Origin: a bacterium
Lineage (GTDB): Bacteria; UBA8248
NCBI GenBank assembly: GCA_965261085.1
Contig: OZ253442.1
Span: 3,616,001-3,680,000, forward strand
Reading direction: 5' to 3'
DNA: 64,000 bases
Notes under the pieces: model-generated
Seen by the model: only the letters and a program-made list of their open reading frames with translations
Database searches by the model: none
What the model was told of the DNA's origin: nothing
Part shown: positions 1 to 64,000 of the stretch, in pieces
Layout of the letters: the number at the start of each line of letters is the position of its first letter
How positions within the stretch are numbered: position 1 is the first letter of the stretch
Program-made: the position numbers and the translations under genes

Positions 1-2
1 TA

Positions 3-884
3 GCCGGCCTCATCGCCGTGGCGACCGACGAACAGCTCGCTCGCGTGATTCCCGATTACCTCAAAGACCCGCTCTATTGCATCGGCATCGCCGTCACGGA
101 ACCCAACTCGGGCAGCGACAACGCGCTTCCCTTCGATGCGGACCTCGCCGCAGGCCCCGCCCTGAGCGCGGTGCGCGACGGGGATTCCTACGTTTTGAAC
201 GGGATGAAGCAGTTCATCGCCATGGGCGCGCAGGCGAAATACGTCACCGCCTTCGCCCGGACCGACAAGAGCGTCCCGTGGACGAAGGGCGTGACGGGAT
301 TCATGCTCTTTCCGCCGCACGAGGGCTTCGAGGTCGGCAGGCTGCACGAGAAGGTGGGTTTGAGGTGTTACCCCCAGTACGACCTCATCTTCCGCAACGT
401 GCGGGTCCCGCTGGAAAGCCGCCTGGGCGAGGAGGACAAATTTCAGGAAGGAAGAAGGAGCGTCGTCAACGTCGGCACCCTCGAGGCCACGTCCACGGCT
501 TTGGGGATCGCCCAGCGGGCTTACGATCTGGCGCTGGGCCACGCGCGCGTGCGCGTACAGGGCGGAAAACCCATCATCGAGCACGACCTCATCGGCTCGC
601 TCCTGCTCGATATGTACACCCGGCTCGAAGCTTCGAGGACGCTGCTCTGGCGCGCAGCCTGGGGCATCGACCAGGGGCTGAATGATCAGAAACTCGCGCG
701 GGCGACGAAGGTGCTCACCGTCGAGATGCTGAATTATATGACCATGCGGACCGTGGAGATTTGGGGGGGCATGGGCGTGATGAAGGACGCGCCGGTGGAG
801 AAGGTGCACCGCGACGCGATTCAGCTATTCCACATGGGCAACACGAACCAGGTGAACGTCTTGAAGGCGCTGCCCCACCTGTGA
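3..884 (+). CDS. Acyl-CoA dehydrogenase family protein (5' truncated by window)
   Basis: AVTEPNSGSD, YVLNGMKQFI, RVQGGKPI and IWGGMG motifs; frame is open to the window start. Confidence 0.92.
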   Translation, partial: AGLIAVATDEQLARVIPDYLKDPLYCIGIAVTEPNSGSDNALPFDADLAAGPALSAVRDGDSYVLNGMKQFIAMGAQAKYVTAFARTDKSVPWTKGVTGFMLFPPHEGFEVGRLHEKVGLRCYPQYDLIFRNVRVPLESRLGEEDKFQEGRRSVVNVGTLEATSTALGIAQRAYDLALGHARVRVQGGKPIIEHDLIGSLLLDMYTRLEASRTLLWRAAWGIDQGLNDQKLARATKVLTVEMLNYMTMRTVEIWGGMGVMKDAPVEKVHRDAIQLFHMGNTNQVNVLKALPHL

Positions 885-1035
885 GGAATCCATCTTCTGC
901 GCGCCCTTGTCTTTCGGGCGGTTTTTGATGATCCTAAACAAGGCGCTCGACCATGGGGGCTGCCGAGGGAACCGGCCCGCATGAAGAGGAGCTCCCTTGA
1001 TGAAGCGCCTCACGGGGAGTCGGCCCGTATGAAAA

Positions 1036-1059
1036 GGGACGCATATATGCGTCCCCTAC
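1036..1059 (-). repeat. GTAG-type REP palindrome
   Basis: GGGACGCATATATGCGTCCC followed by CTAC; related copies at 44602-44672. Confidence 0.75.
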
Positions 1060-1086
1060 AGGTAAATCCAGATGGGATGAAGGAGT

Positions 1087-1491
1087 ATGAAAATGACAGA
1101 AAAAACGGATGCGGAATGGCGCGAGCAACTCACGCCGGAGCAATACCACGTCACCCGGAAGGCGGGAACCGAGCGCGCCTTCAGCGGGAAATACTGCGAC
1201 TGCCATGAGGACGGCGTCTATACGTGCATATGCTGCGGGACGGAGCTGTTCGATGCGCAGACCAAGTTCGACTCGGGCACGGGCTGGCCGAGTTTTTATC
1301 AGCCGCTCAAGCCCGAGAACGTGGGCGAGAAGGAGGACAAATCGCTCTGGATGCGCCGCGTGGAGGTGGTGTGCTCAAATTGCGACGCGCATCTGGGCCA
1401 CGTGTTCCCCGACGGCCCTGCGCCCACCGGTCTTCGCTACTGCATGAACTCGGCATCTTTGGACTTGAAACCGAAAGACGCATCCGAATAA
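1087..1491 (+). CDS. msrB: Peptide-methionine (R)-S-oxide reductase MsrB
   Basis: [29 protein letters not shown] motifs and two CxxC; true start may be 1093 given RBS spacing. Confidence 0.97.
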
Positions 1492-1591
1492 TTTCATACG
1501 GGCATGGAAGGGCGAGCCTCGCCTCATGTGACGCCCCTCTGCGCAATAATCCAAGCGCATCTTTTTTAGAGAATGACGGGAGAGAACACCC

Positions 1592-2035
1592 ATGGGTATT
1601 GAGCGCTTTCATAACGTATCCCTGACGGTGAAGGACGCGGACGCATCTTCCAAATGGTATGCAGAGCACTTCGGCTTCGAGGTGGAATCCGATTCCGAGC
1701 GCACGCCGGAGTTTTCCGCGCAGGTGACGGGTGTTCCGGGCGCGCACTTGCGCGTGGTGCACATGGGCGGCCACGGGCTTCATCTCGAACTCATGGAGTA
1801 CAAGAGCGCGGCAGGCGAGACGATAAACACCGACCCCAACAACACGGGCTGCCTGCAAATCGGCTTCGTGGTGGACGACGCCAAGGCTCTCTATGAGAAA
1901 CTCCAGGCGGAGGGAACCACCATGTGCTCGCCTGAACCCGCCACGGTGCCGACCGGCCCCATCCAGGGTTCAAAGATTTTCTTCTGCAAAGACCCCGACG
2001 GCGTGGTGCTGAAGTTCTTGTCGATTAAGAAGTAG
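1592..2035 (+). CDS. VOC/glyoxalase family protein
   Basis: HNVSLTVKD, LELMEY and KDPDG pattern. Confidence 0.85.
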   Translation: MGIERFHNVSLTVKDADASSKWYAEHFGFEVESDSERTPEFSAQVTGVPGAHLRVVHMGGHGLHLELMEYKSAAGETINTDPNNTGCLQIGFVVDDAKALYEKLQAEGTTMCSPEPATVPTGPIQGSKIFFCKDPDGVVLKFLSIKK

Positions 2036-2067
2036 GGGTTGGTGATTTGTAGGGACATGTTGCAGGT

Positions 2068-2093
2068 GTAGGGGCGGACCTATGTGTCCGCCC
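2068..2093 (+). repeat. GTAG-type REP; exact inverted copy at 3019-3044
   Basis: GTAGGGGCGGACCTATGTGTCCGCCC versus GGGCGGACACATAGGTCCGCCCCTAC. Confidence 0.85.
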
Positions 2094-2213
2094 TTGTTAC
2101 CTTAGGTCGCCCGAAGTGGTAATTTTTCCCCTTTGGTCATATTGTTTAATCGATCTGCTTCCACAAGATAGACTCCCCTTTCCTCACCGCCCTGTGAGAC
2201 ACGCGGAAATCCA

Positions 2214-2903
2214 ATGAGAAGTGACATGGCTCGCTTTGATCACAAGACCGCTTGTAAAGTTTTTCGTGATCATTGTCGTGAAAGAGGAATTTCGTTACAG
2301 CTTATCCCCGAGAGCCGTGAACCCAATGAGCGCCGCCCCGATTTTGAGATTAGAATTGACGATAAGCACGTAGTCGTTGAAGTCAAAGCGATAGTACAGA
2401 ATAAAGAAGACAAGAGCAGCGCTGAAAAGGTGAAAGCGGGTGAACCAGTCGTATTCAGCCACACACCCGGTGATGGGTTGCTCAAAAAGTTGCAGAAAGC
2501 GAACGGGCAGCTTCGTCCGTCCGTCAATCAGGGCATTCCAAGCATCGTCTGTGTTTTCGATTAATCTTCTCGCCGGTTTTTAGATTCATACAATATTCAC
2601 GCCGGAATGTTCGGGCTGGACGCTGTCTCAATCTCGATTCCGGCAGACTACACCCAACAGCCTCGTTCCCTGGGCCACAAATCCGGCAGACGGGAAACGT
2701 TGACAAAAGAGCACAACACCTCAATTTCGGCAGTTATGGTATTTAGGGCGACAGGCCCTAATCAATATGATGCGAGGCTTTTCCACAATCACTTCGCCAA
2801 ATGTCCGCTTCCAGAAGATTGCGCTTCTCGTTTGGTGGACTGGCAGTATCGGAGTAGAAATAGAGAAGGCCGGATTGGCGATCCTTGGAATCTAATCGAA
2901 TGA
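2214..2903 (+). pseudogene. PD-(D/E)xK nuclease-like protein interrupted by one in-frame TAA (2562-2564)
   Basis: ORFs 2214-2564 and 2607-2903 are in the same frame with no other stop between them; RRPDF...VVEVK motif; lower GC. Confidence 0.65.
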
Positions 2904-3018
2904 ATCCTGGGACTTTAGATTCTGCAAGGGCGGCTCGCGAGCCGCCCCTACGAAAAAACGCGCTCTCGCGCTCTAGGTCAAACGGGCACAATTTCCCCTT
3001 CTCGGCGATGCACAATGC

Positions 3019-3044
3019 GGGCGGACACATAGGTCCGCCCCTAC
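3019..3044 (-). repeat. GTAG-type REP (inverted partner of 2068-2093)
   Basis: Exact reverse complement; a further REP lies at 2928-2951. Confidence 0.85.
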
Positions 3045-3385
3045 AAAATTTATTCATGATGGGGAATCATCACACAACATCGTCATTCCGATAGGGCAGC
3101 GAACAACACTCCTCCCTTGAGGGTCATTGTCGACCGATGAGGGAGGTTTTGCTTCGGATGAGAAACACACCGGTTAACAATTCTTCGCTCCTCGCTTGGA
3201 ATAATTCTTCTTTTCTCAGTCGGAATTCCCCCCACCGGTTCGGTTGCGGGCTTACGCCCTTACCCCACCGTCGGACTTTCCCCTCGGAAAGCCCGACCCT
3301 CAAGGGAGTGAATATATGACCACTCATGTTTCTGATGAGAGGCAGTCCCCCGCGCCTGTTCTGAACGCATCCTCCCTGAGGAAGA

Positions 3386-3445
3386 ACAATCACGGGGGGC
3401 AGGACAACCACGGGGGGCAGGACAACCACGGGGGGTTGTCCCTAC
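3386..3445 (+). repeat. 18-bp tandem repeat ending in a CTAC REP-like palindrome
   Basis: ACAA(T/C)CACGGGGGGCAGG units followed by GGACAACCACGGGGGGTTGTCCCTAC. Confidence 0.7.
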
Positions 3446-3582
3446 GTTCGAGAACGAACCCTCCCCTCCATATGCCCGGCCTTGCGGACGCAACCCTGCG
3501 AGGCCACAATGCGCTCGCCTCCTCTCAGGAGCACAGCGGCGGTTCACGAACCATTTCTCAAGAGACGAAAAAGGGAGACGCC

Positions 3583-4578
3583 ATGAGCAAGCCGTCCGTT
3601 ACGATAGTGACGACCGGGGGGACGATTTCATCCAAATACGACACGCGGGGAGGGGAGAACGTGCCTGCGGCGAGTGCGGAGGAGTTGGTCGCTTCGGTTC
3701 CTGAACTCAGCAGTGCGGCCCAAGTGCGCGTCGTCGAGCACTCGAACGTCACCAGCGACGTCTTGGAAACGTCCACGGCCTTCGGCCTTCGCGACCGCCT
3801 GCGCGGGATTCTGGCGGATGAGGAGACGGCCGGGGCGGTCATCACCCACGGGACCGCCACCATGGAGGAGACGGCCTATCTCTTAGACCTCACCCTGGGC
3901 GGCGAGAAGCCCGTGGTGATTACGGGCGCGATGCGCAACGCCGTCGCCCGGGACGCGGACGGACCCCGGAACATCTTCTACGCCGCGAAGATCGCAGCAG
4001 ACCCCGAAACGCGGGGCCGGGGCGTGCTGGTCGCGCTGGACGGCGAGATATTCGCCGCGCGGGACGTCATCAAGGTGCACAGCCAGCGGCCCCATGCCTT
4101 CGCCTCCAGAGACGGCGGGCCTATCGGCGTCGTCTCGGATGAGGGCGTCTTCTTTCACTACCGCCCCGAGCGGCGGCTTCACTTCGAGGTCGACGCCGTG
4201 AAGGAAAACGTGCAGTTCCTCACCGTGACCCAGGGGGTGAACGACCTGCTCGTGCGCGCGTGCATTCGGGAGGGAGTGGACGGCATCGTGGTGGAAGGCG
4301 TCGGCGCGGGCAACGTGAACGTTCCCTTTTATCACGCCCTGTGCGACGCGCTTGCGGCGGGAATCCCCGTGGTGATGGGGGTGCGCATCTTCGCGGGCGC
4401 GCCGCACCGCGCAAAGGCCCACGCGGGCTCGTTCCGGAGCCTGCTCGAGCGCGGAGCGATATCCGCAGGCTATCTGAGCGGAATCAAGGCCCGGATTCTG
4501 CTGATGGTGGCGCTGGCGCATACGCAGGATTTAGGAGAGTTGCAGGATATTTTCGAGCGGGCGGGCGGACGAGCGTAA
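3583..4578 (+). CDS. L-asparaginase/glutaminase family protein
   Basis: TTGGTI, HGTATMEETAY, ITGAMR motifs; start placed at ATG 3583 after GGGAG RBS. Confidence 0.93.
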   Translation: MSKPSVTIVTTGGTISSKYDTRGGENVPAASAEELVASVPELSSAAQVRVVEHSNVTSDVLETSTAFGLRDRLRGILADEETAGAVITHGTATMEETAYLLDLTLGGEKPVVITGAMRNAVARDADGPRNIFYAAKIAADPETRGRGVLVALDGEIFAARDVIKVHSQRPHAFASRDGGPIGVVSDEGVFFHYRPERRLHFEVDAVKENVQFLTVTQGVNDLLVRACIREGVDGIVVEGVGAGNVNVPFYHALCDALAAGIPVVMGVRIFAGAPHRAKAHAGSFRSLLERGAISAGYLSGIKARILLMVALAHTQDLGELQDIFERAGGRA

Positions 4579-4689
4579 AGAGGGGGGAATCGCCGCAGTC
4601 TCCCAGGTCGGCAATTCCACGTTCCTCACTCTGAAAGGTCAGGCTTCCCCTCCTCGGGGAAGCCTGACCTTCCTCACTCGGGTTCGACC

Positions 4690-4945
4690 ACGCATCTGCC
4701 CGCAATTCCCGTCATCGCGTCTTCTCCGGGATGTGTCAGAATCCGCCGCTAGAAGAGGAGGCTTTTTCATGGAACCCGGCGATAGGGCAAGAGTAAAAAC
4801 GGCAATCTCTCCCGCATTGGTCGAGATTGACCACCGTGAGGAGGTGAGGCGTACTCATCGACTCAGGCGTGACAAGGAAATATGAAAATAATCCAATTTC
4901 CTGAAAATATCGATAAATTCACGGGGTTTTTCGATAAATTAACGG
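4690..4945 (+). repeat. Intergenic block duplicated in inverted orientation at about 7340-7640 (continuing past the IS to about 9317)
   Basis: Shared GAGGAGGCTTT.TCATGGAA...GGCAATC and TGAAAATAATCCAATTTCCTGAAAATATCGATAAATT blocks. Confidence 0.8.
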
Positions 4946-4987
4946 GGTATTTCTGCAAATAAAAGAGTCGAAAAAGGGGGCGGACGC

Positions 4988-5443
4988 CTAGGAAACGCTC
5001 ATCTTCCGACCGCTCTCGTACCACTCGGGACCAGGCTGTTCGGGGGGATCGTCGTAGCGTTTGATCTCGAGTTCGACGTTGTCGGGATCGTAGAAATAGG
5101 TGGCGTAGCCCACGCCGAAAGCGCCGAGGTTCTTCTCCTCGCCCCGGTGAGGCTCTCTGCCACTTGCTCGTAAACGATTGATTACATTGTGGTATTCGGC
5201 GTCATCAAGACAAAACGCGATGTGGTCCATCCCGCCCTTCACGTCGACGTCGTCTGATACGAACGAATCGGAATGGAACAGGACGAGGATGTCATCCCCC
5301 ACGCGGAAGACGACCTGGTCGATCTCGCCGCCGTGAATGAGCCGGCGGCCGACGGGCTTGAAACCCATCACGTCGCGGTAGAACACGATGGAACTATCGA
5401 GATTCGTAACGCGCAGGGCGACGTGCTCGATCATTCGTTTCAT
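4988..5443 (-). CDS. VOC/glyoxalase family protein
   Basis: EHVALRV, DHIAF and YFYDPDNVELE motifs. Confidence 0.88.
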   Translation of the reverse strand: MKRMIEHVALRVTNLDSSIVFYRDVMGFKPVGRRLIHGGEIDQVVFRVGDDILVLFHSDSFVSDDVDVKGGMDHIAFCLDDAEYHNVINRLRASGREPHRGEEKNLGAFGVGYATYFYDPDNVELEIKRYDDPPEQPGPEWYESGRKMSVS

Positions 5444-5471
5444 GGCGGCCTCCTTTACTGGAGGAGAGGGG

Positions 5472-5993
5472 CTAGTTCTCGTAGGCCTTCACCGTGGGAA
5501 CCGTGATGGGAGATTCGGGTTCGGTCCTGCCCTCGGCCACGGCGCGAATCGCCGCGATAATCTGGCGATATCCCGTGCAGCGGCAAAGGTTTCCGGTGAG
5601 CCAGTGCTGAATTTCCGCCTCGGAGGGGTCGGGATTCTCATCGAGCAGTTTCTTGGCCGAAACAATCATCCCCGGCGTGCAATAGCCGCACTGGGTGGCG
5701 CCGTACGAGGCGAAAGCGGCTTGTAAGGGATGCAAGTCTTCGAGGCTGCCGAGGCCTTCTATCGTCTCTATATTCGAGCCATCGGCGCGCACCGCGAGGG
5801 TGAGGCATGAACTGATGAGTGCATCATCCATGATGATCGAGCAGGAGCCGCACGCGCCTTGATCGCAGGAGCGCTTGGTGCCCATCATCCCCAAGTCCTC
5901 ACGGATGACGTCCACGAGATAGCGGTTCACGGGAACCATGACTTCGACGGGGTCTCCGTTGAGAACGAAAGATATCATCCTTTTTTCAGACAT
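5472..5993 (-). CDS. (2Fe-2S)-binding small subunit of the xanthine/CO dehydrogenase family (CoxS/CutS-like)
   Basis: GTKRSCDQGACGSCS, QCGYCTPG and NLCRCTGY motifs. Confidence 0.93.
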   Translation of the reverse strand: MSEKRMISFVLNGDPVEVMVPVNRYLVDVIREDLGMMGTKRSCDQGACGSCSIIMDDALISSCLTLAVRADGSNIETIEGLGSLEDLHPLQAAFASYGATQCGYCTPGMIVSAKKLLDENPDPSEAEIQHWLTGNLCRCTGYRQIIAAIRAVAEGRTEPESPITVPTVKAYEN

Positions 5994-6077
5994 ATCAGTC
6001 CCCCACTTTTTGTGGCCATGCACTGTTGTCTAGTAACCCAATTATATCACGTTTCACCCGTCCATGCATGGAAACCA

Positions 6078-7091
6078 TCAGATTTTCCTGAGCTCCGGGA
6101 TGAGTTCGTCCGAGATCATCCGCATGCTGTGAAGCGCCGTGGAAAGCGGCATCCCCGCCCAGTGGGTACGGATGATGAGGTGGCTCATCCCCACTTCCTC
6201 CCAGTAGGGGCGAAGCTGCTCGTAGCACTCCTCGGGCGATCCGAGGATGAAGCGATCCTTTAAGAGATCGTCGAATTCCTGGTCGAAGCTCTCATCCTCG
6301 GGCATGGCGTCGTCCTGGCCCCACTTGGCGTAATCCTTGTACTTGCCGAACAGATAAGGCCCCGCCATCTCGAGGGCGGTCTTTCTGTCGCGGCTGCAGA
6401 AGACCTCCTTCATACAAGGGAAATCCGCCGGAAACGGCTTGCCGCACCGTTCCAGCTCCGCGCGGTAGAGCGCCATCTGGCGCTTGATGGTCGCCGTGGT
6501 CGAATGGGGGTTGATGAACCAGTTATCGCCGATGCGCGCGGCGCGCTCTATTGCCTTGTCGTTGTTCGCCGCCACCCAAATCGGCGGATAGGGCTTCTGC
6601 ACCGGGCGGATGTTCATGCGCACGCCGTCGAGCTTGCACACGTCGTCCTCCCAGGTGACTTCCTCTTCCGTCCAGAGGCGCTTCACGAGTTCGAGACACT
6701 CCTCGAACCTGCGCACGCGGTGGCCCTTCGGCACGCGGAAGGCGTCGAACTCCGTCTCGCGGTAGCCCAGGCCGATGCCGAACACGAAGTTCCCCCGGCA
6801 GATGACGTCCATCGTGGCCACCGTCTCGGCGACGTAGACCGGGTTGTGGAGGTTGATGAGCAGGATGCCGAGCCCCAGCGTCATCTCGCCCGCCTCGGCC
6901 TGAAGGCGCGCCAGGAAGGGCACGATCTGGAGCTGTTGGTTGTCGCCCTCGTTCAGGTAGTGCTGCCCGGTGAAGAGCGAATCCCAGCCCTTGTCCCGCG
7001 CCAGGCGCACCATGGCGTACTGATCGTCCAGGGCGCTGACCATGTCGGTTTCGAGACGCTGCTGGTTGGTGATGAAGAGGCCTACTTTCAT
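6078..7091 (-). CDS. LLM-class flavin/F420-dependent oxidoreductase
   Basis: HNPVYVAETVATMD, GIGLGYR, PPIWVA and GSPEEC motifs. Confidence 0.92.
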   Translation of the reverse strand: MKVGLFITNQQRLETDMVSALDDQYAMVRLARDKGWDSLFTGQHYLNEGDNQQLQIVPFLARLQAEAGEMTLGLGILLINLHNPVYVAETVATMDVICRGNFVFGIGLGYRETEFDAFRVPKGHRVRRFEECLELVKRLWTEEEVTWEDDVCKLDGVRMNIRPVQKPYPPIWVAANNDKAIERAARIGDNWFINPHSTTATIKRQMALYRAELERCGKPFPADFPCMKEVFCSRDRKTALEMAGPYLFGKYKDYAKWGQDDAMPEDESFDQEFDDLLKDRFILGSPEECYEQLRPYWEEVGMSHLIIRTHWAGMPLSTALHSMRMISDELIPELRKI

Positions 7092-7674
7092 GTCGCGTTC
7101 CTATGCTTGAGGTGGATGATTGGGGGCTACCATACCGCAAGGCCACGGATGCCGCCATGCTTGCCGGCCTATCGGGGAGAGGGGAAATGCGGGGTAGTGC
7201 GGGCAGATGCGGGGGACGAAAAAACTTTTTTTATTCGATAAAATTCGATAAAATATTCTTTTTCTGCTTTAATATAACGGCATAACTATTTGAAATAAAA
7301 CCGATTATCGTTCCATTCTCTCTAGCGTTACTTTTCAGATATTTATCGAAAAAACCCGTCAATTTATCGATATTTTCAGGAAATTGGATTATTTTCATTT
7401 CCTGCGTCACGTTTAAGTCCATGAGTCGAACGCGAGCGAGGAGCGAGCGTTCGCCGACCGAGGAAGGAGGGTTCGCTGTCGCGAGAGAGGAGTGCAGGTT
7501 TACGTCTTCGTAGGGGTGTCGAATTTCCCCGAGGAGGGGGGAGTTCGAATGAAGCCGCCCGCGTTCTTCTAGGATTGCCATCTTCACTCTCACCCCATCG
7601 CCTGATTCCATGAGAAAGCCTCCTCTCCTTTTGATCAATTCCGACTGATGAAGAAGGTCAAACGCGAGTGAGGA

Positions 7675-9196
7675 GGGGTTGTTGAAAAACCCCTGACTCT
7701 ATGCTTGGATGTATGGATATTACGCGCCCGAGAAGGGAATATCCGCGATGTTGGGACGCAAGAACCGCGCCCAGATGGATTTGTTCATCACCGGTTCGCT
7801 GGAGAGGTTGATTCCCGAGGATCACATATTGGCCCGCGTGAACCGCGTTCTGGACCTGAGTTGGCTGCGCGAGGAAGTGGCGGATTGTTATTGCGCGGAC
7901 AACGGCCGTCCTGGGATCGACCCCGAAGTGGCGGTTCGGTTGATGTTGGCGGGCCTTCTGCTGGGGTTCGTGCACGACCGTCGGTTGATGCGCGAGGCGC
8001 AGGTGAACATCGCGATCCGGTGGTTCATCGGTTACGGGCTGGAGGATCGGCTGCCGGATCATTCGAGCCTGACGCGGATACGGCAGCGCTGGGGGGAGGC
8101 CCGGTTCCGGGAGATATTCCGCCGCACGGTCCGTGCGTGCCTGGATGCGAAGGTGGCCAAGGCCGAAGTCGTGCACGTGGACGCCTCATTGATCCGCGCG
8201 GACGTGAGTTGGGAGAGTCTGGTGGAGCGTCACGTGGACGAGGTGATAGCGGAGAACCCCGTCGAGGAGGAGGCCGGGAAGAAGGGTGGAGGAGGCCGCC
8301 GTGGCGGGGGTTCCGGGAAGGTGAGCCGGACGGACCCGGACGCGCGGCTGGCGAGAACGGGCGGGGGATTCGAGCCGAGCTACAAGCAGCACGCTGTGGT
8401 GGACGACACGCGCGGGGTGGTGCTCGACGTATCGGTGACGGAGGGTACGGTGAACGAGCGTGAGGTGCTCGAATCGCAGGTGGAAGCGGTATGCGAGGTA
8501 TCGGGGCGCGCGCCCGCGATGGTGACGGCGGACTCTGGCTACGCCTACTCGAAGGTCTACGCGGCCCTGGAGCGCCGGGGTGTGGCCGCGCTCATTCCGG
8601 CGAAGAGGGAACCCTCGCAGAGCCGTGTTCCGTTGCGCCTGTTCCGCTACGACGCGCGGCACGACATCGTGAAGTGTCCGCGCGGCAAGATACTGAGCCC
8701 CCGTCGGCCCGCAAAGGGGGGGCGTTATTATCGTTCGAAGACCCGTGATTGCGCGGGCTGCGCGCTTCGCGAGGATTGCCTGCCGAAGGCGTGGTCGAGC
8801 AAGGTGGTGTTGGTTCCGCATGCGTATCCGGCGCTGTTGCGCGCGCGCCGGCGCCATGCGCGATGGAGGGAGGAGGAGCGGCGGATGTACCGGCGTCATA
8901 TGTGGCGCTCGGAGGGCTACCACGGCGAGGCGAAGACCTGGCACGGGCTTGCGCGCGCGGTGCGGCGCGGTCTTGAGAACATGAAGATACAGTCCTACCT
9001 GACGGCGGCGGCGATCAACCTCAAGCGGCTCTCCGCCGCACTTGCTGCAAGGTTATTCGCCCTCTGGAGGGCCTGGTCGGCCCGGGAAGAGCCTCTGTGC
9101 GTCCATCGCGGCCTCGCAAGCTGCGCGGGCTTCCTGTCCGCCGCCGCGTGACCCTCCATACCGCCCGCTCCCGAAACCGGGTTATTCAACAACCCC
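7675..9196 (+). mobile_element. IS1182-family insertion sequence, 1522 bp, TSD GAGGA
   Basis: TIRs GGGGTTGTTGAAAAACCC / GGGTTATTCAACAACCCC; GAGGA at 7670-7674 and 9197-9201. Confidence 0.92.
7709..9151 (+). CDS. IS1182-family DDE transposase
   Basis: LIPEDH, GRPGIDP, PDHSSL, VDAS, ADSGY and AINLKRL motifs; true start is probably slightly downstream. Confidence 0.92.
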   Translation: MYGYYAPEKGISAMLGRKNRAQMDLFITGSLERLIPEDHILARVNRVLDLSWLREEVADCYCADNGRPGIDPEVAVRLMLAGLLLGFVHDRRLMREAQVNIAIRWFIGYGLEDRLPDHSSLTRIRQRWGEARFREIFRRTVRACLDAKVAKAEVVHVDASLIRADVSWESLVERHVDEVIAENPVEEEAGKKGGGGRRGGGSGKVSRTDPDARLARTGGGFEPSYKQHAVVDDTRGVVLDVSVTEGTVNEREVLESQVEAVCEVSGRAPAMVTADSGYAYSKVYAALERRGVAALIPAKREPSQSRVPLRLFRYDARHDIVKCPRGKILSPRRPAKGGRYYRSKTRDCAGCALREDCLPKAWSSKVVLVPHAYPALLRARRRHARWREEERRMYRRHMWRSEGYHGEAKTWHGLARAVRRGLENMKIQSYLTAAAINLKRLSAALAARLFALWRAWSAREEPLCVHRGLASCAGFLSAAA

Positions 9197-9533
9197 GAGG
9201 AGCAAGCGTTTGCCGACCAATGCGGGAGAAATCACTTTCCCGCGTCTGGCGCACGATACCGAAATACGGGACTTCAGGGAGTACGGCAATTGCGGGGAAA
9301 TGCGGGGAATTGCGGGTTAAGCCGGGGGAGGAATGAAGTGGGGACTAGATATGATGGCGCGGCAAACGAAATCACGATGTAGAAACTTTAACCGTCTGTA
9401 TTTGGTTTTTCCGCTTGCCGAAATACTTCTTTCACTTCATTTATTTTTTCCGCCTTTGCGAATTTCGGAATACGTCTTGAAGATGGATATACTATTGGTA
9501 GGAAATTATACACAACAGTAACATCTACACATT

Positions 9534-10436
9534 TCATTGTCTGGAAGAAGTGCGAGGCTCATAATCGAGTAGGGATGCATCCGCGAGTTGCTTCAACATG
9601 TCGTCGTTGAACAAAGGCGAATTCGAGTCCCATTCAATCCGGGGTGTTACGTTGCGCCTGGCTAAAATAGGTGCCGCAAATACAAACCGCTCGTCATACC
9701 GTCGGTAAATCGTCTCGAAGAATCGTTCGAAGCGTAAAGGACTTTCCTTTGGCGGGAAGGTGTCGAGTAATTTTCCGGTATTCGGGCCGCTCGTTTCCAC
9801 CAAAGCGAGGCTGACCGCTTCGTATTTACTGATTGTATCACGCAAATCAGCGCGTCCCTCTAGTTGTTTGAGTGCTGCGTGATAGCGGACGATTCCGTCC
9901 ACCGGATTCCCGTCTTTCTGGAGCGCAACGTCGTTGACAGCGAGAGCAGGATCGCTCCCGGCACGATGCGCTCGAAGTACTGAGAAGAATCCGATTACGA
10001 GCGCGGCGTAGGTCATATGTAGGTTAGTGCATTCCCCAACCGCTTCCTCCATTCGGTTAGTGAGATTGCGAAACGCATTGCCGGTGGTTTTGCAGGAGAT
10101 AGCAATGGCGGGGCCAATGCCCGGTTTTTCCACGACTACGTCTACATCTTTGGTCTTCAGGCCACCTAATACAGTTGCCTCTTTACCGCTTGCCGCATTC
10201 GGATCGAAGTGCAACTCCTTTTTGACCACCTTGAACGGCGGATGGGGTTTTATCTCATCGGGATGAAACCCGCCTTCGATGACCAGACGGCAGGCGATAT
10301 ACCAATGGATTGGCTTTACGATGTGTTGACTTTGCGTCTTCTCTTTGGATGTAGCAAGATGGTGGAAAGTTTCTTTGGCCCCGAGCCAATGACAGACTTG
10401 CCAATCCTTCTTCGTAAAATCTTCAAGCCGCTTCAT
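9534..10436 (-). CDS. Type II restriction endonuclease, XhoI/PaeR7I-like
   Basis: K.VDVV...AISCK...RNLTNRMEEAVG motif; overlaps the 3' end of the MTase; low GC. Confidence 0.7.
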   Translation of the reverse strand: MKRLEDFTKKDWQVCHWLGAKETFHHLATSKEKTQSQHIVKPIHWYIACRLVIEGGFHPDEIKPHPPFKVVKKELHFDPNAASGKEATVLGGLKTKDVDVVVEKPGIGPAIAISCKTTGNAFRNLTNRMEEAVGECTNLHMTYAALVIGFFSVLRAHRAGSDPALAVNDVALQKDGNPVDGIVRYHAALKQLEGRADLRDTISKYEAVSLALVETSGPNTGKLLDTFPPKESPLRFERFFETIYRRYDERFVFAAPILARRNVTPRIEWDSNSPLFNDDMLKQLADASLLDYEPRTSSRQ

Positions 10437-11925
10437 AATGCCTCCAAGCCTGAAGCGCTGTAATGCTGTCTAAAACAACCTTCTTTACATCCTCTGAAAG
10501 CACCATTTCGGATGGGACCAAGATATTACCCGCCTCTCGGGGTTCCAGCTTTAACATGCCTCCGCCTAACGGATGACCTTCAATTTCGCAGCTAAACTGG
10601 AAGACCCCCGAGCGAAGCGCCGCTTGAATACGTGGTAACTTCGATTTGTCCTTTAGCAGCACTGCATGTAGTGAATTCGTGCACGCGCAACGCGCCGCAT
10701 TCTGCACGAAAGAGACCCGTCGGCCGGACATATAGCTAAGGAAAAAATTGGGAATCTTGACGTCTGGGACTACGTACCAGGGATTGCGCGTTCGACATTT
10801 AAATGCGTCAGCGGCTTGCAAAGCTTGCGAAGTGTGCAGGTATGCCAACACGGATTTTGGGAGTTTTTGTTCTTTTCTCAGGCGTAAAAGTAGAGTTTTC
10901 TGATCCTCTCGGAGCCAGCGGCTGACTGCGGATGGATTGACCTGCACAGGCGGCAAAGAACGTGCGTTTCGCACCGTCGTTTGCAAACAATTGTACGGAA
11001 TACGAAGTTTTTCGACCTCAGACGGGCGCAGGTGGAAAAAGTCGTTTGCCCCCGAAACATAGCCAATATTAACTTGCGCGAATTCACGAAAGCGTAAGCT
11101 GTTCTCATCTGAAGCGAGTTGCTCGTATAGATTTCGGCCCATGGCGGGTAACAAAAAAGGCCGCAGGCGCTTGTTCCACGAGATACGCCAAGTTTCCACA
11201 TTTATATCCGTTGTTTCAGTTGGCGGCATTTCACGGAAAGTAAACTGTTCCAGAACACTCAGTTTGATATGGCTAGTGGACCCGCCTTTGCCGTCAGCGT
11301 AGAGTAGCCAGCAGTCTTCCGATAGTTTTGGGAAAAGCTTTTTTTTAACTGCGACAATTTGTAGGTGGTCGAAATATTTTATTAAATATTCGATCAGCGG
11401 AGCACTATACGGCGCATGTCCGATTTCTGCCGGAACAACGAAAGCCATGCGTCCGCCCTGATGTAGGAGGTGGGCCGTTACAACTAGAAAAAGCGGCCAG
11501 GAAGAGGTGAGTTTTGAGAAAGTGGCCCCAAGTTCAGCGCAAAGAGCTATGGCCCTATCACGCTGAACACCTTTGAAAAGCTGATAGCGGATGAAAGGGG
11601 GATTCCCGGCGGCGCATTCGAAACGCTCTACGGTGTTGCTCGCCCATGCAAAAAAATCACCCTCGTGAACCATCGCTTTAGGCGCGCGATGCATAGCGGC
11701 GGGAGTGGCAAATGGGTCTAGTTCGATACCGACACTATTGGGATGGCCGGCGATGAAGCGCCCATCCCCGCAAGATGGATCCAGAAGGCGATCTTCAGGA
11801 TTCCTGACAGCCCAACTAAGCAGACTACGTACTACCGGGTCAGGGGTATAGTAAGCTCCCTTCTCTTTTGCGCCATTGGCATCGCAGGAGAGATATCCAC
11901 TATACCTGTAGTTACCCGTGCCCAT
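10423..11925 (-). CDS. N6-adenine DNA methyltransferase (gamma class)
   Basis: GAYYTP, LLDPSCGDG (motif I), GNPPF (motif IV) and C-terminal GGGMLKLEPRE. Confidence 0.9.
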   Translation of the reverse strand: MGTGNYRYSGYLSCDANGAKEKGAYYTPDPVVRSLLSWAVRNPEDRLLDPSCGDGRFIAGHPNSVGIELDPFATPAAMHRAPKAMVHEGDFFAWASNTVERFECAAGNPPFIRYQLFKGVQRDRAIALCAELGATFSKLTSSWPLFLVVTAHLLHQGGRMAFVVPAEIGHAPYSAPLIEYLIKYFDHLQIVAVKKKLFPKLSEDCWLLYADGKGGSTSHIKLSVLEQFTFREMPPTETTDINVETWRISWNKRLRPFLLPAMGRNLYEQLASDENSLRFREFAQVNIGYVSGANDFFHLRPSEVEKLRIPYNCLQTTVRNARSLPPVQVNPSAVSRWLREDQKTLLLRLRKEQKLPKSVLAYLHTSQALQAADAFKCRTRNPWYVVPDVKIPNFFLSYMSGRRVSFVQNAARCACTNSLHAVLLKDKSKLPRIQAALRSGVFQFSCEIEGHPLGGGMLKLEPREAGNILVPSEMVLSEDVKKVVLDSITALQAWRHYEAA

Positions 11926-12262
11926 ATAATAATTCCCTTCCGCATGATTTATTGCACAGGCTAAAGACTGCGGCCATTCGTCAAGTAGTCCAAATACTCC
12001 TGATAGAGGCCATGTTTCTTTGTTTCCGTCTTCGGCTCGCGTTCTTCACTACCCGCCTTCTGTTGATCGACCTCTGCATTCCATGCCCTCTTGAGCCATT
12101 TGCTTCCGCCAATTCACCAGTAGACTCAACAGACTTGATCTCGCTGCGCTTCACTATCGCTCGGGGTCTCGTTCGGGCGTGGAATAATTCTGAACAATCA
12201 TACTAATGGGCATTTGTATTTCCGTCAAGTGCTTTCGTAAAATTATCGCCTCCCTGTCTAGT

Positions 12263-12297
12263 TCACACAAACCGCCTCACCCCCGGGAACACCTCCT
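12263..12297 (-). repeat. 35-bp direct repeat of the 3' end of the MBL-fold gene (13903-13937)
   Basis: TCACACAAACCGCCTCACCCCCGGGAACACCTCCT is identical at both sites. Confidence 0.9.
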
Positions 12298-12379
12298 TTT
12301 GGTGGGCGCGTTACGGCGTTTCATCCACCTTCGGTGAAGTCAGGATGCCGACAGAAAAGAAAGAAATAAGCGAAACCAC

Positions 12380-12636
12380 TGGATTCCGGCATTCGCCGGA
12401 ATGACGGCGTTGTGTAACCAATCTCGGCCAATGAGAAAGGGATTGCTCCGGGTTCTGAACTTGTAGGGGCAGACCCGTGTGTCCGCCCGCCTGCTTCCAC
12501 GGAATGGGAACCTCACTTGTTCGAACCTGGGCGTGAGAAGTTGAAAAGGTAATGATAATGTAGGGGCTTATAAGTCCGCCCTTGATTTAGTTGCCCGAGG
12601 TCGTTGAACTGTGTAGGGGCGGCTCGCGAGCCGCCC
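12380..12636 (+). repeat. Cluster of REP/palindromic elements
   Basis: GGATTCCGGCATTCGCCGGAATGAC; GTAG REPs at 12463, about 12560 and 12613. Confidence 0.7.
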
Positions 12637-13746
12637 CTAATTTCGCTCTATTATCACTACTTCTTTAGAAGGAATTGGCGAAGTTTCTTTGTGTCCATCC
12701 TTACGAATCGCTCGGAGTTCAGTCATTAATGCCTCACCATAAGGGGTGAGTTTCCAGTAGTTGTGTATGTCTTTTACGCTTCGGCTCTTGATGCTCTTGG
12801 CTATCAGTTTCAGAGCTATTAGCTGAACTTTGATTGTGTTGAAGGTATTGTTATCAATCTTGAAATTAAACAGATAATGGGGACGGATATTGGGATTTTT
12901 TTGAAGAGATTCGATGTTCACTTCTTGTGTCATGAGATTCAATTCGCTCGTAAGAACGAAATCGCTTGCTTCATCAATCATAAGTGGAGAAAGCCGAGCG
13001 AAAATTTGCGACCAAGATGCAAAATACGAGGCAGAATAAGTGTCATTTAGTCCAAGTATTGAGAAGTGGTCGTTAGGGTCTGAGTTGGATGCTCGAAAAG
13101 TATATTTTATCTCGAATTCGTCGTCGCCTTGCGCCAAATGTGTGGTTTCTTTTGGAGCGGTTGTGCTTACAGTTTCGAGTTCCCGTTCCAGTTCATCGAC
13201 TTTATTCCTGAGTTCCAGAATTTCTTTGTTTGCGTCCTGAGGAGGTAGCAGATCCGCTTTCACCCAACCGATTGCCGGATTATTCCTGATAAGTTTGACG
13301 AGACTACGACTTACGACGGACCCAAGGTCGGCTGGAGTTTTCCAGAAATTAACCATCTTTTTTTGAGCAAAATCGCGGAAGTCGTTCAGCTTTTTCTTTT
13401 TCTCTGGGTCTTCCTCTGTGTCCTCGGCAGGAAGTTTTCCAGGCTCCTTATGCAGGAATGCGATCACTGGTTTCTTTTGTGAAACCGCATACTCGTACTC
13501 CAACTGTGTGAAACTTTTTTCCTCCATGCCAATCGAACCGTAGCGTCCAGCGATGATCACAATATAGTAATCGCAATCGTCAATAGCCCGCTTTATCAGA
13601 GTCCATTGATCATCGTCAGCAGCGGGAAACAGTTCCATACCCGCTGGAATGCAGTCTAATTCCAACAACGCCTGCATAACCTCTTGGCGCGCTTCCCGGA
13701 GGTCTGTATACGTCGAACTTACGAATACTTGATAACGCTTCTCCAT
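12637..13746 (-). CDS. DUF4062 domain protein with coiled coil and uncharacterised C-terminus
   Basis: YQVFVSSTYTDL, PAGMELFPA, IAGRYGS and TQLEYEYA motifs; low GC. Confidence 0.85.
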   Translation of the reverse strand: MEKRYQVFVSSTYTDLREARQEVMQALLELDCIPAGMELFPAADDDQWTLIKRAIDDCDYYIVIIAGRYGSIGMEEKSFTQLEYEYAVSQKKPVIAFLHKEPGKLPAEDTEEDPEKKKKLNDFRDFAQKKMVNFWKTPADLGSVVSRSLVKLIRNNPAIGWVKADLLPPQDANKEILELRNKVDELERELETVSTTAPKETTHLAQGDDEFEIKYTFRASNSDPNDHFSILGLNDTYSASYFASWSQIFARLSPLMIDEASDFVLTSELNLMTQEVNIESLQKNPNIRPHYLFNFKIDNNTFNTIKVQLIALKLIAKSIKSRSVKDIHNYWKLTPYGEALMTELRAIRKDGHKETSPIPSKEVVIIERN

Positions 13747-13902
13747 CGACAATTCCTATGGTGGACATGAAAAAATGCGCAGGCTTAGAGTTGCTAAGCA
13801 TACACGGGAGAGCAACATATCTCGCAATAAAAATCGAATCAAGGGTTTAGGTTCACTCCTTCCCCTCCTTGAACAGGACACTCCCCTCCCTCCCTCCCCC
13901 AC

Positions 13903-14673
13903 TCACACAAACCGCCTCACCCCCGGGAACACCTCCTCCCGCCTCAAGTCTGTCTCGTCGTGTCCGGCGAAGATGAGGTCGGTCGCGTCGGCGAGGTCCT
14001 TGACTTTGTCGAGCGCGCGGAGCGCGTCGTCCACGTGGATGTGGATGCCGGGCGGTATCATGGATTCGAGGCTGCGGTAGAGATAGGCCGCGTCCACGGC
14101 CAGCACCGCCCAGCCCTTGGCCGTGCGGAAACGGATAATCTGGTGGCCCGGCGTGTGGCCGCCCACCCAGTGAACGTGCACGCCGTCCGCTATTTCCGCC
14201 TCCCCGTCCACGAGTTTCATACGGCCAGCCTCATGGAGGCGTTCGGCTTCTTCCAGGTCTCCCAGAAAATGGTTGATGAAGTGATACTCCGCCGCGTCGC
14301 TCCGCCAGAAATCGAGTTCGCGCCTTTGGAGATAAAAGCGCGCGGCGGTGAACAGCCTCGGCGACATGAAATGATCCCAGTGCAGATGGCTCACGATGAG
14401 CGTCTCGACTTCCGAGGGTTTGATGCCGAAATGCCCCAGAAGTTCTCTTTGTTGGCGGTAGTCCGCATAGTCGGGATTGCGCGCCTTCTGGGCCTCCTCG
14501 CTGAAGCCCGTGTCGATGACGATGGGCGCGCCTCCGCCTTCGGGCGTGAGAATCCAGAAGAAATAGGGGAGCGTGCGCGTCCTCCCCGATTCACTTAAAT
14601 ACAAGAGCCAGGAGGCGTCGCACGCGCGCGAGCCCTGGCACAGGGCGTAGAGGTGATAGGTCGTCTCGCTCAA
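13903..14673 (-). CDS. MBL-fold hydrolase, N-acyl-homoserine lactonase-like family
   Basis: DTG, SHLHWDH, GHTPGHQ and GHD motifs; TTG start after GGAGG. Confidence 0.88.
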   Translation of the reverse strand: MSETTYHLYALCQGSRACDASWLLYLSESGRTRTLPYFFWILTPEGGGAPIVIDTGFSEEAQKARNPDYADYRQQRELLGHFGIKPSEVETLIVSHLHWDHFMSPRLFTAARFYLQRRELDFWRSDAAEYHFINHFLGDLEEAERLHEAGRMKLVDGEAEIADGVHVHWVGGHTPGHQIIRFRTAKGWAVLAVDAAYLYRSLESMIPPGIHIHVDDALRALDKVKDLADATDLIFAGHDETDLRREEVFPGVRRFV

Positions 14674-14816
14674 GTTGAAACCTCCATGTTTATCGAGAAA
14701 TCTCGCGAAAAATGATCTTCGTTGTTCGATGGCGATGATTATGCCATTATTTTCCGAACATAAAATGCCCATTTCGGTATTTCGATTTTTGAGAACCATC
14801 CCGAAGGGTCTGTGTC

Positions 14817-17149
14817 TTGGATAATACCCTCATCATCGTTTTCTTCCCGTTCGCAGCCGCCCTCATCATCCCCTGGTTCGCCGAGCGTTTCAGGAAACAC
14901 GCCGCATGGTTCGCCGTGGCCGCCCCGCTCGTAAGCCTGTGGGCGCTCTTTGACCTTTACGGCGAATGGGCGGCCGGCGGACAGAAGACCATCACGCACG
15001 CCATCGCCTGGGTCCCTGCGGCGAACGTGGAAATATCCTTCATGGTGGACGGCCTGAGCCTCATGTGGGGTTTTCTGGTGGCGGGCATGGGCGCGCTCAT
15101 CGTCCTGTATTCGCACTGGTATTTACACGAACACGAGGCCTTGGGGCGCTACTATGGTTTTCTCATCGCGTTCATGGGCTCGATGCTGGGCGTGGTGTTC
15201 GCGGATCACCTGATCGCGCTCTTCATCTTCTGGGAACTCACGAGCATCACCTCGTTTTTCTTGATCGGCTTCTGGTCGGACAGGAAGGCGTCCAACTACG
15301 GGGCCACCAAGGCCATCCTCATCACGGGCGGCGGTGGCCTCGCCATGCTGGGAGGTTTTTTGCTCTTAGGCGATATGGCGGGTGAATGGCGGCTCTCGCA
15401 ACTCGTGCTCACGCCGGGGCTCGCGAAAGAAATATCGCTCGGCGTCTTTTTGCTCATCATCCTGGGAGCGGCCACCAAGAGCGCGCAGTGGCCCTTCCAC
15501 ATCTGGCTGCCGAACGCCATGGAAGCGCCCACGCCCATCAGCGCCTTCCTGCACTCGGCCACCATGGTGAAGGCGGGCATCTATCTGCTCTCGCGCTTTT
15601 ATCCGATTCTGGGCGCGCATCCCGCCTGGGGCTACGTGGTGACGGGCTTCGGCATGACGACGATGATAGCGGGCGGCATACTCTCGCTCAGGGCCTATGA
15701 CTTAAAGGCGATTCTCGCGTACGGAACCATCAGCCAGCTCGGCCTCATCGTCACCTTCCTGGGCTTCGGCGGCAAGGGGGCCGTCATCGGCGCGACGCTT
15801 CATCTGTACAACCACGCGGCCGCCAAGGCGGCGATGTTCATGACGGTCGGCATCATCGACCACGAGGCGGGCACGCGCGACGTGAGGCTGTTGGGCCACT
15901 TAAGAAAATTGATGCCGAAGACGCACATTCTGGCCGTCATCGCCGCGCTGAGCCTCATCGGTATACCGCCCATGGGCGGCTTCATCACCAAGGAGATGCT
16001 CTATGGGGCGAGTCTCCACCCAGGCGGCCCCGGAAGCTGGGGGTGGTTCTGGCCGTATCTGACCGTCTTCGCGGGGGTGTTCACGGCGCTCTATCACCTG
16101 AGATTTTTAAGCGAGCCCTACTGGCAGGCGGCGGAAGGAGAAGCGCCCAAACATCCCCACGACCCGCCCCTGGGAATGCTGGCCGCGCCTGGGGTTCTCG
16201 TTCTCATGGCCCTGGCCTTTGGACTCGCGCCGTGGCTAATCGAGCACTCCCTCGTCGCGCCGGCGGCGGAGGCCACCCTGGGCGGCGGAGCGCATCTGGA
16301 GCTTCATCTTGCGCTCTGGCACGGGGTGAACGCGCCGCTCGTGATGTCAATTTTCACGATGGCGCTGGGCTTGGCGCTCTACTTCGGTTTCGCACAAGTG
16401 AAAGCGGTGCTGGATGCAGTCGCCCGCGCCTGGGGGAATGCCCCCGCCCCGAACAGAATATATGACGCCTCCATCGACTGGCTGCGAAACGGCACGTGGG
16501 AGATTCTCCTCTTAATCCAGGACGGGAATCTGAGGCGGTACATGCGCTGGATGCTTGTCCTGCCCACCGCGGCCGCGCTCTACCTCGTCTGGCGGATGGA
16601 TTGGGGGGCGAAGGTTTTCCCTGAGAATTTCGCGGGCGCATCGTTTCTCCTGGTCGCGATCGCGGTGATGATCATGGCCGCCGCTCTCGCCACCGCGCTC
16701 TTCAAGCGGAGAATCTCTGCGATTCTCGCCCTGGGCACGATGGGCTACGGCATCTCGGGGCTCTATCTGCTCTTAAAGGCGCCCGACTTGGCGCTCACGC
16801 AGATCATGATCGAATCGGCCTCGGTCGTGCTGTTCCTGCTGGTGTTCTACTACCTGCCAGAGCTCAAGCCCGTCCCGCGCTCGGTGGCCAAGAAGGTGAG
16901 GGATTGGGGCATCGCGGTAGCCCTGGGCGTCTGCGCGACGCTCGCCATGGCCGCCGCCATGAACACGCACAAGTTCCGCACGATTGCGGATTACTTCATG
17001 CGCACGAGCAAGCCGGTGGCGGGCTTCAAGAACGTGGTCAACGCCATCATCGTCGATTACCGGGGGTACGACACGCTGGGCGAGATCACCGTGCTGGTCA
17101 TCGCGGGGATAGCCATCTACGCCATCGTGCGGCTGGTGGGAGGAATGAA

Positions 17150-17162
<13 letters not shown>
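14817..17162 (+). CDS. mrpA: Na+/H+ antiporter subunit A
   Basis: [40 protein letters not shown] and [10 protein letters not shown] motifs. Confidence 0.96.
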
Positions 17163-17575
<413 letters not shown>

Positions 17576-17656
17576 GGTAAGAAAACCCGCAGAGGCGGGC
17601 GGCGGCATGGACCCCCGCCACCTCTCGGGACGCAAAGGCGCTAAGGAGATATAAAA

Positions 17657-18007
17657 GTGATCTGGATACTGGCGATGATAATCGGCGTGCTGGTGACGGT
17701 GGCGTCCTACCTCATCATGCAGCGCAGGATCATCCAGGTGGTGCTCGGCATGGCGGTGCTCAGCCACGCCACGAACCTGATGATCGTCGCCTCAGGCTGG
17801 GTGGGAGACGGTAAAGCGCCCATCGTGCCCAAAGAGGGCGGCCCGCTCGACCCGTTCGCCTACGTCGACCCCCTGCCCCAGGCCATGGTGCTCACCGCCA
17901 TCGTCATCAGCTTCGCCGTGACGGCGTTTCTGCTCGTCCTCGCGTTTTTCACTTACCGCAAGTTCCAGACCGACGACATCGACGAGATCAGGAGGCTTCG
18001 GGGATGA
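17657..18007 (+). CDS. mrpC: Na+/H+ antiporter subunit C
   Basis: DPLPQAMVLTAIVISF motif. Confidence 0.95.
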   Translation: MIWILAMIIGVLVTVASYLIMQRRIIQVVLGMAVLSHATNLMIVASGWVGDGKAPIVPKEGGPLDPFAYVDPLPQAMVLTAIVISFAVTAFLLVLAFFTYRKFQTDDIDEIRRLRG

Positions 18008-19479
18008 ACGCCATATTCCCGCTGTTCGTCGTCTGGCCGCTGGCCACGGGCACGCTCTTGTTCCTCCTCCGCAAGAGGAGCGCGCTACAGGAATCCCTGA
18101 GCATGCTCGCGCTGCTGGTGAACCTGATCCTGGCGGTCGCGCTCTTGAGCGCGACGGCGGACGGGACGATTTTCGTCCACAGAATGGGCCTCTGGCCCTT
18201 CCCCTACGCCATCGTTCTGGCCGCCGACAGGCTCACCGCCACGATGTTGTGTCTTTCGGCCTCCATCGTGGGGGCGTGCGCCGTTTTCGCCAGGAGCTAT
18301 CTCACGGATGCGCAGCGAAAAGAGGTGTTCCTCCCATTGGTGCACTTCCTCCTGATGGGGATACAGGGGTGCTTCATCACGGGCGATCTGTTCAACCTCT
18401 TCGTTTTCTTCGAGGTCATGCTCATGGCCACCTACGCGCTGATGGGGTTCTACTACAACCTCGATCAGCTCGAGATGGCCTTCAAGTACACCTGCCTGAA
18501 CCTGATCGCATCGGCCTTTTTCCTGCTGGGCGTCTCGCTCCTCTACGCCCAGGTGGGCACGGTGAACATGGCGGACCTGGCCGAGAAGATAAAACTCCTG
18601 GGGCCGACGCCCCTCATCGTGGTCACCGCCCTGGTCTTCGTGTTCGTCTTCAGCGTCAAGGCGGCCATTTTCCCCATGCACCTCTGGCTGCCCTCGGCGC
18701 ATTCGATATCGCCCACCCCCATCAGCGCCATCCTGGCGGGCGTACTCGTCAAGGTGGGCATCTACGCCATCATCCGCTGCGCCACGCTCATCTTCCCGGC
18801 CGCGTTCCTGATACTCCAGCCGGGGCTCATCGCCCTCTGCCTGTGCACCATCGCCATGGGAGCGCTCGGCGCCCTGCCCCAGACGAGCCTAAAGCGTATC
18901 CTGGCCTACAGCACCATCAACCAGTTGGGCTACATCGCCTTCGGTATCGCCCTGCTCTCACAAGCCGGACTCGCGGCGGCGGTCTTTTACATCGTCGGCC
19001 ACGCGTATCTCAAAAGCGCGATGCTCCTGGGCGCAGGCCTGAACCAGAAGCTCACCGGCACGGTGGATCTGGATGAGATGGGCGGCATGATGGGCAAGGC
19101 GCCCTTCGCGAGCCTGCTCATGCTGGTCGGCTTCCTGTCCCTGGCGGGCTTTCCGCCGTTCGCGGGCTTTTTCGCCAAACTCTTCGTGCTCCAGGCGGGA
19201 TTCTCCCAGGGCGCGATACTCGCGACGGGAATCGCCCTGGGATTCGGCGTAATATCGATTTATTATAATTTCACGACGTACCAGCGCTACGCCTGGGGAA
19301 CGGGCGGCGGCGAGGTCGGCGCAGCAAGCGCGGGCCTTTACGGCTCGTTCGCCTTTCTCTCGGCCTTCGCGGTTCTCTTCGGATTGGGCGCCTACTGGCT
19401 CTTCGAGTGGGCGCAACTCGTGGCCGCCCAGCTCACGAAGCCCGAACTCTACATCGCCGCCATGCGGGACCTCGGATAA
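18004..19479 (+). CDS. mrpD: Na+/H+ antiporter subunit D
   Basis: TGDLFNLFVFFEV and WLPSAH motifs. Confidence 0.95.
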   Translation: MNAIFPLFVVWPLATGTLLFLLRKRSALQESLSMLALLVNLILAVALLSATADGTIFVHRMGLWPFPYAIVLAADRLTATMLCLSASIVGACAVFARSYLTDAQRKEVFLPLVHFLLMGIQGCFITGDLFNLFVFFEVMLMATYALMGFYYNLDQLEMAFKYTCLNLIASAFFLLGVSLLYAQVGTVNMADLAEKIKLLGPTPLIVVTALVFVFVFSVKAAIFPMHLWLPSAHSISPTPISAILAGVLVKVGIYAIIRCATLIFPAAFLILQPGLIALCLCTIAMGALGALPQTSLKRILAYSTINQLGYIAFGIALLSQAGLAAAVFYIVGHAYLKSAMLLGAGLNQKLTGTVDLDEMGGMMGKAPFASLLMLVGFLSLAGFPPFAGFFAKLFVLQAGFSQGAILATGIALGFGVISIYYNFTTYQRYAWGTGGGEVGAASAGLYGSFAFLSAFAVLFGLGAYWLFEWAQLVAAQLTKPELYIAAMRDLG

Positions 19480-19491
19480 GGGGAAGGCCTG

Positions 19492-19965
19492 ATGTCGCTC
19501 GCCACGCTCGCATTCACCATCGCCACCATCTGGATATTCCTGCACGGAAGCGCTACGCCCGGGCATTTCTTCGTCGGGCTGATCATGGCGGCCCTCATCA
19601 TCCGGTTCCTCAAAAAATCCTACTACCAGGACAGGACGTTTCTCCGCATCGGCAACTATTTCAGGTATTTGGGAAGTTTCACCTGGGAGTTGTTCATCGC
19701 GAACTTCCAGGTGCTGAAAATCGTGCTCTCGCCACGGTTGTCGATTCGCCCGGGCATCATCTCCTACAAGACGATGTGCAAGACGCCCCTGGGCGTGACC
19801 ATGCTGGCCAACTCCATCACCTTGACGCCCGGCACGCTGAGCATAGACGTGTCTGAGGATCACGAGACGATTTTCGTCCATACGCTGGACATCGACCACC
19901 CCGACGAGGTGGTGGAGAGCATCCGCAAGGGGTTGGAAGAACCCATCGTGGGAGCCGTGGAATGA
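19492..19965 (+). CDS. mrpE: Na+/H+ antiporter subunit E
   Basis: ANSITLTPGT motif. Confidence 0.95.
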   Translation: MSLATLAFTIATIWIFLHGSATPGHFFVGLIMAALIIRFLKKSYYQDRTFLRIGNYFRYLGSFTWELFIANFQVLKIVLSPRLSIRPGIISYKTMCKTPLGVTMLANSITLTPGTLSIDVSEDHETIFVHTLDIDHPDEVVESIRKGLEEPIVGAVE

Positions 19966-20231
19966 TACAGGCGGCCGTACAGATAAGCCTCGTCATGCTG
20001 GGCGTCTCGGTGATCCTGGCGTTCATCCGCCTCATCAAGGGGCCCACGACGTCCGACCGCGTGGTGGCGGCGGACACCCTCGCCACGAACGTGCTCGGCG
20101 TCATCGCGCTGTTCGCCATCCAGACGCACAACAAGCTGTTCATCATCGCCGTACTCGCACTGGCTATCCTGAGCTTCGTCGGCACCACGGTGTACGCGAA
20201 ATTTTTGGAGAGGGGGAAAATCATTGAGTGA
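19962..20231 (+). CDS. mrpF: Na+/H+ antiporter subunit F
   Basis: GPTTSDRVVAAD motif. Confidence 0.95.
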   Translation: MIQAAVQISLVMLGVSVILAFIRLIKGPTTSDRVVAADTLATNVLGVIALFAIQTHNKLFIIAVLALAILSFVGTTVYAKFLERGKIIE

Positions 20232-20595
20232 CGTTCTCGCCGCCGCCTTGTTGCTGGGAGGCGCGTTCTTCATGCTGGTCGCCAGCATAGGCCTCCTGCG
20301 CCTGCCCGACGTCTATTGCCGCATGCACGCCGCCACCAAGGCCACGACCTTCGGAATGGGCGGCATCCTCCTGGGCGCGAGCATCATTTTCCAGAGCGTT
20401 ACCGTCACGACACAGGCGTTTCTGGCCGTTTTCTTCCTGTTCCTGACGGCGCCCGTCGCCGCGCACCTGATATCGAGGGCGGCTTACAAGCGCGGCCCCG
20501 ATCTGTGCCCCGAGACCACACACGATGAATACGGGAAATACCTGGAGGGGCAACAGGCGGAGGAAGAGTCTTCGTCTGAAGATGGGAAAGCGTAG
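20224..20595 (+). CDS. mrpG: Na+/H+ antiporter subunit G
   Basis: RLPDVYCRMHAATKATT and LTAPVAAH motifs. Confidence 0.95.
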   Translation: MSDVLAAALLLGGAFFMLVASIGLLRLPDVYCRMHAATKATTFGMGGILLGASIIFQSVTVTTQAFLAVFFLFLTAPVAAHLISRAAYKRGPDLCPETTHDEYGKYLEGQQAEEESSSEDGKA

Positions 20596-20841
20596 CAAAA
20601 CTCCGCAAATTGGGACTGTTGAAAAAGTCTCGATGAACGAGGGTTTGACGCGACCGATGAAAAAGCAAGAACCACTCCCCCCTTGAGGTCAATGCCGACC
20701 AATGCGGGAGGGATTGTTGAACAAGCCGAGCAGTTTGCGCGAAGGCTGATGCGTGGGGGGTCAATTCTGAGCGAGGAGCGAGGAATTGCTGACTGAGGAA
20801 GGAGGGCTGCCTGACTTAAATGGAGCAATCGCTCCCTTCTC

Positions 20842-22363
20842 GGGGTTGTTGAATAACCCGGTTTCGGGAGCGGGCGGTATGGAGGGTCACGCGGCGGCGG
20901 ACAGGAAGCCCGCGCAGCTTGCGAGGCCGCGATGGACGCACAGAGGCTCTTCCCGGGCCGACCAGGCCCTCCAGAGGGCGAATAACCTTGCAGCAAGTGC
21001 GGCGGAGAGCCGCTTGAGGTTGATCGCCGCCGCCGTCAGGTAGGACTGTATCTTCATGTTCTCAAGACCGCGCCGCACCGCGCGCGCAAGCCCGTGCCAG
21101 GTCTTCGCCTCGCCGTGGTAGCCCTCCGAGCGCCACATATGACGCCGGTACATCCGCCGCTCCTCCTCCCTCCATCGCGCATGGCGCCGGCGCGCGCGCA
21201 ACAGCGCCGGATACGCATGCGGAACCAACACCACCTTGCTCGACCACGCCTTCGGCAGGCAATCCTCGCGAAGCGCGCAGCCCGCGCAATCACGGGTCTT
21301 CGAACGATAATAACGCCCCCCCTTTGCGGGCCGACGGGGGCTCAGTATCTTGCCGCGCGGACACTTCACGATGTCGTGCCGCGCGTCGTAGCGGAACAGG
21401 CGCAACGGAACACGGCTCTGCGAGGGTTCCCTCTTCGCCGGAATGAGCGCGGCCACACCCCGGCGCTCCAGGGCCGCGTAGACCTTCGAGTAGGCGTAGC
21501 CAGAGTCCGCCGTCACCATCGCGGGCGCGCGCCCCGATACCTCGCATACCGCTTCCACCTGCGATTCGAGCACCTCACGCTCGTTCACCGTACCCTCCGT
21601 CACCGATACGTCGAGCACCACCCCGCGCGTGTCGTCCACCACAGCGTGCTGCTTGTAGCTCGGCTCGAATCCCCCGCCCGTTCTCGCCAGCCGCGCGTCC
21701 GGGTCCGTCCGGCTCACCTTCCCGGAACCCCCGCCACGGCGGCCTCCTCCACCCTTCTTCCCGGCCTCCTCCTCGACGGGGTTCTCCGCTATCACCTCGT
21801 CCACGTGACGCTCCACCAGACTCTCCCAACTCACGTCCGCGCGGATCAATGAGGCGTCCACGTGCACGACTTCGGCCTTGGCCACCTTCGCATCCAGGCA
21901 CGCACGGACCGTGCGGCGGAATATCTCCCGGAACCGGGCCTCCCCCCAGCGCTGCCGTATCCGCGTCAGGCTCGAATGATCCGGCAGCCGATCCTCCAGC
22001 CCGTAACCGATGAACCACCGGATCGCGATGTTCACCTGCGCCTCGCGCATCAACCGACGGTCGTGCACGAACCCCAGCAGAAGGCCCGCCAACATCAACC
22101 GAACCGCCACTTCGGGGTCGATCCCAGGACGGCCGTTGTCCGCGCAATAACAATCCGCCACTTCCTCGCGCAGCCAACTCAGGTCCAGAACGCGGTTCAC
22201 GCGGGCCAATATGTGATCCTCGGGAATCAACCTCTCCAGCGAACCGGTGATGAACAAATCCATCTGGGCGCGGTTCTTGCGTCCCAACATCGCGGATATT
22301 CCCTTCTCGGGCGCGTAATATCCATACATCCAAGCATAGAGTCAGGGGTTTTTCAACAACCCC
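20842..22363 (-). mobile_element. IS1182-family insertion sequence, second copy, 1522 bp, TSD TTCTC
   Basis: Same TIRs and identical translated ORFs as 7675-9196; TTCTC at 20837-20841 and 22364-22368. Confidence 0.92.
20887..22329 (-). CDS. IS1182-family transposase
   Basis: Protein identical to that of 7709-9151. Confidence 0.92.
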   Translation of the reverse strand: MYGYYAPEKGISAMLGRKNRAQMDLFITGSLERLIPEDHILARVNRVLDLSWLREEVADCYCADNGRPGIDPEVAVRLMLAGLLLGFVHDRRLMREAQVNIAIRWFIGYGLEDRLPDHSSLTRIRQRWGEARFREIFRRTVRACLDAKVAKAEVVHVDASLIRADVSWESLVERHVDEVIAENPVEEEAGKKGGGGRRGGGSGKVSRTDPDARLARTGGGFEPSYKQHAVVDDTRGVVLDVSVTEGTVNEREVLESQVEAVCEVSGRAPAMVTADSGYAYSKVYAALERRGVAALIPAKREPSQSRVPLRLFRYDARHDIVKCPRGKILSPRRPAKGGRYYRSKTRDCAGCALREDCLPKAWSSKVVLVPHAYPALLRARRRHARWREEERRMYRRHMWRSEGYHGEAKTWHGLARAVRRGLENMKIQSYLTAAAINLKRLSAALAARLFALWRAWSAREEPLCVHRGLASCAGFLSAAA

Positions 22364-22433
22364 TTCTCGGTCGCGATTGACCCCCACCGGCGCGGCTGCG
22401 GACTCCGTCCTTGACTTGCCGACTCCCCCTCAA

Positions 22434-22626
22434 GGGGTTGTTGAAAAAGCCCCCCTGACAAGGGGGGTTGGGGGGTTCATGGCAAGGAAGGATGGGGGGG
22501 GAGTCGGAGGGAATAGTACTTTACCCGTCCCGCTCGCCCTCCCTCGGCTGGAAACCAACCCCCCTGGCCCCCCTTGTCAGGGGGGGTAAAGGCCATGCGC
22601 CCGACGAGGGGTTTTTCAACAACCCC
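22434..22626. mobile_element. 193-bp MITE with IS1182-type TIRs, TSD CTCAA
   Basis: GGGGTTGTTGAAAAAGCCCC...GGGGTTTTTCAACAACCCC; CTCAA at 22429-22433 and 22627-22631. Confidence 0.85.
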
Positions 22627-22820
22627 CTCAAAGGGGGGAGTGGTTTGGAATTCTCCCCTGTGGAGGATGCTCGACCTTCTAAGGGGGGAGTCATTCCGTA
22701 AGCGTATATCGATTGGGAAATCCATCCCCTGTTTTTGGGGGACTTTTCCAACAACCACAAATTAGAGAGAATTGCCTTGTTTTTGTCACTCCAACCCATT
22801 GACACAGAGGAACGAGACTC

Positions 22821-23420
22821 ATGAACCGATTTGCGAAGCATGCAGCGGCGCTCATCGCGGCGGCATGGCTGACGACTCCTGCCCTCTCGAACGCCGCCGA
22901 GTGGAGAATCGACCCCGCCCACACGACGGTTACCTTCAAGGTGCGTCACCTGGGAGTCACCTGGGTGCGGGGGGAATTCCAAAAAGTATCGGGCAAGGTC
23001 CGCTTCGACCGGAAGAACCCCGGAGCCACGAAGGCGGATATCGTCATCGACGCCGCCTCGATCAATACACGGAACGCGCGGCGCGATAACCATCTCCGGA
23101 CCGACGATTTCCTGCTCGTCGAGAAACACCCCTACCTGACGTTCAAGTCCAAATCCGTGAAAAATGCGGGATCGGACACCCTCGACCTGATCGGAAACCT
23201 GACCATCCGCGGCGTCACGAAAGAAGTGGTCCTGAAGATGGTCGATATCAGCGGGGAGGTCAATATGCCGGGCGGGACCGTCAAGATGGGCGCGAGCGCC
23301 ACCACCCGGATCAACCGTAAGGATTTCGGGGTGAAGTACAACCGCCTGATCGAAGCGGGCGGGCTCGTCGTGGGAAACGAGGTGCATATCACCATCGACG
23401 TGGAGTTGAACAAGGTATAG
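22821..23420 (+). CDS. YceI-family lipid/polyisoprenoid-binding protein
   Basis: Signal peptide; IDPAHT, RDNHLR, GNLTIRGVTK and INRKDFG motifs. Confidence 0.93.
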   Translation: MNRFAKHAAALIAAAWLTTPALSNAAEWRIDPAHTTVTFKVRHLGVTWVRGEFQKVSGKVRFDRKNPGATKADIVIDAASINTRNARRDNHLRTDDFLLVEKHPYLTFKSKSVKNAGSDTLDLIGNLTIRGVTKEVVLKMVDISGEVNMPGGTVKMGASATTRINRKDFGVKYNRLIEAGGLVVGNEVHITIDVELNKV

Positions 23421-23519
23421 CGCGACTACGGTCCGCCCGGAAAACCTCGAAGCGAGGGCCGCGGGTGACCGCGCCGGCTTGTCATTCCCGCACCACCTGC
23501 GGCATACATTGCGCTACTG

Positions 23520-23585
23520 TTGAGATGTTTTTGTGATATAATCATGCAACCTGAGATAAACCTCATTCATTGAGAATCATTGACG
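23520..23585 (+). promoter_or_regulatory. Putative promoter (TATAAT) with a Fur-box-like AT-rich sequence
   Basis: TATAAT at about 23537 and TTGAGAATCATT upstream of the ABC operon. Confidence 0.3.
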
Positions 23586-23631
23586 CTACATGACATGAGT
23601 CCCCTTTAGAGAAAACAAGGAGGATAAACCA

Positions 23632-24981
23632 ATGGCTATCCAGAGAAAGACTCTCGTCGCTATCGCCTTCGGCCTTGCTCTGGCCGTCCTGGCAGCGCCT
23701 TTCGGTGCGGTCGCGCTCGAGAAGAAACTCGTCATCGTCACTTCCTACCCACCGGATACGACGACCACGGTAAAGAAGGCTTTCGAGAAGAAACACCCCG
23801 GCGTCAAGGTCGAGATGCTCAAGAAAAAGACGACGGCCGGCATCAAGTATTTACAGGAGACCGCCTCCAACAACAGGTCAGACATGTTCTGGGCCTCAGC
23901 ACCCGATGCCTTCGAAGTACTCAAGGGCGACAACCTTCTGCAAAAGTACAAGGTCAAGATGAAGGGCATTCCCAAGAAGGTGGGCGCCTTTCCGATCAAC
24001 GACCCTGAGGGTTACTACAAGGGGTTCGCGGCGTCCGGCTACGGCATCATGTGGAACACCCGCTACCTCAAGGCCAAGAAACTGCCCGCGCCCAAGACCT
24101 GGGCCGACTTGGCCATGCCCGTCTACCATGGCCACGTCGGCATGAGCGCGCCGTCTCGTTCCGGCACCACCCACCTGACGGTGGAGACTCTCTTGCAGGG
24201 CAAGGGCTGGGAGAAAGGCTGGGCCGGGTTGAAGGCCATCGCCGGCAACTTCAAGACCGTCACCGAGCGCAGCTTCGGCGTGCCCGACGGCGTCAACTCG
24301 GGTCAGTTCGGCCTCGGCATCGTGATCGACTTCTTCGGCTTATCGTCCGAGGCTTCGGGCTTCCCGGTCAAGTTCATCTACCCGCCGGTGACGACCCTGG
24401 TGCCCGCGAACATCGCCATCGTCAAGAACGCGCCGCATCCCAAGGCCGCAGCGGCGTTCATCGAATTCCTGCTCTCGCCCACCGGCCAAGAAGTCCTTCT
24501 CGACCCGAAAATCAGGCGACTGCCCGTGAACCCGGCTACTTACGCCAAAGCGCCCGCCGGCTTTCCCAACCCGTTCAAGGACAAGTCCATCGGCGCTGCG
24601 GTCAAGTTCGACCTGCAAATCTCCAAAAACCGCTACAACGTGATCAACTCCCTGTTCGACGTGATGGTCACCTACCGCCTCAAGGATCTGCGCGCGGCGA
24701 CCAGGGCGATTCAGATAGCCGAGGCGCAAATGGGCGGCAAGTCCAACATGGCGGCCAAGAAACTGATCGACCAGGCCAAGGCGCTGGTGGCCAAGGTGCC
24801 CATCACCGCCGCCCAGGCGAGCAAAAAGGACTTCAACCGGATATTCAAGAAGAAGCGCAAGAAGGCGACCACCAAGGTGACGGGCCGTCAGGCCGAGATC
24901 GAACAAGCCTGGGATACCGAGGTCAAGGCCAACTACTCCAGCGCCAAGGCGCTGGCCGAGAAGGCGGCGTCCATGCTGTAG
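23632..24981 (+). CDS. ABC transporter substrate-binding protein (Fe(III)/PgtC-like cluster)
   Basis: Signal peptide; SAPSRSGTTH and AFIEFLLS motifs. Confidence 0.85.
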   Translation: MAIQRKTLVAIAFGLALAVLAAPFGAVALEKKLVIVTSYPPDTTTTVKKAFEKKHPGVKVEMLKKKTTAGIKYLQETASNNRSDMFWASAPDAFEVLKGDNLLQKYKVKMKGIPKKVGAFPINDPEGYYKGFAASGYGIMWNTRYLKAKKLPAPKTWADLAMPVYHGHVGMSAPSRSGTTHLTVETLLQGKGWEKGWAGLKAIAGNFKTVTERSFGVPDGVNSGQFGLGIVIDFFGLSSEASGFPVKFIYPPVTTLVPANIAIVKNAPHPKAAAAFIEFLLSPTGQEVLLDPKIRRLPVNPATYAKAPAGFPNPFKDKSIGAAVKFDLQISKNRYNVINSLFDVMVTYRLKDLRAATRAIQIAEAQMGGKSNMAAKKLIDQAKALVAKVPITAAQASKKDFNRIFKKKRKKATTKVTGRQAEIEQAWDTEVKANYSSAKALAEKAASML

Positions 24982-25011
24982 CCCTCGCGCTGGTGCGGAG
25001 AAGGGGGAAGA

Positions 25012-26727
25012 ATGTCTCTGGAAGCGATGGCGCGCGGCCAGTGGGGGCCGGCGGTGGTGGGCCTCATCATCGGCCTGTTTCTGCTCGTCTTCCTGGTCGC
25101 GCCGGTCCTCAACGTGATCTACGTCGCCTTCCAGGACCCCAACACGGGCGCGTTGACGCTCATCAATTTCGTCGACTTCTTCCGCACCAGCCTGTTTCAG
25201 GAATCCTCCATCAATTCGATCTACGTCGCCGGGATGTCGGTGGTGCTGGCGTCGTGCTTTGCGCTTCCGCTCGCCTATTTCACGACCCGTTTCCATTTCG
25301 GCGGCGCCACCCTCATCCAGACCTTAGGCGTGCTCCCGCTGATTATGCCGCCCTTCGTCGGCGCCGTGGCGATGCTGCTGCTGCTAGGCGAGAACGGATC
25401 GGTCAACCTGCTCCTGGATGAGTGGTTCGGCTTCACCATCCCCTTCATGGAAGGGCTCAATGGCGTCATCCTGGTCGAGAGCATTCACTATTTTCCGTTC
25501 ATCCTCCTCAATCTCTCGGCCTCGCTCAACAACATCGACCGCGCAATGGAGGAATCGGCCCAGAACCTGGGAGCCAGCGGCATGCGCCTGTTTCGCCGCA
25601 TCGTGTTTCCGCTGGCCATGCCCGGCTACGTCGCAGGCGCATCCTTGGTATTCCTCAAAGTGTTCGACGACATCGGCACGCCGCTTTTGCTCAACGTGAA
25701 CAACATGCTGGCGCCGCAGGCCTATCTTCGCATCTCCTCCATCGGCATCTCGGACCCCATGGGTTACGTGATCTCGGTCATCCTGGTCATATTCTCCCTG
25801 CTGGCGCTTTGGACCTCGTTTCTGGCGCTGCGGGACAAGGATTACGCCACCGTACAGAAGGGCGGGGGCGGGTTGATGAAGCGAGACCTGAGGCCCTGGG
25901 AGAAAGCCGCCTGCTACGGCGTCGTCGTCTTCATCCTGCTGCTGGTGCTCTCGCCGCACTTCGGCCTCGCCATCTTGTCCCTCGGCACGGTATGGTCGTA
26001 CAGTGTGCTGCCCGACGCCTACACCTTCGCTCACTATCTGCGCGTGATTTCGACTTCGTCTGAATTCATCACCAACACGCTGCTCTACGCCGGACTCGCC
26101 GCGGGCATCGACGTCGTATTCGGCACGGCCATCGCCTACATCGTCCTGCGCACCGGGCTGGCCGGCCGGAAATGGCTCGATTACGCCGCGATGGGAGCGG
26201 TGGCGATTCCCGGCGTGGTGCTCGGCATCGGCTACCTGCGCACCTTCTATCAGTTTAACGTGCCGATCATCGACAAGCCCCTGGCCTCGTGGTGGGTCAT
26301 CATAGTCATCGCTCTCGCCATCCGGCGGCTGCCCTACGCGCTGCGCGCCTGCATGGCGGCCTTACAACAGCTCAGCGTCATGCTCGAAGAGGCGGCCGAG
26401 AACTTGGGGGCGACAAAGGGCCGCACCATCTACCGGATCGTCGTGCCGCTGATGTCCGGCGGCATCGTCGCCGGCTTCGTCACCAGCTTCGCCACAGCGT
26501 CGGTCGAGCTCTCGACGACCATCATGCTGGTGTCGCAGGAATCAGACGCTCCGCTCGCCTTCGGCATCTACGAGTTCATGCAGTCGGCGGCGGGCCGCGG
26601 GCCCGGTGCGGCTCTCGGCATCATCGCCGTGGTCATCGTCGGAATCGCCACCTACGTCTCGCACCGCATCATCCAGCGCAAGGATATCCAGCGAACGCCC
26701 GATATGGCCGTCGTCGCGGGAGTCTGA
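25012..26727 (+). CDS. ABC transporter permease (FbpB-like, duplicated TM domain)
   Basis: Two EAA-type loops (EESAQNLGA, EEAAENLGA). Confidence 0.92.
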   Translation: MSLEAMARGQWGPAVVGLIIGLFLLVFLVAPVLNVIYVAFQDPNTGALTLINFVDFFRTSLFQESSINSIYVAGMSVVLASCFALPLAYFTTRFHFGGATLIQTLGVLPLIMPPFVGAVAMLLLLGENGSVNLLLDEWFGFTIPFMEGLNGVILVESIHYFPFILLNLSASLNNIDRAMEESAQNLGASGMRLFRRIVFPLAMPGYVAGASLVFLKVFDDIGTPLLLNVNNMLAPQAYLRISSIGISDPMGYVISVILVIFSLLALWTSFLALRDKDYATVQKGGGGLMKRDLRPWEKAACYGVVVFILLLVLSPHFGLAILSLGTVWSYSVLPDAYTFAHYLRVISTSSEFITNTLLYAGLAAGIDVVFGTAIAYIVLRTGLAGRKWLDYAAMGAVAIPGVVLGIGYLRTFYQFNVPIIDKPLASWWVIIVIALAIRRLPYALRACMAALQQLSVMLEEAAENLGATKGRTIYRIVVPLMSGGIVAGFVTSFATASVELSTTIMLVSQESDAPLAFGIYEFMQSAAGRGPGAALGIIAVVIVGIATYVSHRIIQRKDIQRTPDMAVVAGV

Positions 26728-26729
26728 GC

Positions 26730-27812
26730 ATGACATCTGAAAACGCCGCAGGCGTCGTCATCGAGCAACTGAGCCTCGCCTACGATACGACCGACGTGCT
26801 CAAGGACGTCGACCTGCGCATCGAACCGGGCGAGTTGTTCACCTTCCTCGGCCCCTCGGGGTCGGGCAAATCGACCCTGCTGCGCGCCGTCGCCGGCTTC
26901 GGTCCCACGCCTCGCGGGCGCATCCTCGTTGGCGAGGACGACGTGACAAGGCTGCCTCCCTGGCGGCGCAACGTCGGCATGGTGTTTCAGTCATACGCGC
27001 TGTGGCCGCACATGAGTGTGCGCAGAAACGTCGCCTTCGGCCTCGAAGAGCGCAGGACGCCCGCCGCCGAGATTCCCAAGCGCGTCGACGCCGCGCTGGA
27101 TATGGTCGGCCTTCTGGAACTGGGGGAGCGGCGTCCCTCGCAGCTATCCGGCGGGCAGCAGCAACGAGTCGCGCTGGCGCGCACCATCGTCGTCGAGCCC
27201 CGTGTGCTCTTGCTCGACGAGCCGCTCTCGAACCTCGACGCCAACCTGCGCGTACAGATGCGCCGCGAGATTCTGGACTTACAACGGGCGCTGAAGCTGA
27301 CCACCATCTTCGTTACCCACGACCAGGAAGAGGCCAACACCATCTCGGACCGGATCGCCGTGCTCGACGACGGGGTTCTCCAACAGGTGGGAGTGCCCAT
27401 GGAACTCTACGACCAGCCGGTGAACCGCTTCGTCGCCCACTTCCTGGGCACGGCGAATCTCATGGACGGGCGTATCGAGGCGGCGGCCGAGGGGGCGCGC
27501 TTCGTGGCGGCCGGCGGCATCGCCTTGCCGCTGTCGGGCGAGGCCCATGCGGCGAGCGAGAATCGAACCGCCATGTTCCGGCCCCAGGACGTGGCCATCG
27601 CAGCACCGGGCGAGACGCTTCCCGGAATCATCCTCACCGGACGGGTGCAGCACCGTGAGTTCCTCGGCAACCTGCTGCGCTACAGCGTCGCTATCGGGGA
27701 GGACACGCTGTTGGTCGACGACACCCATCACCCGGGCCGCCGCGCTTTCGCTGTCGGCGATGATGTCGTTGTCGGCCTCGGCGCTGAACAGGTCCGCATC
27801 CTGGAGCGTTGA
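26730..27812 (+). CDS. ABC transporter ATP-binding protein (FbpC/PotA-like)
   Basis: GPSGSGKS, LSGGQQQR, LLDEP and VTHDQEEA motifs. Confidence 0.95.
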   Translation: MTSENAAGVVIEQLSLAYDTTDVLKDVDLRIEPGELFTFLGPSGSGKSTLLRAVAGFGPTPRGRILVGEDDVTRLPPWRRNVGMVFQSYALWPHMSVRRNVAFGLEERRTPAAEIPKRVDAALDMVGLLELGERRPSQLSGGQQQRVALARTIVVEPRVLLLDEPLSNLDANLRVQMRREILDLQRALKLTTIFVTHDQEEANTISDRIAVLDDGVLQQVGVPMELYDQPVNRFVAHFLGTANLMDGRIEAAAEGARFVAAGGIALPLSGEAHAASENRTAMFRPQDVAIAAPGETLPGIILTGRVQHREFLGNLLRYSVAIGEDTLLVDDTHHPGRRAFAVGDDVVVGLGAEQVRILER

Positions 27813-27941
27813 GGCGGACGGGACTCCCCGCCATTCACGATACGTCCGAAAGTAAAGATCTGAAACTTGATATCGTCGCCGAATTGGGCTACATGATTTT
27901 CGGACGGCTCGGTGGAGATTCCACCCCCCAAATAAAATCCA

Positions 27942-28075
27942 AAATTCAAAACGACATCCTGGAGTTTGGAGTAAAGCGAACCCCTGAACCGAAAAGTATT
28001 TTCGTCGGAGAGGGGGCGTCCGCCTTCGGGACTACGAAGACAAGAAAGCGCATCAACCTGATGCTTTACGACGCG
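27942..28075 (+). pseudogene. Degenerate copy of the upstream region and 5' end of the alpha/beta hydrolase gene (29647-29790)
   Basis: AAATTCAAAACG...TGGAGT...CTGAACC..AAG..TTTTC alignment; EPKSIF versus EPKSVF. Confidence 0.6.
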
Positions 28076-28382
28076 GAGGAGGCTCCATGCGCCATATTCT
28101 CATCCTTTGCACGGGCAACTCGGCGCGCTCGTCGACTGGGGTCTGGCGCGTGCGGTATGGCCCGAGGGCAATGACGCCTAGGACGCATTTCGCCTCATCC
28201 AGGCATCCCTGTCGGCCTCGACCGCCTGGGAGATCAAGACTGTGACAATGAAAGCGCCACGCCATAGGATGGAGGCGTTTTTTGTTGACTCAATCGCATT
28301 GCTGACCTATCATTTTTTGGTGGCTGGGGGGGTTGGTTTTTATCTCTTGACTACATAAACAGGCCTCTTTCAGGATGCTGCA

Positions 28383-29561
28383 ATGGCAGGATTGTCAATA
28401 CCAACGGCCTATAGAGAAGGTTATGAAAGAGCCCGCGAGATAAACCCGGAACTCGCCGATAAGTATATCGAACAAACAACCATCGACGATCCGTTCGCCG
28501 ACGCCGTCATCGACACGCTCGCTGTGTACGGCCCGGAAGACGCCAACCGGTTCATCAAGGCCGGCATGCAGCAGGACGAGAAGGTTCTGGTGGATGCGCC
28601 GGAGGAGCTTCGCAACTTTTTCGATGATCTGGAAAAACAACCCGACTGGTTCGATCCCGAAGCGCTTTATCCGGGCTACCGCGCCTTCCACCAGCATTCG
28701 GACCTGTTCATCCCCGCGTTCTTCCTGGTCACGGTGCGGAATGCATCCACCTTGATCGCCAGGCCGCTCTACGCCAGTGGCCGGGTTCTGAGCGGTTTCG
28801 GCATGCGCCGGATACGGCAGAATACGAGGCATTTCATTGAAATCATGCTGCCCGACGCGCTCGAGCGTCAGGGAGACGGCTGGAAGCTCTCCGTCCGCAT
28901 CCGGCTGGTTCATGCGCAGCTCAGACGATTGATACGCGATGAGAGCGATTGGGACGAATCCGTATACGGAGCGCCGCTCAGTTCCGCGCACCTCGCCCTC
29001 GCCGCCGCCAACTTCTCCGCGACCTTGCTGTCGCATGCCGAGATTCTCGGAGCGAAACTCGATGACGCGACGCGCAACGGCTTCATGCAGGCATGGCGAT
29101 ACGCTTCGTGGCTCATCGGAACGCCCGAGCACCTTCAGTTCGAGGGTGATTATGAGAAAACCCTCGAATTCGCCCGGATCGCGACTTTGTGCGAGCCGCC
29201 GCCCAACGAAGAATCGGCCGCCATTGCAAACGCCCTGATCAACGCCTTGCCCCTCATCACCAGCAAAACAGACTTCGACAAGCAGGAAGCCATGGTGAAG
29301 CACGCATACAGGGTCTCCCGGGCGGTGCTGGGCGACGAACTCTCGAATCAACTCGAATTGCCCAAGATGCAGACCGCAGGGCTTCTGAAATGGATGAAAT
29401 GGTCGCGCCGGTTACAGGGAATGTCCCACAAAATCGCGCCTAACTTCGCTAAGAAGTGGCGGGCCAACTATTTCGTCTTCCTGCTCGAGGCTTCGATGCT
29501 CGAGGACCTCAGATACCGCTTGCCGGATCACCTCGACACGAAAAAAGCCGCCCCATGGTGA
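28383..29561 (+). CDS. MpaB/rubber-oxygenase (Lcp-like) family haem oxygenase
   Basis: VRIRLVHAQLRR, WDESVYGAPL and WRYASWLIG motifs. Confidence 0.85.
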   Translation: MAGLSIPTAYREGYERAREINPELADKYIEQTTIDDPFADAVIDTLAVYGPEDANRFIKAGMQQDEKVLVDAPEELRNFFDDLEKQPDWFDPEALYPGYRAFHQHSDLFIPAFFLVTVRNASTLIARPLYASGRVLSGFGMRRIRQNTRHFIEIMLPDALERQGDGWKLSVRIRLVHAQLRRLIRDESDWDESVYGAPLSSAHLALAAANFSATLLSHAEILGAKLDDATRNGFMQAWRYASWLIGTPEHLQFEGDYEKTLEFARIATLCEPPPNEESAAIANALINALPLITSKTDFDKQEAMVKHAYRVSRAVLGDELSNQLELPKMQTAGLLKWMKWSRRLQGMSHKIAPNFAKKWRANYFVFLLEASMLEDLRYRLPDHLDTKKAAPW

Positions 29562-29685
29562 AGCGCCCGTCCTTGACGTCATCCTGAAATCCCCGGCAAA
29601 ACCGATCGGGCTTGCCATTCGCGCGTCGATCATGGATTCTCCCCCGAAATTCAAAACGGCCCCACGAAATCTGGAGTGAACACGA

Positions 29686-30558
29686 ATGGCTGAACCAAAG
29701 AGCGTTTTCATCGAAAGAGACGGCGTGCGGCTGCACGGCCTGGACCACCGGAGCGAGGGGGAGGATAAACCCGTCATCCTGATGCTGCACGGTGCTGCGG
29801 CCCACGCGCGCTGGTGGGATCACATCGCCCCCCACTACAGGGATATGCTCCGGCCCGTGGCGACGGATCATCGCGGCCACGGGGATAGCGAATGGCTGAG
29901 CGAATACGTCTTCGAGGACTTGCTGCGCGACGTAGACGGCTGGGTGGAATGGGCGAAAGCGGAGAGCGGCAGAAAGCCCTGGCTGATGGCGCACTCGATG
30001 GGAGGCGTCATCGCGCTCAACCTCTTCGCTATTGAGCCTCCCGACGTCGAAGGCCTCATCATCGTGGACTCTCCGCTCAGGACCACGGATGCGATTCTCG
30101 CCGAGGTGCGCGCTTTCGGGAACCGGCCCGCCAGACCCTGGGCGTCGCAGGAACTTTTCATGGAGAAATTCAGGCTCCTGCCCACATCGGACAAGGTTAA
30201 CCCTAAGACCATCGCCCATATCGCGCGCCACACCGTGAAACCAAACGGCGACGGCGCGTGGACGGTGAAGGCGGACAGGCGCTTTCACGCCGCGCGCCCC
30301 GAGACGGATCAGCGCGCCGGCTGGCTGCGGGTCGAGACGCCCGCCCTGCTCGTGGCGGGAGAACTCTCGGATCGCCTGAAATCAGACTCTCTCGACTGGG
30401 TGCGAGAGAAAATACCCCACGTCGAGACCGCCGTCATTCCGGGCGCGCACCACCACGTCTTCATGGACGAACCAGAAGCGTTCATCCGCGTAACGCGCGA
30501 GTTTCTGGAAAGGAAGATTACCATTTCGTCTGAGCGGAGCGCATCCCAGACGGTCTGA
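29686..30558 (+). CDS. Alpha/beta-fold hydrolase
   Basis: LHG, DHRGHGDS, AHSMGG and GAHHH motifs. Confidence 0.92.
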   Translation: MAEPKSVFIERDGVRLHGLDHRSEGEDKPVILMLHGAAAHARWWDHIAPHYRDMLRPVATDHRGHGDSEWLSEYVFEDLLRDVDGWVEWAKAESGRKPWLMAHSMGGVIALNLFAIEPPDVEGLIIVDSPLRTTDAILAEVRAFGNRPARPWASQELFMEKFRLLPTSDKVNPKTIAHIARHTVKPNGDGAWTVKADRRFHAARPETDQRAGWLRVETPALLVAGELSDRLKSDSLDWVREKIPHVETAVIPGAHHHVFMDEPEAFIRVTREFLERKITISSERSASQTV

Positions 30559-30584
30559 AGACTCCCTGAAATCCCCCCCTTGAG

Positions 30585-30979
30585 GGGGCTGTTGAAAAAG
30601 TCCTGGTTTCGTGATTCGGCGTATGGAGCCGACCGGGGAGGGAGGAGTGTATGGTTGGCGTTCTGCAAGGGGGGGTCCGTAGCGGACAGGCCCCTGTGCC
30701 TGTCCGAGGTCGCGACCTGTGGGACAGCCCCGAGGAGGGGTAGTGGGACAACCCCGAGGAGGGGTTGTCACTACGAGGCGGTGCGGTTTTGTTCGTCATT
30801 CCGGCGCATGCCGGAATCCATGTGTTTTGCCTTTGTTTTTTATTTTCTGATTGGTTCCCGCCAATGACGGGGAGATGAAAAGCGGAGTATTGTCATTCCG
30901 CTTGGGGATGGATTCCGGCTTTCGCCGGAATGACGGCGGTGGTCAATTCCGAGCGAGGAGGGGGTTTTTCAACAACCCC
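30585..30979. mobile_element. MITE-like element with IS1182-type TIRs; about 250 bp shared with 56204-56467
   Basis: GGGGCTGTTGAAAAAGTCC...GGGGTTTTTCAACAACCCC; no matching TSD. Confidence 0.7.
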
Positions 30980-31028
30980 GTATGTGTGGCGGACATATAT
31001 GTCCGACCTACAAAACCGCCGCGCCTCC

Positions 31029-32708
31029 CTACTCCGTAACGGCCAAGGGCGCCATGGCCTCGATGTCGCTCACGCAGTCGATGACGACGGGGCGGTTCGC
31101 GCTGAACGCCTGGTCGAGCGCGCTCTTGAGTTCGCCCGGTTTTTCCACCCGGATGCCCAGCGCGCCCATGGATTCGGCGATTTCGGCGAAATTCACTTCG
31201 CTGAGCTTCCAGAGCTCATAGGCCTGCTCGGTCTGCTCGCCGCCGTAGGCGCGATCGAAGCCGCGCTTGGACTGGTTGCCCGAGGCGTTGTTGTTCACCA
31301 GCGTCACCGCGTTTATCTTCCAGCGCACGGCGGTCTCGATCTCGGACAAATGGTACCAGAAGCCCGAATCGCCGTTGAAGGCGAGCACCGGCCGCTCAGG
31401 CACGGCGCACTTCGCCCCCAAACCCGCCGAGAAGGCCCAGCCCAGGTGGCCTGCGCTCCTGATGTAGCTTTGATCCGGATGCGAGAGGTCGTACATGCCG
31501 CCCATCCACATGCCCGAATGGCCCGTATCGCCCAGTACGACGCAATCCGAAGGCAAAGAATCCGTCAACTCCTGGCAGATGCGCTCAGGACGCATGGGGG
31601 CGGCGTCCGATTCGAGATATTCCTTGAACTCATCACGCCACCCCTGGACGAAGCCTTGCGCTCTTTCCACCCAGCCCGCGCGCGAGGCGGCGGATTCCGC
31701 GTTCGCCACGTCCGCCATTTTCTGCAGGCTCACCCTGGCGTCGCCCAGAACCGCAACTTGTAAGGGATAGTTCCGCGCCAGGGCTTCGGGTTCGATATCC
31801 AGTTGAATCGCGGGCGTGCCGATGGGCGGCACGGCCCAGAAGTGCGTCGTCATGCCGCCCGTCTCGGTGCCGACGAAGAAGACCAGGTCGGCTCCGTTCA
31901 CCACCTGATTCGCACTCTTTCTCGAATAGGAGCCCACCACGCCGACGGAGAGCGGGTGATTTCCCGGAATGGTGTCCTTGCCGTTCAAGGAGGTGGCCAC
32001 CGGTATGTTCAGCTTCTCCGCCAGGGCGATGAGTTCTTTCGACGCCCCCGATGAGCGAACGCCGCCGCCTGCGACGATGACGGGCCGTTCAGCCTTTTCC
32101 AGCAGTTCGACCGCTTTTTTCACGCGCGCCGGCTCGGGTTCGGGCCGGTAGGGAGGAAGCTCCTTGAAGTCTTCCTCGATGATCACCTCCATCTCGGCCT
32201 CCCCGATGTCGAGTTGCCCCTCGTTGCCTGCGAATTGCAGATGCACGGGCCCCGGACAACCCGAGGTGGCGACCCGGAAAGCCTGGCGGATCATGTCCGG
32301 AAAGCGCGAGACGTCATCCACCGTAGCGTTGAACTTCGTCACCGGCTCGAAAGCGGGAACGTCGTCCACCTCCTGATAAACCTTTCGGAACTTGGTCTCG
32401 GGCACGCGCCCGCCCGTGAAGGCCAAGACGGGGGATTTCGCCAGATAGGCATCCCGCAGGCCCGCCGCCAGATTCAGCGCGCCGATGACCTGCGCCATGC
32501 AGACGCCGGGCTTCTTGCCCGCGCGCGCGTAGCCGTCCGCCATGTAGGCGGCGGATTTCTCGCCGTGCGTCTGGATGCGGGCGATGTTCGTACGCTCTTC
32601 CATCTCGGCCATCGAGCGCCTGAGAACGGCGGGAACCAAAAAAGTGTGAGTCACGCCATAACCCTTGAGCATCTCGGCCATGACCTGGGCGCCTGTCATT
32701 TTAGGCAT
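31029..32708 (-). CDS. Thiamine-diphosphate-dependent enzyme (acetolactate synthase-like)
   Basis: EKSAAYMADGYAR, PGPVHL and GDSG...NN motifs. Confidence 0.92.
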   Translation of the reverse strand: MPKMTGAQVMAEMLKGYGVTHTFLVPAVLRRSMAEMEERTNIARIQTHGEKSAAYMADGYARAGKKPGVCMAQVIGALNLAAGLRDAYLAKSPVLAFTGGRVPETKFRKVYQEVDDVPAFEPVTKFNATVDDVSRFPDMIRQAFRVATSGCPGPVHLQFAGNEGQLDIGEAEMEVIIEEDFKELPPYRPEPEPARVKKAVELLEKAERPVIVAGGGVRSSGASKELIALAEKLNIPVATSLNGKDTIPGNHPLSVGVVGSYSRKSANQVVNGADLVFFVGTETGGMTTHFWAVPPIGTPAIQLDIEPEALARNYPLQVAVLGDARVSLQKMADVANAESAASRAGWVERAQGFVQGWRDEFKEYLESDAAPMRPERICQELTDSLPSDCVVLGDTGHSGMWMGGMYDLSHPDQSYIRSAGHLGWAFSAGLGAKCAVPERPVLAFNGDSGFWYHLSEIETAVRWKINAVTLVNNNASGNQSKRGFDRAYGGEQTEQAYELWKLSEVNFAEIAESMGALGIRVEKPGELKSALDQAFSANRPVVIDCVSDIEAMAPLAVTE

Positions 32709-32823
32709 TCGCAATATCTCCTTGTCTGTACACAAAATTGATTAGGACGACGAAATACGAAACCACCAGTTTCGGATTTTTCAGGGAATACCAGATAGAA
32801 TTATCAGCTAAGAAGCGAAAAAT

Positions 32824-33726
32824 CTAGCCGCCCAGGGCATCGCGCACGGCGGCGGGAATCTCGCGCATGTCCTCCACCACGGTGGCGCCCGCTTCCTTGA
32901 GAAGCGCCTTTTTCCGCGCGGGAGAACCCTCCCCGCGTTCGATGATGGCCGCCGCGTGGCCGAAGCTCACCCCGCTCGGGGCGGACTCGTTAATCATCCC
33001 CGCAATGAAGGCGACCACAGGCTTGGTGAAGCCGCCCTCGCCCATCAGGCGCGCCGCGTCCTCTTCTGCGCATGAACCCGGCTCGCCGAAGAGGACGACG
33101 CACTCCGTATCGGGATCGTCCTCGAACAGGGGCATGAGTTCTGAAAAAGGAGCGCCCACCATCGCGTCTCCCCCCACGCTCACGTAGGTGCTCTGGCCGA
33201 TTCCCTCCCGGCTCAGGAGCCAGCAGGTCTCGCTGCCCATTCCCCCGCTTCTGCTCAGCACGCCCACCGGCCCCTTTTGGAACAAGAGGTTCGTGACGGG
33301 CAAATCACCGCCCGTGCCGCCCATCTTCGCCCGTCCTGGGCTGATGACGCCCTGGCTGTTGGGACCCACGAGCCGCACCCCCGCGCGTCTGGCATGGGCG
33401 ATCATTAGCGCCACGTCGTGTTGGGGAACCCCTTCGGCGCATACGAGGATCATCCCGATTCCTGCTCCCGCCGCCTCGATGGCCGATTCCGCAGCCGCAG
33501 CCGCAGGCACGAACAAGACGGCGGCGTCCGCCGGATGTTCATCAAGAGCAGTGGCGAACGAATCGTAAACGGGCGCGCCGTCACAATCCTCGCCCGCGCG
33601 CCCCGGCACCACGCCGGCCACCACGCGGGTGCCGTACTTGCGCATAAACCCGGTATGGGCGCGCGCCTGCCAGCCGGTGATGCCCGCCACGACGACGCGC
33701 GTGGCCTCACCAACGAGGATGCTCAA
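32824..33726 (-). CDS. SucD-like CoA-ligase alpha subunit
   Basis: GITG, GPNSQG, SRSGG, GGD, GEPG and FGHAAA motifs; TTG start overlaps the upstream stop. Confidence 0.85.
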   Translation of the reverse strand: MSILVGEATRVVVAGITGWQARAHTGFMRKYGTRVVAGVVPGRAGEDCDGAPVYDSFATALDEHPADAAVLFVPAAAAAESAIEAAGAGIGMILVCAEGVPQHDVALMIAHARRAGVRLVGPNSQGVISPGRAKMGGTGGDLPVTNLLFQKGPVGVLSRSGGMGSETCWLLSREGIGQSTYVSVGGDAMVGAPFSELMPLFEDDPDTECVVLFGEPGSCAEEDAARLMGEGGFTKPVVAFIAGMINESAPSGVSFGHAAAIIERGEGSPARKKALLKEAGATVVEDMREIPAAVRDALGG

Positions 33727-34970
33727 GACCCGCCTCCTGTGCCCATCCACGACTCTCCGCGCTTTACCGCCTCGACCTGGGAGACGATGCGCTCGGCCGC
33801 TTCTTCGAGCGTCACCTCATCGCCCAGATACTGAAGACCCGGGCACGTTCGGGCGATCTCACGCGCCTCTTCTCCGCCTGCGCCCGCGAAACGCACGATA
33901 AAGGGGAATTCAGAGAGATCGACCCCCGTCTCCTTAACGGCGCGGGCGATGGCGCGGACCTTGAGCTGAACGCGCGAGAAACTCGTGATGTTGCTCCCCG
34001 CGAGCGCGCCCTTTACGTTCGGCATCCCGAGAATCTCTTTGGTGATCTCGAAATACTTCTCCTCCAGAGGACCCGGCGTAATGTCGAACGCCGTCGCGGG
34101 CTTTCCGCCCAGGCGCTCCATCGTGTCCAGGAGATACAAACCGCCGCCTCCCCCGCTCCACATGAGGGCGATTTCCCCGTCATCGATCTCCGTGAAGCGC
34201 GCCGTGTTGAACGGAGGTATTCTGGCGTCTATCTCCGCTACCCTCGCCTCGATGGGGGTGGGCGGACGCCAGCCGCCGCCTGAGCCTTCATCGAGCAGCG
34301 CAACCAGTTCGGGATGGCGAAACAAGGCGTCCGCGTCCAAATCCAGCACGCACGCGGCGGCTACGACTTCCTCCGCATCGCTCAGAACAAGCGGATTCAC
34401 CTCCAGAACCCGCGCCTCGGTGCGGCGGAAAAGCCCATAGCAGGCCTCCAAGGCGAGGGCCGCCCGGTAGAGGGACTCCCCGTGCACGCCGCAGGCGCGG
34501 AGAAAAGAAATACACCTCTCCTCGCTCAGGCCGTCTAAGATATCGACTTCCATCCGCTTGAGCGCTTCGGGGTTTTCCTCCAAAAGCGCCTCGATCTCCA
34601 CGCCGCCCTCGGTGCTGAACATCACGAGCGGCCCGCGCGATGCGCTGTCGAAGGCGATGGAGAGATACCATTCCTGCACGATCCCGATTTTCTCCTCGAC
34701 CAGCAGACGCTTGACGGGAAAATGATGCACCACCCGGCCCAGAAGTTCGCCGGCCGCTCTTTCCGCCTCATCGGGCGTATCCGCAGCGAGAATCGCGCCC
34801 GCCTTACCGCGCTTTCCCACCGGAACCAACGCCTTCACCATCACGGGGCCGCCGATTGCGCGCGCAGCCTCCGCCGCTTCTGCGGGCGTATGCGCCGAGC
34901 GGCCACGCGGGACGCGCACGCCCGCATCGCTTAAAAGCGTTTTGGCCTTATCCTCGAACACGCGGGGCAT
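33723..34970 (-). CDS. SucC/citrate-lyase-like ATP-grasp CoA-ligase beta subunit
   Basis: KRGKAG, EGGVEIE and EVNPL motifs; SGGGGG in place of GNGAG. Confidence 0.85.
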   Translation of the reverse strand: MPRVFEDKAKTLLSDAGVRVPRGRSAHTPAEAAEAARAIGGPVMVKALVPVGKRGKAGAILAADTPDEAERAAGELLGRVVHHFPVKRLLVEEKIGIVQEWYLSIAFDSASRGPLVMFSTEGGVEIEALLEENPEALKRMEVDILDGLSEERCISFLRACGVHGESLYRAALALEACYGLFRRTEARVLEVNPLVLSDAEEVVAAACVLDLDADALFRHPELVALLDEGSGGGWRPPTPIEARVAEIDARIPPFNTARFTEIDDGEIALMWSGGGGGLYLLDTMERLGGKPATAFDITPGPLEEKYFEITKEILGMPNVKGALAGSNITSFSRVQLKVRAIARAVKETGVDLSEFPFIVRFAGAGGEEAREIARTCPGLQYLGDEVTLEEAAERIVSQVEAVKRGESWMGTGGGS

Positions 34971-35002
34971 ATCTATCGCACCAAAACAGGATGGGAGTGG
35001 GT

Positions 35003-35797
35003 TTACAGAATGGCTACGGGACGGACGGGCGAACCCGTGCCGCCGCGCACCTTGAGCGGCAGGCAGACGAAGAGAAATTCATAGGCCCGGGCCCGGCTCA
35101 ACTCCTCGAGCACGGCCACTTCGAGCAGATGTATTCCGCTGTCCACCAGCATGTGGCAGTGCACCGGCAAGGAGGGGGCCGGCAGGACTTCCACCGCGAA
35201 GTTATCGCTGCCCGCCATGAAGATGCCTTGATCCGAGAGCCACTTCGCAGCGTCCAGGTCGATTCCAGGCGCGCCGCCTTTTTGAAAATAATAGTTCCGG
35301 CCCGGCCAGTGGCGCATGTGCCCGGTGCGCACCAGGACGACGTCGCCTTCTTCCACCCTGACCCCCTGGGCGGCGGCGACCGCTTCGAGTTCACCCGTCG
35401 TAATGGGGCGGCCCGCTTCGAGCACGTCTTGTTTGAAATGCGCCGCCATGTCGAGCATCACCCCGCGCCTCACCACGGGCGCCACGCTCTCGATGCCGTG
35501 GACTTTGAGACCCTCGGTCTTGCTCTGGGAGGCGACGGCGTCCACGCCGCCGTGGAGCTTCATGTCCTGCGCGATGTGGCCGAGGGCGTCGATGTGCGTG
35601 CCCGTGTGGCCGGTGCAGAAGAACGTATCCACCGCCGAGCACGCCCCGCCTGAATACATGAAGTCGCCGTGTTCCCTGATCATCGAGTACCCGAACGGGC
35701 CGTGGAGCGGCACGTGCGGCATTCCGGGGAAAAGCTCGACGCCCAAATCGAACACTTTACTGCCGCGCGCGATGGCGCGTACGTCTTCTATGTTCAT
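35003..35797 (-). CDS. Cyclase family protein (kynurenine formamidase-like)
   Basis: HTGTHIDA, LVRTG and GTGSPVRP motifs. Confidence 0.9.
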   Translation of the reverse strand: MNIEDVRAIARGSKVFDLGVELFPGMPHVPLHGPFGYSMIREHGDFMYSGGACSAVDTFFCTGHTGTHIDALGHIAQDMKLHGGVDAVASQSKTEGLKVHGIESVAPVVRRGVMLDMAAHFKQDVLEAGRPITTGELEAVAAAQGVRVEEGDVVLVRTGHMRHWPGRNYYFQKGGAPGIDLDAAKWLSDQGIFMAGSDNFAVEVLPAPSLPVHCHMLVDSGIHLLEVAVLEELSRARAYEFLFVCLPLKVRGGTGSPVRPVAIL

Positions 35798-35895
35798 CGT
35801 GACCTCATCAGAAATTCAGGTAATAAATCCTTGACGCATGTCGTCTCATTTTTTTTCTTTCACCCGTCATAAGATATTCACAATCCCTATTCGGG

Positions 35896-36549
35896 TTAGT
35901 CGTCCTCGTAAACCCCGCCGTCGCTGCTCTCCGGAAAAACTTCACGGTAAATATCCGAGAGATTTCTGCCTTCGAAAGTCCAGCGCCCACACGGATTAGC
36001 CGAGTAATTCAGGTCCAGGGCCATGTTTGTTGCAGCCGTCAAAGACATTTCCTCGCCACGAAACGACACCTTTTTCTCTCCAATCACGATCGCTTTCTCG
36101 TGTGCGCCATTCGTGGACACCAGTTCCGAACCATCTGGAATTCCCATGACCCTAAAATTCAAATTCGGTCTGTGATTGCGTCTTTTGAATTTCCTCGCAT
36201 CCTCTTTTTCTTCGGAAGACAAATCTTTATCCAAGTCACGCTCAATCTCCGGGGTTACGTCTCGGGCGTCCGGCCAGATTTTGAGAAGAGCCTCTACTTG
36301 GGAACTCCCTACTTCAAAGAACTCTCGGGAACGACTCAGTCTGTGCGGCTCGAATGCGACATGAAGGGCTTTCTCGAGTTCATCCCCCTTTTCTTCAACC
36401 TCGACCGCGATGGTGCAATCGAACGGAAGGGGAACGCCTGTCGTATACAATTCTTTCATTCTCGCCTGGAGGTCATCCCGCGTCGTCTTGCCGATCTTGA
36501 TGAGGTCGGGCATAGCCGGGTTAGTCAGAACATAAACAATGACGGACAC
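35896..36549 (-). CDS. GIY-YIG nuclease (T5orf172-like)
   Basis: VYVLTNPAMPDLIKIGKT, TGVPLPF and REFF motifs; lower GC. Confidence 0.85.
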   Translation of the reverse strand: MSVIVYVLTNPAMPDLIKIGKTTRDDLQARMKELYTTGVPLPFDCTIAVEVEEKGDELEKALHVAFEPHRLSRSREFFEVGSSQVEALLKIWPDARDVTPEIERDLDKDLSSEEKEDARKFKRRNHRPNLNFRVMGIPDGSELVSTNGAHEKAIVIGEKKVSFRGEEMSLTAATNMALDLNYSANPCGRWTFEGRNLSDIYREVFPESSDGGVYEDD

Positions 36550-36806
36550 GCTCTCTCCCTTTCAGCGATCTTGAGACCCCACGAAACCGCCACTGCGGTG
36601 GTCTATTACACGGAGAGCCGTCCCCGTTTCTCAAGTCCACTACCAGAGCAACTTAGCAGGACAAACTGTTACTTTCTTTTATTCCCTAGCCAATAGCACC
36701 GGAGGTGTTTTGGTTACTATAGCTTTGCGTCTCGCCATCCGGCAAGGTAAACATCAAGGGCGGAAATGAACACTCATCTCATCGAAATTCCCTGGAGCGG
36801 CGGCGC

Positions 36807-37229
36807 ATGAATTATTGGGCATACGTTCATCCGGCTTTTCAGATTGCCACGCTTTCGCTGGGCCTGATCACTCTGGCCAACGGCTTGCGCGTGAGGCGTT
36901 CCCGAAGGGGAGGAGCCGGACCCGAGACGGCGCGCATCGCCCGCCTTCACATGCGGCTCGGGCGATGGTTCATCGCTTTTTTCTCGGCGGGCTACGCTTT
37001 GGGGCTGGGCGGGATGCGCTTCGCCCTGGAAGGGCCCCTCTACGAGACGGCGCACAGCTATTTCGCCACCCTGGCCCTGGGCTTGTTCTGGACGACGGCC
37101 TATCTGGGACGAAGACTGAGAAAAAATCTCAAAAACGACGATTTGCGGCAGATTCACTCCTATTGCGGGTTTCTGGCCGTTTTTCTCGCCCTGTTCGTCG
37201 CTTTTTTGGGGATGCGCCTACTCCCCTAG
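36807..37229 (+). CDS. Four-TM membrane protein with four His (DUF4079/cytochrome b561-like)
   Basis: HP, LH, AH and IH at or in four hydrophobic helices. Confidence 0.7.
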   Translation: MNYWAYVHPAFQIATLSLGLITLANGLRVRRSRRGGAGPETARIARLHMRLGRWFIAFFSAGYALGLGGMRFALEGPLYETAHSYFATLALGLFWTTAYLGRRLRKNLKNDDLRQIHSYCGFLAVFLALFVAFLGMRLLP

Positions 37230-37472
37230 CGTCCTCGATTCTGATAGAATTAGGAGGGAGCCGCCGCTTCAAGAAGCAGGAAAATTCTCCATGTCCTTAT
37301 TCTCGCTCTCGTCTTCATGCCCCATGATTATCATGGCCGGCAATCAGACATTTTGCCCGGCGCAAACCTTTCGTGTATCCTGCAATCCATTGGCTCGACC
37401 AACACCCAAAATTCAAGAAATAGCGGACGACGAAAATTCGTATCGCAATTATCCCTCCATGGAGGAAGAATT

Positions 37473-38426
37473 ATGCTGAGAAAATCGTGGTTCATCCTGT
37501 TCGCCGCGCTCCTCATCGCCTCGCTTTGGGCCGCCCTTCCGGCCCAGGCGGCGAACCCATGCGCCAAGAACCCGTGCGCGGCGAAAAATCCGTGCGCGTC
37601 AAATCCTTGTGCGAAAAACCCCTGCGCTAAAAATCCTTGCGCAAAAAATCCCTGTGCAAAGAACCCATGCGCCAAGAACCCCTGCGCAGGAAATCCGTGT
37701 GCTGCCAAGAACCCTTGTGCTAAAAACCCCTGTGGCGCGAACCCGTGCGCGAAGGCGGCGAAGAACCCCTGTGGCGCGAACCCATGCGCCAAGGCGGCGA
37801 AAAACCCTTGTGGCGGGAATCCGTGCAACCCTTGTGCGGGCGGCGCGGCCCGGGCGAGGAGCGAGGCCGTCATGCTCGTCGGCCAGGTCACCGGCTACAG
37901 CAAGGGCTATCTGGGCGTGCGCACCTCCGCCGGCAAGAACGTGAGCGTCCACGTGGTGAAAACCACGCTGGCGCACAGGGGGCCGAAACCGATCAGCGCA
38001 GCCTCCATCAAGGCCGGAACCCGGGTGAACATCTCCACCCAGGCCAGGGGCGGCTACTACAAGGCGAACTTCATCTACGCCCTCGTAAGCGGCGGAGGTA
38101 ATCCCTGCGGCGCCAACCCCTGTGGCGGTAACCCCTGCGCCAAAAATCCCTGCGCCGGCAACCCTTGCGCGAAGACCGCCAAGAACCCTTGCGGGGGAAA
38201 CCCCTGCGCAGCGAAAAATCCTTGCGGGGCCAATCCATGCGCCAAGAAAAACCCGTGCGGCGCAAACCCCTGCGCAGCCAAGAACCCTTGCGCCAGTAAC
38301 CCGTGCGCGAAAAAAAATCCGTGTGGTGGGAACCCTTGCGCGAAAAACCCGTGCGCCGCCAAGAATCCTTGTGCGGCGAAGAATCCGTGCGCCAAGAATC
38401 CTTGCGCTCCGGGAGGGAAAAAATAG
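37473..38426 (+). CDS. Exported Cys-rich protein: about 18 + about 19 NPC repeats flanking a small beta-rich domain
   Basis: GGAGG RBS; signal peptide ending AQA; synonymous codon variation between repeats. Confidence 0.85.
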   Translation: MLRKSWFILFAALLIASLWAALPAQAANPCAKNPCAAKNPCASNPCAKNPCAKNPCAKNPCAKNPCAKNPCAGNPCAAKNPCAKNPCGANPCAKAAKNPCGANPCAKAAKNPCGGNPCNPCAGGAARARSEAVMLVGQVTGYSKGYLGVRTSAGKNVSVHVVKTTLAHRGPKPISAASIKAGTRVNISTQARGGYYKANFIYALVSGGGNPCGANPCGGNPCAKNPCAGNPCAKTAKNPCGGNPCAAKNPCGANPCAKKNPCGANPCAAKNPCASNPCAKKNPCGGNPCAKNPCAAKNPCAAKNPCAKNPCAPGGKK

Positions 38427-38500
38427 AAATGCCTCCACGCGCGGTGCGTGGAGTTTGACTTTTCTTGAAGTCGGATTTTTCCATATCCTGCAAGGAGAAA

Positions 38501-39358
38501 ATGATGAAGACAGCAAAGTGGGGCATCATTCTCGCCGTGGCCTTAGGCCTGATGATTCCATCGGCCGCCCAGGCGGCGGAAAAGAAGGCGACTATCACGC
38601 CGCCGCCCTTTTTCTTCACCCAGCAACGCGACGCCAGCGTGAAGGACTCCGTCACCCGGGGCAAGAAAATCTTCAGAGACATAGGCTGCGTGGGCTGCCA
38701 CCCCCGGGGCCGCACCGTCGGCGGCACCGCCGTGGACATCATGGGCTTCAGGAACCCGGTGCCCATTCCCACCCTCATGGGAGCGGCGGATCACTTCCCG
38801 CGCCTGAGTCCGGCAAGCCAGGTGGTGAACGTCGGGCAGTTCAACGACCTTTGCTCCACGACGTTCATCGGCAATCCGCCCATGGACCCCTATTCCCAGA
38901 GATACAAGGACCTCGAATCCTACGTGGTTTCGCTCTCCCGCGCGCGATACAAGCGGATGCTCGACTGGGAGGCGAAGCGCAAGGCGTTCATGAAGACGGT
39001 GCAGCCCGCGGCCGGTGGGGGGAACCCCTGCGGAGCCAACCCCTGCGCAGCCAAGAACCCTTGCGGGGGTAATCCTTGCGCCAAGAATCCATGCGCGGCG
39101 AAGAATCCCTGCGCCGCCAAGAACCCGTGCGCGTCAAAAAACCCCTGCGCGGGGATAAATCCTTGCGCCAAAAATCCGTGCGCGGCTAAGAATCCCTGTG
39201 CGGCCAAAAATCCTTGTGCGGCGAAGAACCCCTGCGCTGCCAAAAATCCTTGTGCGAAGAACCCTTGCGCTGCGAAAAACCCCTGCGCTAAGAATCCTTG
39301 CGCGAAAAACCCGTGCGCGGCAAAGAATCCGTGCGCAAAGAATCCATGCAAGAAATAA
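38501..39358 (+). CDS. Exported monohaem cytochrome c (SoxA/TsdA-like pattern) with about 20 C-terminal NPC repeats
   Basis: Signal peptide; CVGCH; HFPRL...FNDLC...S..YKDLESYV. Confidence 0.85.
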   Translation: MMKTAKWGIILAVALGLMIPSAAQAAEKKATITPPPFFFTQQRDASVKDSVTRGKKIFRDIGCVGCHPRGRTVGGTAVDIMGFRNPVPIPTLMGAADHFPRLSPASQVVNVGQFNDLCSTTFIGNPPMDPYSQRYKDLESYVVSLSRARYKRMLDWEAKRKAFMKTVQPAAGGGNPCGANPCAAKNPCGGNPCAKNPCAAKNPCAAKNPCASKNPCAGINPCAKNPCAAKNPCAAKNPCAAKNPCAAKNPCAKNPCAAKNPCAKNPCAKNPCAAKNPCAKNPCKK

Positions 39359-39496
39359 TGGAGGCTTAGCCGACATATTCGGATGAGCATCCGGCGCGCG
39401 CGCGTTTGAGACACCGCCTCCCCGCATCGATCGGGGATGGCGGAGTCTCCGCGCCTGCGTCCCATATCGACGAGACCGATGAAAGAGGACGGGAGA

Positions 39497-40297
39497 ATGA
39501 AGTTTCTGAAGAAAAGGGGGTTGTGGATCGTCGTGGCTCTCGCGTGGAGCCTCATCGCGCCCGCCGGTTCTCTTGCCGCCAAGAGAATACCTCCCAAGAC
39601 CGAGACGGCGAAGCAAAACGGCGCGGACTACTGGCTGGGCAAGGAAATCTATGAGGAAATCTGTTTTTCCTGCCACGGCAGCAAGGGTGACGGGAAGGGC
39701 CCTAGCTGGCGGAGTTCGAGGCCGAGACCGCAGGTGTTCATCAGCCCCTACATGAGGCGCATGACGGATGACTACATCTTCTCCATCGTGAAGTTCGGCA
39801 AGATGAATGTCTTGAAAAACCAGACGAAGGGCCACAAGATAAAAAACGGCGTCCCCACCGCCATGCCCTCGTTCGGCGAAGTGCTCGAAGACGACCAGAT
39901 AAGAAAGCTCATCAAATGGGAGCGCGGCTTCACGAGCGGCAAACAGCCCAAGGATGAGGAGTCGAAAGGGATCTTCATCGACGCCTGCTCCCAGTGCCAC
40001 GGCAAACAGGGCTTCGGCAACGGAATCCGTCCCGTGGAGGATCAGGACCCCGAAAAACCGTTCATCAGCCACATTCAGCCGCCGCCGATGAACTATCACC
40101 TAAAAGAGCAGATGGCGCGCTTTGACGACGAATTCCTCTTCTGGCTCATCAAGTTCGGCCGCATCGACGTCACCGAGATGAAGAAGTTCGACTTCATGAA
40201 GGCCTACGGCCACGTGCTGAGCGATGAGGAGATATGGTCGGTCGTCCAGTATGTCCGCGAAACGTTCATCGACGGCAAGCCGAGAAAGAAGAAATAG
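39497..40297 (+). CDS. Exported dihaem cytochrome c
   Basis: Signal peptide; CFSCHG..G.G.G and CSQCHG; AMPSF and FMKAY distal-Met segments. Confidence 0.9.
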   Translation: MKFLKKRGLWIVVALAWSLIAPAGSLAAKRIPPKTETAKQNGADYWLGKEIYEEICFSCHGSKGDGKGPSWRSSRPRPQVFISPYMRRMTDDYIFSIVKFGKMNVLKNQTKGHKIKNGVPTAMPSFGEVLEDDQIRKLIKWERGFTSGKQPKDEESKGIFIDACSQCHGKQGFGNGIRPVEDQDPEKPFISHIQPPPMNYHLKEQMARFDDEFLFWLIKFGRIDVTEMKKFDFMKAYGHVLSDEEIWSVVQYVRETFIDGKPRKKK

Positions 40298-40346
40298 GAG
40301 AACCGCCGGATTCCTCCCGATTCCAGACGCCGCCGAGTAGTGGACG

Positions 40347-40773
40347 ATGCGCTTGTGGAGTCTTCACCCGAAATATATCGACGCCAGGGGCCTCGTCGCC
40401 CTGTGGAGAGAAGGCCTCCTCGCCCAGGCGGTTCTCACGGCCAAGACGCGCGGCTACCGCCGCCATCCCCAATTGCTTCGCTTTCACTCAGGCGGCAGAC
40501 CCGCCGCCTTCATCGCCGAATACTTAAGGGCCGTACACGCGGAATCACTCGCACGGGGCTACCGCTTCGACGTAAACAAGACAGGTTGCAGCCGCACTTC
40601 CTCAAAGCTGGAAGTAACAAGCGGCCAGCTCGATTTCGAATGGGCTCATCTCATGAAAAAGCTGGAAACCCGTGCGCCGGAACTACATGAGAGATTGATG
40701 GCGACGGCCTCCCCCCAATCTCATCCCCTGTTCCGCAACGCCCGGCGGGGTTGCGGACTGGGAGCGGCCGTAA
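40347..40773 (+). CDS. Pyrimidine-dimer DNA glycosylase/endonuclease V-like protein with an apparent C-terminal frameshift
   Basis: MRLWSLHPKY..GLVALWRE, HPQL.RF; the typical end PGGVADWERP* lies in another frame. Confidence 0.8.
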
Positions 40774-40860
40774 GTCTCTATTTCAGGACAAGACGAGGCG
40801 CTCGCTTTATGAGAAAATACGCGCGTTGCCCGAAACGTAAGTTCCCTGAGGAGTTTCATC

Positions 40861-41172
40861 ATGAGTCTGAACGTCGAAGCATCGCGAGAGGAGGTCGCCG
40901 CCTTTTGTGAGCGCTGGCAGGTTACACAACTCGCCATTTTCGGCTCGGCGCTGCGGGAAGATTTCGGGCCCGATAGCGACGTAGACCTTCTCGTGAGCTT
41001 CGAAGACGGCGCGCGCCATACGCTCTTTGACATGCACTACATGGAGGAGGAGCTTAAAACGATATTCGGGCGTGAGGTCGATCTCATTGAGCGCGTAGGG
41101 GTCGAACGAAGCCGAAACCACATCCGCCGCGAAGCCATCCTCCAATCCGCCGAGACGATTTATGCGGCGTGA
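40861..41172 (+). CDS. Minimal nucleotidyltransferase (MntA-like antitoxin)
   Basis: FGSALREDFGPDSDVDLL and GREVDL motifs. Confidence 0.9.
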   Translation: MSLNVEASREEVAAFCERWQVTQLAIFGSALREDFGPDSDVDLLVSFEDGARHTLFDMHYMEEELKTIFGREVDLIERVGVERSRNHIRREAILQSAETIYAA

Positions 41173-41500
41173 CGACGCCTGGCTGGTCGACATGTTACAG
41201 GCCGCGAGAGAGGCGGTGGAGTTCGCGAACGGACTGAGCTTCGCGGAATTCGAACAAAACCGCATGGTGCAACTCGCGATCCTGAAAGCTATGGAAATCG
41301 TAGGAGAAGCCGCCTCCCACGTCGGTGCCGACGCACGAGAAGCCTATTCCGAAATTCCCTGGCCTGAAATCGTCGGTATGCGCAATCGTCTCGTGCATGG
41401 ATATTTCAACGTCAATCTGAAGCGTGTGTGGGAAACCGTCCAACAGGACATCCCCCGGCTTATTTCACAACTCGAACGGCTCGCACCGCCGGAGTCTTAG
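41162..41500 (+). CDS. HepT/DUF86 HEPN ribonuclease toxin
   Basis: IVGEAA, IPW and MRNRLVHGY (RX4H) motifs. Confidence 0.9.
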   Translation: MRRDDAWLVDMLQAAREAVEFANGLSFAEFEQNRMVQLAILKAMEIVGEAASHVGADAREAYSEIPWPEIVGMRNRLVHGYFNVNLKRVWETVQQDIPRLISQLERLAPPES

Positions 41501-41749
41501 CCTAACTCTCCCTCATCCACCGCCCAAACCTTGACGAGGGTGTGAAACTCCCCGTTTTCCCCGAACCGGTCGATTCGCTCGGGCAAGGCCGCCATCATAG
41601 TGCGATCGAATCGCTGCCCCACCCGCACGACGCCGTGCGCCTCCTCCGTCACCGCCGAGACCTCACAGAGCACGCCGCTCGCCTCCAAGTCGCCCATCAG
41701 CGCCTCATAGGGCGCGCCCCAGAGCGGAAAGTGAAGCGATGCGCCGTCC
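41497..41749 (-). pseudogene. C-terminal fragment of a Dph6/MJ0570-like PP-loop ATPase
   Basis: FPLWG and GENGEFHT motifs; the N-terminal SGGKDS half is absent. Confidence 0.65.
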
Positions 41750-42673
41750 CTAGGGGATATCAAGGCGCTCCCAGCCTGTACCCTCATGGCCGAAGGCGAA
41801 GGCTTCAGGATGCAGAATTTCCGCCAGTATCTCTGCGGACTCGACCAGCCTCGGCCCCGGGCGGTTGAAGAACTGGTTGCCGTCCGTGACGAACACGCGT
41901 CCCCTTTGCACGGCTTCCAGGCGCGCCCACTCCGCCCGTTCGGTGAGCGCGGGAAGCTCTTGGCGCGAGCGCGCGATGTCGAAGCCGCACGGCATGAGCA
42001 CGATGGTCTCGGGCGCGGCCTCTTCCAGCGCGGCCCACTCCAGCCATGCGGAGTGCTCTCCCCGGATGCCCAGAACGTCCACACCGCCTGCTATTTCCAC
42101 GAGTTCTGGCACCCAGTTGCCCGCCGCCATCAGCGGGTCGTACCACTCGATACACGCGACCCGGGGTCTGCGGCCTATCTCCTGCGCGCGCTCGGCGACG
42201 GCCGCAAGCCTTCCGCGCAACTCATCGAGCAACGCCTCGCCCCGCTCCCCGACTCCCAGGGCCTCGGCCACCGAGGCGATATCGCGCCAGACGTCTTTTA
42301 GTTCATTGGGTTCGAGCGAGAGAACATCGGGTTTTGAGCGCACCAGCCGGCGAACGGCCGCCTGAACGTCTTGTAAGCTCACCGCACAGAGTTCGCATTG
42401 GGACTGCGTCACCACGAGGTCCGGCGCCAGTTCATCGAGAAGAGCGGTGTCGACGCTGTAGACCGAGACGGCTTCTGCCAGCACCGCCTTCACGCGCTCG
42501 TCAATCTCGCGGCTGGCGCCGTTCGGGTCGAATTTGGGCGCCGTGCAAGGCGGCAGAACGTCGATTCCGGCTGGATAGTCGCACTCGTGCGAACGGCCCA
42601 CCAGACGCTCGCCGCAGCCTAAGGCGTGGATGATTTCGGTGCTGCTGGGCAAAAGCGATACGACGCGGTTCAA
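41750..42673 (-). CDS. BtuF-like (cobalamin/Fe-siderophore) binding-fold protein, no signal peptide
   Basis: RVVSLLPSSTEI, GRSHECDYP and DGNQFFNRPGPRL motifs. Confidence 0.88.
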   Translation of the reverse strand: MNRVVSLLPSSTEIIHALGCGERLVGRSHECDYPAGIDVLPPCTAPKFDPNGASREIDERVKAVLAEAVSVYSVDTALLDELAPDLVVTQSQCELCAVSLQDVQAAVRRLVRSKPDVLSLEPNELKDVWRDIASVAEALGVGERGEALLDELRGRLAAVAERAQEIGRRPRVACIEWYDPLMAAGNWVPELVEIAGGVDVLGIRGEHSAWLEWAALEEAAPETIVLMPCGFDIARSRQELPALTERAEWARLEAVQRGRVFVTDGNQFFNRPGPRLVESAEILAEILHPEAFAFGHEGTGWERLDIP

Positions 42674-42874
42674 GGACCCGCCTCCACATCTGATGAAGTT
42701 CGACCGCACGAACCTTAGCATATATCAACATGAACATGCGGCGCAGGCGCGATACGCTTTCAGGCGTGAGGGCACGCCGTGTGCGAGCGATTTGACGCCT
42801 TTGCTCCGCTTGGGCATATATTCATGGCGTTCCCAGCGGGAAACCTCACAGCGAAACCACAGGGCGCATGCGAA

Positions 42875-43702
42875 ATGAGAGCAATAGAGAAAACCGGCGC
42901 ACATCATGTCGCGGCGCGCTTTATTTTCCCCCTCCTCATCCTTCTGATCTTTACGGCTCCGGCGGCGGGAGAGCGACAGGGCAAACGCGATGAGACCGTT
43001 CCCTCCCCTCCCATCATCAAAGTGCTTCCCGATACGAAAGACGGCCGGGCGATGGTGTTCGTGCCGGGGGGCCGCTTCACGCAAGGCTCATACGACGGCA
43101 ACCCTCAGGAGCTTCCCGTGCGAAAGGTCTTCATCTCCCCGTTCTGGATGGATCGCGATGAGGTGTCCGTCGCCGGTTGGGAGAGGTTCCGAGAGACCAC
43201 GGGCCACCGGGCGTCTAAGTATTCTCGGGACAAAACGCTCCACCGGCCTCATCTGCCGGTCGTGGGCGTCTCCTGGTTCGACGCCGGGGCGTATTGCGCC
43301 TGGGCCGGCAAGCGCCTGCCCACCGAAGCCGAGTGGGAAAAGACGGCGCGCGGCGCGGACGCGAGGCGCTACCCGTGGGGCGATTTTTTCGATCGCGCCC
43401 GCGTGGGCGGTGGCGGCCCCCAGCCCGTGGTCGGCAATCCGGGCGGCGAATCGCCCTATGGCGCGCGTTCGATGGCGGGCGGCGTCTGGGAGTGGACGCA
43501 TGATTTCTGGGGCGAGTTCTATTACCGCGAAGCGCCGCTCAAAGACCCGCAGGGGCCGCCTTCCGGGTTTTTGCACACCATTCGGGGCGGTTCGTGGCGC
43601 GAAGGCCCCGAATACTTGAGGAGTGCGGAGCGTTTTCGCCTCGACGGCATCATCCGCTGGAAAATTCTGGGCTTTCGCTGCGCGAAGAGCGGGGGGAGGT
43701 AG
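42875..43702 (+). CDS. FGE-sulfatase (SUMF1/EgtB/PvdO) fold protein
   Basis: KRLPTEAEWEK, YPWG, MAGGVWEW, RGGSW and GFRC motifs; start uncertain. Confidence 0.9.
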   Translation: MRAIEKTGAHHVAARFIFPLLILLIFTAPAAGERQGKRDETVPSPPIIKVLPDTKDGRAMVFVPGGRFTQGSYDGNPQELPVRKVFISPFWMDRDEVSVAGWERFRETTGHRASKYSRDKTLHRPHLPVVGVSWFDAGAYCAWAGKRLPTEAEWEKTARGADARRYPWGDFFDRARVGGGGPQPVVGNPGGESPYGARSMAGGVWEWTHDFWGEFYYREAPLKDPQGPPSGFLHTIRGGSWREGPEYLRSAERFRLDGIIRWKILGFRCAKSGGR

Positions 43703-43782
43703 CGCCCTCCCCTTGCCGGGTCGCCTCCCCTCTGCTAGTTTTTGGGGCAAATCCATTCATCCTTTTCAGGAGGAAACGCGCG

Positions 43783-44304
43783 ATGGCGGAATTCACCGTA
43801 GCCAATTTCAAGGACGTGTCCGGGGGTCTGCAAGAGGGACAGTTCGCAGTCGGCGAGAGGAAAAAGGCGAGCGGCCTGGCGGACCTGGACCCCATCTACA
43901 GAGATTTGCTCGACAAGCAGATTACCGTCACGCTGGGCCTCATCGGCCCCGACGGGCGGGTGAACATGACGCCCATGTGGTTCGACTACGAGGGCGACAC
44001 GATTCTGGTGAACACGGCCGCGCATCGGGCGAAATGCGGATGGATTCGAAACAACCCGCAGTTGACGATCCTGCTCGTGAACCCCGAAAACCCCTACCAC
44101 TGGATGAGCATCAAGTGCACGGTGGTGAACGAGATAAAAGAGGACGGTCCGGGCGGCGAGAAGGCGACCGAGCAACTCGACCGCATCTGGACGAAATACA
44201 CCGGCGCGGACCCGCCCTATGCGCTCAGAGACCCCGTTATCGACGAGAAACGCGTGCTCTTCGAGTGCCGCGTGGACAGGGTGGCCACGTTCGGACAACC
44301 GTAA
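43783..44304 (+). CDS. Pyridoxamine 5'-phosphate oxidase-like (PPOX) protein
   Basis: PDGRVNMTPMWF and NPENPY motifs; AGGAGG RBS. Confidence 0.8.
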   Translation: MAEFTVANFKDVSGGLQEGQFAVGERKKASGLADLDPIYRDLLDKQITVTLGLIGPDGRVNMTPMWFDYEGDTILVNTAAHRAKCGWIRNNPQLTILLVNPENPYHWMSIKCTVVNEIKEDGPGGEKATEQLDRIWTKYTGADPPYALRDPVIDEKRVLFECRVDRVATFGQP

Positions 44305-44459
44305 TAGGGAAGGGCGAAGGCAGAGTCATCCGCGCGGACGTTCCCCGTATTCGTGGGTTCGAAGACCGTATATTTACGGTGGGGCAGTCTCGAATACACA
44401 AAGAGAGATTGTCCCAAACGCGATCTCCAAAATCGTGAAACTCTCTAACCTTGCAATTA

Positions 44460-44672
44460 TTCCCCCCTTGAGGGTCAATTCTGACCGAAGAGGGAAGGAT
44501 TGTCGCAGAAGCCGAGCCCTTTGGGCGAAGGCTGATGCGGTGGGGGGACGATTCTAAAATAAGAGTTCCCCCCACCGGTGAGGGAGGGTTCGCGGTTTTT
44601 TGTAGGGGACGCATACATGCGGCCCGCGTCGTGAAGGCGGAAAATCTAGGGTCGCATATATGCGACCCCTAC
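44460..44672. repeat. Intergenic repeat element plus an inverted REP doublet
   Basis: TGTCGCAGAAGCCGAGCC...GGCGAAGGCTGATGCGGTGGGGGG shared with about 56154-56199 and about 20720-20760; REPs at 44602-44625 and 44649-44672. Confidence 0.75.
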
Positions 44673-44708
44673 AAGGAACCACATCCTTCCGCCTCGGTCG
44701 GGTTTGAC

Positions 44709-45839
44709 CTACCAGACGCAGCCGCGCGCGGCCACGGGAATCACCGCTTCGAGCACGCCATCCTCCATTCCGCCGCGAACGCCGTGGTAGACATCGTAGA
44801 GGTTGATGGTCGGGTCGCAGTGGCTGGGCTGGAACAGGAGCGTCTCGCCGATTTCAGGACGCCTCGAAGCCGGGGATAATTCCAGCACGCCGTGTTCATC
44901 GGACGCCCGCGCGTGCACGGCGCCCTCGAGTTCCACGCAAGGGGCCAGACCGCTGTCCGAGGCGAGGGCCTTGTGGCCGGCGTCCATCACCACGTGTCCG
45001 GGCCCGGGCGCGCTCACCACGGTCGTCAGCACGAAAAGGCTGGGCTTGAAGTCGTCATAGGTGTCGGAATTCTCGCCGCCGATGCTGCGGTAGTGAGAAT
45101 CCATGAACAGATAGCTGCCCGCCTGAAGCTCGCTCAGTACGCCTGACTCCGCATCCCAGCGCCACGATCCCGTGCCGCCGCCGCTCCTGATCTCCATCGG
45201 AAGCCCTGCGGCCTCGAACGCGGCCACGGTCTCGCGCATCAGCTCGATGGCGCGGGCGTAGACCTCGCGCCGCTCTTTGAATCCATCCACATGCTGGGCT
45301 CTGCCCTGGTAGGCCTGAATACCCTTGAGTTCGAGCCCCTTCGCCGCTTCCACGCGCCGGGCCAGTTCCACCGCCGCAGCCCCCGGCGCCACGCCGCAGC
45401 GCCCCTGGCCCACGTCCACGTCGATGAGCACGCCGATTTCCGCTCCGGCCGCCGTCACGGCTTCTGAAAGCATCGCCACTCCCTGGGGATGATCCACCAC
45501 CACCATCAGGCTCGCATGGCGCGCCAGCGCGGCGAGGCGCCTGAGCTTCGAGACGGCCGTGACCTCGCTGCTCACGAGCACGTCCTCCACCCCGCCCTCC
45601 ACCATCACCTCGGCCTCGCTCACCTTCTGGCAGCACACGCCCACGGCGCCGAGCGCCATCTGCTTTCTCGCGAGCCAGGGACTCTTGTGCGTCTTGGCGT
45701 GGGCGCGGAGCCTGACGCCCGTCCCCGCGAGGCGCTTCGCCATCAACGCGAGGTTCTCCTCCATGACGTCCAGGTCGATGAGCAAGGCGGGCGTTTCGAT
45801 TTCGCGCACAGGCGTTCCGATGCTCTGGCTATGGGGCAT
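44709..45839 (-). CDS. DSD1/D-threonine aldolase-family PLP enzyme
   Basis: TPALLID, RAHAKTHK, GGGTG, QAGSY and HCDPT motifs. Confidence 0.92.
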   Translation of the reverse strand: MPHSQSIGTPVREIETPALLIDLDVMEENLALMAKRLAGTGVRLRAHAKTHKSPWLARKQMALGAVGVCCQKVSEAEVMVEGGVEDVLVSSEVTAVSKLRRLAALARHASLMVVVDHPQGVAMLSEAVTAAGAEIGVLIDVDVGQGRCGVAPGAAAVELARRVEAAKGLELKGIQAYQGRAQHVDGFKERREVYARAIELMRETVAAFEAAGLPMEIRSGGGTGSWRWDAESGVLSELQAGSYLFMDSHYRSIGGENSDTYDDFKPSLFVLTTVVSAPGPGHVVMDAGHKALASDSGLAPCVELEGAVHARASDEHGVLELSPASRRPEIGETLLFQPSHCDPTINLYDVYHGVRGGMEDGVLEAVIPVAARGCVW

Positions 45840-45999
45840 GAAAAATCCTCCTCGGGGGGAAATCTTTTTTTCACGAGAACGAAGAATATCACCTGAAAGA
45901 CGCGGCGGGAACCGGCTTGCCCGCCATCCTTTCATGACGCATGATGCGTTTTTATTTTTCACTCAATTTGTCCTACTCGAATTCGGAGGGTTTTTGTTC

Positions 46000-46890
46000 A
46001 TGCGCACGAAGGCGGACGATCTCCTCGAGGGCGCCATCGACGTCCACGCCCACATCTTCCCCCAGGTATTTTTAGAGGAACCCGGGCGCGTGCTGGACCA
46101 TGAATGGGCCGAACTCGCGCGCGACGTCGGCATGCGCGGCTTCGTGATGAAGAGCCACCTGTGGCCCACCATCGCCCAGGCCAGGATTCTGAACGAGGTT
46201 TACCCGGGCGTCACTGCCTTCGGCGCCATCACCCTGAACGCCAACGTGGGCGGGCTTTCGCCCTTTGCCGCGGAAAGCGCGGCGCGCCTCGGCGTGAAAG
46301 TCATCTGGATGCCCACATACTCCGCGGCGAACGACATCGAGGTGGGCGCCTACAGCAAGCGCATCGCGGAGACCTACCAGCAGCCCCCGCCTTCGCAGGG
46401 TCTAACCGTGCTGGACGGAAACGGCGCGGTGCGCCCCGAGGCGGACGCCATACTCGAAATCGCCCGCGATGCGGACGTGGCCGTGGCCACAGGCCACTTG
46501 TCTGCAGAGGAGGGCGTCGCCCTGGCGAGGCGCGCGAAGGAGATCGGGGTCAAAAAATTCATCTTCACCCACCCGATCATCTTCATCGTGAACGCGAGCG
46601 AGGCGCAACTGCGCGAAGTCGCGGACCTGGGCTACATCGTCGAGTTCACGTGGATATCGGCTTTTCCGATGTGGCGCGATCTGGACCCCAAGAAAGTGGC
46701 GGAAACCGCGCGCGCCCTCGGTCCCGAGCGATGCGTGATGAGCACGGACGCGCAACTCGACCTGAATCCCCCGCCGACGGAAATGCTGCGCATGTTCATC
46801 GCCACTATGCTGCGCTTAGGGTTCGAGGAAGAGGAGATTCGCTGGATGGTCCAGCGAAATCCCGCCCGCCTAATGGGTCTCGAAGAATAG
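46000..46890 (+). CDS. Amidohydrolase-like TIM-barrel protein (DUF6282-like)
   Basis: GAIDVHAH, KSH, WMPT, TGH, THP, STD and NPARL motifs. Confidence 0.8.
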   Translation: MRTKADDLLEGAIDVHAHIFPQVFLEEPGRVLDHEWAELARDVGMRGFVMKSHLWPTIAQARILNEVYPGVTAFGAITLNANVGGLSPFAAESAARLGVKVIWMPTYSAANDIEVGAYSKRIAETYQQPPPSQGLTVLDGNGAVRPEADAILEIARDADVAVATGHLSAEEGVALARRAKEIGVKKFIFTHPIIFIVNASEAQLREVADLGYIVEFTWISAFPMWRDLDPKKVAETARALGPERCVMSTDAQLDLNPPPTEMLRMFIATMLRLGFEEEEIRWMVQRNPARLMGLEE

Positions 46891-47068
46891 AAATCAATCG
46901 CACTACACACCCCGATGGATGATTCGGAAGGGACGTTTCGCTTCGATCCGCCTCATCTCGATTTTTTTCTTGACTCCTCTCCTAAATTCCTTACAAAATC
47001 TTAACATTGCATCGCCGCCTTGGTTGATACCATATCAACAGGTTATTGGGGCGGAGGATCCAATTGGC

Positions 47069-47779
47069 ATGAACCGCAAAAACTCCATTCTCATCGTCGA
47101 GGATGAGAAAAACATCGCATCACTCATCGACAAGTCTTTACGCCGGGAAGGTTTCCACACCATCATTGCTCATGACGGGGAGCGGGCCCTGGAACTCGCG
47201 CGCGAGTACGAGCCGATTTTCGTCGTGCTCGATCTGATGCTCCCGAAGATGAACGGGTGGGAGGTTTGCAGGCGGCTCCGAGAGGAGTCCGACGTTCCCA
47301 TCCTGATCCTCACGGCCAAGGAAGGAGAGGTCGACAAACTTTGCGGCTTCTCGCTGGGCGCCGATGATTATGTCGTCAAGCCCTTCAGTCCGAGGGAACT
47401 CATCGAGCGCGTCAAGGCCATCCTCAGGCGCACGAGAAACGCGTGCATGTGCAGGAAGGCGAAACTCTCTTTCGGCAACCTGCTCCTGGAACCCGAAAAA
47501 CACAAACTCACCCGAAACGGCAAACCCATATCGCTCACCCCTTCGGAATACGTGCTGCTCCAGACGCTCATGAGCTCGCCCGGTCGCGTTTTCTCCCGCC
47601 ATGAACTACTCACCAAGCTCTACCAAACGTCGGACGCCGTAGTCGATCGAGTCGTGGACGTCCACATCGGAAAACTCCGGCAAAAAATCGAGTGTGACCC
47701 CGCCAATCCCCACCTCATCCTCACGACGCGCGGCGTGGGATATTGTTTTACAGACGAGGAAAAGCAAGGAGGCAATTAG
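47069..47779 (+). CDS. OmpR-family response regulator
   Basis: VEDE, LDLMLP, GADDYVVKPFS, VDVHI and RGVGY motifs. Confidence 0.95.
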   Translation: MNRKNSILIVEDEKNIASLIDKSLRREGFHTIIAHDGERALELAREYEPIFVVLDLMLPKMNGWEVCRRLREESDVPILILTAKEGEVDKLCGFSLGADDYVVKPFSPRELIERVKAILRRTRNACMCRKAKLSFGNLLLEPEKHKLTRNGKPISLTPSEYVLLQTLMSSPGRVFSRHELLTKLYQTSDAVVDRVVDVHIGKLRQKIECDPANPHLILTTRGVGYCFTDEEKQGGN

Positions 47780-47780
47780 C

Positions 47781-48845
47781 ATGAAAAGTCGTCTGCTCTG
47801 GAAACTTCTGTCCATCAACCTGCCAGTCATTGCACTGGTCATTCTCATCGTCTGGTTGTCGATCGATTTCCTCGCCGCCGATTACTTCGCCGCCCTGATG
47901 CGCAAATACAACATCTCGCCCACGGAAACACACCAGATGTTCCTGAACGCCGTTCATCGCTACATCATCAGTACCAGCCTGGTCGCCATCCTCATGGCCT
48001 TCGTCTTGAGTTTCTTCCTCACCAAGAGAATGCTACGCCCACTCTACGCGATGGCCGAAGTGTCCAGAAAAGTATCGCAAGGCGATTTCACCGCGCGCGC
48101 GGATATTTCATCGAGCGACGAGGTCGGCAGGTTCGGGGTGATGTTCAACCAGATGGCCGACAATCTGGAGAAAATCGAAAAACTAAGACAATCCATGCTG
48201 GTGGATATCGCCCATGAGTTGAGAACCCCGCTCACCACGGTGCGTGGATATCTCGAAGGTCTGGCCGACGGTATCATCCCACCCGCCAAAGAGACGTTCT
48301 CCATGTTGAAGGAGGAAATCTTGCGCCTCGTGCGCCTGGTCCAGGATTTTCAAAAACTTACCCTAGCCGAGGCCGCCAAGGTCTATCTCAGGCGAGAGGA
48401 AATTCAGTTGTCGCATCTGGTGAAGCGCGTCATCGAACTCTATCGGCACGATTTCGAAGTCAAAGGCATAAGGGTGAACCTGGATTTCAACGGCGAGCCA
48501 TGCGCAGTGCAGGCGGATCGGGACAAAATTGTCCAGGCTCTGGGAAATATCGTTCAGAATGCATGGCGGTACACGCCCGAGCAAGGGGAGTTCCGCGTCC
48601 GGGCGGAAGGGTGTGGAAAATATGTAAAGATTATTTTTTCAAATACTTGTCATGAGTTCCCGAAAGAAGATGTCGGCCTCATCTTCGAGAGGTTCTACCG
48701 TGTGGAAAAATCTCGTTCCCGCGACAGCGGGGGGGCGGGCATCGGCCTGGCGATAGTGAAAGCTCTCGTCGAGGCGCATGGAGGCGAAGTGGGCGCCTGG
48801 TATGACGAAGACGCCATCCACATCTGGCTCAGCCTCCCCCACTGA
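47781..48845 (+). CDS. HAMP sensor histidine kinase (BaeS-like)
   Basis: Two TM helices, HAMP, AHELRTPL and GGAGIGL motifs. Confidence 0.95.
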   Translation: MKSRLLWKLLSINLPVIALVILIVWLSIDFLAADYFAALMRKYNISPTETHQMFLNAVHRYIISTSLVAILMAFVLSFFLTKRMLRPLYAMAEVSRKVSQGDFTARADISSSDEVGRFGVMFNQMADNLEKIEKLRQSMLVDIAHELRTPLTTVRGYLEGLADGIIPPAKETFSMLKEEILRLVRLVQDFQKLTLAEAAKVYLRREEIQLSHLVKRVIELYRHDFEVKGIRVNLDFNGEPCAVQADRDKIVQALGNIVQNAWRYTPEQGEFRVRAEGCGKYVKIIFSNTCHEFPKEDVGLIFERFYRVEKSRSRDSGGAGIGLAIVKALVEAHGGEVGAWYDEDAIHIWLSLPH

Positions 48846-49031
48846 TCTCCTGGTTTGCGATTTTTTGACGTTTTTTCATCAATTCACCATATCTTTTTGG
48901 TATGCTCTTCGAAGCGAACTTGTATAGTGGCATCCGCCGATCATCAAAAAAGCCGCCAGCACAGCTTCATGACCCTCCGGTGAATCAAAAACCGGGAGAG
49001 TTGAAAACACACCCGAAAAAGGAACCAGACC

Positions 49032-49496
49032 ATGCGAAACATCCACAAAGCTCTCATGATCCTCCTTACGGTATCCTTGCTCCCCCTCGTATCGAATTCC
49101 GTGACCGCCGCCGAGCCGACCGTCATCACCCTCACCCAGACGGGATGCCAGTTCACCGAGCCCGAGGGCAAGGACCACGGTTTCAAAACCATGGGGTCGG
49201 CCGATTGCAAAGCGATCAACTCCCAAAGCGGAAAGAAGCGCCTCGCCGAAGCCGAGACCATCACGCTCAAACCAGGCAAGTACATTTTCCGGGTGAAAAA
49301 CAGAGACGTGCCTTACCAACTCGGGTTTTATCTGCGAGGCGCAGGCATCGGACGCCTCACGCTGCCGAAGGTTTCGGGGGGCGGTCTCGTGAAGGGGAAA
49401 TCGAGGGATTACGCCATCACCCTGAAAGAGGGCGATTATTATTATTCATGCCCCCTGAACCCGACGCCAGATTACAGTCTGAAGGTGACGAACTAG
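49032..49496 (+). CDS. Exported cupredoxin-like fold protein
   Basis: Signal peptide; LKPGKY and LKEGDYYYSCPLNPTP segments. Confidence 0.7.
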   Translation: MRNIHKALMILLTVSLLPLVSNSVTAAEPTVITLTQTGCQFTEPEGKDHGFKTMGSADCKAINSQSGKKRLAEAETITLKPGKYIFRVKNRDVPYQLGFYLRGAGIGRLTLPKVSGGGLVKGKSRDYAITLKEGDYYYSCPLNPTPDYSLKVTN

Positions 49497-49499
49497 ACT

Positions 49500-50897
49500 T
49501 CAGAGCAAACAAGAGACCAAACCGCTTACGTCCTCTCGCGCGTCTATCTCGTTGATCTCTTGAAAGAGCGCGCTTCTCCTGTCCACATCGGGGTGGGAGA
49601 AGCGCGCGCATTTGAGAAACTTCTCCTCAAGTTCGGACTCGTTCATCGGCCTCTCGATCCCGCCGCGCACTTGCGCAACCGTCGTCGAAAGCACCTCTCC
49701 ACTCTTGAGAAAGACCTCCACCCGTACGGGAACCTTGTGTCGTATCGAAGGGTCAATCACCAGCTCCATGCGCGGGACCACTTCGGCCACTCGGGCGTCG
49801 GCAATACCCTCCTCGGTAAAGGCGTCCAGAAACACATTCCCGCGCACCAGGGCGCACGCCATGTGATAGGGCAAGGAGAACTGGCTGTTCACCACGCCGC
49901 TCTCGCCCGGAACGAAGGGGCGGTCGACCAGCCGCGCTATCCACGGGCTGATGTGAGCACGCGCTTTCACCACATCATGAGACGCAATTTTCTTCTCGCT
50001 AATCATCTCCAAAAGGCCGTCGAGCACCCCGTGGCTGGCGCGGCAGCAGGGATACGGCTTGAAGCTCAAGTGTTCGATTTCGTAGCGAAAGCCTAAATCT
50101 CGCGCCAGCGCGTCGTTCGCGTATTCGTGCGAGCCATCGGTTTGACGCACCTCGTCCGGGTCGGTTCGCTCGTTTTTTCTGCCTCCGTAGAGATGAAAGA
50201 AACCGAACCTCCCCTCAAAGACGTCCTTTGCGCCCGTGACCCCGCGCGCCGCCAGTTGCGCCGCCACCACCCCCGCCTGGGCGGCGAAGCCGGCGTGAAG
50301 CCTTTTGGTGTGAGCGCCGTCGACCACCGATTGCAGCGTGCCCGCCGTCTGACTCAGGACGATTCCCAAAGCGTTTCGCACGCCCTCCGCATCAAGCTCC
50401 AACAATTTTGCCGATGCAGCCGCCGCCCCGAAAGCCCCACAAATCCCCGTCAAATGCCATCCGGCGTAGCGCTCCACCGAAAGACCGAGCCGGCACGCCA
50501 GGTCCACGCCCAGGATGAGGGCGGTGAGAAAATCCGCGCCGCTCACGTTTTCAGACTCCGCAAGCGCCAGCGCCGCCGGAACCACGCTCGCGCACGAATG
50601 CACCCCCGCCACGTCGTGCGTGTCGTCAAAATCCCGCGCATGGGCCATCGCGCCATTCGCCAGGGCCGCGAACGGGGCGGGCGCGCGAGTCCCGAAGGCG
50701 GCGACGGCCGATTGCGCCGCCCCTCCCCATTCTTCGATTTGCGCCACTAACTCCCGCACACCCGGGGCGGAGGAGCCGGCCAGGATGCAGCCTAAAGTAT
50801 CGATGAGGGCGCGCTTGGCGGAGGCCTCCACATGTCGGGGGATATCTTCCGCCCTGATATTTGCGATGAATTTTGATATGGGAACCACCGGATCCAT
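49500..50897 (-). CDS. MmgE/PrpD family protein
   Basis: DFDDTH, KRLHAG, KPYPCC and QFSLPY motifs. Confidence 0.93.
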   Translation of the reverse strand: MDPVVPISKFIANIRAEDIPRHVEASAKRALIDTLGCILAGSSAPGVRELVAQIEEWGGAAQSAVAAFGTRAPAPFAALANGAMAHARDFDDTHDVAGVHSCASVVPAALALAESENVSGADFLTALILGVDLACRLGLSVERYAGWHLTGICGAFGAAAASAKLLELDAEGVRNALGIVLSQTAGTLQSVVDGAHTKRLHAGFAAQAGVVAAQLAARGVTGAKDVFEGRFGFFHLYGGRKNERTDPDEVRQTDGSHEYANDALARDLGFRYEIEHLSFKPYPCCRASHGVLDGLLEMISEKKIASHDVVKARAHISPWIARLVDRPFVPGESGVVNSQFSLPYHMACALVRGNVFLDAFTEEGIADARVAEVVPRMELVIDPSIRHKVPVRVEVFLKSGEVLSTTVAQVRGGIERPMNESELEEKFLKCARFSHPDVDRRSALFQEINEIDAREDVSGLVSCLL

Positions 50898-51067
50898 ACG
50901 CCATACCCCAACTTGTTGCTTGCATTTTCGCGCATATGCGAAGCCAATGGAAATCCCCGGACCCGGTAGAGCCGCGCGTCCACCTATCTTATAATAATTT
51001 CACTATATCTTTTACGTGGAACATGACCGGGAATCATATACCCATCCACATGAGGCCGCATGGAGAA

Positions 51068-51979
51068 ATGTTCTTGAATCTTCAAAATTCTCCCACCGTC
51101 TGCGTGCTGGGATTCGGCATGGCGGGCAGGCCCATCGCCCGGGGACTGGCGGAAGCAGGCTTAGCCCAGGTTCGCGTGTGGAAAAGACCGCCCTGGCGAC
51201 CGGAACATCTCGACGCCTCCGATCATCCGGCCATCCGGATGACGGAATCCATGGAAGAGGCGGTGGGTGGCGCAGACCTCGTTCTCTCGCTCGTCACGAC
51301 GGAAAGCGCACTGGATACGGCGCGCAGCGCCTCTTCTTTCGTCCGAAACGCCGTGTACCTGGATTTGAACACCACGACTCCCGAGGTGAAGATGGAGATT
51401 GGCCGCGTCATCGAGGCGGGCGGGAGCCAGCCGATTGACGGTGCAATATGCGATCCTGCGGAGGTGTACGGGCACAAAGTCGTCACGTTGATCTCAGGCC
51501 CCGAGGCGCATTCCTTGAGCGAAGCCATGGCTCGCTACGGGATGCAGCTTCAGGTGCTCAGCAAGCGTATGGGAGACGCCTCCGCCCTCAAGGTCGTTCG
51601 CAGCGTATTCACCAAAGGGCTGATGATGACTTTCCTGGAAGCCATCGAGGCGGCGAGGCGCTGCGGGCTCGTGGAGGAAATGCTCGAGTCCATCGCCGGG
51701 ACGGTGGAGGGGCTCTCCCTGAGGGACCTGGCCCTGAGTCTGGCGGGCACGAGCCTCATCGTCGCCGAGAGACGCGCGCAGGAGATGGAAGGCGTCGTCT
51801 CGACTCTCGAATCGCTGGGAGTGGACTCGCACATCAGTTCCGCCGCCCTTGAGAAATTCCGATGGCTCAAGGGGTTTGATTTTCAAAGCGAACTCGGAGG
51901 GGTGCCGCCGGAATCGGTCGAAACCATGCTCCGCGCGCTCGGGAAAATTTTCGACGCCTCCCCGAAACACCCGGGCTGA
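51068..51979 (+). CDS. NAD(P)-dependent beta-hydroxyacid dehydrogenase-like oxidoreductase
   Basis: GFGMAG, DLN and ASALKVVRSVFTKG motifs; start uncertain. Confidence 0.85.
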   Translation: MFLNLQNSPTVCVLGFGMAGRPIARGLAEAGLAQVRVWKRPPWRPEHLDASDHPAIRMTESMEEAVGGADLVLSLVTTESALDTARSASSFVRNAVYLDLNTTTPEVKMEIGRVIEAGGSQPIDGAICDPAEVYGHKVVTLISGPEAHSLSEAMARYGMQLQVLSKRMGDASALKVVRSVFTKGLMMTFLEAIEAARRCGLVEEMLESIAGTVEGLSLRDLALSLAGTSLIVAERRAQEMEGVVSTLESLGVDSHISSAALEKFRWLKGFDFQSELGGVPPESVETMLRALGKIFDASPKHPG

Positions 51980-52179
51980 GATCACCCTCGCCCGCCTGAG
52001 AAAGAATCTCGATTTTGTGCATCTCTACCCTTGATTTTCCCGAGCGGCATCTGGTAGCATCGCTCTGCGCTTAGGGTATCCAGGTGCATTTGATTTGAAT
52101 AAAACGTGAATCGCCAGGGAGTCGTTCCCTCGGGGTTCCAATCGCAAAAATCTTCATCAGCCGTAGGAGGGAATCATCC

Positions 52180-52491
52180 ATGACATTTGTCATCGGGGAA
52201 AAATGCCTGGGCGAGCGCTATGCGACGTGCGTGAGCGTCTGTCCCGTAGATTGTATGCACCCGGGCGAGTACAAAGGGGAACCCTTCCTGATCATCGACC
52301 CGGAAGAATGCATCGACTGCGGGGTGTGTCAGCCGGAGTGCCCCATTGACGCCATCCTGGAAACCGAAGACGACGATCCCGTATGGGCGGAAATCAACGC
52401 GGAACTCACCGATGAATTCAAGAACCACGAGCCGGTCGAGCCGCGCCCGGCGAACGACCCGCCGAGAAGAGCGGACAACCAGTTGCGCTAG
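52180..52491 (+). CDS. 7Fe-type ferredoxin (FdxA-like)
   Basis: CVSVCPVDC and IDPEECIDCGVCQPECP motifs. Confidence 0.93.
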   Translation: MTFVIGEKCLGERYATCVSVCPVDCMHPGEYKGEPFLIIDPEECIDCGVCQPECPIDAILETEDDDPVWAEINAELTDEFKNHEPVEPRPANDPPRRADNQLR

Positions 52492-52508
52492 TTCCACCTT
52501 GCCGATTC

Positions 52509-52544
52509 AAACACCGCGGCCGAACGGTCGCGGTGTTTTTTTTT
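52509..52544 (+). terminator. Rho-independent terminator
   Basis: AAACACCGCGGCCG-AA-CGGTCGCGGTG followed by a T-tract. Confidence 0.85.
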
Positions 52545-52607
52545 CGCCTATGCAAAAGGCTTTCACATCCACCCCGTGATCCATAAACGGGAAACCCTGA
52601 GGGAGCT

Positions 52608-53588
52608 ATGGTTTTAAGTCCACCCGCAAAAGACGGCCCGCTCATCGCCGTCGCCGGAACGCGCTTCGGCCCACCCACCATTGAGGAGGAGATACTCGCC
52701 CCTATGGGTTCTCGCCTGCGTCTGGGTATGGGCGCGGACGGAGAATCATTGATCGAACTCTGCGCGGAGGCGGAGGGCGTCATTATCGGCGCGATTCCGA
52801 AATTCACCGCCGGGGTCATCGCACAACTAAAGCATTGCAAAATCCTCGCGCGCGGAGGCGTGGGGGTGGACAACATCGATCTTGAAGCCGCGCGGGAAAA
52901 AGGGATTCAGGTCACCTTCGTGCCCGATTACTGCGTCGATGAGGTATCGGACCACGCCATGGCATTGATCCTCTATTTCGCCCGAAAACTCGAACAAGGG
53001 ATCACGGAAGTCAAAAAAGGCGGATGGGGGATCGCCTCGCTCCGGCCCATCGCCCCGCTGCGGGGCGCGACATTGGGTATAGTGGGCATCGGGAGAATCG
53101 GCGCAGCTTTGGCCGGGAAGGCGCGCGCCTTCGGGATGCGGATCATCGCGCACGATCCTTTCGCGCCAGAATCCGTTTTCGAGGAGTCAGGAGCCGGGAA
53201 AGTCGCGCTTTCCCGGATATGGGAAGAGTCCGACTACGTTTCCCTGCACTCGCCCTTGACGCCCGAAACCCGGGGCATGGTGAACGCCGAAGCACTCGAG
53301 CGCATGAAGACGGACGCCGTTTTGATCAACGTGGCGCGCGGCGAACTCGTGGACGAGAAGGCGCTGGCCAGTGCTCTAAAGAAAAACGCCATCCGGGGCG
53401 CGGGCCTCGACGTGCTCGAAGAAGAACCCCCGCCTCCGGGTCACCCCCTGCTCGGGCTGCCCAACTGCCGCGTCACGCCGCACAGCGCGTGGTACAGCAC
53501 GGCGGCTCTCGAAGACATGAGGCGAAAGGCGGCGACAGATGTACTGCGCGTGCTGCGTGGGGAGAAACCACGCTATCCTGTGGAGTGA
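52608..53588 (+). CDS. D-2-hydroxyacid dehydrogenase (CtBP/SerA-like)
   Basis: GVGVDNID, GIGRIG, NVARG and TPHSAW motifs. Confidence 0.93.
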   Translation: MVLSPPAKDGPLIAVAGTRFGPPTIEEEILAPMGSRLRLGMGADGESLIELCAEAEGVIIGAIPKFTAGVIAQLKHCKILARGGVGVDNIDLEAAREKGIQVTFVPDYCVDEVSDHAMALILYFARKLEQGITEVKKGGWGIASLRPIAPLRGATLGIVGIGRIGAALAGKARAFGMRIIAHDPFAPESVFEESGAGKVALSRIWEESDYVSLHSPLTPETRGMVNAEALERMKTDAVLINVARGELVDEKALASALKKNAIRGAGLDVLEEEPPPPGHPLLGLPNCRVTPHSAWYSTAALEDMRRKAATDVLRVLRGEKPRYPVE

Positions 53589-53611
53589 TTGAATCTCGGC
53601 AGGTGGATGGG

Positions 53612-54460
53612 CTACTTTTCTATCGGAAAACCGACGACGCTGCCCCACTCCGTCCATGAGCCGTCATATATTTTCACGTTTTCATAGCCCAGCAGATACC
53701 GCATGGCGAACCAGACCAGACTGGCCCGGTGGCTCAGCCGTCAGTAGAGGACGAGTTCGATCTCATCATCGGGCGCAGCGCCTGCGCCGCTGAGAATTTT
53801 CCCGAGTTCCTCCGTACTCTTGTAGGTGTCGTCCGCATTCAGCAGTTCGCGGAAAAACAGGTGCACCGAACCCGGTATGCGCCCGGCGCGCTCGGCCCCG
53901 TGGTCGAGACCCGGCGGGGGCATCACCCGCTCGCCCCTGTATTCCTCGGGCGAGCGCACGTCGAGCAACACCCTGCCCGGCTCGCCGAGCCTGTCGCGGA
54001 TATCGTCCCTGCCCACGCTCAAGACTTCCGCTTCATCCGGCGCGGGGTGGGCGACGGCCACAGCACCCGGCGCCTCGCTCGAGACGGGCATCCCGTCGGC
54101 AATCCATTTTTTCTTCGCGCCATCGAGGAGCTTCAGATTCGTGAAGCCCGCCATCTTCAGGACCCAATACGCATAGGTTCCGAACTGCACCGGCTCACCA
54201 TAGAGAACAATGGTCGCATCCGGCCCAACCCCCATGCGGCCCAACTGCTCCGCCAACGCCCCGGGCGCGGCGAACGCGCGGTCCGTCTCGTGCCAAAGGG
54301 CCCCTTTCCAGAACCACCAGTGCGCCCCTGGCACATGGGCTTCACGGTAGGAGGCGTCGTCATTGGCTGATGAAACCTCGATGACGTGTACATTCGGACT
54401 CCCTAGGTGTTCTGAGAGCCACGCGGTAGAAACGAGCGCGGAATTATCGGTTTGCGTCAT
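53612..54460 (-). CDS. Two-domain sulfurtransferase (rhodanese) with in-frame UGA at the catalytic Cys; probable selenoprotein
   Basis: [18 protein letters not shown], then LY-UGA-RLSHRAS...YDGSWTEWG...IEK-TAG in one frame. Confidence 0.85.
53710..53730 (-). promoter_or_regulatory. Candidate bacterial SECIS element
   Basis: ACCGGGCCA-GUC-UGGUCUGGU hairpin; loop G-U begins 19 nt after the UGA at 53741-53743. Confidence 0.6.
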
Positions 54461-54526
54461 ATCTGAATACCCTCACTATAAGAAAACAAGTAGAAAAATC
54501 GCGTCATGAAAATCTTTTCAGAAAAT

Positions 54527-55951
54527 TCACCCGCCGAACATCGGGGGCTTTTCCCGCCGTATATCCGGCGTGGCTTCTTCGTACGCATGGGACGCCTGCA
54601 GCACGCGGGCTTCCTCCCAGGGCGGCCCCACGAACTGGACCGATACCGGCAGGCCATCGGCGCTGAAGCCGGACGGCGCGGCCATGGCCGGAAAACCGAA
54701 CAGATTGTAAGGGCCGGTCTGGGGCCTGCCGAGGCCCGAGAAGGGGACTTCCACCCCGTTCACGCTGCCCATCGTAGTCGCAATAGGCGCAGCGGGACAG
54801 GGGTAGCCCGGCGCCAGGAGGATGTCGATTTCACCAAACACCTTTTCCATCTCCCGGGTGACTATCCGCCGCTCCCTGCAGGCGCGCACGTAGTCATCGA
54901 GCGTCACGCGGTTCACCGACTCCAGGCGGTCGCGCACGTCCTCGCCGAACATTTCGGGATGCTCACTAAACCGCTCGCGATGCACCACCGCCAGTTCGGC
55001 CCCTGCGATCATGCCGCGCACCTCGTTCATCTGCTCGGCGTGTGGGTAGCGCACCTGAACGATGACGCCGCCCAGACCCTTCAAGGTTTCTATCGCCTGC
55101 TCGAAGCCATTTTGGACCGATTCGTCGTTTTCAGAAAGGTGCAGATCTTCGCAAAGCCCGAAACGCATCCCCTCGACGCCCTGGCCTATCAGGGCGCAGA
55201 AATCAGGCGTTTCCCGATCTTCCGAGCCTGGGTCCGCCGGGTCGTAGCCCGCCATGGCCTGGAGCATGAGGCCGCAATCGCGCGCCGTTCTGGCGAGCGG
55301 GCCGGCGTGGTCGAGGCTGGGAGAGTTCGGGAAAATACCGCGAAGGCTCACCCGCCCGTAGGTGGGCTTCAGGCCCATCGTTCCGCATGCGCTCGCAGGC
55401 CCCCGGATGGAGCCGCCCGTGTCGGTTCCCACGGCGGCGGGGCACATGAAGGCCGCGACGGAAGCACCCGAACCCCCGCTCGATCCGCCCGCAACCCGCT
55501 CGGTATTCCAGGGGTTCCGGCACGGGCCGTAATGGGGATTCACGGTGGTGGAGCCCGCCGCGAACTCGTGCGTGTTGCATTTCCCGATGATGAGGGCGCC
55601 CGCAGCTTTCAGCTTTCTCACGCACTCCGCATCTTCGGCGGGCACGTTTTCCGGGAAAAAACTCGATCCCTGCGTCGTCAGCACGCCCGCGGTATCCACG
55701 ATGTCCTTGATGCCTACGGGTATCCCGTGGAGCGGCCCCCGGTAGTTTCCGCCCTGAATCTCATCCTCCGCCTTTTTGGCGTCCTCACGCGCCTCATCCG
55801 CGCACACGGTGATGAACGCGTTAATCTCAGGGTTTAAGGCCTCGATGTGGCGTAAATGCGCGTCCACCACCTCGCGCGGGGAGATTTTCTTTTGCTCGAT
55901 CTGCTGGGCGAGTTCATATAATGAGAGAAAATTCAGTCCATCGGCGCTCAT
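54527..55951 (-). CDS. Amidase signature family protein (GatA-like)
   Basis: GPLHGIP, KD, GGSSGGS and GTDTGGSIR motifs. Confidence 0.93.
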   Translation of the reverse strand: MSADGLNFLSLYELAQQIEQKKISPREVVDAHLRHIEALNPEINAFITVCADEAREDAKKAEDEIQGGNYRGPLHGIPVGIKDIVDTAGVLTTQGSSFFPENVPAEDAECVRKLKAAGALIIGKCNTHEFAAGSTTVNPHYGPCRNPWNTERVAGGSSGGSGASVAAFMCPAAVGTDTGGSIRGPASACGTMGLKPTYGRVSLRGIFPNSPSLDHAGPLARTARDCGLMLQAMAGYDPADPGSEDRETPDFCALIGQGVEGMRFGLCEDLHLSENDESVQNGFEQAIETLKGLGGVIVQVRYPHAEQMNEVRGMIAGAELAVVHRERFSEHPEMFGEDVRDRLESVNRVTLDDYVRACRERRIVTREMEKVFGEIDILLAPGYPCPAAPIATTMGSVNGVEVPFSGLGRPQTGPYNLFGFPAMAAPSGFSADGLPVSVQFVGPPWEEARVLQASHAYEEATPDIRREKPPMFGG

Positions 55952-56110
55952 TTTCACCTCCATACCACCTGTGTGAATTTTATTTGGCTTCCGCCTGGTT
56001 GATTGAATATCACCTTACCATGACCGGGCGATCTTCGCCCTCACCGCAGGAGATTTCTTCCTCTTCCAAGTCGAATGCGCACTTGAATGGCAGCGCGTGC
56101 GGCAGAAAAA

Positions 56111-56481
56111 TCACTCCCCCCTCGAGGGGGAGTTCCGACCGAGAAGGGAGGGAGTGTCGCAGAAGCCGAGCCTATGGCGAAGGCTGATGCGGTGGGGGGT
56201 CAGCCCCGAGGAGGGGCTAGGACAACCACGGGGGGTTGTCCCCTACGAGGCGGTGCGGTTTTGTTCGTCATTCCGGCGCATGCCGGAATCCATGTGTTTT
56301 AACTTTGTTTTTTATTTTCTGATTGGTTCCCGCCAATGACGGGGAGATGAAAAGCCGGAGTATTGTCATTCCGCTTGGGAATGGCCAACCTCTCGGTTGT
56401 CACCAGCTTTCGCCGGAATGACGGCGGTGGTCAATTCCGAGCGAGGAGGGGCTTTTTCAACAACCCCCTCAAGGGGGGAGT
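56111..56481. repeat. Composite palindromic/MITE repeat; 56204-56467 duplicates 30728-30979
   Basis: Near-identical block with GTCATTCCGGCG...GCCGGAAT palindromes and an IS1182-type right TIR. Confidence 0.8.
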
Positions 56482-56683
56482 AATCAGAACCCAAGGGTGA
56501 GTGATTGTGCACACTTCGCCTTTTTTCTGACCAACTCGAACTCCCCTTAAGGGAGGCCCACTTGGCGAAGGCGCGCTGATTTGTTATGGATGGTTGCGGG
56601 CTGATGATGCAATACGCCCGATTCACGCGCCAGGAGCTTAAGAAAACTCGTGGCGCGGCCATCATTCCATGAGGTCAAACCAC

Positions 56684-57835
56684 ATGAACGGCGATACTTT
56701 CGACGCTCTGGTCGTCGGCGGTGGAATCAACGGGCTCTCAGCCCTTTATCACCTGAAGCGCCTGGGAGCGGAGCGGGTAGGCCTCGTGGAGCGCTTCTCT
56801 ATCGGCCACGACCGGGGCAGTTCGCATGGCGCCGCCCGCGTCACGAGAAGCGCCTACGTCGCACCCGAATACGTCCGCCTGATGCAATGGGTGCACACGG
56901 AAGAGTGGCCACGGATCGAAAAAGCCGTCGGCAAACAGCTCGTGTATTCCAACCCCGGAATCTACACAGGACTCCCCTGCGAGCGTCTCGACCGCTACAT
57001 CAACGCGGTGCAGCAAGTAGGCGTGGACGTGGAACTCATCTCTGCGGGCGAGGCGCGGGAGCGCTTCCCCCAATTCACGTTCGTAAACGCCGAAAGCGCC
57101 CTGCTGGACAAAACGGGCGGTTTCGTCTCGGCCAAAGAAGCCGTCGACTCACTCGCAGGCCTTGCCCGCGAGAACGGGGTGATAATCCACGAAAACACCA
57201 TCGTCCACGGAATCGACCCGACGAGCGATCCCGTGCGAGTCGAAACGAGCGCGGGAACCTTCAAGGCCGAACGCCTGATAGTCGCGGCTGGCGCATGGGC
57301 GCGTGAATTGCTGCCGTTCCTCAAGCCCAGGCTCAACGTCTCCCGCCAGACGGTGGGATATTTCACGCCCGGGGATGACCCCGACGCCTACCGGCCCGGC
57401 CGTTTCCCCGTCTGGGTGTATATGGAACAGGAAGAGAACGATCTTTTCTACGGGATGCCCGAATTCGGGCGCGCAGGCATCAAGGTGGCCCGGCACATGA
57501 GAGTCGGAGTGGATGATGATCCCGACAACCCGCCCGATGCCATCGAGCAGGAGAAGATAGATGACGTGAGACGCTTCATGGCGAGCTTCTTCTCCTGCAA
57601 AGACTGGACGCTCGCGGATGCTGAGAACTGCCTCTACACCAACGCGCCGAATGAGGATTTCATCATCGACCTACATCCCGAGAATCCGCGCATCGCGTTC
57701 GGGGCCGGATTTTCGGGCCACGGATTCAAGTTCTCCCCCCTCACAGGAAGGCTCCTGGCCGAACTGGTCTGGGAGGGGAAGATATCCATACCCGACGCCG
57801 ATCTGGCGAGGCAGCTTTTTTCGCTCAAGAAATAG
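56684..57835 (+). CDS. Sarcosine/N-methyltryptophan oxidase-like FAD oxidoreductase
   Basis: GGGING, GSSHG, CLYT and FSGHGFKF motifs. Confidence 0.92.
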   Translation: MNGDTFDALVVGGGINGLSALYHLKRLGAERVGLVERFSIGHDRGSSHGAARVTRSAYVAPEYVRLMQWVHTEEWPRIEKAVGKQLVYSNPGIYTGLPCERLDRYINAVQQVGVDVELISAGEARERFPQFTFVNAESALLDKTGGFVSAKEAVDSLAGLARENGVIIHENTIVHGIDPTSDPVRVETSAGTFKAERLIVAAGAWARELLPFLKPRLNVSRQTVGYFTPGDDPDAYRPGRFPVWVYMEQEENDLFYGMPEFGRAGIKVARHMRVGVDDDPDNPPDAIEQEKIDDVRRFMASFFSCKDWTLADAENCLYTNAPNEDFIIDLHPENPRIAFGAGFSGHGFKFSPLTGRLLAELVWEGKISIPDADLARQLFSLKK

Positions 57836-57888
57836 GCTATCTCTCTCCCTGCGAGAATCCGCCCCGCTACTAAAGCCTTATGCACCCA

Positions 57889-58701
57889 TTACCCCAGAAG
57901 CGCCCTTAGATTCTCGCCCGCCCGCCGGGCCGCAGTCCGGGCATCGGGTTTCGAGACAATCTGGCAGGTCAGATAGCCCGCATACCCTATCGAGCGGAGC
58001 GCCTCGATGATTTCGCCGAACGGGATGTGTCCGCCGCCGGGATACAGTCGGTTGTTCTCGGCGATGTGCATGTGGCCCAAATACTCTTTTGATTCGAGGA
58101 TCGGGTCGGTGAACGACGCCTCATCCACGTTCATGTGGTAGGTGTCCAGCATGAGCACGAGACCCTCGTGATCGAACTCCCGGCAGAGGGCCACGCCTTC
58201 CGCTGCCGTGTTCACGTTGTTGATCCAGTGGCTGCACAAGGGTTCGAGGTATAGTTTAAGTCCGCGAGCTGCGGCCTCATCCGCAAGACCCAGAAGCGCG
58301 TCGCGCATCCAGCGTAGCGAATCATCGCGCCGCTCGTTCTCGCAGAGATTCCCGCGTGAGGAGCCGATCACCATGCCGCACCCGAACCTTCGCGCCATAT
58401 CGAGCGCGTCCAGGTGGCGGCGATAGGACACCGCCCTGATCTCGGGCACGGGATGGCACAGCCAGATTTTATCCTGAAAACCCATGGCCGCCGTGTGTAT
58501 CATCGAAACCGAAAGGCCCCGGCGCGCTATTTCCTTTTCGATGCTTCCCAAATCGAGTTCATCCGGTTTTCTCACCGAAAGCTCCACGCCCTCGAAACCC
58601 GCCTCGGCCACGCAGGTGAGGTTTTCCTCGAGCGTTCCCTGCGCGCTGGGAAGGTTGGGGGTGGAAATATCCGGCGTGGCGATCTGGTAGCTCAGCTTCA
58701 T
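57889..58701 (-). CDS. Sugar-phosphate isomerase/epimerase (TIM barrel)
   Basis: LEP, DTYHM, H..ENNR.YPG.GH motifs. Confidence 0.9.
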   Translation of the reverse strand: MKLSYQIATPDISTPNLPSAQGTLEENLTCVAEAGFEGVELSVRKPDELDLGSIEKEIARRGLSVSMIHTAAMGFQDKIWLCHPVPEIRAVSYRRHLDALDMARRFGCGMVIGSSRGNLCENERRDDSLRWMRDALLGLADEAAARGLKLYLEPLCSHWINNVNTAAEGVALCREFDHEGLVLMLDTYHMNVDEASFTDPILESKEYLGHMHIAENNRLYPGGGHIPFGEIIEALRSIGYAGYLTCQIVSKPDARTAARRAGENLRALLG

Positions 58702-59156
58702 TCAGAAGACTCCTCCGCCCCCATCGCGCCCCAGGATACGGCGCGGCGTGGTGTTATCTCTATCATCCATTGGTGGATTTTGATGGGGCCGCGGTACTGC
58801 GCATATTTCTCACGAAGCAACTCCGCCGCCCTCTCATACGCTGCGGCGTCCGCCTCGGCGTGGATGATCCTCGCGCTCCCAAAAAGCAGCACGAAACCGA
58901 GTTTCGCCCAGTCGTCCTCGTAGTGATCCACCAGAAAAGAGACTTTTTCGTTTTCGCGGATGTTGTCGAGCCGTTTTAAGCGCTCGATGTCTTTTTTCTG
59001 CTTGCCGTCCACCGGAACGTATATTTTCCCGTCCACCACGGCGAAAACCACGGGCACGGCGTGGGGAGCGCCCTCTCTGTCCGCCGTCGCCAGCCGCGCC
59101 ACGCGCGCGCCTCTCACGAAGCGCCATTCATCATCAGAAAGCAAAGGCCCCGTCAC
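58698..59156 (-). CDS. PPOX-class putative F420-dependent oxidoreductase
   Basis: VARLATAD..G.PHAVPV, LKRLDNI and DHYEDDW motifs; GTG start overlaps the upstream stop. Confidence 0.85.
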   Translation of the reverse strand: MTGPLLSDDEWRFVRGARVARLATADREGAPHAVPVVFAVVDGKIYVPVDGKQKKDIERLKRLDNIRENEKVSFLVDHYEDDWAKLGFVLLFGSARIIHAEADAAAYERAAELLREKYAQYRGPIKIHQWMIEITPRRAVSWGAMGAEESSE

Positions 59157-60697
59157 TCCGCTTCTCCGTAACCCCCGCCGCCCGGCGTGATGAGCGTGAG
59201 GGTATCGCCCGGCTCCATATCGGTGGTGACCTTGGGGTCGATTTCGCGCTCGTTGATGCGCACCTGCCCCCGCGCGCCAGATCCTCCGCCGAACAGCCCC
59301 GGCGCCGGCGATTTCGTGCGCTCGGCCATGAACGACACCGTGATGCGGGCGGGAGAGTCGTTCCTGAAGACGATTCGCTGCCCGCAGCCTCCCCGGAATT
59401 TCCCGGCGCCGCCTGAGTCTCTTAATATCGTCTTCTCGATGAGGGTGAAGGGCGTGATGCGCTCGATCACTTCGATCGGCGTGTGGGATACGTTGCTGGG
59501 ATAGCTCAGGCACGCATGGCCGTCCCCGCGCGCGGTGGCGCCCGTGCCCCCGTTCTGGAAGAAAAGCCCCGCCGTCCGCACGCCCAGCTTATCCAGCCCC
59601 GTATAGTTCACGCACCAAAGGGGAGAGCCGCTCGCCGCGGGCACTTCTTCGGGAATGACGGGAGCGAGGGCCTCGAAAACGGCGGCGGGCAGATAGTGGC
59701 CCACCAGCATCCGGCCTCCTCCCGCGGCGGGATGGAGCGGCTCCAGAATACTGCCCGGCTCCGTCCTCACCTCGATGGGCCTAAAACACCCCTCGTTGTT
59801 GGGAACCTCGGGACAAAGAACGCACTTGATGGGATAGACCGAATAGGCATAGGTGTAGTTGTAGGCCACGTTCACGGCGCGATCGACCTGGGGCGAGGAG
59901 CCCGCGTAGTCGATCACCAGGGAATCTCCTGTTTTCTCGATCCGCGTCCGCACCCGAATAGGCTCCGCCAGACCGTCCGTCTCAATCTCAGAGGCGTATT
60001 CCCCATCGGGCAAGCGAAGCAGGGCGTCGCGCATGGCTTTTTCCGAGCGGCCCTGAATCTCCTTCGTCAGCGCGCGCAAATCATCCAAGCCGTATTCTTC
60101 CAAGAGATCGCCCAGGCGTTTTTCCGCCAGGCGATTCGCCGTGATCTGCGCGTTGATGTCGCCCATCACCAAATCGGGCACGCGCACGTTGTAGCGAATG
60201 AGGTCGATGAGCGTCTGATCCGGCTCGCCGCGCCGGTACATCTTCATCATGGGAATCTGGAGGCCCTCTTCGTAGACCTCCCTGGGGTCGGGGGAGCGGA
60301 TTTTCCCGCCGATGTCGGGCAGATGGGCCGTACTGGCTGAGAACCCGATGAATTTTTCCCGGTAAAACACCGGCTTCACGATGTTCACGTCGGGGAGATG
60401 GCCCGTTCCGTACCAGATGTCGTTGGTGACGAGGATGTCGCCGGGTTCGAGCGTCTCGGGCGGAAACGCCCGGAGAAAATGGCGAACCGTTATCGGCAAG
60501 GTGCCGATGAACGATGCGATGCTGGCCGAAGACTGCACGAGGGAGTGGCCCTGATCGTCGGTGATCACGCAGGAAAAATCGTTCGACTCGCGCACCAGCG
60601 TGGAAAACGAGGTGCGCACCAGTGTCGCCGCCGCCTCGTCCACGATGCCGATGAGCCTGCGCCAGAGCACTTCCAGCGTAATGGGATCAAACGCCAT
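59153..60697 (-). CDS. Hydantoinase B/oxoprolinase subunit
   Basis: DPITLEV, GTGHLPD, HLPDIGG, EEGL and TPGGGGYG motifs. Confidence 0.95.
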   Translation of the reverse strand: MAFDPITLEVLWRRLIGIVDEAAATLVRTSFSTLVRESNDFSCVITDDQGHSLVQSSASIASFIGTLPITVRHFLRAFPPETLEPGDILVTNDIWYGTGHLPDVNIVKPVFYREKFIGFSASTAHLPDIGGKIRSPDPREVYEEGLQIPMMKMYRRGEPDQTLIDLIRYNVRVPDLVMGDINAQITANRLAEKRLGDLLEEYGLDDLRALTKEIQGRSEKAMRDALLRLPDGEYASEIETDGLAEPIRVRTRIEKTGDSLVIDYAGSSPQVDRAVNVAYNYTYAYSVYPIKCVLCPEVPNNEGCFRPIEVRTEPGSILEPLHPAAGGGRMLVGHYLPAAVFEALAPVIPEEVPAASGSPLWCVNYTGLDKLGVRTAGLFFQNGGTGATARGDGHACLSYPSNVSHTPIEVIERITPFTLIEKTILRDSGGAGKFRGGCGQRIVFRNDSPARITVSFMAERTKSPAPGLFGGGSGARGQVRINEREIDPKVTTDMEPGDTLTLITPGGGGYGEAE

Positions 60698-62787
60698 TAC
60701 CCGTTCACCTCGATGATGATGTGGCCGCTTTCATTTTTTCTAAATTGCGCGTCTTGGGGGACCACGATGGTGGATTCACGCTCCTCGACGATGGCGGGGC
60801 CGGAAAATTCCCGCCCGGCGGGCAGCGAATACCTGTGGTAGACGCGCGCCTCCAGAAACCCGACATCAGTACCCGCATATATCTTTCTTGACCCCTTATC
60901 GAAATCCGCCTCATCCGTGAGCGGCGGGACGTTCATGCCTTGAGGGCCCGGACCCAGCATCGTCAGCCGCCAGGCGGCCACCTCCGCCGCCACGTTCTCG
61001 ATTTTTCGCAAATACCGCTTCTCATACGCTTGCTCGAATAACTCCTGCATGGCCGCGCTATCGCGAACCGGCATCCCGCCCTCCTCGGGCAGGGGGACGC
61101 TCACCGTATCCGTCTGCCCCCTGTAGCGCATGTCGGCTGCGGGCTGAAACTCCCAACGCGCATCCACGTCGAGCCTGTCCCCCAGGGAATCTTTCATCTG
61201 CGCGGCCATATCCCGATAAAGCGCCTCGACGCGCGCCCAGTCCACCGCATCGACGTCGGAAACCAGGACGCGGACGGCGTCGGCTCTCGGCCGCGCCGCC
61301 AGAAGACCGGCTGCGGAGGCCACGCCCACGTCCGGCGGGCAGACGATACGGCGGATATAGAGTTTCTTCGCCATGTGGCAGGCGTGAAGGGGTGCGGCTC
61401 CACCCGTGGCGATCAAGGCGTAGTTTCTGGGGTCGCCCCCTTTTTCGGCGATGTGCACGCGCGCGGCGCTCGCCATCTGCTCGGTGATGATCTCATAAAT
61501 CCCCCACGCCGCATCCTCTACGCTCATGTCCAGCTTTTCGGCCAGAGCCGAGACGGCCTCGCGCGCTATTTCGGCGTCGAGTTTCATCGCGCCGCCCAGG
61601 AAGAAATCGGGATTGAGATAGCCCAACAGCAGGCTCGCGTCCGTAACGGTGGGCTGTTCGCCTCCTTGCCCATAACAGGCGGGTCCCGGCATCGCGCCCG
61701 CGCTCTGCGGGCCGACCCGAATCAACCCCAGGCCGCTTACCTGCGCGATGCTGCCGCCGCCCGCGCCGATCTCGACCAGATCCACCGTGGGCGAGAGGAT
61801 GGGCAGGCCGCTTCCCTTCTGGAATCTCGACGTTCTCGCCACCTCGAAACGGTTCTCCGTCGCGGGTTCGCCGTTTTCGATCAGGCATATCTTGGCCGTG
61901 GTTCCGCCCATGTCGAAGCCCAGAACGTGATCCTCTCCCAGGGAGCGGGCGATTTGCGCCGCCGTGAGCGCGCCGCCCGCAGGCCCTGATTCGATGATTC
62001 GCACCGGATGCTCCCGCACGCTGTCGAGCGTGGCGAAGCCTGAGTTCGAGAGCATGATGAAGAGATCGCCCGCAAAGCCCGAATCCCGCAGGCTGGCGAG
62101 CAAGCGCGTCAGGTACGCATCGGCGATGGGCCGCACGTAGGCGTTCGCCGCCGTGGTGGAAGTTCGCTCGTACTCGCCCGTCTCGGGGGCCACTGCGGAT
62201 GAGATGCAAACGGGCGTATCGCCCACGACCTCCTCGATTGCCGCCTGGGCCGCCCTCTCGTTCTCGGGATTCACGGGCGCATGGAGAAACGAGACGGCGA
62301 GAGATTCCGCCCCGAGGCGAACGAGTTTTTCCGCCTCGCGCTTCACGGCTTCTACGTCCAGGGGAACCACAATCTCGCCATCCACGTGGACGCGCTCGGG
62401 CACCTCGGCGCGCAACTCCTGCGAGACGAGAGGCATCGGCATCTCCTGGTGCAGGTCGTAGAGGTCGAAGCGCTTCTCGCGGCCGATCTCGATGACGTCG
62501 GAAAACCCCTGCGTGGTGATGAGGCCCGTGCGCGCGCCTTTTCGCTCGATCAGGGCGTTGGTGATGAGGGTGGTGGCGTGCACGATGCTCGCGAGGTCGG
62601 ATGCTTTAAGACCGGCGGATTCGAGTATTTTCCTGAAGCCCGAGAGCGTCCCCTCGGCGGGATCATCGGGCGTGGTCAGCACCTTGGCGATGTGGACCGC
62701 TCCCCGCCTCTCGTCGATGAGCACGAGATCGGTGAACGTGCCCCCGATGTCTACGCCCAAGCGAATTTGCAAGTCTTTATCCATCAT
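60697..62787 (-). CDS. Hydantoinase A/oxoprolinase subunit
   Basis: DIGGTFTD, ESGPAGG, DMGGTT and GAGGGS motifs. Confidence 0.95.
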   Translation of the reverse strand: MMDKDLQIRLGVDIGGTFTDLVLIDERRGAVHIAKVLTTPDDPAEGTLSGFRKILESAGLKASDLASIVHATTLITNALIERKGARTGLITTQGFSDVIEIGREKRFDLYDLHQEMPMPLVSQELRAEVPERVHVDGEIVVPLDVEAVKREAEKLVRLGAESLAVSFLHAPVNPENERAAQAAIEEVVGDTPVCISSAVAPETGEYERTSTTAANAYVRPIADAYLTRLLASLRDSGFAGDLFIMLSNSGFATLDSVREHPVRIIESGPAGGALTAAQIARSLGEDHVLGFDMGGTTAKICLIENGEPATENRFEVARTSRFQKGSGLPILSPTVDLVEIGAGGGSIAQVSGLGLIRVGPQSAGAMPGPACYGQGGEQPTVTDASLLLGYLNPDFFLGGAMKLDAEIAREAVSALAEKLDMSVEDAAWGIYEIITEQMASAARVHIAEKGGDPRNYALIATGGAAPLHACHMAKKLYIRRIVCPPDVGVASAAGLLAARPRADAVRVLVSDVDAVDWARVEALYRDMAAQMKDSLGDRLDVDARWEFQPAADMRYRGQTDTVSVPLPEEGGMPVRDSAAMQELFEQAYEKRYLRKIENVAAEVAAWRLTMLGPGPQGMNVPPLTDEADFDKGSRKIYAGTDVGFLEARVYHRYSLPAGREFSGPAIVEERESTIVVPQDAQFRKNESGHIIIEVNG

Positions 62788-62800
62788 TGCGCTTTCGACA

Positions 62801-63337
62801 TTATTTTTTGCACTTCTTCTTGCCGGCCAACCTTTCGGAAGTCGTCATGCCAAAGTTGCATGCCTTGATGTAGTCGCCATCCCCGGAGCGGCCATACACC
62901 ACGTCCCCGTTTTCGTCATAGACGGTTTGGGTGACAAAGACGACCTCGCCCCCATGATGCTGGACGATGAGCACCTGGCCCTTCCCCACCTCTCCGGCAA
63001 AAGTATCGGTGCGGCGTTTCTCCGTGCTCGTGCTCACCAGGGGTATGACGGCGTCGCCCAGGAAACTGACCTTTACGGTATTGCCCCGGTTCACGGTTAC
63101 GGAACAGCTCTCCCCGGTGATTTCAAAACCCACCATGAGTCTTTGAATGAAACCCCTTGCGGGTATGTGGACGCAACCATGGCGCGTCCCCGGTTTTAAT
63201 TTTTCCTGATTCAGGGGCGGATTCGATAAAAGCCCTTGAAGGTAGCTTTTGCTCAAAGGCTGAGCGGCGACGCTCTGACAGACCACCGCAAAGAGGAGAA
63301 AACTTGCGAAAACGAAAACAAACTTCATCTTTTTCAT
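62801..63337 (-). CDS. Exported hypothetical protein
   Basis: Signal-peptide-like N-terminus; co-oriented with the hydantoinase genes. Confidence 0.6.
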   Translation of the reverse strand: MKKMKFVFVFASFLLFAVVCQSVAAQPLSKSYLQGLLSNPPLNQEKLKPGTRHGCVHIPARGFIQRLMVGFEITGESCSVTVNRGNTVKVSFLGDAVIPLVSTSTEKRRTDTFAGEVGKGQVLIVQHHGGEVVFVTQTVYDENGDVVYGRSGDGDYIKACNFGMTTSERLAGKKKCKK

Positions 63338-63398
63338 TCAACGCGTCTCTGTGAAAAACAATTTTCCATTTCCAGGCGAACTTCCATGGTTATTCGGC

Positions 63399-64000
63399 TC
63401 ATTCCGCGTCCGGCAGTATTTCGCCGTTTCGGATGATGGGCGCGCCGTCGAACCAGACCGATGGCGCTCTGATGATGGCGTCGAAGTGGGTCTTGGCCTG
63501 CACGTCTCCCCCTAAGTTGGCGGAGGTGCCGATGCCGATGTGGATCGTGCCGTTCACACCCTCATCATTCAGCATCTCGCCCGTGAAATCCTTGCATTCG
63601 GGGTTTAGGCCCATCGCGAACTGCGCGACGTTATAGACCCATTCGTCGTTCTGTTCAGCCAGTAATTTATCGAGGTAATCCGCCTGCCGCCCGCCCGATA
63701 TCTCCCGCACGAAGCCGTCTTCAACCTGGAAAATAACAGGCTCTTCGATGACGCCCACGCCGTAATAGGGAATGCTCCCGTCCACTACGAGGACGCCGCT
63801 CGCCGTCCCTTCCAAAGGAGATATATTCGCCTCGATGTTCGGAACGGCGGTGAACCCGGGGCCATCCAGAACACAGGCGTGGCTGTTGCCCGCGCGTCCC
63901 TCGACGGAAAGCACGAGTTCGGTGCCCGCCGGGTTGGTGACGCGCACCTCGCGCGCCTCGCTCAAGCGCGCCGCCAGGGCGTCGCAAAGCGGTTTTCTCG
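63399..64000 (-). CDS. M29-like (thermophilic metalloprotease) aminopeptidase family protein, 5' truncated by window
   Basis: TNPAGT, VVDGS, MGLNP, DEG..GTIHIGIG and HFD motifs. Confidence 0.8.
   Translation of the reverse strand, partial: RKPLCDALAARLSEAREVRVTNPAGTELVLSVEGRAGNSHACVLDGPGFTAVPNIEANISPLEGTASGVLVVDGSIPYYGVGVIEEPVIFQVEDGFVREISGGRQADYLDKLLAEQNDEWVYNVAQFAMGLNPECKDFTGEMLNDEGVNGTIHIGIGTSANLGGDVQAKTHFDAIIRAPSVWFDGAPIIRNGEILPDAE

Follow-up and report, generated by a model that had tools for sequence, protein, structure and literature searches.

An Asn-Pro-Cys repeat module with a predicted SoxA/TsdA-type cytochrome c in a Nitrospinota-type bacterium

The SoxAX/SoxYZ system of periplasmic thiosulfate oxidation (structures 1h31 and 2c1d) and TsdA, a thiosulfate dehydrogenase/tetrathionate reductase (4wq7 and 5lo9), are the closest described relatives of the locus analyzed here. 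To our knowledge, only SoxAX and TsdA have been characterized among the cysteine-ligated cytochromes, and thiosulfate is the substrate of both. TsdB, the electron acceptor of TsdA, is a dihaem protein, as is the g4 product described below. In PMC6879331, Cys96 of TsdA is described as the distal ligand of haem 1 and as essential for activity. EeuP is a four-haem PF21342 protein without Asn-Pro-Cys (NPC) arms (PMC12503164). MccSep of Geobacter sulfurreducens is reported to be a multihaem (pentahaem) selenoprotein polysulfide reductase (PMC13510729); this haem c enzyme, whose substrate is a sulfur compound, has a Cys-ligated haem and a catalytic selenocysteine.

The locus consists of four co-oriented genes (g1 to g4) in a 64,000-nucleotide stretch of DNA (the whole stretch analyzed, hereafter the window) from a Nitrospinota-type bacterium (Table 1). 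A preliminary description had proposed a periplasmic thiol-array/cytochrome system at this site; the ORFs were recovered where that description had placed them, and their signal peptides, haem motifs and counts of 37 and 20 NPC units were confirmed. The true start of g2 was found at 37473, giving a signal peptide that begins with MLRKSW.

Table 1. Features of the NPC locus in the window (positions are those of the window).
Feature	Position	Strand	Description
g1	36807..37229	+	140-aa membrane protein, four His, DUF4079 family, weakly cytochrome b561-like
g2	37473..38426	+	exported 317-aa arm protein, 37 NPC units
g2, signal peptide			
g2, NPC tract 1	37554-37835		18 units
g2, OB-type beta-barrel	~37836-38099		~90-aa domain
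g2, NPC tract 2	38100-38423		19 units
Terminator-like hairpin, then TTTGACTTTT	38433..38453	+	directly 3' of the g2 stop codon, from a pattern scan; possible attenuator
g3	38501..39358	+	exported monohaem cytochrome c with signal peptide, one CVGCH and a C-terminal NPC tail of 20 units
g3, haem domain	38576-39022		SoxA/TsdA-like
g3, CVGCH	38687-38701		
g3, conserved distal Cys codon	38852-38854		TGC
g3, NPC tail	39023-39355		
g4	39497..40297	+	exported dihaem class-I cytochrome c
g4, CFSCH	39662-39676		
g4, CSQCH	39986-40000		
FGE-sulfatase-domain protein	42779..43702	+	PF03781, E=2e-48

Polythiol arms are common to two different proteins of the locus, as had been proposed, and together they carry 57 regularly spaced Cys. 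The units of g2 mostly follow one another at 5-6 residues, and gaps of 3 or 8 are few. The tracts had been called Lys-rich, acid-free and aromatic-free, and their composition agreed: the pure tracts of g2 and g3 consist of A, N, P, C, K and G plus 1-2 S/T/I, and each holds 14-18 Lys and no acidic residue, which makes the arms strongly cationic. A six-frame translation of the whole 4.27 Mb genome contained 583 NPC tripeptides, and since no ORF other than g2 and g3 had three or more of them, the arrays are not due to chance. At the DNA level the repeats matched each other by 65-94% (mostly 70-80%), and the NPC units were encoded by 13 distinct 9-mers among the 37 of g2 and by 9 among the 20 of g3. 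Judged from these sequences, the repeats are conserved in peptide beyond the level of the DNA. Further NPC loci were collected with a degenerate DNA pattern for NPCAAKNPCA, which gave 77 loci among the matches listed and is biased to that exact peptide. NPC arms were found in many phyla, on SoxA-like, P460, YHS and DM13 domains. The locus represents a so far unstudied redox module of the periplasm, with a core that occurs widely among bacteria. The view that no characterized pathway has such a layout stood in so far as no published description of an NPC-arm module was found, but the parallels with SoxAX/SoxYZ and TsdA/TsdB qualify it.

The haem domain of g3 is, by profile comparison and model superposition, a remote member of the SoxA/TsdA family. 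The covalent haem c site CxxCH that this family requires is present (CVGCH). When the structural model of g3 (pLDDT 85.7) was compared with known structures by VIA-align, SoxA (1h31_A) was matched with a Z score of 10.4 and an rmsd of 1.7 over 86 residues, and TsdA with Z 9.4-9.7; residues 18-127 of the model superposed on residues 17-128 of the TsdA chain, namely domain 1 (Z 9.7). Di-haem peroxidases were next among the fold matches (Z 7-9), and the top seven Foldseek rows were TsdA (E ~5e-3). A profile of the NPC cytochromes, including g3, matched SoxA 1h31_A (E=1.5e-12), 2c1d (3e-11) and TsdA (6.5e-6) in the PDB, and in these alignments the invariant Cys of the family (C93 of mature g3) fell on TsdA Cys96 and, in each of the two SoxA domains, on the Cys; the distal Cys of g3 is thereby aligned with the haem-ligating Cys of SoxA. 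A narrower profile of the g3 subfamily reached only peroxidase-type haem sites in the PDB, and not SoxA or TsdA. The residues C38, C41, H42 and C93 were kept in 27/27 and 21/21 relatives and in 33/33 NPC cytochromes of other phyla. Against PF21342, g3 alone scored 15.7 bits (E=0.016), under the cut-off of 27; a homologue that is 35-38% identical (L029) cleared it with 34.9 bits, and matches at E<=5 were obtained for 16 of the 27 family members. By analogy with these enzymes, we infer that the haem of g3 is of the catalytic type, its iron being ligated by His and a Cys thiolate. A catalytic haem had already been postulated for the NPC-tailed cytochrome, and the SoxA/TsdA likeness, the conserved distal Cys and the selenocysteine codons of the relatives lend weight to that claim. 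Whereas TsdA proper has two haem domains and no Cys arms, g3 has one CxxCH and one haem domain of ~150 aa.

In four related loci (L025, L026, L037 and L077), the codon of the conserved Cys was replaced, in the same column of the alignment, by an in-frame TGA, downstream of which the frame was open and conserved. In all four, the TGA was followed by a hairpin that has CGUGA as its loop and contains one compensatory pair, and SelA, SelB and tRNA-Sec scored over the cut-offs in the genomes G029 and G030. Because the in-frame TGA is followed by a SECIS-like hairpin, selenocysteine is likely at the Cys position of these loci. In a single-sequence fold of the window a weaker hairpin formed as well, so that the SECIS argument rests mainly on the loop sequence, the four independent TGA codons and the selenocysteine machinery. 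The codon in the window is TGC, and g3 itself is not a selenoprotein; the Sec-type homologue of L077 has no tail. The selenocysteine of MccSep is reported to lie beside the Cys-ligated haem, whereas the Sec codon of the g3 relatives lies at the ligand position itself, the likeness between the two being drawn by description.

It had been asked of the four-gene set that it should recur elsewhere, and this held in part: the g3-g4 pair was kept, but g1 was confined to one lineage and g2 was either separate or fused. As seen from gene order, g3 and g4 are the conserved pair across families, since g4 adjoins g3 in family f1, in G025, in family f4 (G029 and G030), in L037 and in L077. This gene linkage makes g4 the likely redox partner of g3. 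Two Cytochrome_CBB3 domains were detected in g4 (E=4.2e-22), and its best PDB sequence matches were 6h5l_B, CcoP and QcrC; TsdB was not among its PDB sequence matches. A fused g3-g4 gene or a longer form of g3 was not found, which is weak evidence. The g1 gene adjoins the cluster in this family only and is absent from the more distant loci; in G015 and G016, g1 and g4 lie side by side without g3. Of the 12 loci of the same genus in which g1, g3 and g4 are all present, five have g2 as a separate gene, as do the two loci of a more distant family; elsewhere, the signal peptide and first tract of g2 were fused to g3.

We tentatively favor, at somewhat less than an even chance, a mechanism in which the haem of g3 catalyzes two-electron reactions at S-S or Se-S bonds of the thiol arms in the manner of SoxAX and SoxYZ, the electrons leaving through the dihaem cytochrome. 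The core of the module would be a SoxA/TsdA-type cytochrome with its haem iron held by His and a Cys thiolate (selenocysteine in some relatives), in which the enzyme bears 20 Cys on a flexible, Lys-rich tail of its own and works beside the secreted arm-only g2, whose 37 Cys flank an OB barrel. A small anionic chalcogen compound (thiosulfate, polysulfide, sulfide or a selenium species) would be the substrate to which the haem-bound Cys becomes covalently joined in an adduct; alternatively, this Cys would be joined directly to an arm thiolate. The step is proposed by analogy with SoxAX, whose target is the carrier-arm Cys of SoxY, and with TsdA. S-S (or Se-S) bonds on the arms would then be made or broken by g3 with two electrons per step, the electrons passing to g4 and in this lineage perhaps onward to, or from, the four-His g1, while the arms would serve as covalent carriers or a store of oxidized sulfur or selenium. 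The substrate, the direction of electron flow, the haem ligation and the role of g1 are given here as we infer them.

The concept is shared with SoxAX/SoxYZ, where a Cys-ligated haem likewise comes together with a c-type electron acceptor and with a carrier whose flexible arm bears Cys. Unlike that system, g3 has one haem domain, no SoxX and a dihaem cytochrome as its partner, and in place of SoxY there are two Cys arrays, that of 20 on the enzyme itself and that of 37 on g2. Searches for SoxY (PF13501) and SoxB (TIGR04486) gave no match in G000, G002, G009, G029 and G030, and no second PF21342 protein was found in G000, G025, G029 and G030; bound sulfur would therefore have no known downstream route. 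The 64-kb surroundings contained no pointer to sulfur energy metabolism except one rhodanese gene 13 kb away. In favor of the mechanism, a Sulf_transp (YeeE/YedE) gene was near 17 of the 77 NPC loci among the matches listed, a pyridine nucleotide-disulfide oxidoreductase near 12 and a thioredoxin near 8. The commonest neighbor elsewhere was DUF6969 (43/77, among the matches listed), which was not found in the five Nitrospinota-type genomes; as the control genomes gave no match either, its absence there carries no information. Since the arms also occur on P460, YHS and DM13 domains, their purpose may be more general than sulfur carriage.

A broader proposal, which we regard as doubtful, is that the NPC arms constitute a new covalent chalcogen carrier or store that is independent of SoxYZ and depends on a SoxA-type haem enzyme of one domain, whose axial ligand is selenocysteine in some lineages, and that they mark a widespread and unrecognized periplasmic branch of sulfur or selenium metabolism. 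If this were true, a c-type cytochrome with selenolate as its haem ligand would exist in nature. Within the cysteine-ligated cytochromes the module looks like a third branch, present in many phyla and permanently tied to dozens of thiols, with a probable selenocysteine at the iron in some members. The identity of its substrate could reveal a new extracytoplasmic route for sulfur, selenium or thiol-reactive compounds, and abundant bacteria of the sea and of groundwater would be among those concerned. A direct test of the hypothesis is feasible in cultivable, genetically tractable bacteria in which the broader family is present; Marinobacter, Thalassospira, Vreelandella and Aromatoleum carry it, among the matches listed.

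The arms might instead act as a periplasmic thiol buffer against oxidants and electrophiles, in which sacrificial or recyclable thiols quench H2O2, HOCl, NO-derived or other reactive species and the Cys-ligated haem and cytochromes reset or sense the redox state of the arms. An ECF sigma factor near 16/77 and a thioredoxin near 8/77 NPC loci (among the matches listed) are consistent with such a buffer, as is the AhpC/TSA-Redoxin gene that both f4 loci have upstream of the cluster, at a distance of a few genes. However, the cluster in the window is without thioredoxin, CcdA/DsbD and sigma factor. Class-I c-type cytochromes, to which g4 belongs, have a potential far too positive for disulfide reduction; the cluster is thus left without a reductant line, which argues against this explanation, and the exchange of Cys for selenocysteine at the haem suggests catalysis rather than sensing. 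We therefore consider it unlikely, while giving it more weight than the two readings that follow.

The central barrel of g2 bears on the second of the alternatives, namely that the Cys arrays bind, buffer or chaperone a soft metal or metalloid (Cu(I), Hg, Cd, As or Ag) whose redox state is altered by the cytochromes. The barrel model (pLDDT 85.4) matched OB-folds including CusF, with every match at E>1e-3; for CusF, the TM score normalized to the target was 0.70-0.73 and E was 6e-3 to 1e-2. A profile of the barrel retrieved 1147 representatives, many of them multi-copy DUF5666 proteins, although the g2 protein of the window gave no match to Pfam DUF5666 at E<=0.01. In contrast to these proteins, g2 has a single copy of the barrel, set between Cys arms, and the metal ligands of CusF are not conserved in it: the invariant residues were Ser and Ala, with Gly and Tyr nearly so, and no conserved Met, His, Cys or Trp was found in the barrel. 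Besides this CusF-like fold, metal handling would suit 57 closely spaced thiols, the fusion of arms to YHS domains (6/120, among the matches listed) and the cupredoxin gene that follows g4 in L037. Against it stand the barrel without conserved ligands, the strongly cationic arms, which disfavor the capture of cations, and the origin of the haem domain in a family of sulfur enzymes; moreover, no genes of the CopA, Cus, Mer or Ars type were present among the 48 window ORFs scanned. We consider a role in metal binding improbable.

The copy number of NPC units ranged from 3 to 31 across species of one genus, and in several species 25-40% of the units were NPG, NPP or NPR; g2 is degenerate in G010. 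The least probable explanation, that the tracts mainly form an extended or disulfide-laddered stalk, tether or cross-linker that places periplasmic redox domains, with no cargo role for Cys, would accommodate this variation, the low complexity of the tracts, the repeat-length variants in RNA-library contigs and the attachment of arms to four unrelated domain types, but is opposed by synonymous codon diversity under an invariant NPC peptide, which indicates selection on the motif, by the restriction of the arrays to one locus in the genome, by an identical motif across phyla that is always on redox or metal-type domains, and by a dedicated arm-only protein that is kept across phyla. Proteins like g2 were present in records labelled NC10, Methylomirabilales and Deltaproteobacteria.

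The membrane protein g1 scored 50.9 bits against PF13301 (cut-off 31.4) and 25.8 bits against PF03188, and it gave no match to PDB sequences. Each of its four His (8, 48, 83 and 117) opens a hydrophobic stretch, so marking four segments, and none of the four varied in sets of 15 and of 10 relatives, all of them closely related (66-94% identity). The passed Pfam cut-off and the four conserved His on hydrophobic segments place g1 in the DUF4079/b561-like group, as a putative di-haem b transmembrane electron carrier.

A terminator-like hairpin was located between g2 and g3 (Table 1) and is possibly an attenuator. Seven such sites were counted in the region against 7.7 in shuffles; since this total was no higher than expected from the shuffles, only the position of the hairpin is suggestive. 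In the scan of the region for promoters and terminators together, the counts were likewise not above those of shuffled sequences. Parts of all four genes were matched with 90-99% identity by contigs of RNA libraries from two studies, contigs that carry no information on strand, expression level or co-transcription. The FGE-sulfatase-domain gene downstream is a possible fifth associated gene of the cluster. Between it and g4, the window has a pyrimidine-dimer glycosylase gene, an MNT/HepT pair and a binding-protein gene. The clusters of L013, L014 and L016 have an orthologue as their neighbor, directly 3' of g4, and those of L025 and L026 have a neighboring gene that is 45-57% identical to that of the window. 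The domain was also observed in 11/77 NPC loci of other phyla, among the matches listed, and in L077.

Between positions 36807 and 40297 lie four co-oriented genes, and their open reading frames, motif counts and Pfam matches confirmed the anatomy given in the preliminary description: a DUF4079/b561-like membrane protein (g1), an exported protein bearing only arms of Asn-Pro-Cys (NPC) units (g2), an exported monohaem cytochrome c with an NPC tail (g3) and an exported dihaem cytochrome c (g4). In g1, His 8, 48, 83 and 117 each stand at the start of a hydrophobic stretch and showed no variation in sets of 15 and 10 relatives, all of them close kin; in g2, 18 + 19 = 37 NPC units flank a core of ~90 residues. 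The intergenic gaps (g1-g2, g2-g3 and g3-g4) were 243, 74 and 138 nt, and a terminator-like hairpin was seen 3' of g2, although the frequency of such sites here does not exceed that in shuffles. RNA-library contigs (four libraries, two studies; 90-99% identity) spanned part of each of the four genes; strand, level and co-transcription are not readable from them.

Positions of the cluster genes and of other features in the window
Feature	Position	Strand	Remarks
Transposase ORF (DUF772 + DDE_Tnp_1)	7709-9148	+	480 aa
Transposase ORF (DUF772 + DDE_Tnp_1)	20890-22329	-	480 aa; inverted relative to the first
T5orf172/MUG113-domain gene	35896-36549	-	just upstream of g1
g1	36807-37229	+	140 aa; DUF4079 above Pfam cut-off, weak cytochrome b561 match
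g2	37473 (start)	+	signal peptide; start agrees with homologues
g3	38501-39358	+	signal peptide, one CVGCH, 20-unit NPC tail
Codon of g3 mature C93	38852-38854		invariant Cys of the family
g4	39497-40297	+	exported dihaem class-I cytochrome c, two Cytochrome_CBB3 domains (Pfam)
Pyrimidine-dimer glycosylase gene (PF03013) + MNT/HepT pair	40347-41500		between g4 and the FGE-like gene
FGE-sulfatase-domain gene	42779-43702		2.5 kb downstream of cluster
Rhodanese-domain gene	53744-54460	-	13 kb downstream

The acid-free, aromatic-free, Lys-rich Cys tracts said to be common to g2 and g3 were borne out by a composition count: in the pure tracts, one to two S/T/I were the only residues other than A, N, P, C, K and G. 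When the 4.27 Mb genome was translated in all six frames, 583 NPC tripeptides appeared, and g2 and g3 alone had three or more. Given that the underlying DNA repeats have diverged (65-94% match, mostly 70-80%) and that the 9-mers encoding NPC are varied (13 distinct for the 37 units of g2, 9 for the 20 units of g3), the peptide motif is under selection and not a product of recent slippage alone. Three near-identical g3 copies in the databases (P0001, P0034, P0037) have their C-terminal part in another frame (…RKPLRSQPLRSQ…), apparently through frameshifts or mis-assembly within the repeats; repeat-length joints are also present in the RNA-library contigs.

The protein g3 has a SoxA/TsdA-type haem domain that carries the catalytic Cys of that family, probably replaced by selenocysteine (Sec) in relatives, and is permanently attached to Lys-rich thiol arms. 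It had no Pfam match at E<=0.01 and scored 15.7 bits on PF21342, the SoxA/TsdA cytochrome c domain (cut-off 27); a homologue 35-38% identical to it (L029) reached 34.9 bits, and 16 of 27 family members touched PF21342 at permissive thresholds. With the AlphaFold model of the mature domain (pLDDT 85.7), the top seven Foldseek rows were TsdA at a weak E of ~5e-3, and re-alignment gave Z 10.4 for SoxA 1h31_A (rmsd 1.7 over 86 residues), 9.4-9.7 for TsdA over haem domain 1, and lower values of 7-9 for di-haem peroxidases. A joint profile of g3-type sequences and NPC cytochromes of Gammaproteobacteria matched SoxA at E=1.5e-12 and 3e-11 and TsdA at 6.5e-6, and in a protein atlas g3 adjoined the PF21342/PF03150 clusters. 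C38, C41, H42 and C93 were retained in 27/27, 21/21 and 33/33 sequences; H73 and M103 were invariant only in the Nitrospinota-type subfamily (2/33 elsewhere) and thus are not general ligand candidates. In profile alignments, C93 coincided with the Cys of each of the two SoxA domains and with TsdA Cys96, which PMC6879331 describes as the distal ligand of haem 1, needed for activity in both directions.

The codon at the invariant Cys, which reads Cys in the window, was TGA in four loci: L025 and L026 (another family of the same class), L037 (a MAG labelled Deltaproteobacteria) and L077. The conserved frame continues beyond it (MNDL-TGA-NTIFLGREPMDP), and SelA, SelB and tRNA-Sec scored above cut-offs in both genomes tested. 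A hairpin whose loop reads CGUGA, and which has one compensatory pair, begins 8 nt past the TGA in all four; by itself it is modest evidence for Sec because the Cys-type sequence of the window can form a weaker one too. The Cys/Sec exchange argues that the residue at this column is chemically active. A second in-frame TGA, at position 6448 of L026, lies just ahead of the short NPC tail; the frame is open beyond it with NPC units still read, and it could represent another Sec, a nonsense change that arose recently or an error. In L037 a cupredoxin/plastocyanin-like gene (1830-2213) follows g4.

The g3 domain was present in 25/41 related genomes (18/22 within the genus), and in 12 of 17 fetched loci g1, g3 and g4 followed one another in that order. 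A separate g2 was present in five of these 12, and in the remainder the g2 signal peptide and first tract were fused onto g3; two of the 17 had g1 and g3 only. In two loci of a more distant family, g2, g3 (Sec) and g4 were present and g1 absent. No g4 orthologue was found in genomes G001 and G007, and G020 had g1 alone. Because the cyclase and glycosylase genes flanking the cluster are also syntenic within the genus, only distant loci are evidence of linkage. Based on presence, absence and order, g3 and its conserved dihaem partner g4 are a firm unit, the separate g2 copy of the arms is optional and g1 is a lineage-specific neighbour; of the four-gene set first proposed, the g3-g4 pair therefore stands, and g1 and a separate g2 do not hold as fixed members. 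Since g1 directly adjoins g4 with no g3 between them in two same-genus species (L155 of G015, L156 of G016), these two genes, for the b-type membrane protein and for the dihaem cytochrome, may form a unit of their own. Not every relative has the T5orf172/MUG113-domain gene intact: it is whole in L019 and L020 and broken into fragments in L016 and L017.

The arm-only protein is likewise conserved, its NPC-barrel-NPC plan recurring in records labelled NC10, Methylomirabilales and Deltaproteobacteria. A g2 search returned 822 proteins at E<=1e-3; among the best 120, counted by reading the list, at least 30 carried PF21342, six cytochrome P460, six YHS (one of these under the NCBI name YHS (seleno)protein) and two DM13. 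Scanning with a degenerate DNA pattern that encodes NPCAAKNPCA gave at least 124 stretches, and the 80 loci fetched came from records labelled Alpha-, Beta- and Gammaproteobacteria, Rokubacteria/Methylomirabilia, Tectomicrobia, Myxococcota, Thermoanaerobaculia and Nitrospinota. A SoxA-like NPC cytochrome was found in 42 of them, a g4-like gene in 6, a g2-type barrel in 4 and g1 in 3, absences meaning little because many contigs are short. Over 77 non-duplicate NPC loci, the commonest neighbour was DUF6969 (43 loci; median gap 32 nt, mostly same strand), followed by three unnamed protein families (38, 23 and 18), DUF302 (18), a multihaem cytochrome (17), Sulf_transp (YeeE/YedE; 17), an ECF sigma factor (16), DUF3179 (14), pyridine nucleotide-disulfide oxidoreductase (12), the FGE-sulfatase domain (11), radical SAM with DUF3641 (9) and thioredoxin (8).

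In the known SoxAX system, thiosulfate is joined to a Cys on a flexible carrier arm. TsdA joins two thiosulfates via a Cys-S-thiosulfonate on the ligand, according to PMC6879331. From this chemistry we tentatively propose that the haem enzyme g3 would form or split S-S (Se-S) bonds on its own NPC arms and likewise on those of g2, with g4 taking up the electrons. Judged by redox potentials, the reaction toward a class-I cytochrome c runs downhill as an oxidation. That the arms are instead a thiol buffer against oxidants is unlikely, if still worth considering, and soft-metal handling is less probable again. The g2 core was modelled as a six-stranded OB-type barrel (pLDDT 85.4) resembling cold-shock, Ten1/RMI2 and CusF barrels, every match at E>1e-3; it is unlike a metal site, since an alignment of relatives showed no conserved Met, His, Cys or Trp. 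Its profile drew 1147 representatives at E<=1e-3, many of them secreted, with 3-11 copies and DUF5666 by Pfam. A mainly structural stalk is the least probable reading of the arms.

No published description of an NPC-repeat/SoxA-like module was found in the literature, in line with the earlier remark that no characterised pathway of this layout was recognised; the sole paper found naming PF21342 (PMC12503164) concerns a four-haem protein without NPC arms. This window contributes the Nitrospinota-type layout, which includes a DUF4079 protein and a dihaem partner, as well as arms in split and fused forms, four Sec-type loci and a recurring FGE-like neighbour, which directly follows g4 in genome G009 and lies beside the cluster in four more related loci.

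The genomes searched yielded no SoxY, no SoxB and no further PF21342 gene, and the rhodanese-domain gene was the sole other sulfur-transfer-type gene noticed in the window. The MNT/HepT genes are a nucleotidyltransferase-ribonuclease toxin-antitoxin pair. The two transposase ORFs have identical Pfam scores and may delimit a composite element; the ~11.7 kb between them carries DUF4062, a gene of metallo-beta-lactamase fold and subunits of an Mrp-type antiporter.

Follow-up and report, generated by a model that had tools for sequence, protein, structure and literature searches.

What might a bacterium do with an exported cytochrome that carries twenty cysteines on a tail of its own? The question is raised by a gene in a window of 64,000 nucleotides (the whole stretch analysed here: assembly GCA_965261085.1, contig OZ253442.1, positions 3,616,001 to 3,680,000; GTDB lineage Bacteria; UBA8248), which encodes a one-haem cytochrome related to SoxA and TsdA, exported with a floppy 20-cysteine tail and probably forming part of an undescribed periplasmic thiol redox system. 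The listed open reading frame runs from 38465 to 39358 on the forward strand, with its likely start at the ATG at 38501 (MMKTAKW...), just 3' of an AGGAG, giving a protein of 285 residues. Its single CxxCH motif is CVGCH (residues 63-67, nucleotides 38687-38701), downstream of which the chain reads AADHFPRL...VVNVGQFNDLC, then MDPYSQRYKDLESYV, and reaches a GGG at residues 172-174. The layout proposed by the first-pass annotation, CVGCH followed by an NDLC core, a GGG linker and about 20 NPC units, is borne out by the sequence, in which a signal peptide precedes CVGCH and the NPC units number exactly 20 (Table 1). Contigs from four metatranscriptome runs of two studies, 95-99% alike, span 38490-39159, and contigs from the same runs partially span the other three genes of the module described below; contigs from RNA libraries are not in themselves proof of transcription, and gaps in their coverage carry no meaning.

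Table 1. Features of the cytochrome locus, in window coordinates.
Feature	Position	Strand	Basis or remark
140-residue four-helix membrane protein, DUF4079/cytochrome b561-like, putative dihaem b transmembrane electron carrier	36807..37229	+	
Secreted NPC-array/OB-fold/NPC-array protein (NPC/OB protein), 37 NPC units	37473..38426	+	
N-terminal array of NPC/OB protein, 18 units	37554-37835	+	
OB domain of NPC/OB protein	37836-38099	+	
C-terminal array of NPC/OB protein, 19 units	38100-38405	+	
Terminator-like hairpin, then TTTGACTTTT, between NPC/OB and cytochrome genes	38433..38453	+	consensus match only
Signal peptide of cytochrome (MMKTAKWGIILAVALGLMIPSAAQA)	38501..38575	+	read from sequence; cleavage after AQA judged by eye
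Monohaem c-type cytochrome domain, SoxA/TsdA type, ending in a long basic helix	38576..39013	+	
Cys118 codon (FNDLC), predicted distal haem ligand and catalytic residue	38852..38854	+	alignment, invariance, TGA in sister genomes
GGG linker, poly-cysteine tail of 20 NPC units (39023-39349), terminal KK, stop codon	39014..39358	+	
Secreted dihaem class I cytochrome c (CxxCH at residues 56 and 164), likely electron partner	39497..40297	+	start codon chosen by eye

In a profile alignment Cys118 falls on the ligand cysteine of both TsdA ('...QRIGDCFERS') and SoxA ('...QMINACRTS'), a position that in the same alignment is the ligand methionine of the dihaem peroxidase. The residue is invariant in all 36 relatives, across which neither Met128 nor His98 is conserved. 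Of the 33 genomes in the phylum with the gene, 6 have an in-frame TGA exactly at the Cys118 position; the downstream frame and protein sequence are conserved in them, and seven truncated database proteins stop one residue short of this position. SelB and tRNA-Sec were found in three of the four such genomes tested (G012, G007 and G002), the fourth being 67% complete, and one genome carries a tRNA-SeC gene in the cytochrome locus itself (L061:4964-5060), 3' of the cytochrome and dihaem genes. A hairpin whose loop contains GU begins about 15 nucleotides 3' of the UGA; its stability is not outstanding (z of -1.0 to -1.8 against shuffles), the Cys form folds similarly, and no covariation is seen in it because its bases are identical in all loci. 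The sister-lineage proteins are read as a putative selenoprotein form of the cytochrome family. The invariance of Cys118 and the TGA in six sister genomes argue that residue 118 is redox-catalytic, and with the alignment on the SoxA and TsdA ligands they uphold the earlier proposal that the NDLC cysteine occupies the haem-ligand position. On sequence grounds, the haem is thus predicted to be ligated by His67 and Cys118. Literature searches found no native Sec-ligated c-type cytochrome; for a P450, native ligation of the haem by Sec has been reported (PMC11703216).

The twenty NPC units of the tail occupy residues 175 to 283, followed by the terminal KK. All 20 tail cysteines lie inside these units, spaced by six (11 times) or five (8 times) residues, and the 112-residue tail is composed of A27 N20 P20 C20 K18 G5 S1 I1, with no acidic residue at all. 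A pentapeptide-repeat β-helix was rejected by eye for the arms, in which five- and six-residue units are mixed and a central hydrophobic residue is lacking. Synonymous codons in the tail are mixed (Asn AAC 9, AAT 11; Pro CCC 7, CCT 7, CCG 4, CCA 2), which argues for a conserved peptide and not a fresh duplication of DNA. Two reading frames in the whole 4.27-Mb genome contain at least three NPC, those of the cytochrome (20) and its upstream neighbour (37). NPC arrays of 3 to 31 units are found on the cytochrome in all 24 related loci, and the final tail units are invariant among 17 aligned relatives; in 13 of the 24 loci the separate arm protein is absent, and the cytochrome there bears an additional N-terminal array. 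A search with the tail alone gave 719 matches, placing the same arm on hundreds of periplasmic proteins of haem or metal type from other phyla. The best 120 of these comprise 52 proteins with PF21342 and 13 further members of the NPC cytochrome subfamily, and also include P460 (9/120), YHS (6/120), DM13 and OB-fold proteins; since arms are carried by these last four classes, the role of the arms may be generic and not tied to the haem of the cytochrome. No paper on the NPC array came to light in full-text literature searches with the repeat strings.

The cytochrome gene belongs to a conserved operon with genes for the b561-like membrane protein, the NPC/OB protein and the dihaem cytochrome c. 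The membrane protein matches Pfam DUF4079 above the cut-off (2.5e-13) and, weakly, Cytochrom_B561 and Ni_hydr_CYTB, and a PDB sequence search with it found nothing; its residues H8, H48, H83 and H117, invariant in 23 of 23 orthologues, are candidate haem ligands. The DUF4079 gene adjoins that of the cytochrome in 22 of the 24 related loci, and in 22 of the 24 the dihaem gene lies 3' of the cytochrome gene, its product here matching Cytochrome_CBB3 (3e-22) and Cytochrom_C (5.3e-16), with 6h5l_B as best solved relative (1.6e-8). The OB domain of the NPC/OB protein gave nothing when searched alone against Pfam, and low-score leads in the ESM Atlas (0.82-0.84), one of them a cluster named DUF5666-like; the NCBIfam model 'Cys-every-fifth RiPP CefA' matches the whole protein at E 0.6, which we treat as noise. 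As for the hairpin between the two arm genes, terminator-like sites in the region number 7 against 6.9 in shuffles, which is not above chance, and the terminator and promoter scan counts as a whole are at chance level. No thioredoxin, CcdA, DsbD or stress sigma genes adjoin the operon in the window. For the wider family, loci were sought with a nine-sequence subset, the alignment of 22 wider-family proteins being too diverse, and the survey covered 20 of the 30 loci and 59 of their 101 ORFs (ORFs from 18 metagenome loci). A multi-haem cytochrome recurs there, CarboxypepD_reg proteins, DUF3179, ECF sigma/anti-sigma and TonB/ExbD genes are also present, and a cytochrome with two or three haems lies 3' of the family gene in at least 13 of the 20 loci examined.

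These surroundings bear on a first alternative, that the NPC arms bind soft metals (Cu(I), Ag, Hg, Cd or As(III)) as a metallothionein-like periplasmic buffer, with the cytochromes only setting the redox state of metal or thiol, or being unrelated to the task of the arms. We consider this unlikely. The arms contain no CxC or CxxC motif, their cysteines being spaced by five or six residues only, with proline, unlike the clustering of metallothioneins. Metal efflux, metal regulator and resistance genes are lacking in the operon and its flanks, and neither metal-resistance nor sulfur-oxidation genes occur among the 59 scanned neighbour ORFs of the wider family. The match to the OB fold is unspecific, since tRNA synthetase and SSB domains score higher, and a predicted catalytic Cys/Sec residue accompanied by two electron carriers points to redox catalysis over binding alone.

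The kinship to SoxA and TsdA claimed in the first-pass annotation is supported, but is weaker than assumed there for the window protein taken singly. The joint family profile matches SoxA (1h31_A, E 1.6e-11) and TsdA (4wq7, 1.1e-7), but the cytochrome itself matches no Pfam family at E<=1, PF21342 (cut-off 27 bits) and PF03150 included, an NCBIfam scan gave nothing useful, and a profile restricted to the NPC subfamily reaches neither SoxA nor TsdA at E<=1, the peroxidase 3o5c being its best match (0.0088); the link to SoxA/TsdA therefore runs through intermediate relatives. Among 1.8 billion sequences the haem domain of the window protein retrieves wider-family proteins at E 7.7e-15 to 1e-9. 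Such proteins pass the PF21342 (SoxA-TsdA_cyt-c) cut-off (P0046 at 90 bits, P0047 at 49.7, P0053 at 49), whereas among the close relatives P0003, P0014 and P0024 reach some 13 bits (E 0.06-0.12) and neither P0006 nor P0028 has a match, so that membership of PF21342, which 24 of the 36 alignment members match at E<=0.01, is only transitive for the window protein. The part of SoxA that lies closest is its non-catalytic haem-1 domain (1h31_A residues 53-144). Four residues before the ligand cysteine, the column of TsdA Arg119 holds Met in 24, Phe in 10 (including Phe114 of the window cytochrome), Gln in 1 and Ile in 1 of the 36 relatives and Arg in none; Arg119 is reported to be invariant in TsdA and SoxA and to affect the kinetics more than any other residue (PMC4423706), so the pocket here differs from theirs. 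The genome, 96% complete, has no match to SoxY (PF13501) or SoxB (TIGR04486), and its best score against SoxA (TIGR04484) is 15.6 bits against a cut-off of 110, leaving no equivalog; SoxZ-type partners are absent, and the window is free of sox genes, as had been noted. With neither Arg119 nor a genomic SoxY or SoxB, the cytochrome does not appear to be a Sox or Tsd enzyme.

It is accordingly quite improbable that the protein is a genuine thiosulfate enzyme of the SoxA/TsdA type, attaching thiosulfate to its own tail cysteines, with the tail serving as a multivalent SoxY. The domain is homologous, the ligand cysteine is aligned, and the arm terminates in a conserved C-terminal cysteine unit, as does the arm of SoxY. 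The substitution of Met or Phe for Arg119 in 34 of the 36 sequences, the likeness to a non-catalytic SoxA domain and the failure of the NCBIfam SoxA model to match the cytochrome weigh against this reading, and with no SoxY, SoxB or SoxA equivalog in the genome nothing would unload the arms, even if SoxAX is described as joining thiosulfate to a carrier cysteine (PMC4423706). An ordinary His/Met electron-transfer cytochrome, using Met128 or Met153 and bearing the arms as spacer, disulfide cross-linking anchor or low-complexity ballast, would fit the invariance of both methionines within the NPC subfamily, the His/Met domain of dihaem peroxidase as closest solved chain by sequence alone and an arm copy number that varies as expected of a loosely constrained region, but is highly improbable given that Met128 is Leu in 21 of the 36 of the wider family against an unvarying Cys118, that the predicted Sec in six genomes lacks a rationale at a bystander residue, that the NPC units persist despite synonymous codon changes, that the last of them are invariant, and that the arms co-occur strictly with the operon.

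We therefore return to a thiol redox system and favour, at a probability of roughly 0.5, a periplasmic cytochrome with a His67/Cys118 haem and a disordered 20-cysteine arm, working within a module of four products, namely the OB-fold arm protein with its 37 cysteines, the cytochrome, the dihaem cytochrome c and the four-helix b561-like membrane protein, in which the haem cysteine acts on arm thiols. The haem-bound cysteine would make or break disulfide bonds with arm cysteines, or with sulfur or oxidant adducts carried on the arms, by a thiol exchange analogous to that which SoxAX applies to the arm of SoxY, and electrons would travel by way of the dihaem cytochrome c and the membrane protein. 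The earlier idea of a built-in substrate arm is plausible on this reading. Precedents for such chemistry are the His/Cys haem of TsdA, with a reported potential of -185 mV (PMC6879331), and MccSep, in which a Cys-ligated haem is described as cleaving S-S bonds (PMC13510729). For the physiological role we lean slightly towards a poly-thiol buffer that can be regenerated and guards against oxidants or electrophiles, by analogy with the MrpX/MsrPQ methionine system, where MrpX is described as a sacrificial sulfur-rich peptide (PMC4436054); a role as sulfur carrier would fit the same reading. More tentatively, the system might be a periplasmic 'poly-thiol battery', in which the ligand Cys or Sec acts as the nucleophile that charges and discharges up to 57 thiols per gene pair through S-S or Se-S exchange, the thiol pool being linked to the membrane by the dihaem cytochrome c together with the b561-like protein as a transmembrane dihaem carrier.

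Cys-ligated c-type haems are, to our knowledge, rare, and S-S bond chemistry at them is so far known in only a few enzymes, such as SoxAX, TsdA and MccSep. Here a haem of the Cys-ligated type, as predicted, is fused to a long arm of potentially reactive thiols, within a conserved four-gene module that has its own candidate electron carriers and is found in a marine nitrite-oxidising phylum without a Sox system. If the arms are the substrates of the haem-thiolate, the module would be a novel type of thiol-based redox or scavenging system in the periplasm. Were the tentative battery-like scheme to hold, nitrite-oxidising Nitrospinota and many other bacteria would possess an undescribed regenerable buffer of oxidants, electrophiles or sulfur, and the sister lineage would provide the first c-type cytochromes in nature whose iron is ligated by a selenolate. 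The predicted Sec variants at the ligand position offer a natural experiment on haem-chalcogenate chemistry.

Among known systems, the nearest likeness in SoxA (SoxAX of Rhodovulum sulfidophilum, PDB 1h31) is to its N-terminal haem-1 domain. The window cytochrome differs in having one haem domain only and no catalytic-site arginines, in a genome without SoxX, SoxYZ or SoxB; its poly-cysteine arm forms part of the enzyme itself, with 20 thiols instead of one, and it scores below the Pfam and NCBIfam cut-offs. In TsdA, the thiosulfate dehydrogenase/tetrathionate reductase of Allochromatium vinosum (PDB 4wq7), the likeness is to the N-terminal His/Cys domain; TsdA has a second, fused haem domain and no cysteine arm, and Arg109, Arg119 and Ser127 of its thiosulfate site are unconserved here. 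The domain also resembles the C-terminal, electron-transfer domain of the dihaem cytochrome c peroxidases (Shewanella BccP, PDB 3o5c), but compared with dihaem peroxidase/MauG (PF03150) the ligand methionine is replaced by Cys or a predicted Sec and the peroxidatic N-terminal haem domain is absent. Beyond these relatives, a looser likeness is to a system whose membrane protein, MsrQ, carries haem b. The MrpX/MsrP(YedY)/MsrQ hypochlorite-scavenging system of Azospira suillum, as described (PMC4436054), is alike in working principle only and not homologous: a disordered polypeptide rich in sulfur is secreted as a sacrificial target, alongside a periplasmic redox enzyme that could regenerate it and a membrane protein as source of electrons. 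The window module would use Cys in place of Met and a haem-thiolate cytochrome in place of a molybdoenzyme, its DUF4079 protein is distinct from MsrQ, and no SigF/NrsF genes adjoin the operon. In MccSep of Geobacter sulfurreducens, a polysulfide reductase that is a pentahaem selenoprotein, a Cys-ligated c-type haem and selenium are likewise reported to cleave periplasmic S-S bonds (PMC13510729); fold and haem number differ, and where the Sec of MccSep is described as lying beside the Cys-ligated haem, the predicted Sec codon of the sister lineage replaces the ligand cysteine itself.

The cytochrome is probably translated from the ATG at window position 38501, preceded eight bases upstream by AGGAG, giving a 285-residue product with the N-terminal signal peptide MMKTAKWGIILAVALGLMIPSAAQA. 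It contains a single CVGCH (residues 63–67), and Cys118, in the motif FNDLC, is the sole cysteine of the conserved core beyond the haem site. A long basic helix and then GGG (residues 172–174) precede exactly 20 NPC (Asn-Pro-Cys) units (residues 175 to 283), with KK at the very end; the layout described in the first-pass annotation, with about 20 units, is borne out. Successive tail cysteines are spaced by six residues (11 times) or five (8 times), and the 112-residue tail is nearly all Ala, Asn, Pro, Cys and Lys, with no acidic residue. The NPC arrays have a DNA identity of 65–87% (Tandem Repeats Finder) and the NPC codons of the tail vary synonymously, so it is the peptide that is conserved. 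Throughout the genome (4.27 Mb in one contig, 58.7% G+C), frames with at least three NPC units are confined to the cytochrome (20) and its immediate upstream neighbour (37); the arrays in the cytochrome are neither chance nor a lone oddity. In the other frames and on the complementary strand, these GC-rich arrays also produce long ORFs that are spurious, and several relatives (database proteins P0001, P0027, P0035, P0040 and P0044) are frameshifted gene calls, with the tail or half the domain in the wrong frame.

The 37-NPC gene (NPC/OB gene) is preceded by that of a DUF4079/b561-like membrane protein of 140 residues, whose four predicted helices each hold one histidine that is invariant across all 23 orthologues compared; the gene downstream of the cytochrome is for a dihaem class I cytochrome c that is secreted. 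A word-indexed search gave 37 relatives of 60–76% identity, the few named ones being Nitrospinota or Nitrospinae, and a scan of species-representative genomes gave 24 loci, from Nitrospinota, Nitrospinaceae, one Tectomicrobia and MAGs. The DUF4079 and dihaem genes are each present in 22 of the 24 loci and a separate NPC/OB gene in 11; the cytochrome carries NPC arrays (3 to 31 units) in all 24, with an additional N-terminal array at all 13 loci that lack a separate arm protein. A 17-sequence alignment shows no variation in the final two or three units at the C terminus. One orthologue (locus L025) reads CVGGH for CVGCH, losing the second haem-binding cysteine through sequencing error or as a decaying copy. 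Within the phylum as represented in the genome collection used, the domain occurs in 33 of 51 genomes, 19 of the 29 of high quality, and 10 of 15 genera.

The genes flanking the operon are unrelated to the module. In 14 of the 24 loci the pyrimidine-dimer glycosylase gene comes after the dihaem gene, and in four the T5orf172 gene lies ahead of the operon, so this is an old neighbourhood. A terminator-like hairpin before the cytochrome gene could give it and the NPC/OB gene unequal expression, such sites being present at chance level. Further out are two small overlapping ORFs, by eye a nucleotidyltransferase/HEPN-type (MNT/HepT) toxin-antitoxin-like pair, and adjoining CoA-ligase and ATP-grasp_2 domain genes with weak citrate-binding matches, which look like succinyl-CoA synthetase or ATP-citrate lyase and would fit a reductive TCA autotroph. 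RNA contigs from four metatranscriptome runs (two studies), 95–99% alike, cover 38490–39159 and, in part, the module's other three genes, only a weak sign of module expression.

Coordinates of features in the window and at related loci (L, related locus)
Feature	Sequence	Position	Strand	Remark
CoA-ligase and ATP-grasp_2 genes	window	32824-34970	-	
T5orf172-domain gene	window	35896-36549	-	operon flank
DUF4079/b561-like gene	window	36807-37229		
Spurious ORFs	window	37317-39600		
NPC/OB gene	window	37473-38426		37 NPC
Hairpin and T-rich run	window	38433-38453		
Cytochrome frame	window	38465-39358	+	ORF list
Dihaem cytochrome c gene	window	39497-40297		
Pyrimidine-dimer DNA glycosylase gene	window	40347-40910	+	operon flank
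MNT/HepT-like pair	window	40861-41500	+	
CVGGH orthologue	L025	3042-3743		
TGA site	L059	3146		
Second TGA	L059	about 3300-3320		genome G007
TGA site	L060	3164		
Cytochrome domain match	L061	2610-3047		genome G012
TGA site	L061	2883		
Dihaem gene	L061	3337-4095		
tRNA-SeC gene, anticodon TCA	L061	4964-5060	-	genome G012
TGA site	L062	segment 1279-1398	-	
TGA site	L063/L064			
TGA site	L065			

The SoxA/TsdA likeness claimed for the haem domain at first pass stands by way of a wider family, and not by direct comparison. The cytochrome finds no Pfam family at E ≤ 1, and NCBIfam has no useful model for it; plain sequence comparison gives as its best solved relative a dihaem peroxidase, over the C-terminal haem domain (3o5c, E 0.0013, residues 24–86 only), and a profile built from just the NPC subfamily reaches 3o5c at E 0.0088 and neither SoxA nor TsdA at E ≤ 1. 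Exhaustive phmmer searching of 1.84 billion representatives gave 121 proteins at E ≤ 1e-3, including a wider family of secreted 130–270-residue cytochromes matched over residues about 60–149 (E 7.7e-15 to 1e-9), which exceed the cut-off of PF21342, ‘SoxA/TsdA, cytochrome c domain’ (e.g. 90, 49.7 and 49 bits against 27). When subfamily and wider family are aligned jointly, 24 of the 36 members match PF21342 at E ≤ 0.01, and the joint profile matches SoxA (1h31_A, 1.6e-11), peroxidase 3o5c (2.4e-9) and TsdA (4wq7, 1.1e-7), the last in a single stretch spanning the entire N-terminal domain. Foldseek on an AlphaFold model from this alignment (pLDDT 91.8) placed seven TsdA entries on top (E 1.4e-3, probability 1.0). 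Together, the PF21342, joint-profile and Foldseek matches indicate a divergent branch of the SoxA/TsdA/peroxidase-C-domain superfamily, nearest, by a transitive link, to the Cys-ligated members.

The NPC arrays, or arms, extend beyond this branch. With only the tail as query, longer proteins yielded 3152 candidates, 719 of them at E ≤ 1e-3. The best 120 of these 719 comprise 52 with PF21342, a further 13 of the Nitrospinota-type subfamily, nine cytochromes P460 (PF16694), six YHS-domain proteins (two source-named ‘YHS domain-containing (seleno)protein’), one PF10517, one PF03150 only, and a remainder matching no Pfam family, including OB-fold proteins like the neighbour and one source-named CusF. 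In gammaproteobacterial examples (Motiliproteus, Zobellella, Halomonas, Gallionella) both ends carry arrays, and the ligand motif is again M-x-x-x-C. By this spread the arm is a widespread module, most often, and not exclusively, on a Cys-ligated cytochrome of this kind. Many tail-less members of the wider family (loci L029–L058, proteins P0048–P0105) instead have Met-rich segments (7–13% Met), with lipoprotein-like signal peptides. Their commonest neighbour, at no fewer than 13 of 20 loci examined of 30 found, is a 2–3-haem class I cytochrome, often followed by a CarboxypepD_reg-domain protein and DUF3179, with ECF sigma/anti-sigma and TonB/ExbD genes upstream in some. Metal buffering by the arms seems to us unlikely.

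A Sox or Tsd enzyme was rejected. The TsdA active-site arginine Arg119, invariant in TsdA and SoxA (PMC4423706), lies four positions before the ligand cysteine; among the 36 family members this column holds Met (24), Phe (10), Gln (1) or Ile (1) and never Arg, the window protein having Phe114, and TsdA Arg109 and Ser127 are likewise not conserved. The family's M-x-x-x-C and FP[KR] pattern is like that of the non-catalytic haem-1 domain of SoxA, which structural comparison likewise gives as the best match. Since the genome contains no SoxY, SoxB or SoxA equivalog, the protein is not filed with either group, and a true thiosulfate/SoxY-like system is very improbable.

Cys118, with CxxCH, two glycines and one proline, makes up the only invariant residues of the joint alignment; the Met128 column is Leu in 21 of 36 and the His98 column Thr, Arg or Ser in many. 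In the HMM alignments, Cys118 falls where TsdA (QRIGDC) and SoxA (QMINAC) have their ligand cysteine and where the peroxidase (AVNTM) has its ligand methionine. We regard as the strongest independent evidence the six genomes of the phylum scan with an in-frame TGA exactly at this position (...IGIMNDL-TGA-NTVFLGREPMDPNSQEYMDLYAYVASLTP...), beyond which the frame is open and conserved, with an NPC tail at its end. Translated with TGA as U, L060 gives a protein that shares 52% identity with the window protein, U120 aligning with C118. SelB above cut-off and tRNA-Sec (72–76 bits) were found in three of four Sec-form genomes tested, the fourth being just 67% complete, and at L061 the tRNA-SeC gene shares the locus with the TGA cytochrome, past the dihaem gene. 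Seven database proteins (P0038, P0039, P0041, P0045, P0070, P0077 and P0114) end one residue ahead of the TGA position and P0089 starts just past it, as gene callers do at a Sec codon. In a tree omitting the partial L063, L064 and L065, the four complete Sec forms are one clade (98/95), sister to 25 Cys forms. A hairpin with GU in its loop starts ~15 nt past the UGA; it does not stand out from shuffled sequences (z -1.0 to -1.8), and the same stretch of the Cys form also folds, so a SECIS is not demonstrated. L059 has a second in-frame TGA in the linker before the tail (...LMKKLSR-TGA-GGGKGNPC...), which might truly terminate the protein and leave it without a tail, encode a further Sec, or be an artefact of assembly. 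Cys/Sec pairs among homologues flag catalytic redox residues; Cys118 is therefore very likely the distal haem ligand, as first proposed for the NDLC cysteine, and the reactive residue, and at its TGA counterpart a c-type cytochrome may have its iron ligated by selenocysteine. A conventional His/Met carrier whose arms are inert is a slimmer prospect still than a thiosulfate system.

What the sequences show is a SoxA-type haem domain with Cys, or a Sec codon, at the ligand position, poly-thiol arms that within the genome occur in this operon alone, and two conserved predicted electron carriers. Cys118 may exchange S–S bonds with arm cysteines or adducts on them, electrons travelling via the dihaem c and the b561-like protein. 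A potential of −185 mV is within the range of protein thiol/disulfide couples. This is the value reported for the His/Cys haem of TsdA (PMC6879331), and in MccSep a Cys-ligated haem and nearby Sec cleave polysulfide (PMC13510729). Thiols or bound sulfur could be oxidised towards the respiratory chain, which would be thermodynamically easy, or an oxidised arm could be reductively regenerated; the latter, which we slightly favour, fits the Met-rich variants and would parallel MrpX/MsrPQ (PMC4436054). Against both directions, arms also occur on unrelated domains and arm–haem contact is hypothetical; beside the window operon there are no thiol-redox or stress-regulator genes.

Full-text literature gave no relevant paper for NPC repeat strings, and DUF4079 is mentioned in one paper, apparently in passing. 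For selenocysteine with SoxA or haem ligands, the literature found covers a native Sec-ligated P450 (preprint PMC11703216) and MccSep, and no Sec-ligated c-type cytochrome. New here are a divergent Nitrospinota subfamily that scores under the Pfam cut-off, its constant set of four genes, one of them for the b561-like membrane protein, the absence of an arginine at the Arg119 position, and the sister clades of Cys and putative Sec forms.

Follow-up and report, generated by a model that had tools for sequence, protein, structure and literature searches.

The stretch of DNA analyzed here (the window) comprises 64,000 nucleotides of contig OZ253442.1 (positions 3,616,001 to 3,680,000; assembly GCA_965261085.1) from a bacterium of the lineage UBA8248. 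On its minus strand an open reading frame for 239 amino acids (54460..53741) closes with ...ELVLY at a TGA (53743-53741). In the same frame 42 codons more ([42 protein letters not shown]) follow beyond the TGA up to a TAG (53614-53612). Translation of the TGA as selenocysteine (U) yields a protein of 282 residues with U240. That the reading frame stops at this TGA and that the frame runs on to the TAG had been described in the first-pass annotation, and both were confirmed. The features of the locus are as follows.

53612..54460, minus strand: two-domain rhodanese sulfurtransferase, complete coding sequence including the TAG (from the translation with TGA as U, Pfam and the alignment to 1uar)
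53741..53743, minus strand: in-frame UGA codon 240, first residue of the loop U-R-L-S-H-R (in the 1uar alignment, opposite the Cys of YCRIAERS)
53710..53730, minus strand: putative bacterial SECIS hairpin with the arms 53730-53722 and 53718-53710 and the loop G-U-C at 53721-53719 (from the MFE fold)
53702..53731, minus strand: 30-nt run without nucleotide change, nucleotides 730-759 of the coding sequence, spanning the hairpin (from the comparison of 21 species)
53612..53614, minus strand: true terminal stop TAG (from the frame and the drop of identity after the stop)
53642..54007, minus strand: catalytic C-terminal rhodanese domain, residues 152-273 (best Pfam stretch)
54470..54474, minus strand: GAGGG, 9 nt ahead of the ATG at 54460, read from the sequence as Shine-Dalgarno-like and presumably functioning as such

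The neighbour on the upstream side, at a distance of 66 nt and with the same orientation, is an amidase gene (PF01425, E 3.3e-117). Synteny with this gene is kept at all 19 loci of the genus, but at 0 of 13 loci elsewhere that contain the cysteine form of the rhodanese gene. Downstream of the rhodanese gene there are a convergent 2-hydroxyacid dehydrogenase gene, which is found in 14 of the 19 genus loci and in 2 of the 13 Cys-form loci elsewhere, and a ferredoxin gene. The neighbourhood was dropped as a clue to function, the amidase and the dehydrogenase having no obvious link to sulfur or selenium metabolism and none of the three neighbours hinting at a substrate.

The 282-residue protein matches the Pfam family Rhodanese (PF00581) in two stretches (E 7.2e-31, 107 bits versus a cut-off of 22.2), the best of which places residues 152-273 onto positions 3-100 of the 102 of the profile. 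The alignment to the solved chain 1uar runs over residues 8-282 in both proteins (E 8.3e-63), and there is a similar alignment to 3aax (E 1.7e-54). In both, U240 occupies the position of the cysteine of the active-site loop (Y-C-R-I-A/G-E-R-S), which bears out the earlier claim that the TGA sits exactly at the catalytic Cys of the Y-C-R loop. The equivalent of this loop in the N-terminal domain reads V-L-Y-G and has neither Cys nor Sec; as aligned, the nucleophile position is found in the C-terminal domain only, with Sec in place of Cys. A chain of about 280 residues with PF00581 twice is the make-up of a tandem-domain rhodanese (COG2897-type).

Within the tandem rhodaneses the equivalog model for the 3-mercaptopyruvate sulfurtransferase SseA (NCBIfam NF008557) gave 98.7 bits, below its cut-off of 250, and the match to 1urh (E 1.7e-22) is far weaker than that to 1uar. 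In having Arg as its second and sixth residues, the loop is similar to that of the thiosulfate-sulfurtransferase-like solved chains. The C-terminal motif [10 protein letters not shown] is common to the present protein and to 1uar ("Rhodanese"), 3aax/3aay and 3hwi (putative thiosulfate sulfurtransferases). The solved rhodaneses differ in having a cysteine and, at loop residues 3-5, I-A/G-E instead of L-S-H; none of them is a selenoprotein. As judged from these alignments, the gene codes for a tandem rhodanese of the thiosulfate-sulfurtransferase type, which is a predicted activity.

Species-representative genomes were searched in all six frames, the comparison covering 51 genomes of the phylum and 46 loci. 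Full-length orthologues with exactly one TGA were found in 20 of the 22 other congeneric Nitrospinota species genomes (77-92% identity). In one of the remaining two (G003) the orthologue is divided between two contigs, the one with its C-terminal part containing the TGA; in the other (G018, 79% complete) the six-frame search gave no orthologue match. Among the 51 genomes no match in another genus of the phylum has a TGA, and one partial match (G062) carries a TAG. Codon 240 is thus TGA in each of the 21 full-length genes of the genus (the present gene and 20 others), and the equivalent codon is TGC in all 22 orthologues that come from other genera and phyla, 9 of them being from sister genera and 13 from named MAGs of Nitrospinota, Rokubacteria/Methylomirabilota, Chloroflexota and Actinomycetota. 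The pairing of Cys and UGA among homologues, proposed earlier as a check, is therefore what is observed, although all Sec genes come from one genus, so that a single evolutionary event has been counted 21 times.

Around codon 240 the sequence is [21 protein letters not shown] in all 21 full-length Sec genes. In the 9 sister-genus orthologues it is Y-TGC-R-L-S/G-H-R-A-T-L, and the 13 MAG orthologues are alike. Over their full length the Cys orthologues (Y-C-R-L-S-H-R) are 50-64% identical to the present protein, with the same two domains and a loop that is alike except for its first residue; in place of the UGA and the Ser (AGU) of the Sec genes they have TGC and Thr (ACN), and they are devoid of the 30-nt element that is frozen in the Sec genes. 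JGI labels them thiosulfate/3-mercaptopyruvate sulfurtransferase. Among the 120 matches listed from the protein database, the nearest homologues (74-95% identity) have 237-239 amino acids and end at the UGA codon, and Cys forms of 256-317 amino acids come next (56-65% identity).

The genome, searched as one contig of 4.27 Mb, contains the complete machinery for selenocysteine insertion. There are selA (514 bits), a SelB-specific winged-helix (wing-3) domain (74 bits) about 2.7 kb from selA, selD (336 bits), which itself has one in-frame TGA at a known Sec/Cys site (K-A-G-G-*-G-S-K), and a tRNA-SeC with the anticodon tca. All four of selA, selB, selC and selD, for which a search had been recommended in the first-pass annotation, are therefore present.

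The same annotation had noted a hairpin (53710-53730) whose loop opens with G-U 19 nt from the UGA and had held this geometry to fit bacterial SECIS elements. Both statements stand. MFE folding gave 9 base pairs and the loop GUC in 21 nt (−12.0 kcal/mol). The hairpin occupies nucleotides 13-33 after the UGA, and 19 nt separate the UGA from the loop. As given in PMC13188914, the model that Zhang and Gladyshev published in 2005 for bacterial SECIS elements allows 3-9 nt for the loop and 4-16 bp for the stem, and asks for a G within the first two positions of the loop (in most cases G and then G or U), a UGA-loop spacing of 16-37 nt and an MFE of ≤ −7.5 kcal/mol. With a 3-nt loop, a 9-bp stem, G then U, 19 nt and −12.0 kcal/mol the present hairpin lies within the limits of this model on all four of its criteria. 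Two other hairpins in the genome are of the same kind: selD has GGUCC-GGA-GGACC and the gene of a second Sec rhodanese (see below) ACCGUGC-GGC-GCACGGU, the loops GGA and GGC in each case following 17 nt after the UGA.

The 9 pairs and the GUC loop are found in 21 of 21 Sec genes, whose longest invariant run is the one of 30 nt that spans the hairpin (53731-53702), the next longest being 14 nt. In codons 244-253, 0 of 8 degenerate codons for invariant amino acids vary, whereas outside this stretch 107 of 126 do (Fisher p 1e-6, a value that overstates the case because the species are kin). In the 9 Cys genes of the sister genera each of the equivalent codons occurs in 2-6 variants, and nowhere does an invariant run exceed 5 nt. 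The 21-nt hairpin being identical in the 21 Sec genes, there are no compensatory base changes to support the pairing.

Taken by itself, the fold is less telling. An alternative register of 8 bp with a 6-nt loop (−10.6 kcal/mol) may form instead. The fold energy is unexceptional (z −0.97 over 71 nt; sixth among the 828 windows of 21 nt in the gene) and, because the gene is rich in G+C, uninformative. Of 20,000 random TGAs of the genome, 279 (1.4%) are followed by a hairpin of at least 9 contiguous pairs that obeys the rules for loop and spacing. An Rfam scan of 53500-53900 at E ≤ 10 gave just three matches of chance level, each far below the gathering score. In the same register the 22 Cys genes form 8 pairs in 10 cases, 7 pairs in 9, and 5, 6 and 9 pairs in one each, and their loops all begin with C; since 5-9 of the 9 pairs are thus already formed in Cys genes, the stem is partly a by-product of the conserved peptide H-R-A-T/S-L-V-W. 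We conclude that the candidate element is unusual on its own and not decisive, and that the comparison of Sec and Cys genes lifts it far above chance.

These findings bear on the possibility that the UGA is read through with an amino acid other than Sec, either by a near-cognate tRNA giving Cys or Trp or by Cys-tRNA(Sec) under selenium scarcity, in which case the product would be an ordinary Cys rhodanese (or an inactive one). The conservation downstream of the UGA, described in the next paragraph, proves translation and not the identity of residue 240, and to this extent agrees with such a read-through. It is nevertheless very unlikely, given that the Sec machinery is complete, that a hairpin conforming to the SECIS model lies at the canonical distance with its nucleotides frozen in UGA-bearing genes only, and that TGC, a codon one step away, would be the cheaper way to a Cys and is used by all 22 orthologues outside the genus.

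The pairwise nucleotide identity of the 21 Sec genes is 0.74-0.95. In the 42 codon columns after the UGA, 21 show synonymous variation only and 9 show amino-acid-changing variation, and the mean pairwise nucleotide identity is 0.90 over the 126 nt from the UGA to the stop and 0.29 in the 54 nt that follow. This pattern of substitutions indicates that the part after the UGA is under protein-level selection, and hence is translated. From the RNA library X19 there is a contig (record 17, 53596-53797) that extends across UGA, hairpin and terminal stop, with 5 differences, the 4 listed being all outside the invariant run. RNA libraries can contain DNA and the cover is patchy (X17, 19 of 30 bins; X19, 22 of 30 bins), and the contig is weak evidence of transcription.

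Were the TGA a real stop, the gene would code for a truncated rhodanese of 239 residues, a pseudogene or regulatory remnant, and the 126 nt beyond would be untranslated. Public gene calls do end there, the nearest listed homologues having 237-239 amino acids, and TGA is an ordinary stop in this genome: it terminates the amidase gene upstream as well as 9 of the 21 Sec genes (TAG 6, TAA 6). In these mRNAs TGA acts as the end 42 codons past the recoded codon, which shows that the recoding is local. Against a real stop at codon 240 we hold that the 42 downstream codons are open in frame across 21 species, with synonymous-only columns outnumbering the others 21 to 9, that the identity collapses directly after the second stop, and that truncation would deprive the product of its entire catalytic loop and of the final strands of the domain. 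A genuine termination at this codon is hardly credible.

The contigs of two sequencing runs from two studies, one of which may be the source sample, cover codon 240 with the TGA unchanged (X1, record 1, 53471-53953, 8 differences; X4, record 24, 53400-54223, 17 differences; in neither any at 53741-53743), and do not show the TGC or TGT that, according to the first-pass annotation, reads might have revealed. A sequencing or assembly error with TGC or TGT as the true codon, for which no supporting point was found, is therefore a practically negligible explanation, TGA being present also in 21 independently assembled species genomes and in the split copy of G003.

In all likelihood, then, the gene 54460..53612 (minus strand) is a genuine, mis-annotated selenoprotein gene coding for a rhodanese with the catalytic selenocysteine U240. 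The pairing of UGA with Cys among relatives, the Sec machinery and the SECIS-type hairpin lend support to the earlier proposal of a Sec-containing two-domain sulfur/selenotransferase. When the ribosome reaches the UGA, SelB with GTP and Sec-tRNA(Sec) would bind to the hairpin 53730-53710; Sec would be inserted at codon 240 in place of the action of release factor 2, and translation would continue for 42 codons more to the TAG. Cys rhodaneses carry sulfur through a persulfide. By analogy, the selenolate of U240 presumably holds sulfane sulfur (or selenium) as an Se-S (or Se-Se) intermediate, from which it would then be passed to an acceptor.

A maximum likelihood tree was built for 45 proteins, in which the 21 Sec genes are united in a single clade (support 100/98) that lies within the Cys forms; L059, L070, L071 and L040-L056, which are duplicates of loci with a G handle or partial copies, and the distant L073-L085 were left out of this tree. 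The genome encodes two further tandem rhodaneses, one with a TGA (C1:2773880-2774659; Y-U-Q-T-G-Y-R-A-A-H), which shares 31% identity with the protein studied here, and one with Cys (C1:610908-611663; L-C-Q-G-G-Y-R). The Sec paralogue groups with the Cys paralogue at the far end of a very long branch, and the label Sec requires 2 changes on the tree. Separate clades and two changes of label point to two independent conversions of Cys to Sec. The form with the loop U-R-L-S-H-R, as placed by the tree, has a single origin from a Cys ancestor, which lies at the base of one genus of Nitrospinota.

How the conversion could have occurred is suggested by the nearest Cys sequences (L031/L057), from which the frozen hairpin and the Sec codon differ by CGC to CGG and CTC to CTG (both synonymous), ACC to AGU, and TGC to TGA. 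The change of ACC to AGU (Thr to Ser) would supply the G-U of the loop, and the four changes together would complete the switch from Cys to Sec. The near-palindrome encoded by the conserved H-R-A-T-L-V-W may thus have been a pre-adaptation for a SECIS element.

Sec rhodaneses have been predicted before. In 2005 the Sargasso Sea study (PMC1088965) predicted a Sec-containing "rhodanese-related sulfurtransferase" (COG2897), the supplement giving Y-u-Q-A-G-V-R-A-A-H and also a TGA followed by codons for Q-G-G-I-R. The same family (cd01449) is listed in the GOS study of 2008 (PMC2398784), supplement 3 of which has types with Y-U-Q-[AG]-G-[IV]-R, COG0607 types, one "COG2897" read with G-G-P-T-U-G-F-S, and a "rhodanese-like" type, whose similarity to COG0607 is distant according to the GOS table. 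A review of 2022 puts the Sec rhodanese forms under "Predicted" (PMC9312934), and one of 2026 distinguishes five forms: UxxS, UxxG, CxU/NF041203, UxxG and TsoB (PMC13188914). The remark in the first-pass annotation that such proteins had been predicted and are poorly characterised agrees with what these sources (PMC1088965, PMC2398784, PMC9312934, PMC13188914) contain on the subject.

The sequence U-R-L-S-H-R is absent among the Sec rhodanese sequences in the consulted parts of the Sargasso Sea and GOS supplements. The published UxxG Sec rhodanese (form 4) likewise has Sec at the catalytic position after Tyr and is likewise a prediction only; it reads Y-U-Q-[AG]-G-[VI]-R-A-A-H, which is the type of the Sec paralogue of the genome, whereas the loop of the present protein is U-R-L-S-H-R. 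The present protein falls outside the UxxG form, the loop being different, the representative of that form in its own genome being only 31% identical, and the clades being separate. NF041203 (rhodanese_LYCAU, "rhodanese-related (seleno)protein"; form 3, CxU) has weak similarity to the last 50 residues of the present protein; membership was rejected at 42.8 bits versus a cut-off of 115 and in view of the missing C-x-U motif, the NF041203 protein being a single domain of 126 positions with C-x-U and the present one having two domains. Of the NCBIfam selenoprotein models none reaches its cut-off on the present protein.

Form 1 (UxxS) of the 2026 review may be the URLSHR clade. Three sequences designated "Sulfurtransferase COG2897" in the Olavius paper may also bear on the novelty of the clade. 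In Table 2 of BSepDB (PMC13326102) three Nitrospinota-labelled UBA8248 MAGs are among the top ten bacteria with 48-54 selenoprotein genes, and the present gene may be contained in that database, in whose supplement the words "rhodanese" and "UBA8248" do not occur. The consulted parts of the literature on Nitrospinota selenoproteins and selenocysteine and on selenoprotein thiosulfate sulfurtransferases make no mention of the present gene. The URLSHR clade belongs to the Sec rhodaneses, a kind of protein known by prediction since 2005, and goes back to a separate, recent switch from Cys to Sec.

A bolder reading would make the present protein a sixth, uncatalogued form of Sec rhodanese that came about by exaptation of the near-hairpin and acts as a carrier of selenium, not of sulfur, for SelD. 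The idea of selenium trafficking draws on the ability of rhodanese to carry selenium in vitro, which was reportedly described in a PNAS paper of 2001. If it were true, an Se-Se adduct on U240 would feed selenide to SelD, in a cell with about 50 selenoproteins to supply. We regard this reading as unlikely.

As a selenoprotein gene of the URLSHR clade, the present gene opens no new category of biology. It means that an active enzyme is missing from the annotation of a whole genus, the gene calls in the species listed ending at codon 239. With the Sec form in a single genus and the Cys form with the same loop in its sisters, it is an unusually clean case of a change from Cys to Sec, and the comparison of Cys and Sec genera shows the cost of building a SECIS element within a constrained coding region. 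The presence in one genome of two Sec rhodaneses of independent origin and of one Cys paralogue suggests selection for selenolate chemistry, which may have a role in the trafficking of sulfur or selenium in a selenoprotein-rich lineage.

Besides the rhodanese with its UGA at codon 240, the single contig of the genome (C1) carries three further genes of interest, all of them outside the window:

C1:2773880-2774659, plus strand, second tandem rhodanese, whose catalytic codon is an in-frame TGA
C1:610908-611663, minus strand, third tandem rhodanese paralogue, the Cys form
C1:3459-4421, minus strand, selD carrying its own in-frame TGA (context K-A-G-G-*-G-S-K)

The second rhodanese, which is 31% identical to the present one, has the active-site loop Y-U-Q-T-G-Y-R-A-A-H, followed by a hairpin (ACCGUGC-GGC-GCACGGU) whose loop lies 17 nt from the UGA. 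It is of the same type as the published Sargasso Sea and GOS sequences. The distance from UGA to loop is likewise 17 nt in selD, where the downstream hairpin reads GGUCC-GGA-GGACC. The Cys paralogue (loop L-C-Q-G-G-Y-R) shares 37% identity with the present rhodanese across residues 39-281.

Next to the present rhodanese gene, or overlapping with it, are found in the window:

54527-55963, minus strand, amidase gene (PF01425), the upstream neighbour
53729-54370, plus strand, antisense ORF of 213 aa overlapping the rhodanese gene
54506-55837, plus strand, antisense ORF of 443 aa overlapping the amidase gene

The stop codon of the amidase gene is a TGA, with 66 nt between it and the start of the rhodanese gene, and the two genes are paired in 19/19 loci of the genus versus 0/13 Cys-form loci from other lineages. 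The two antisense ORFs are likely artefacts of high G+C content rather than genes.

Among the 22 Cys-form genes, only that of an Actinomycetes MAG (L072; catalytic codon TGC) forms all 9 pairs of the hairpin in the same register, with CGC as the loop.

In one congeneric species (locus L012, genome G006) an extra short copy of rhodanese residues 46-72 (92.6% identity) lies immediately upstream of the gene, at approximately 2592-2672, and at locus L041 the rhodanese match (3001-4172) spans 1172 nt versus 846 nt otherwise. The extra copy and the long match suggest a small local insertion or duplication.

The terminal stop, 42 codons past the recoded UGA, is itself TGA in 9 of the 21 Sec orthologues (L010-L030), which indicates that in these TGA is read in two ways within one mRNA.
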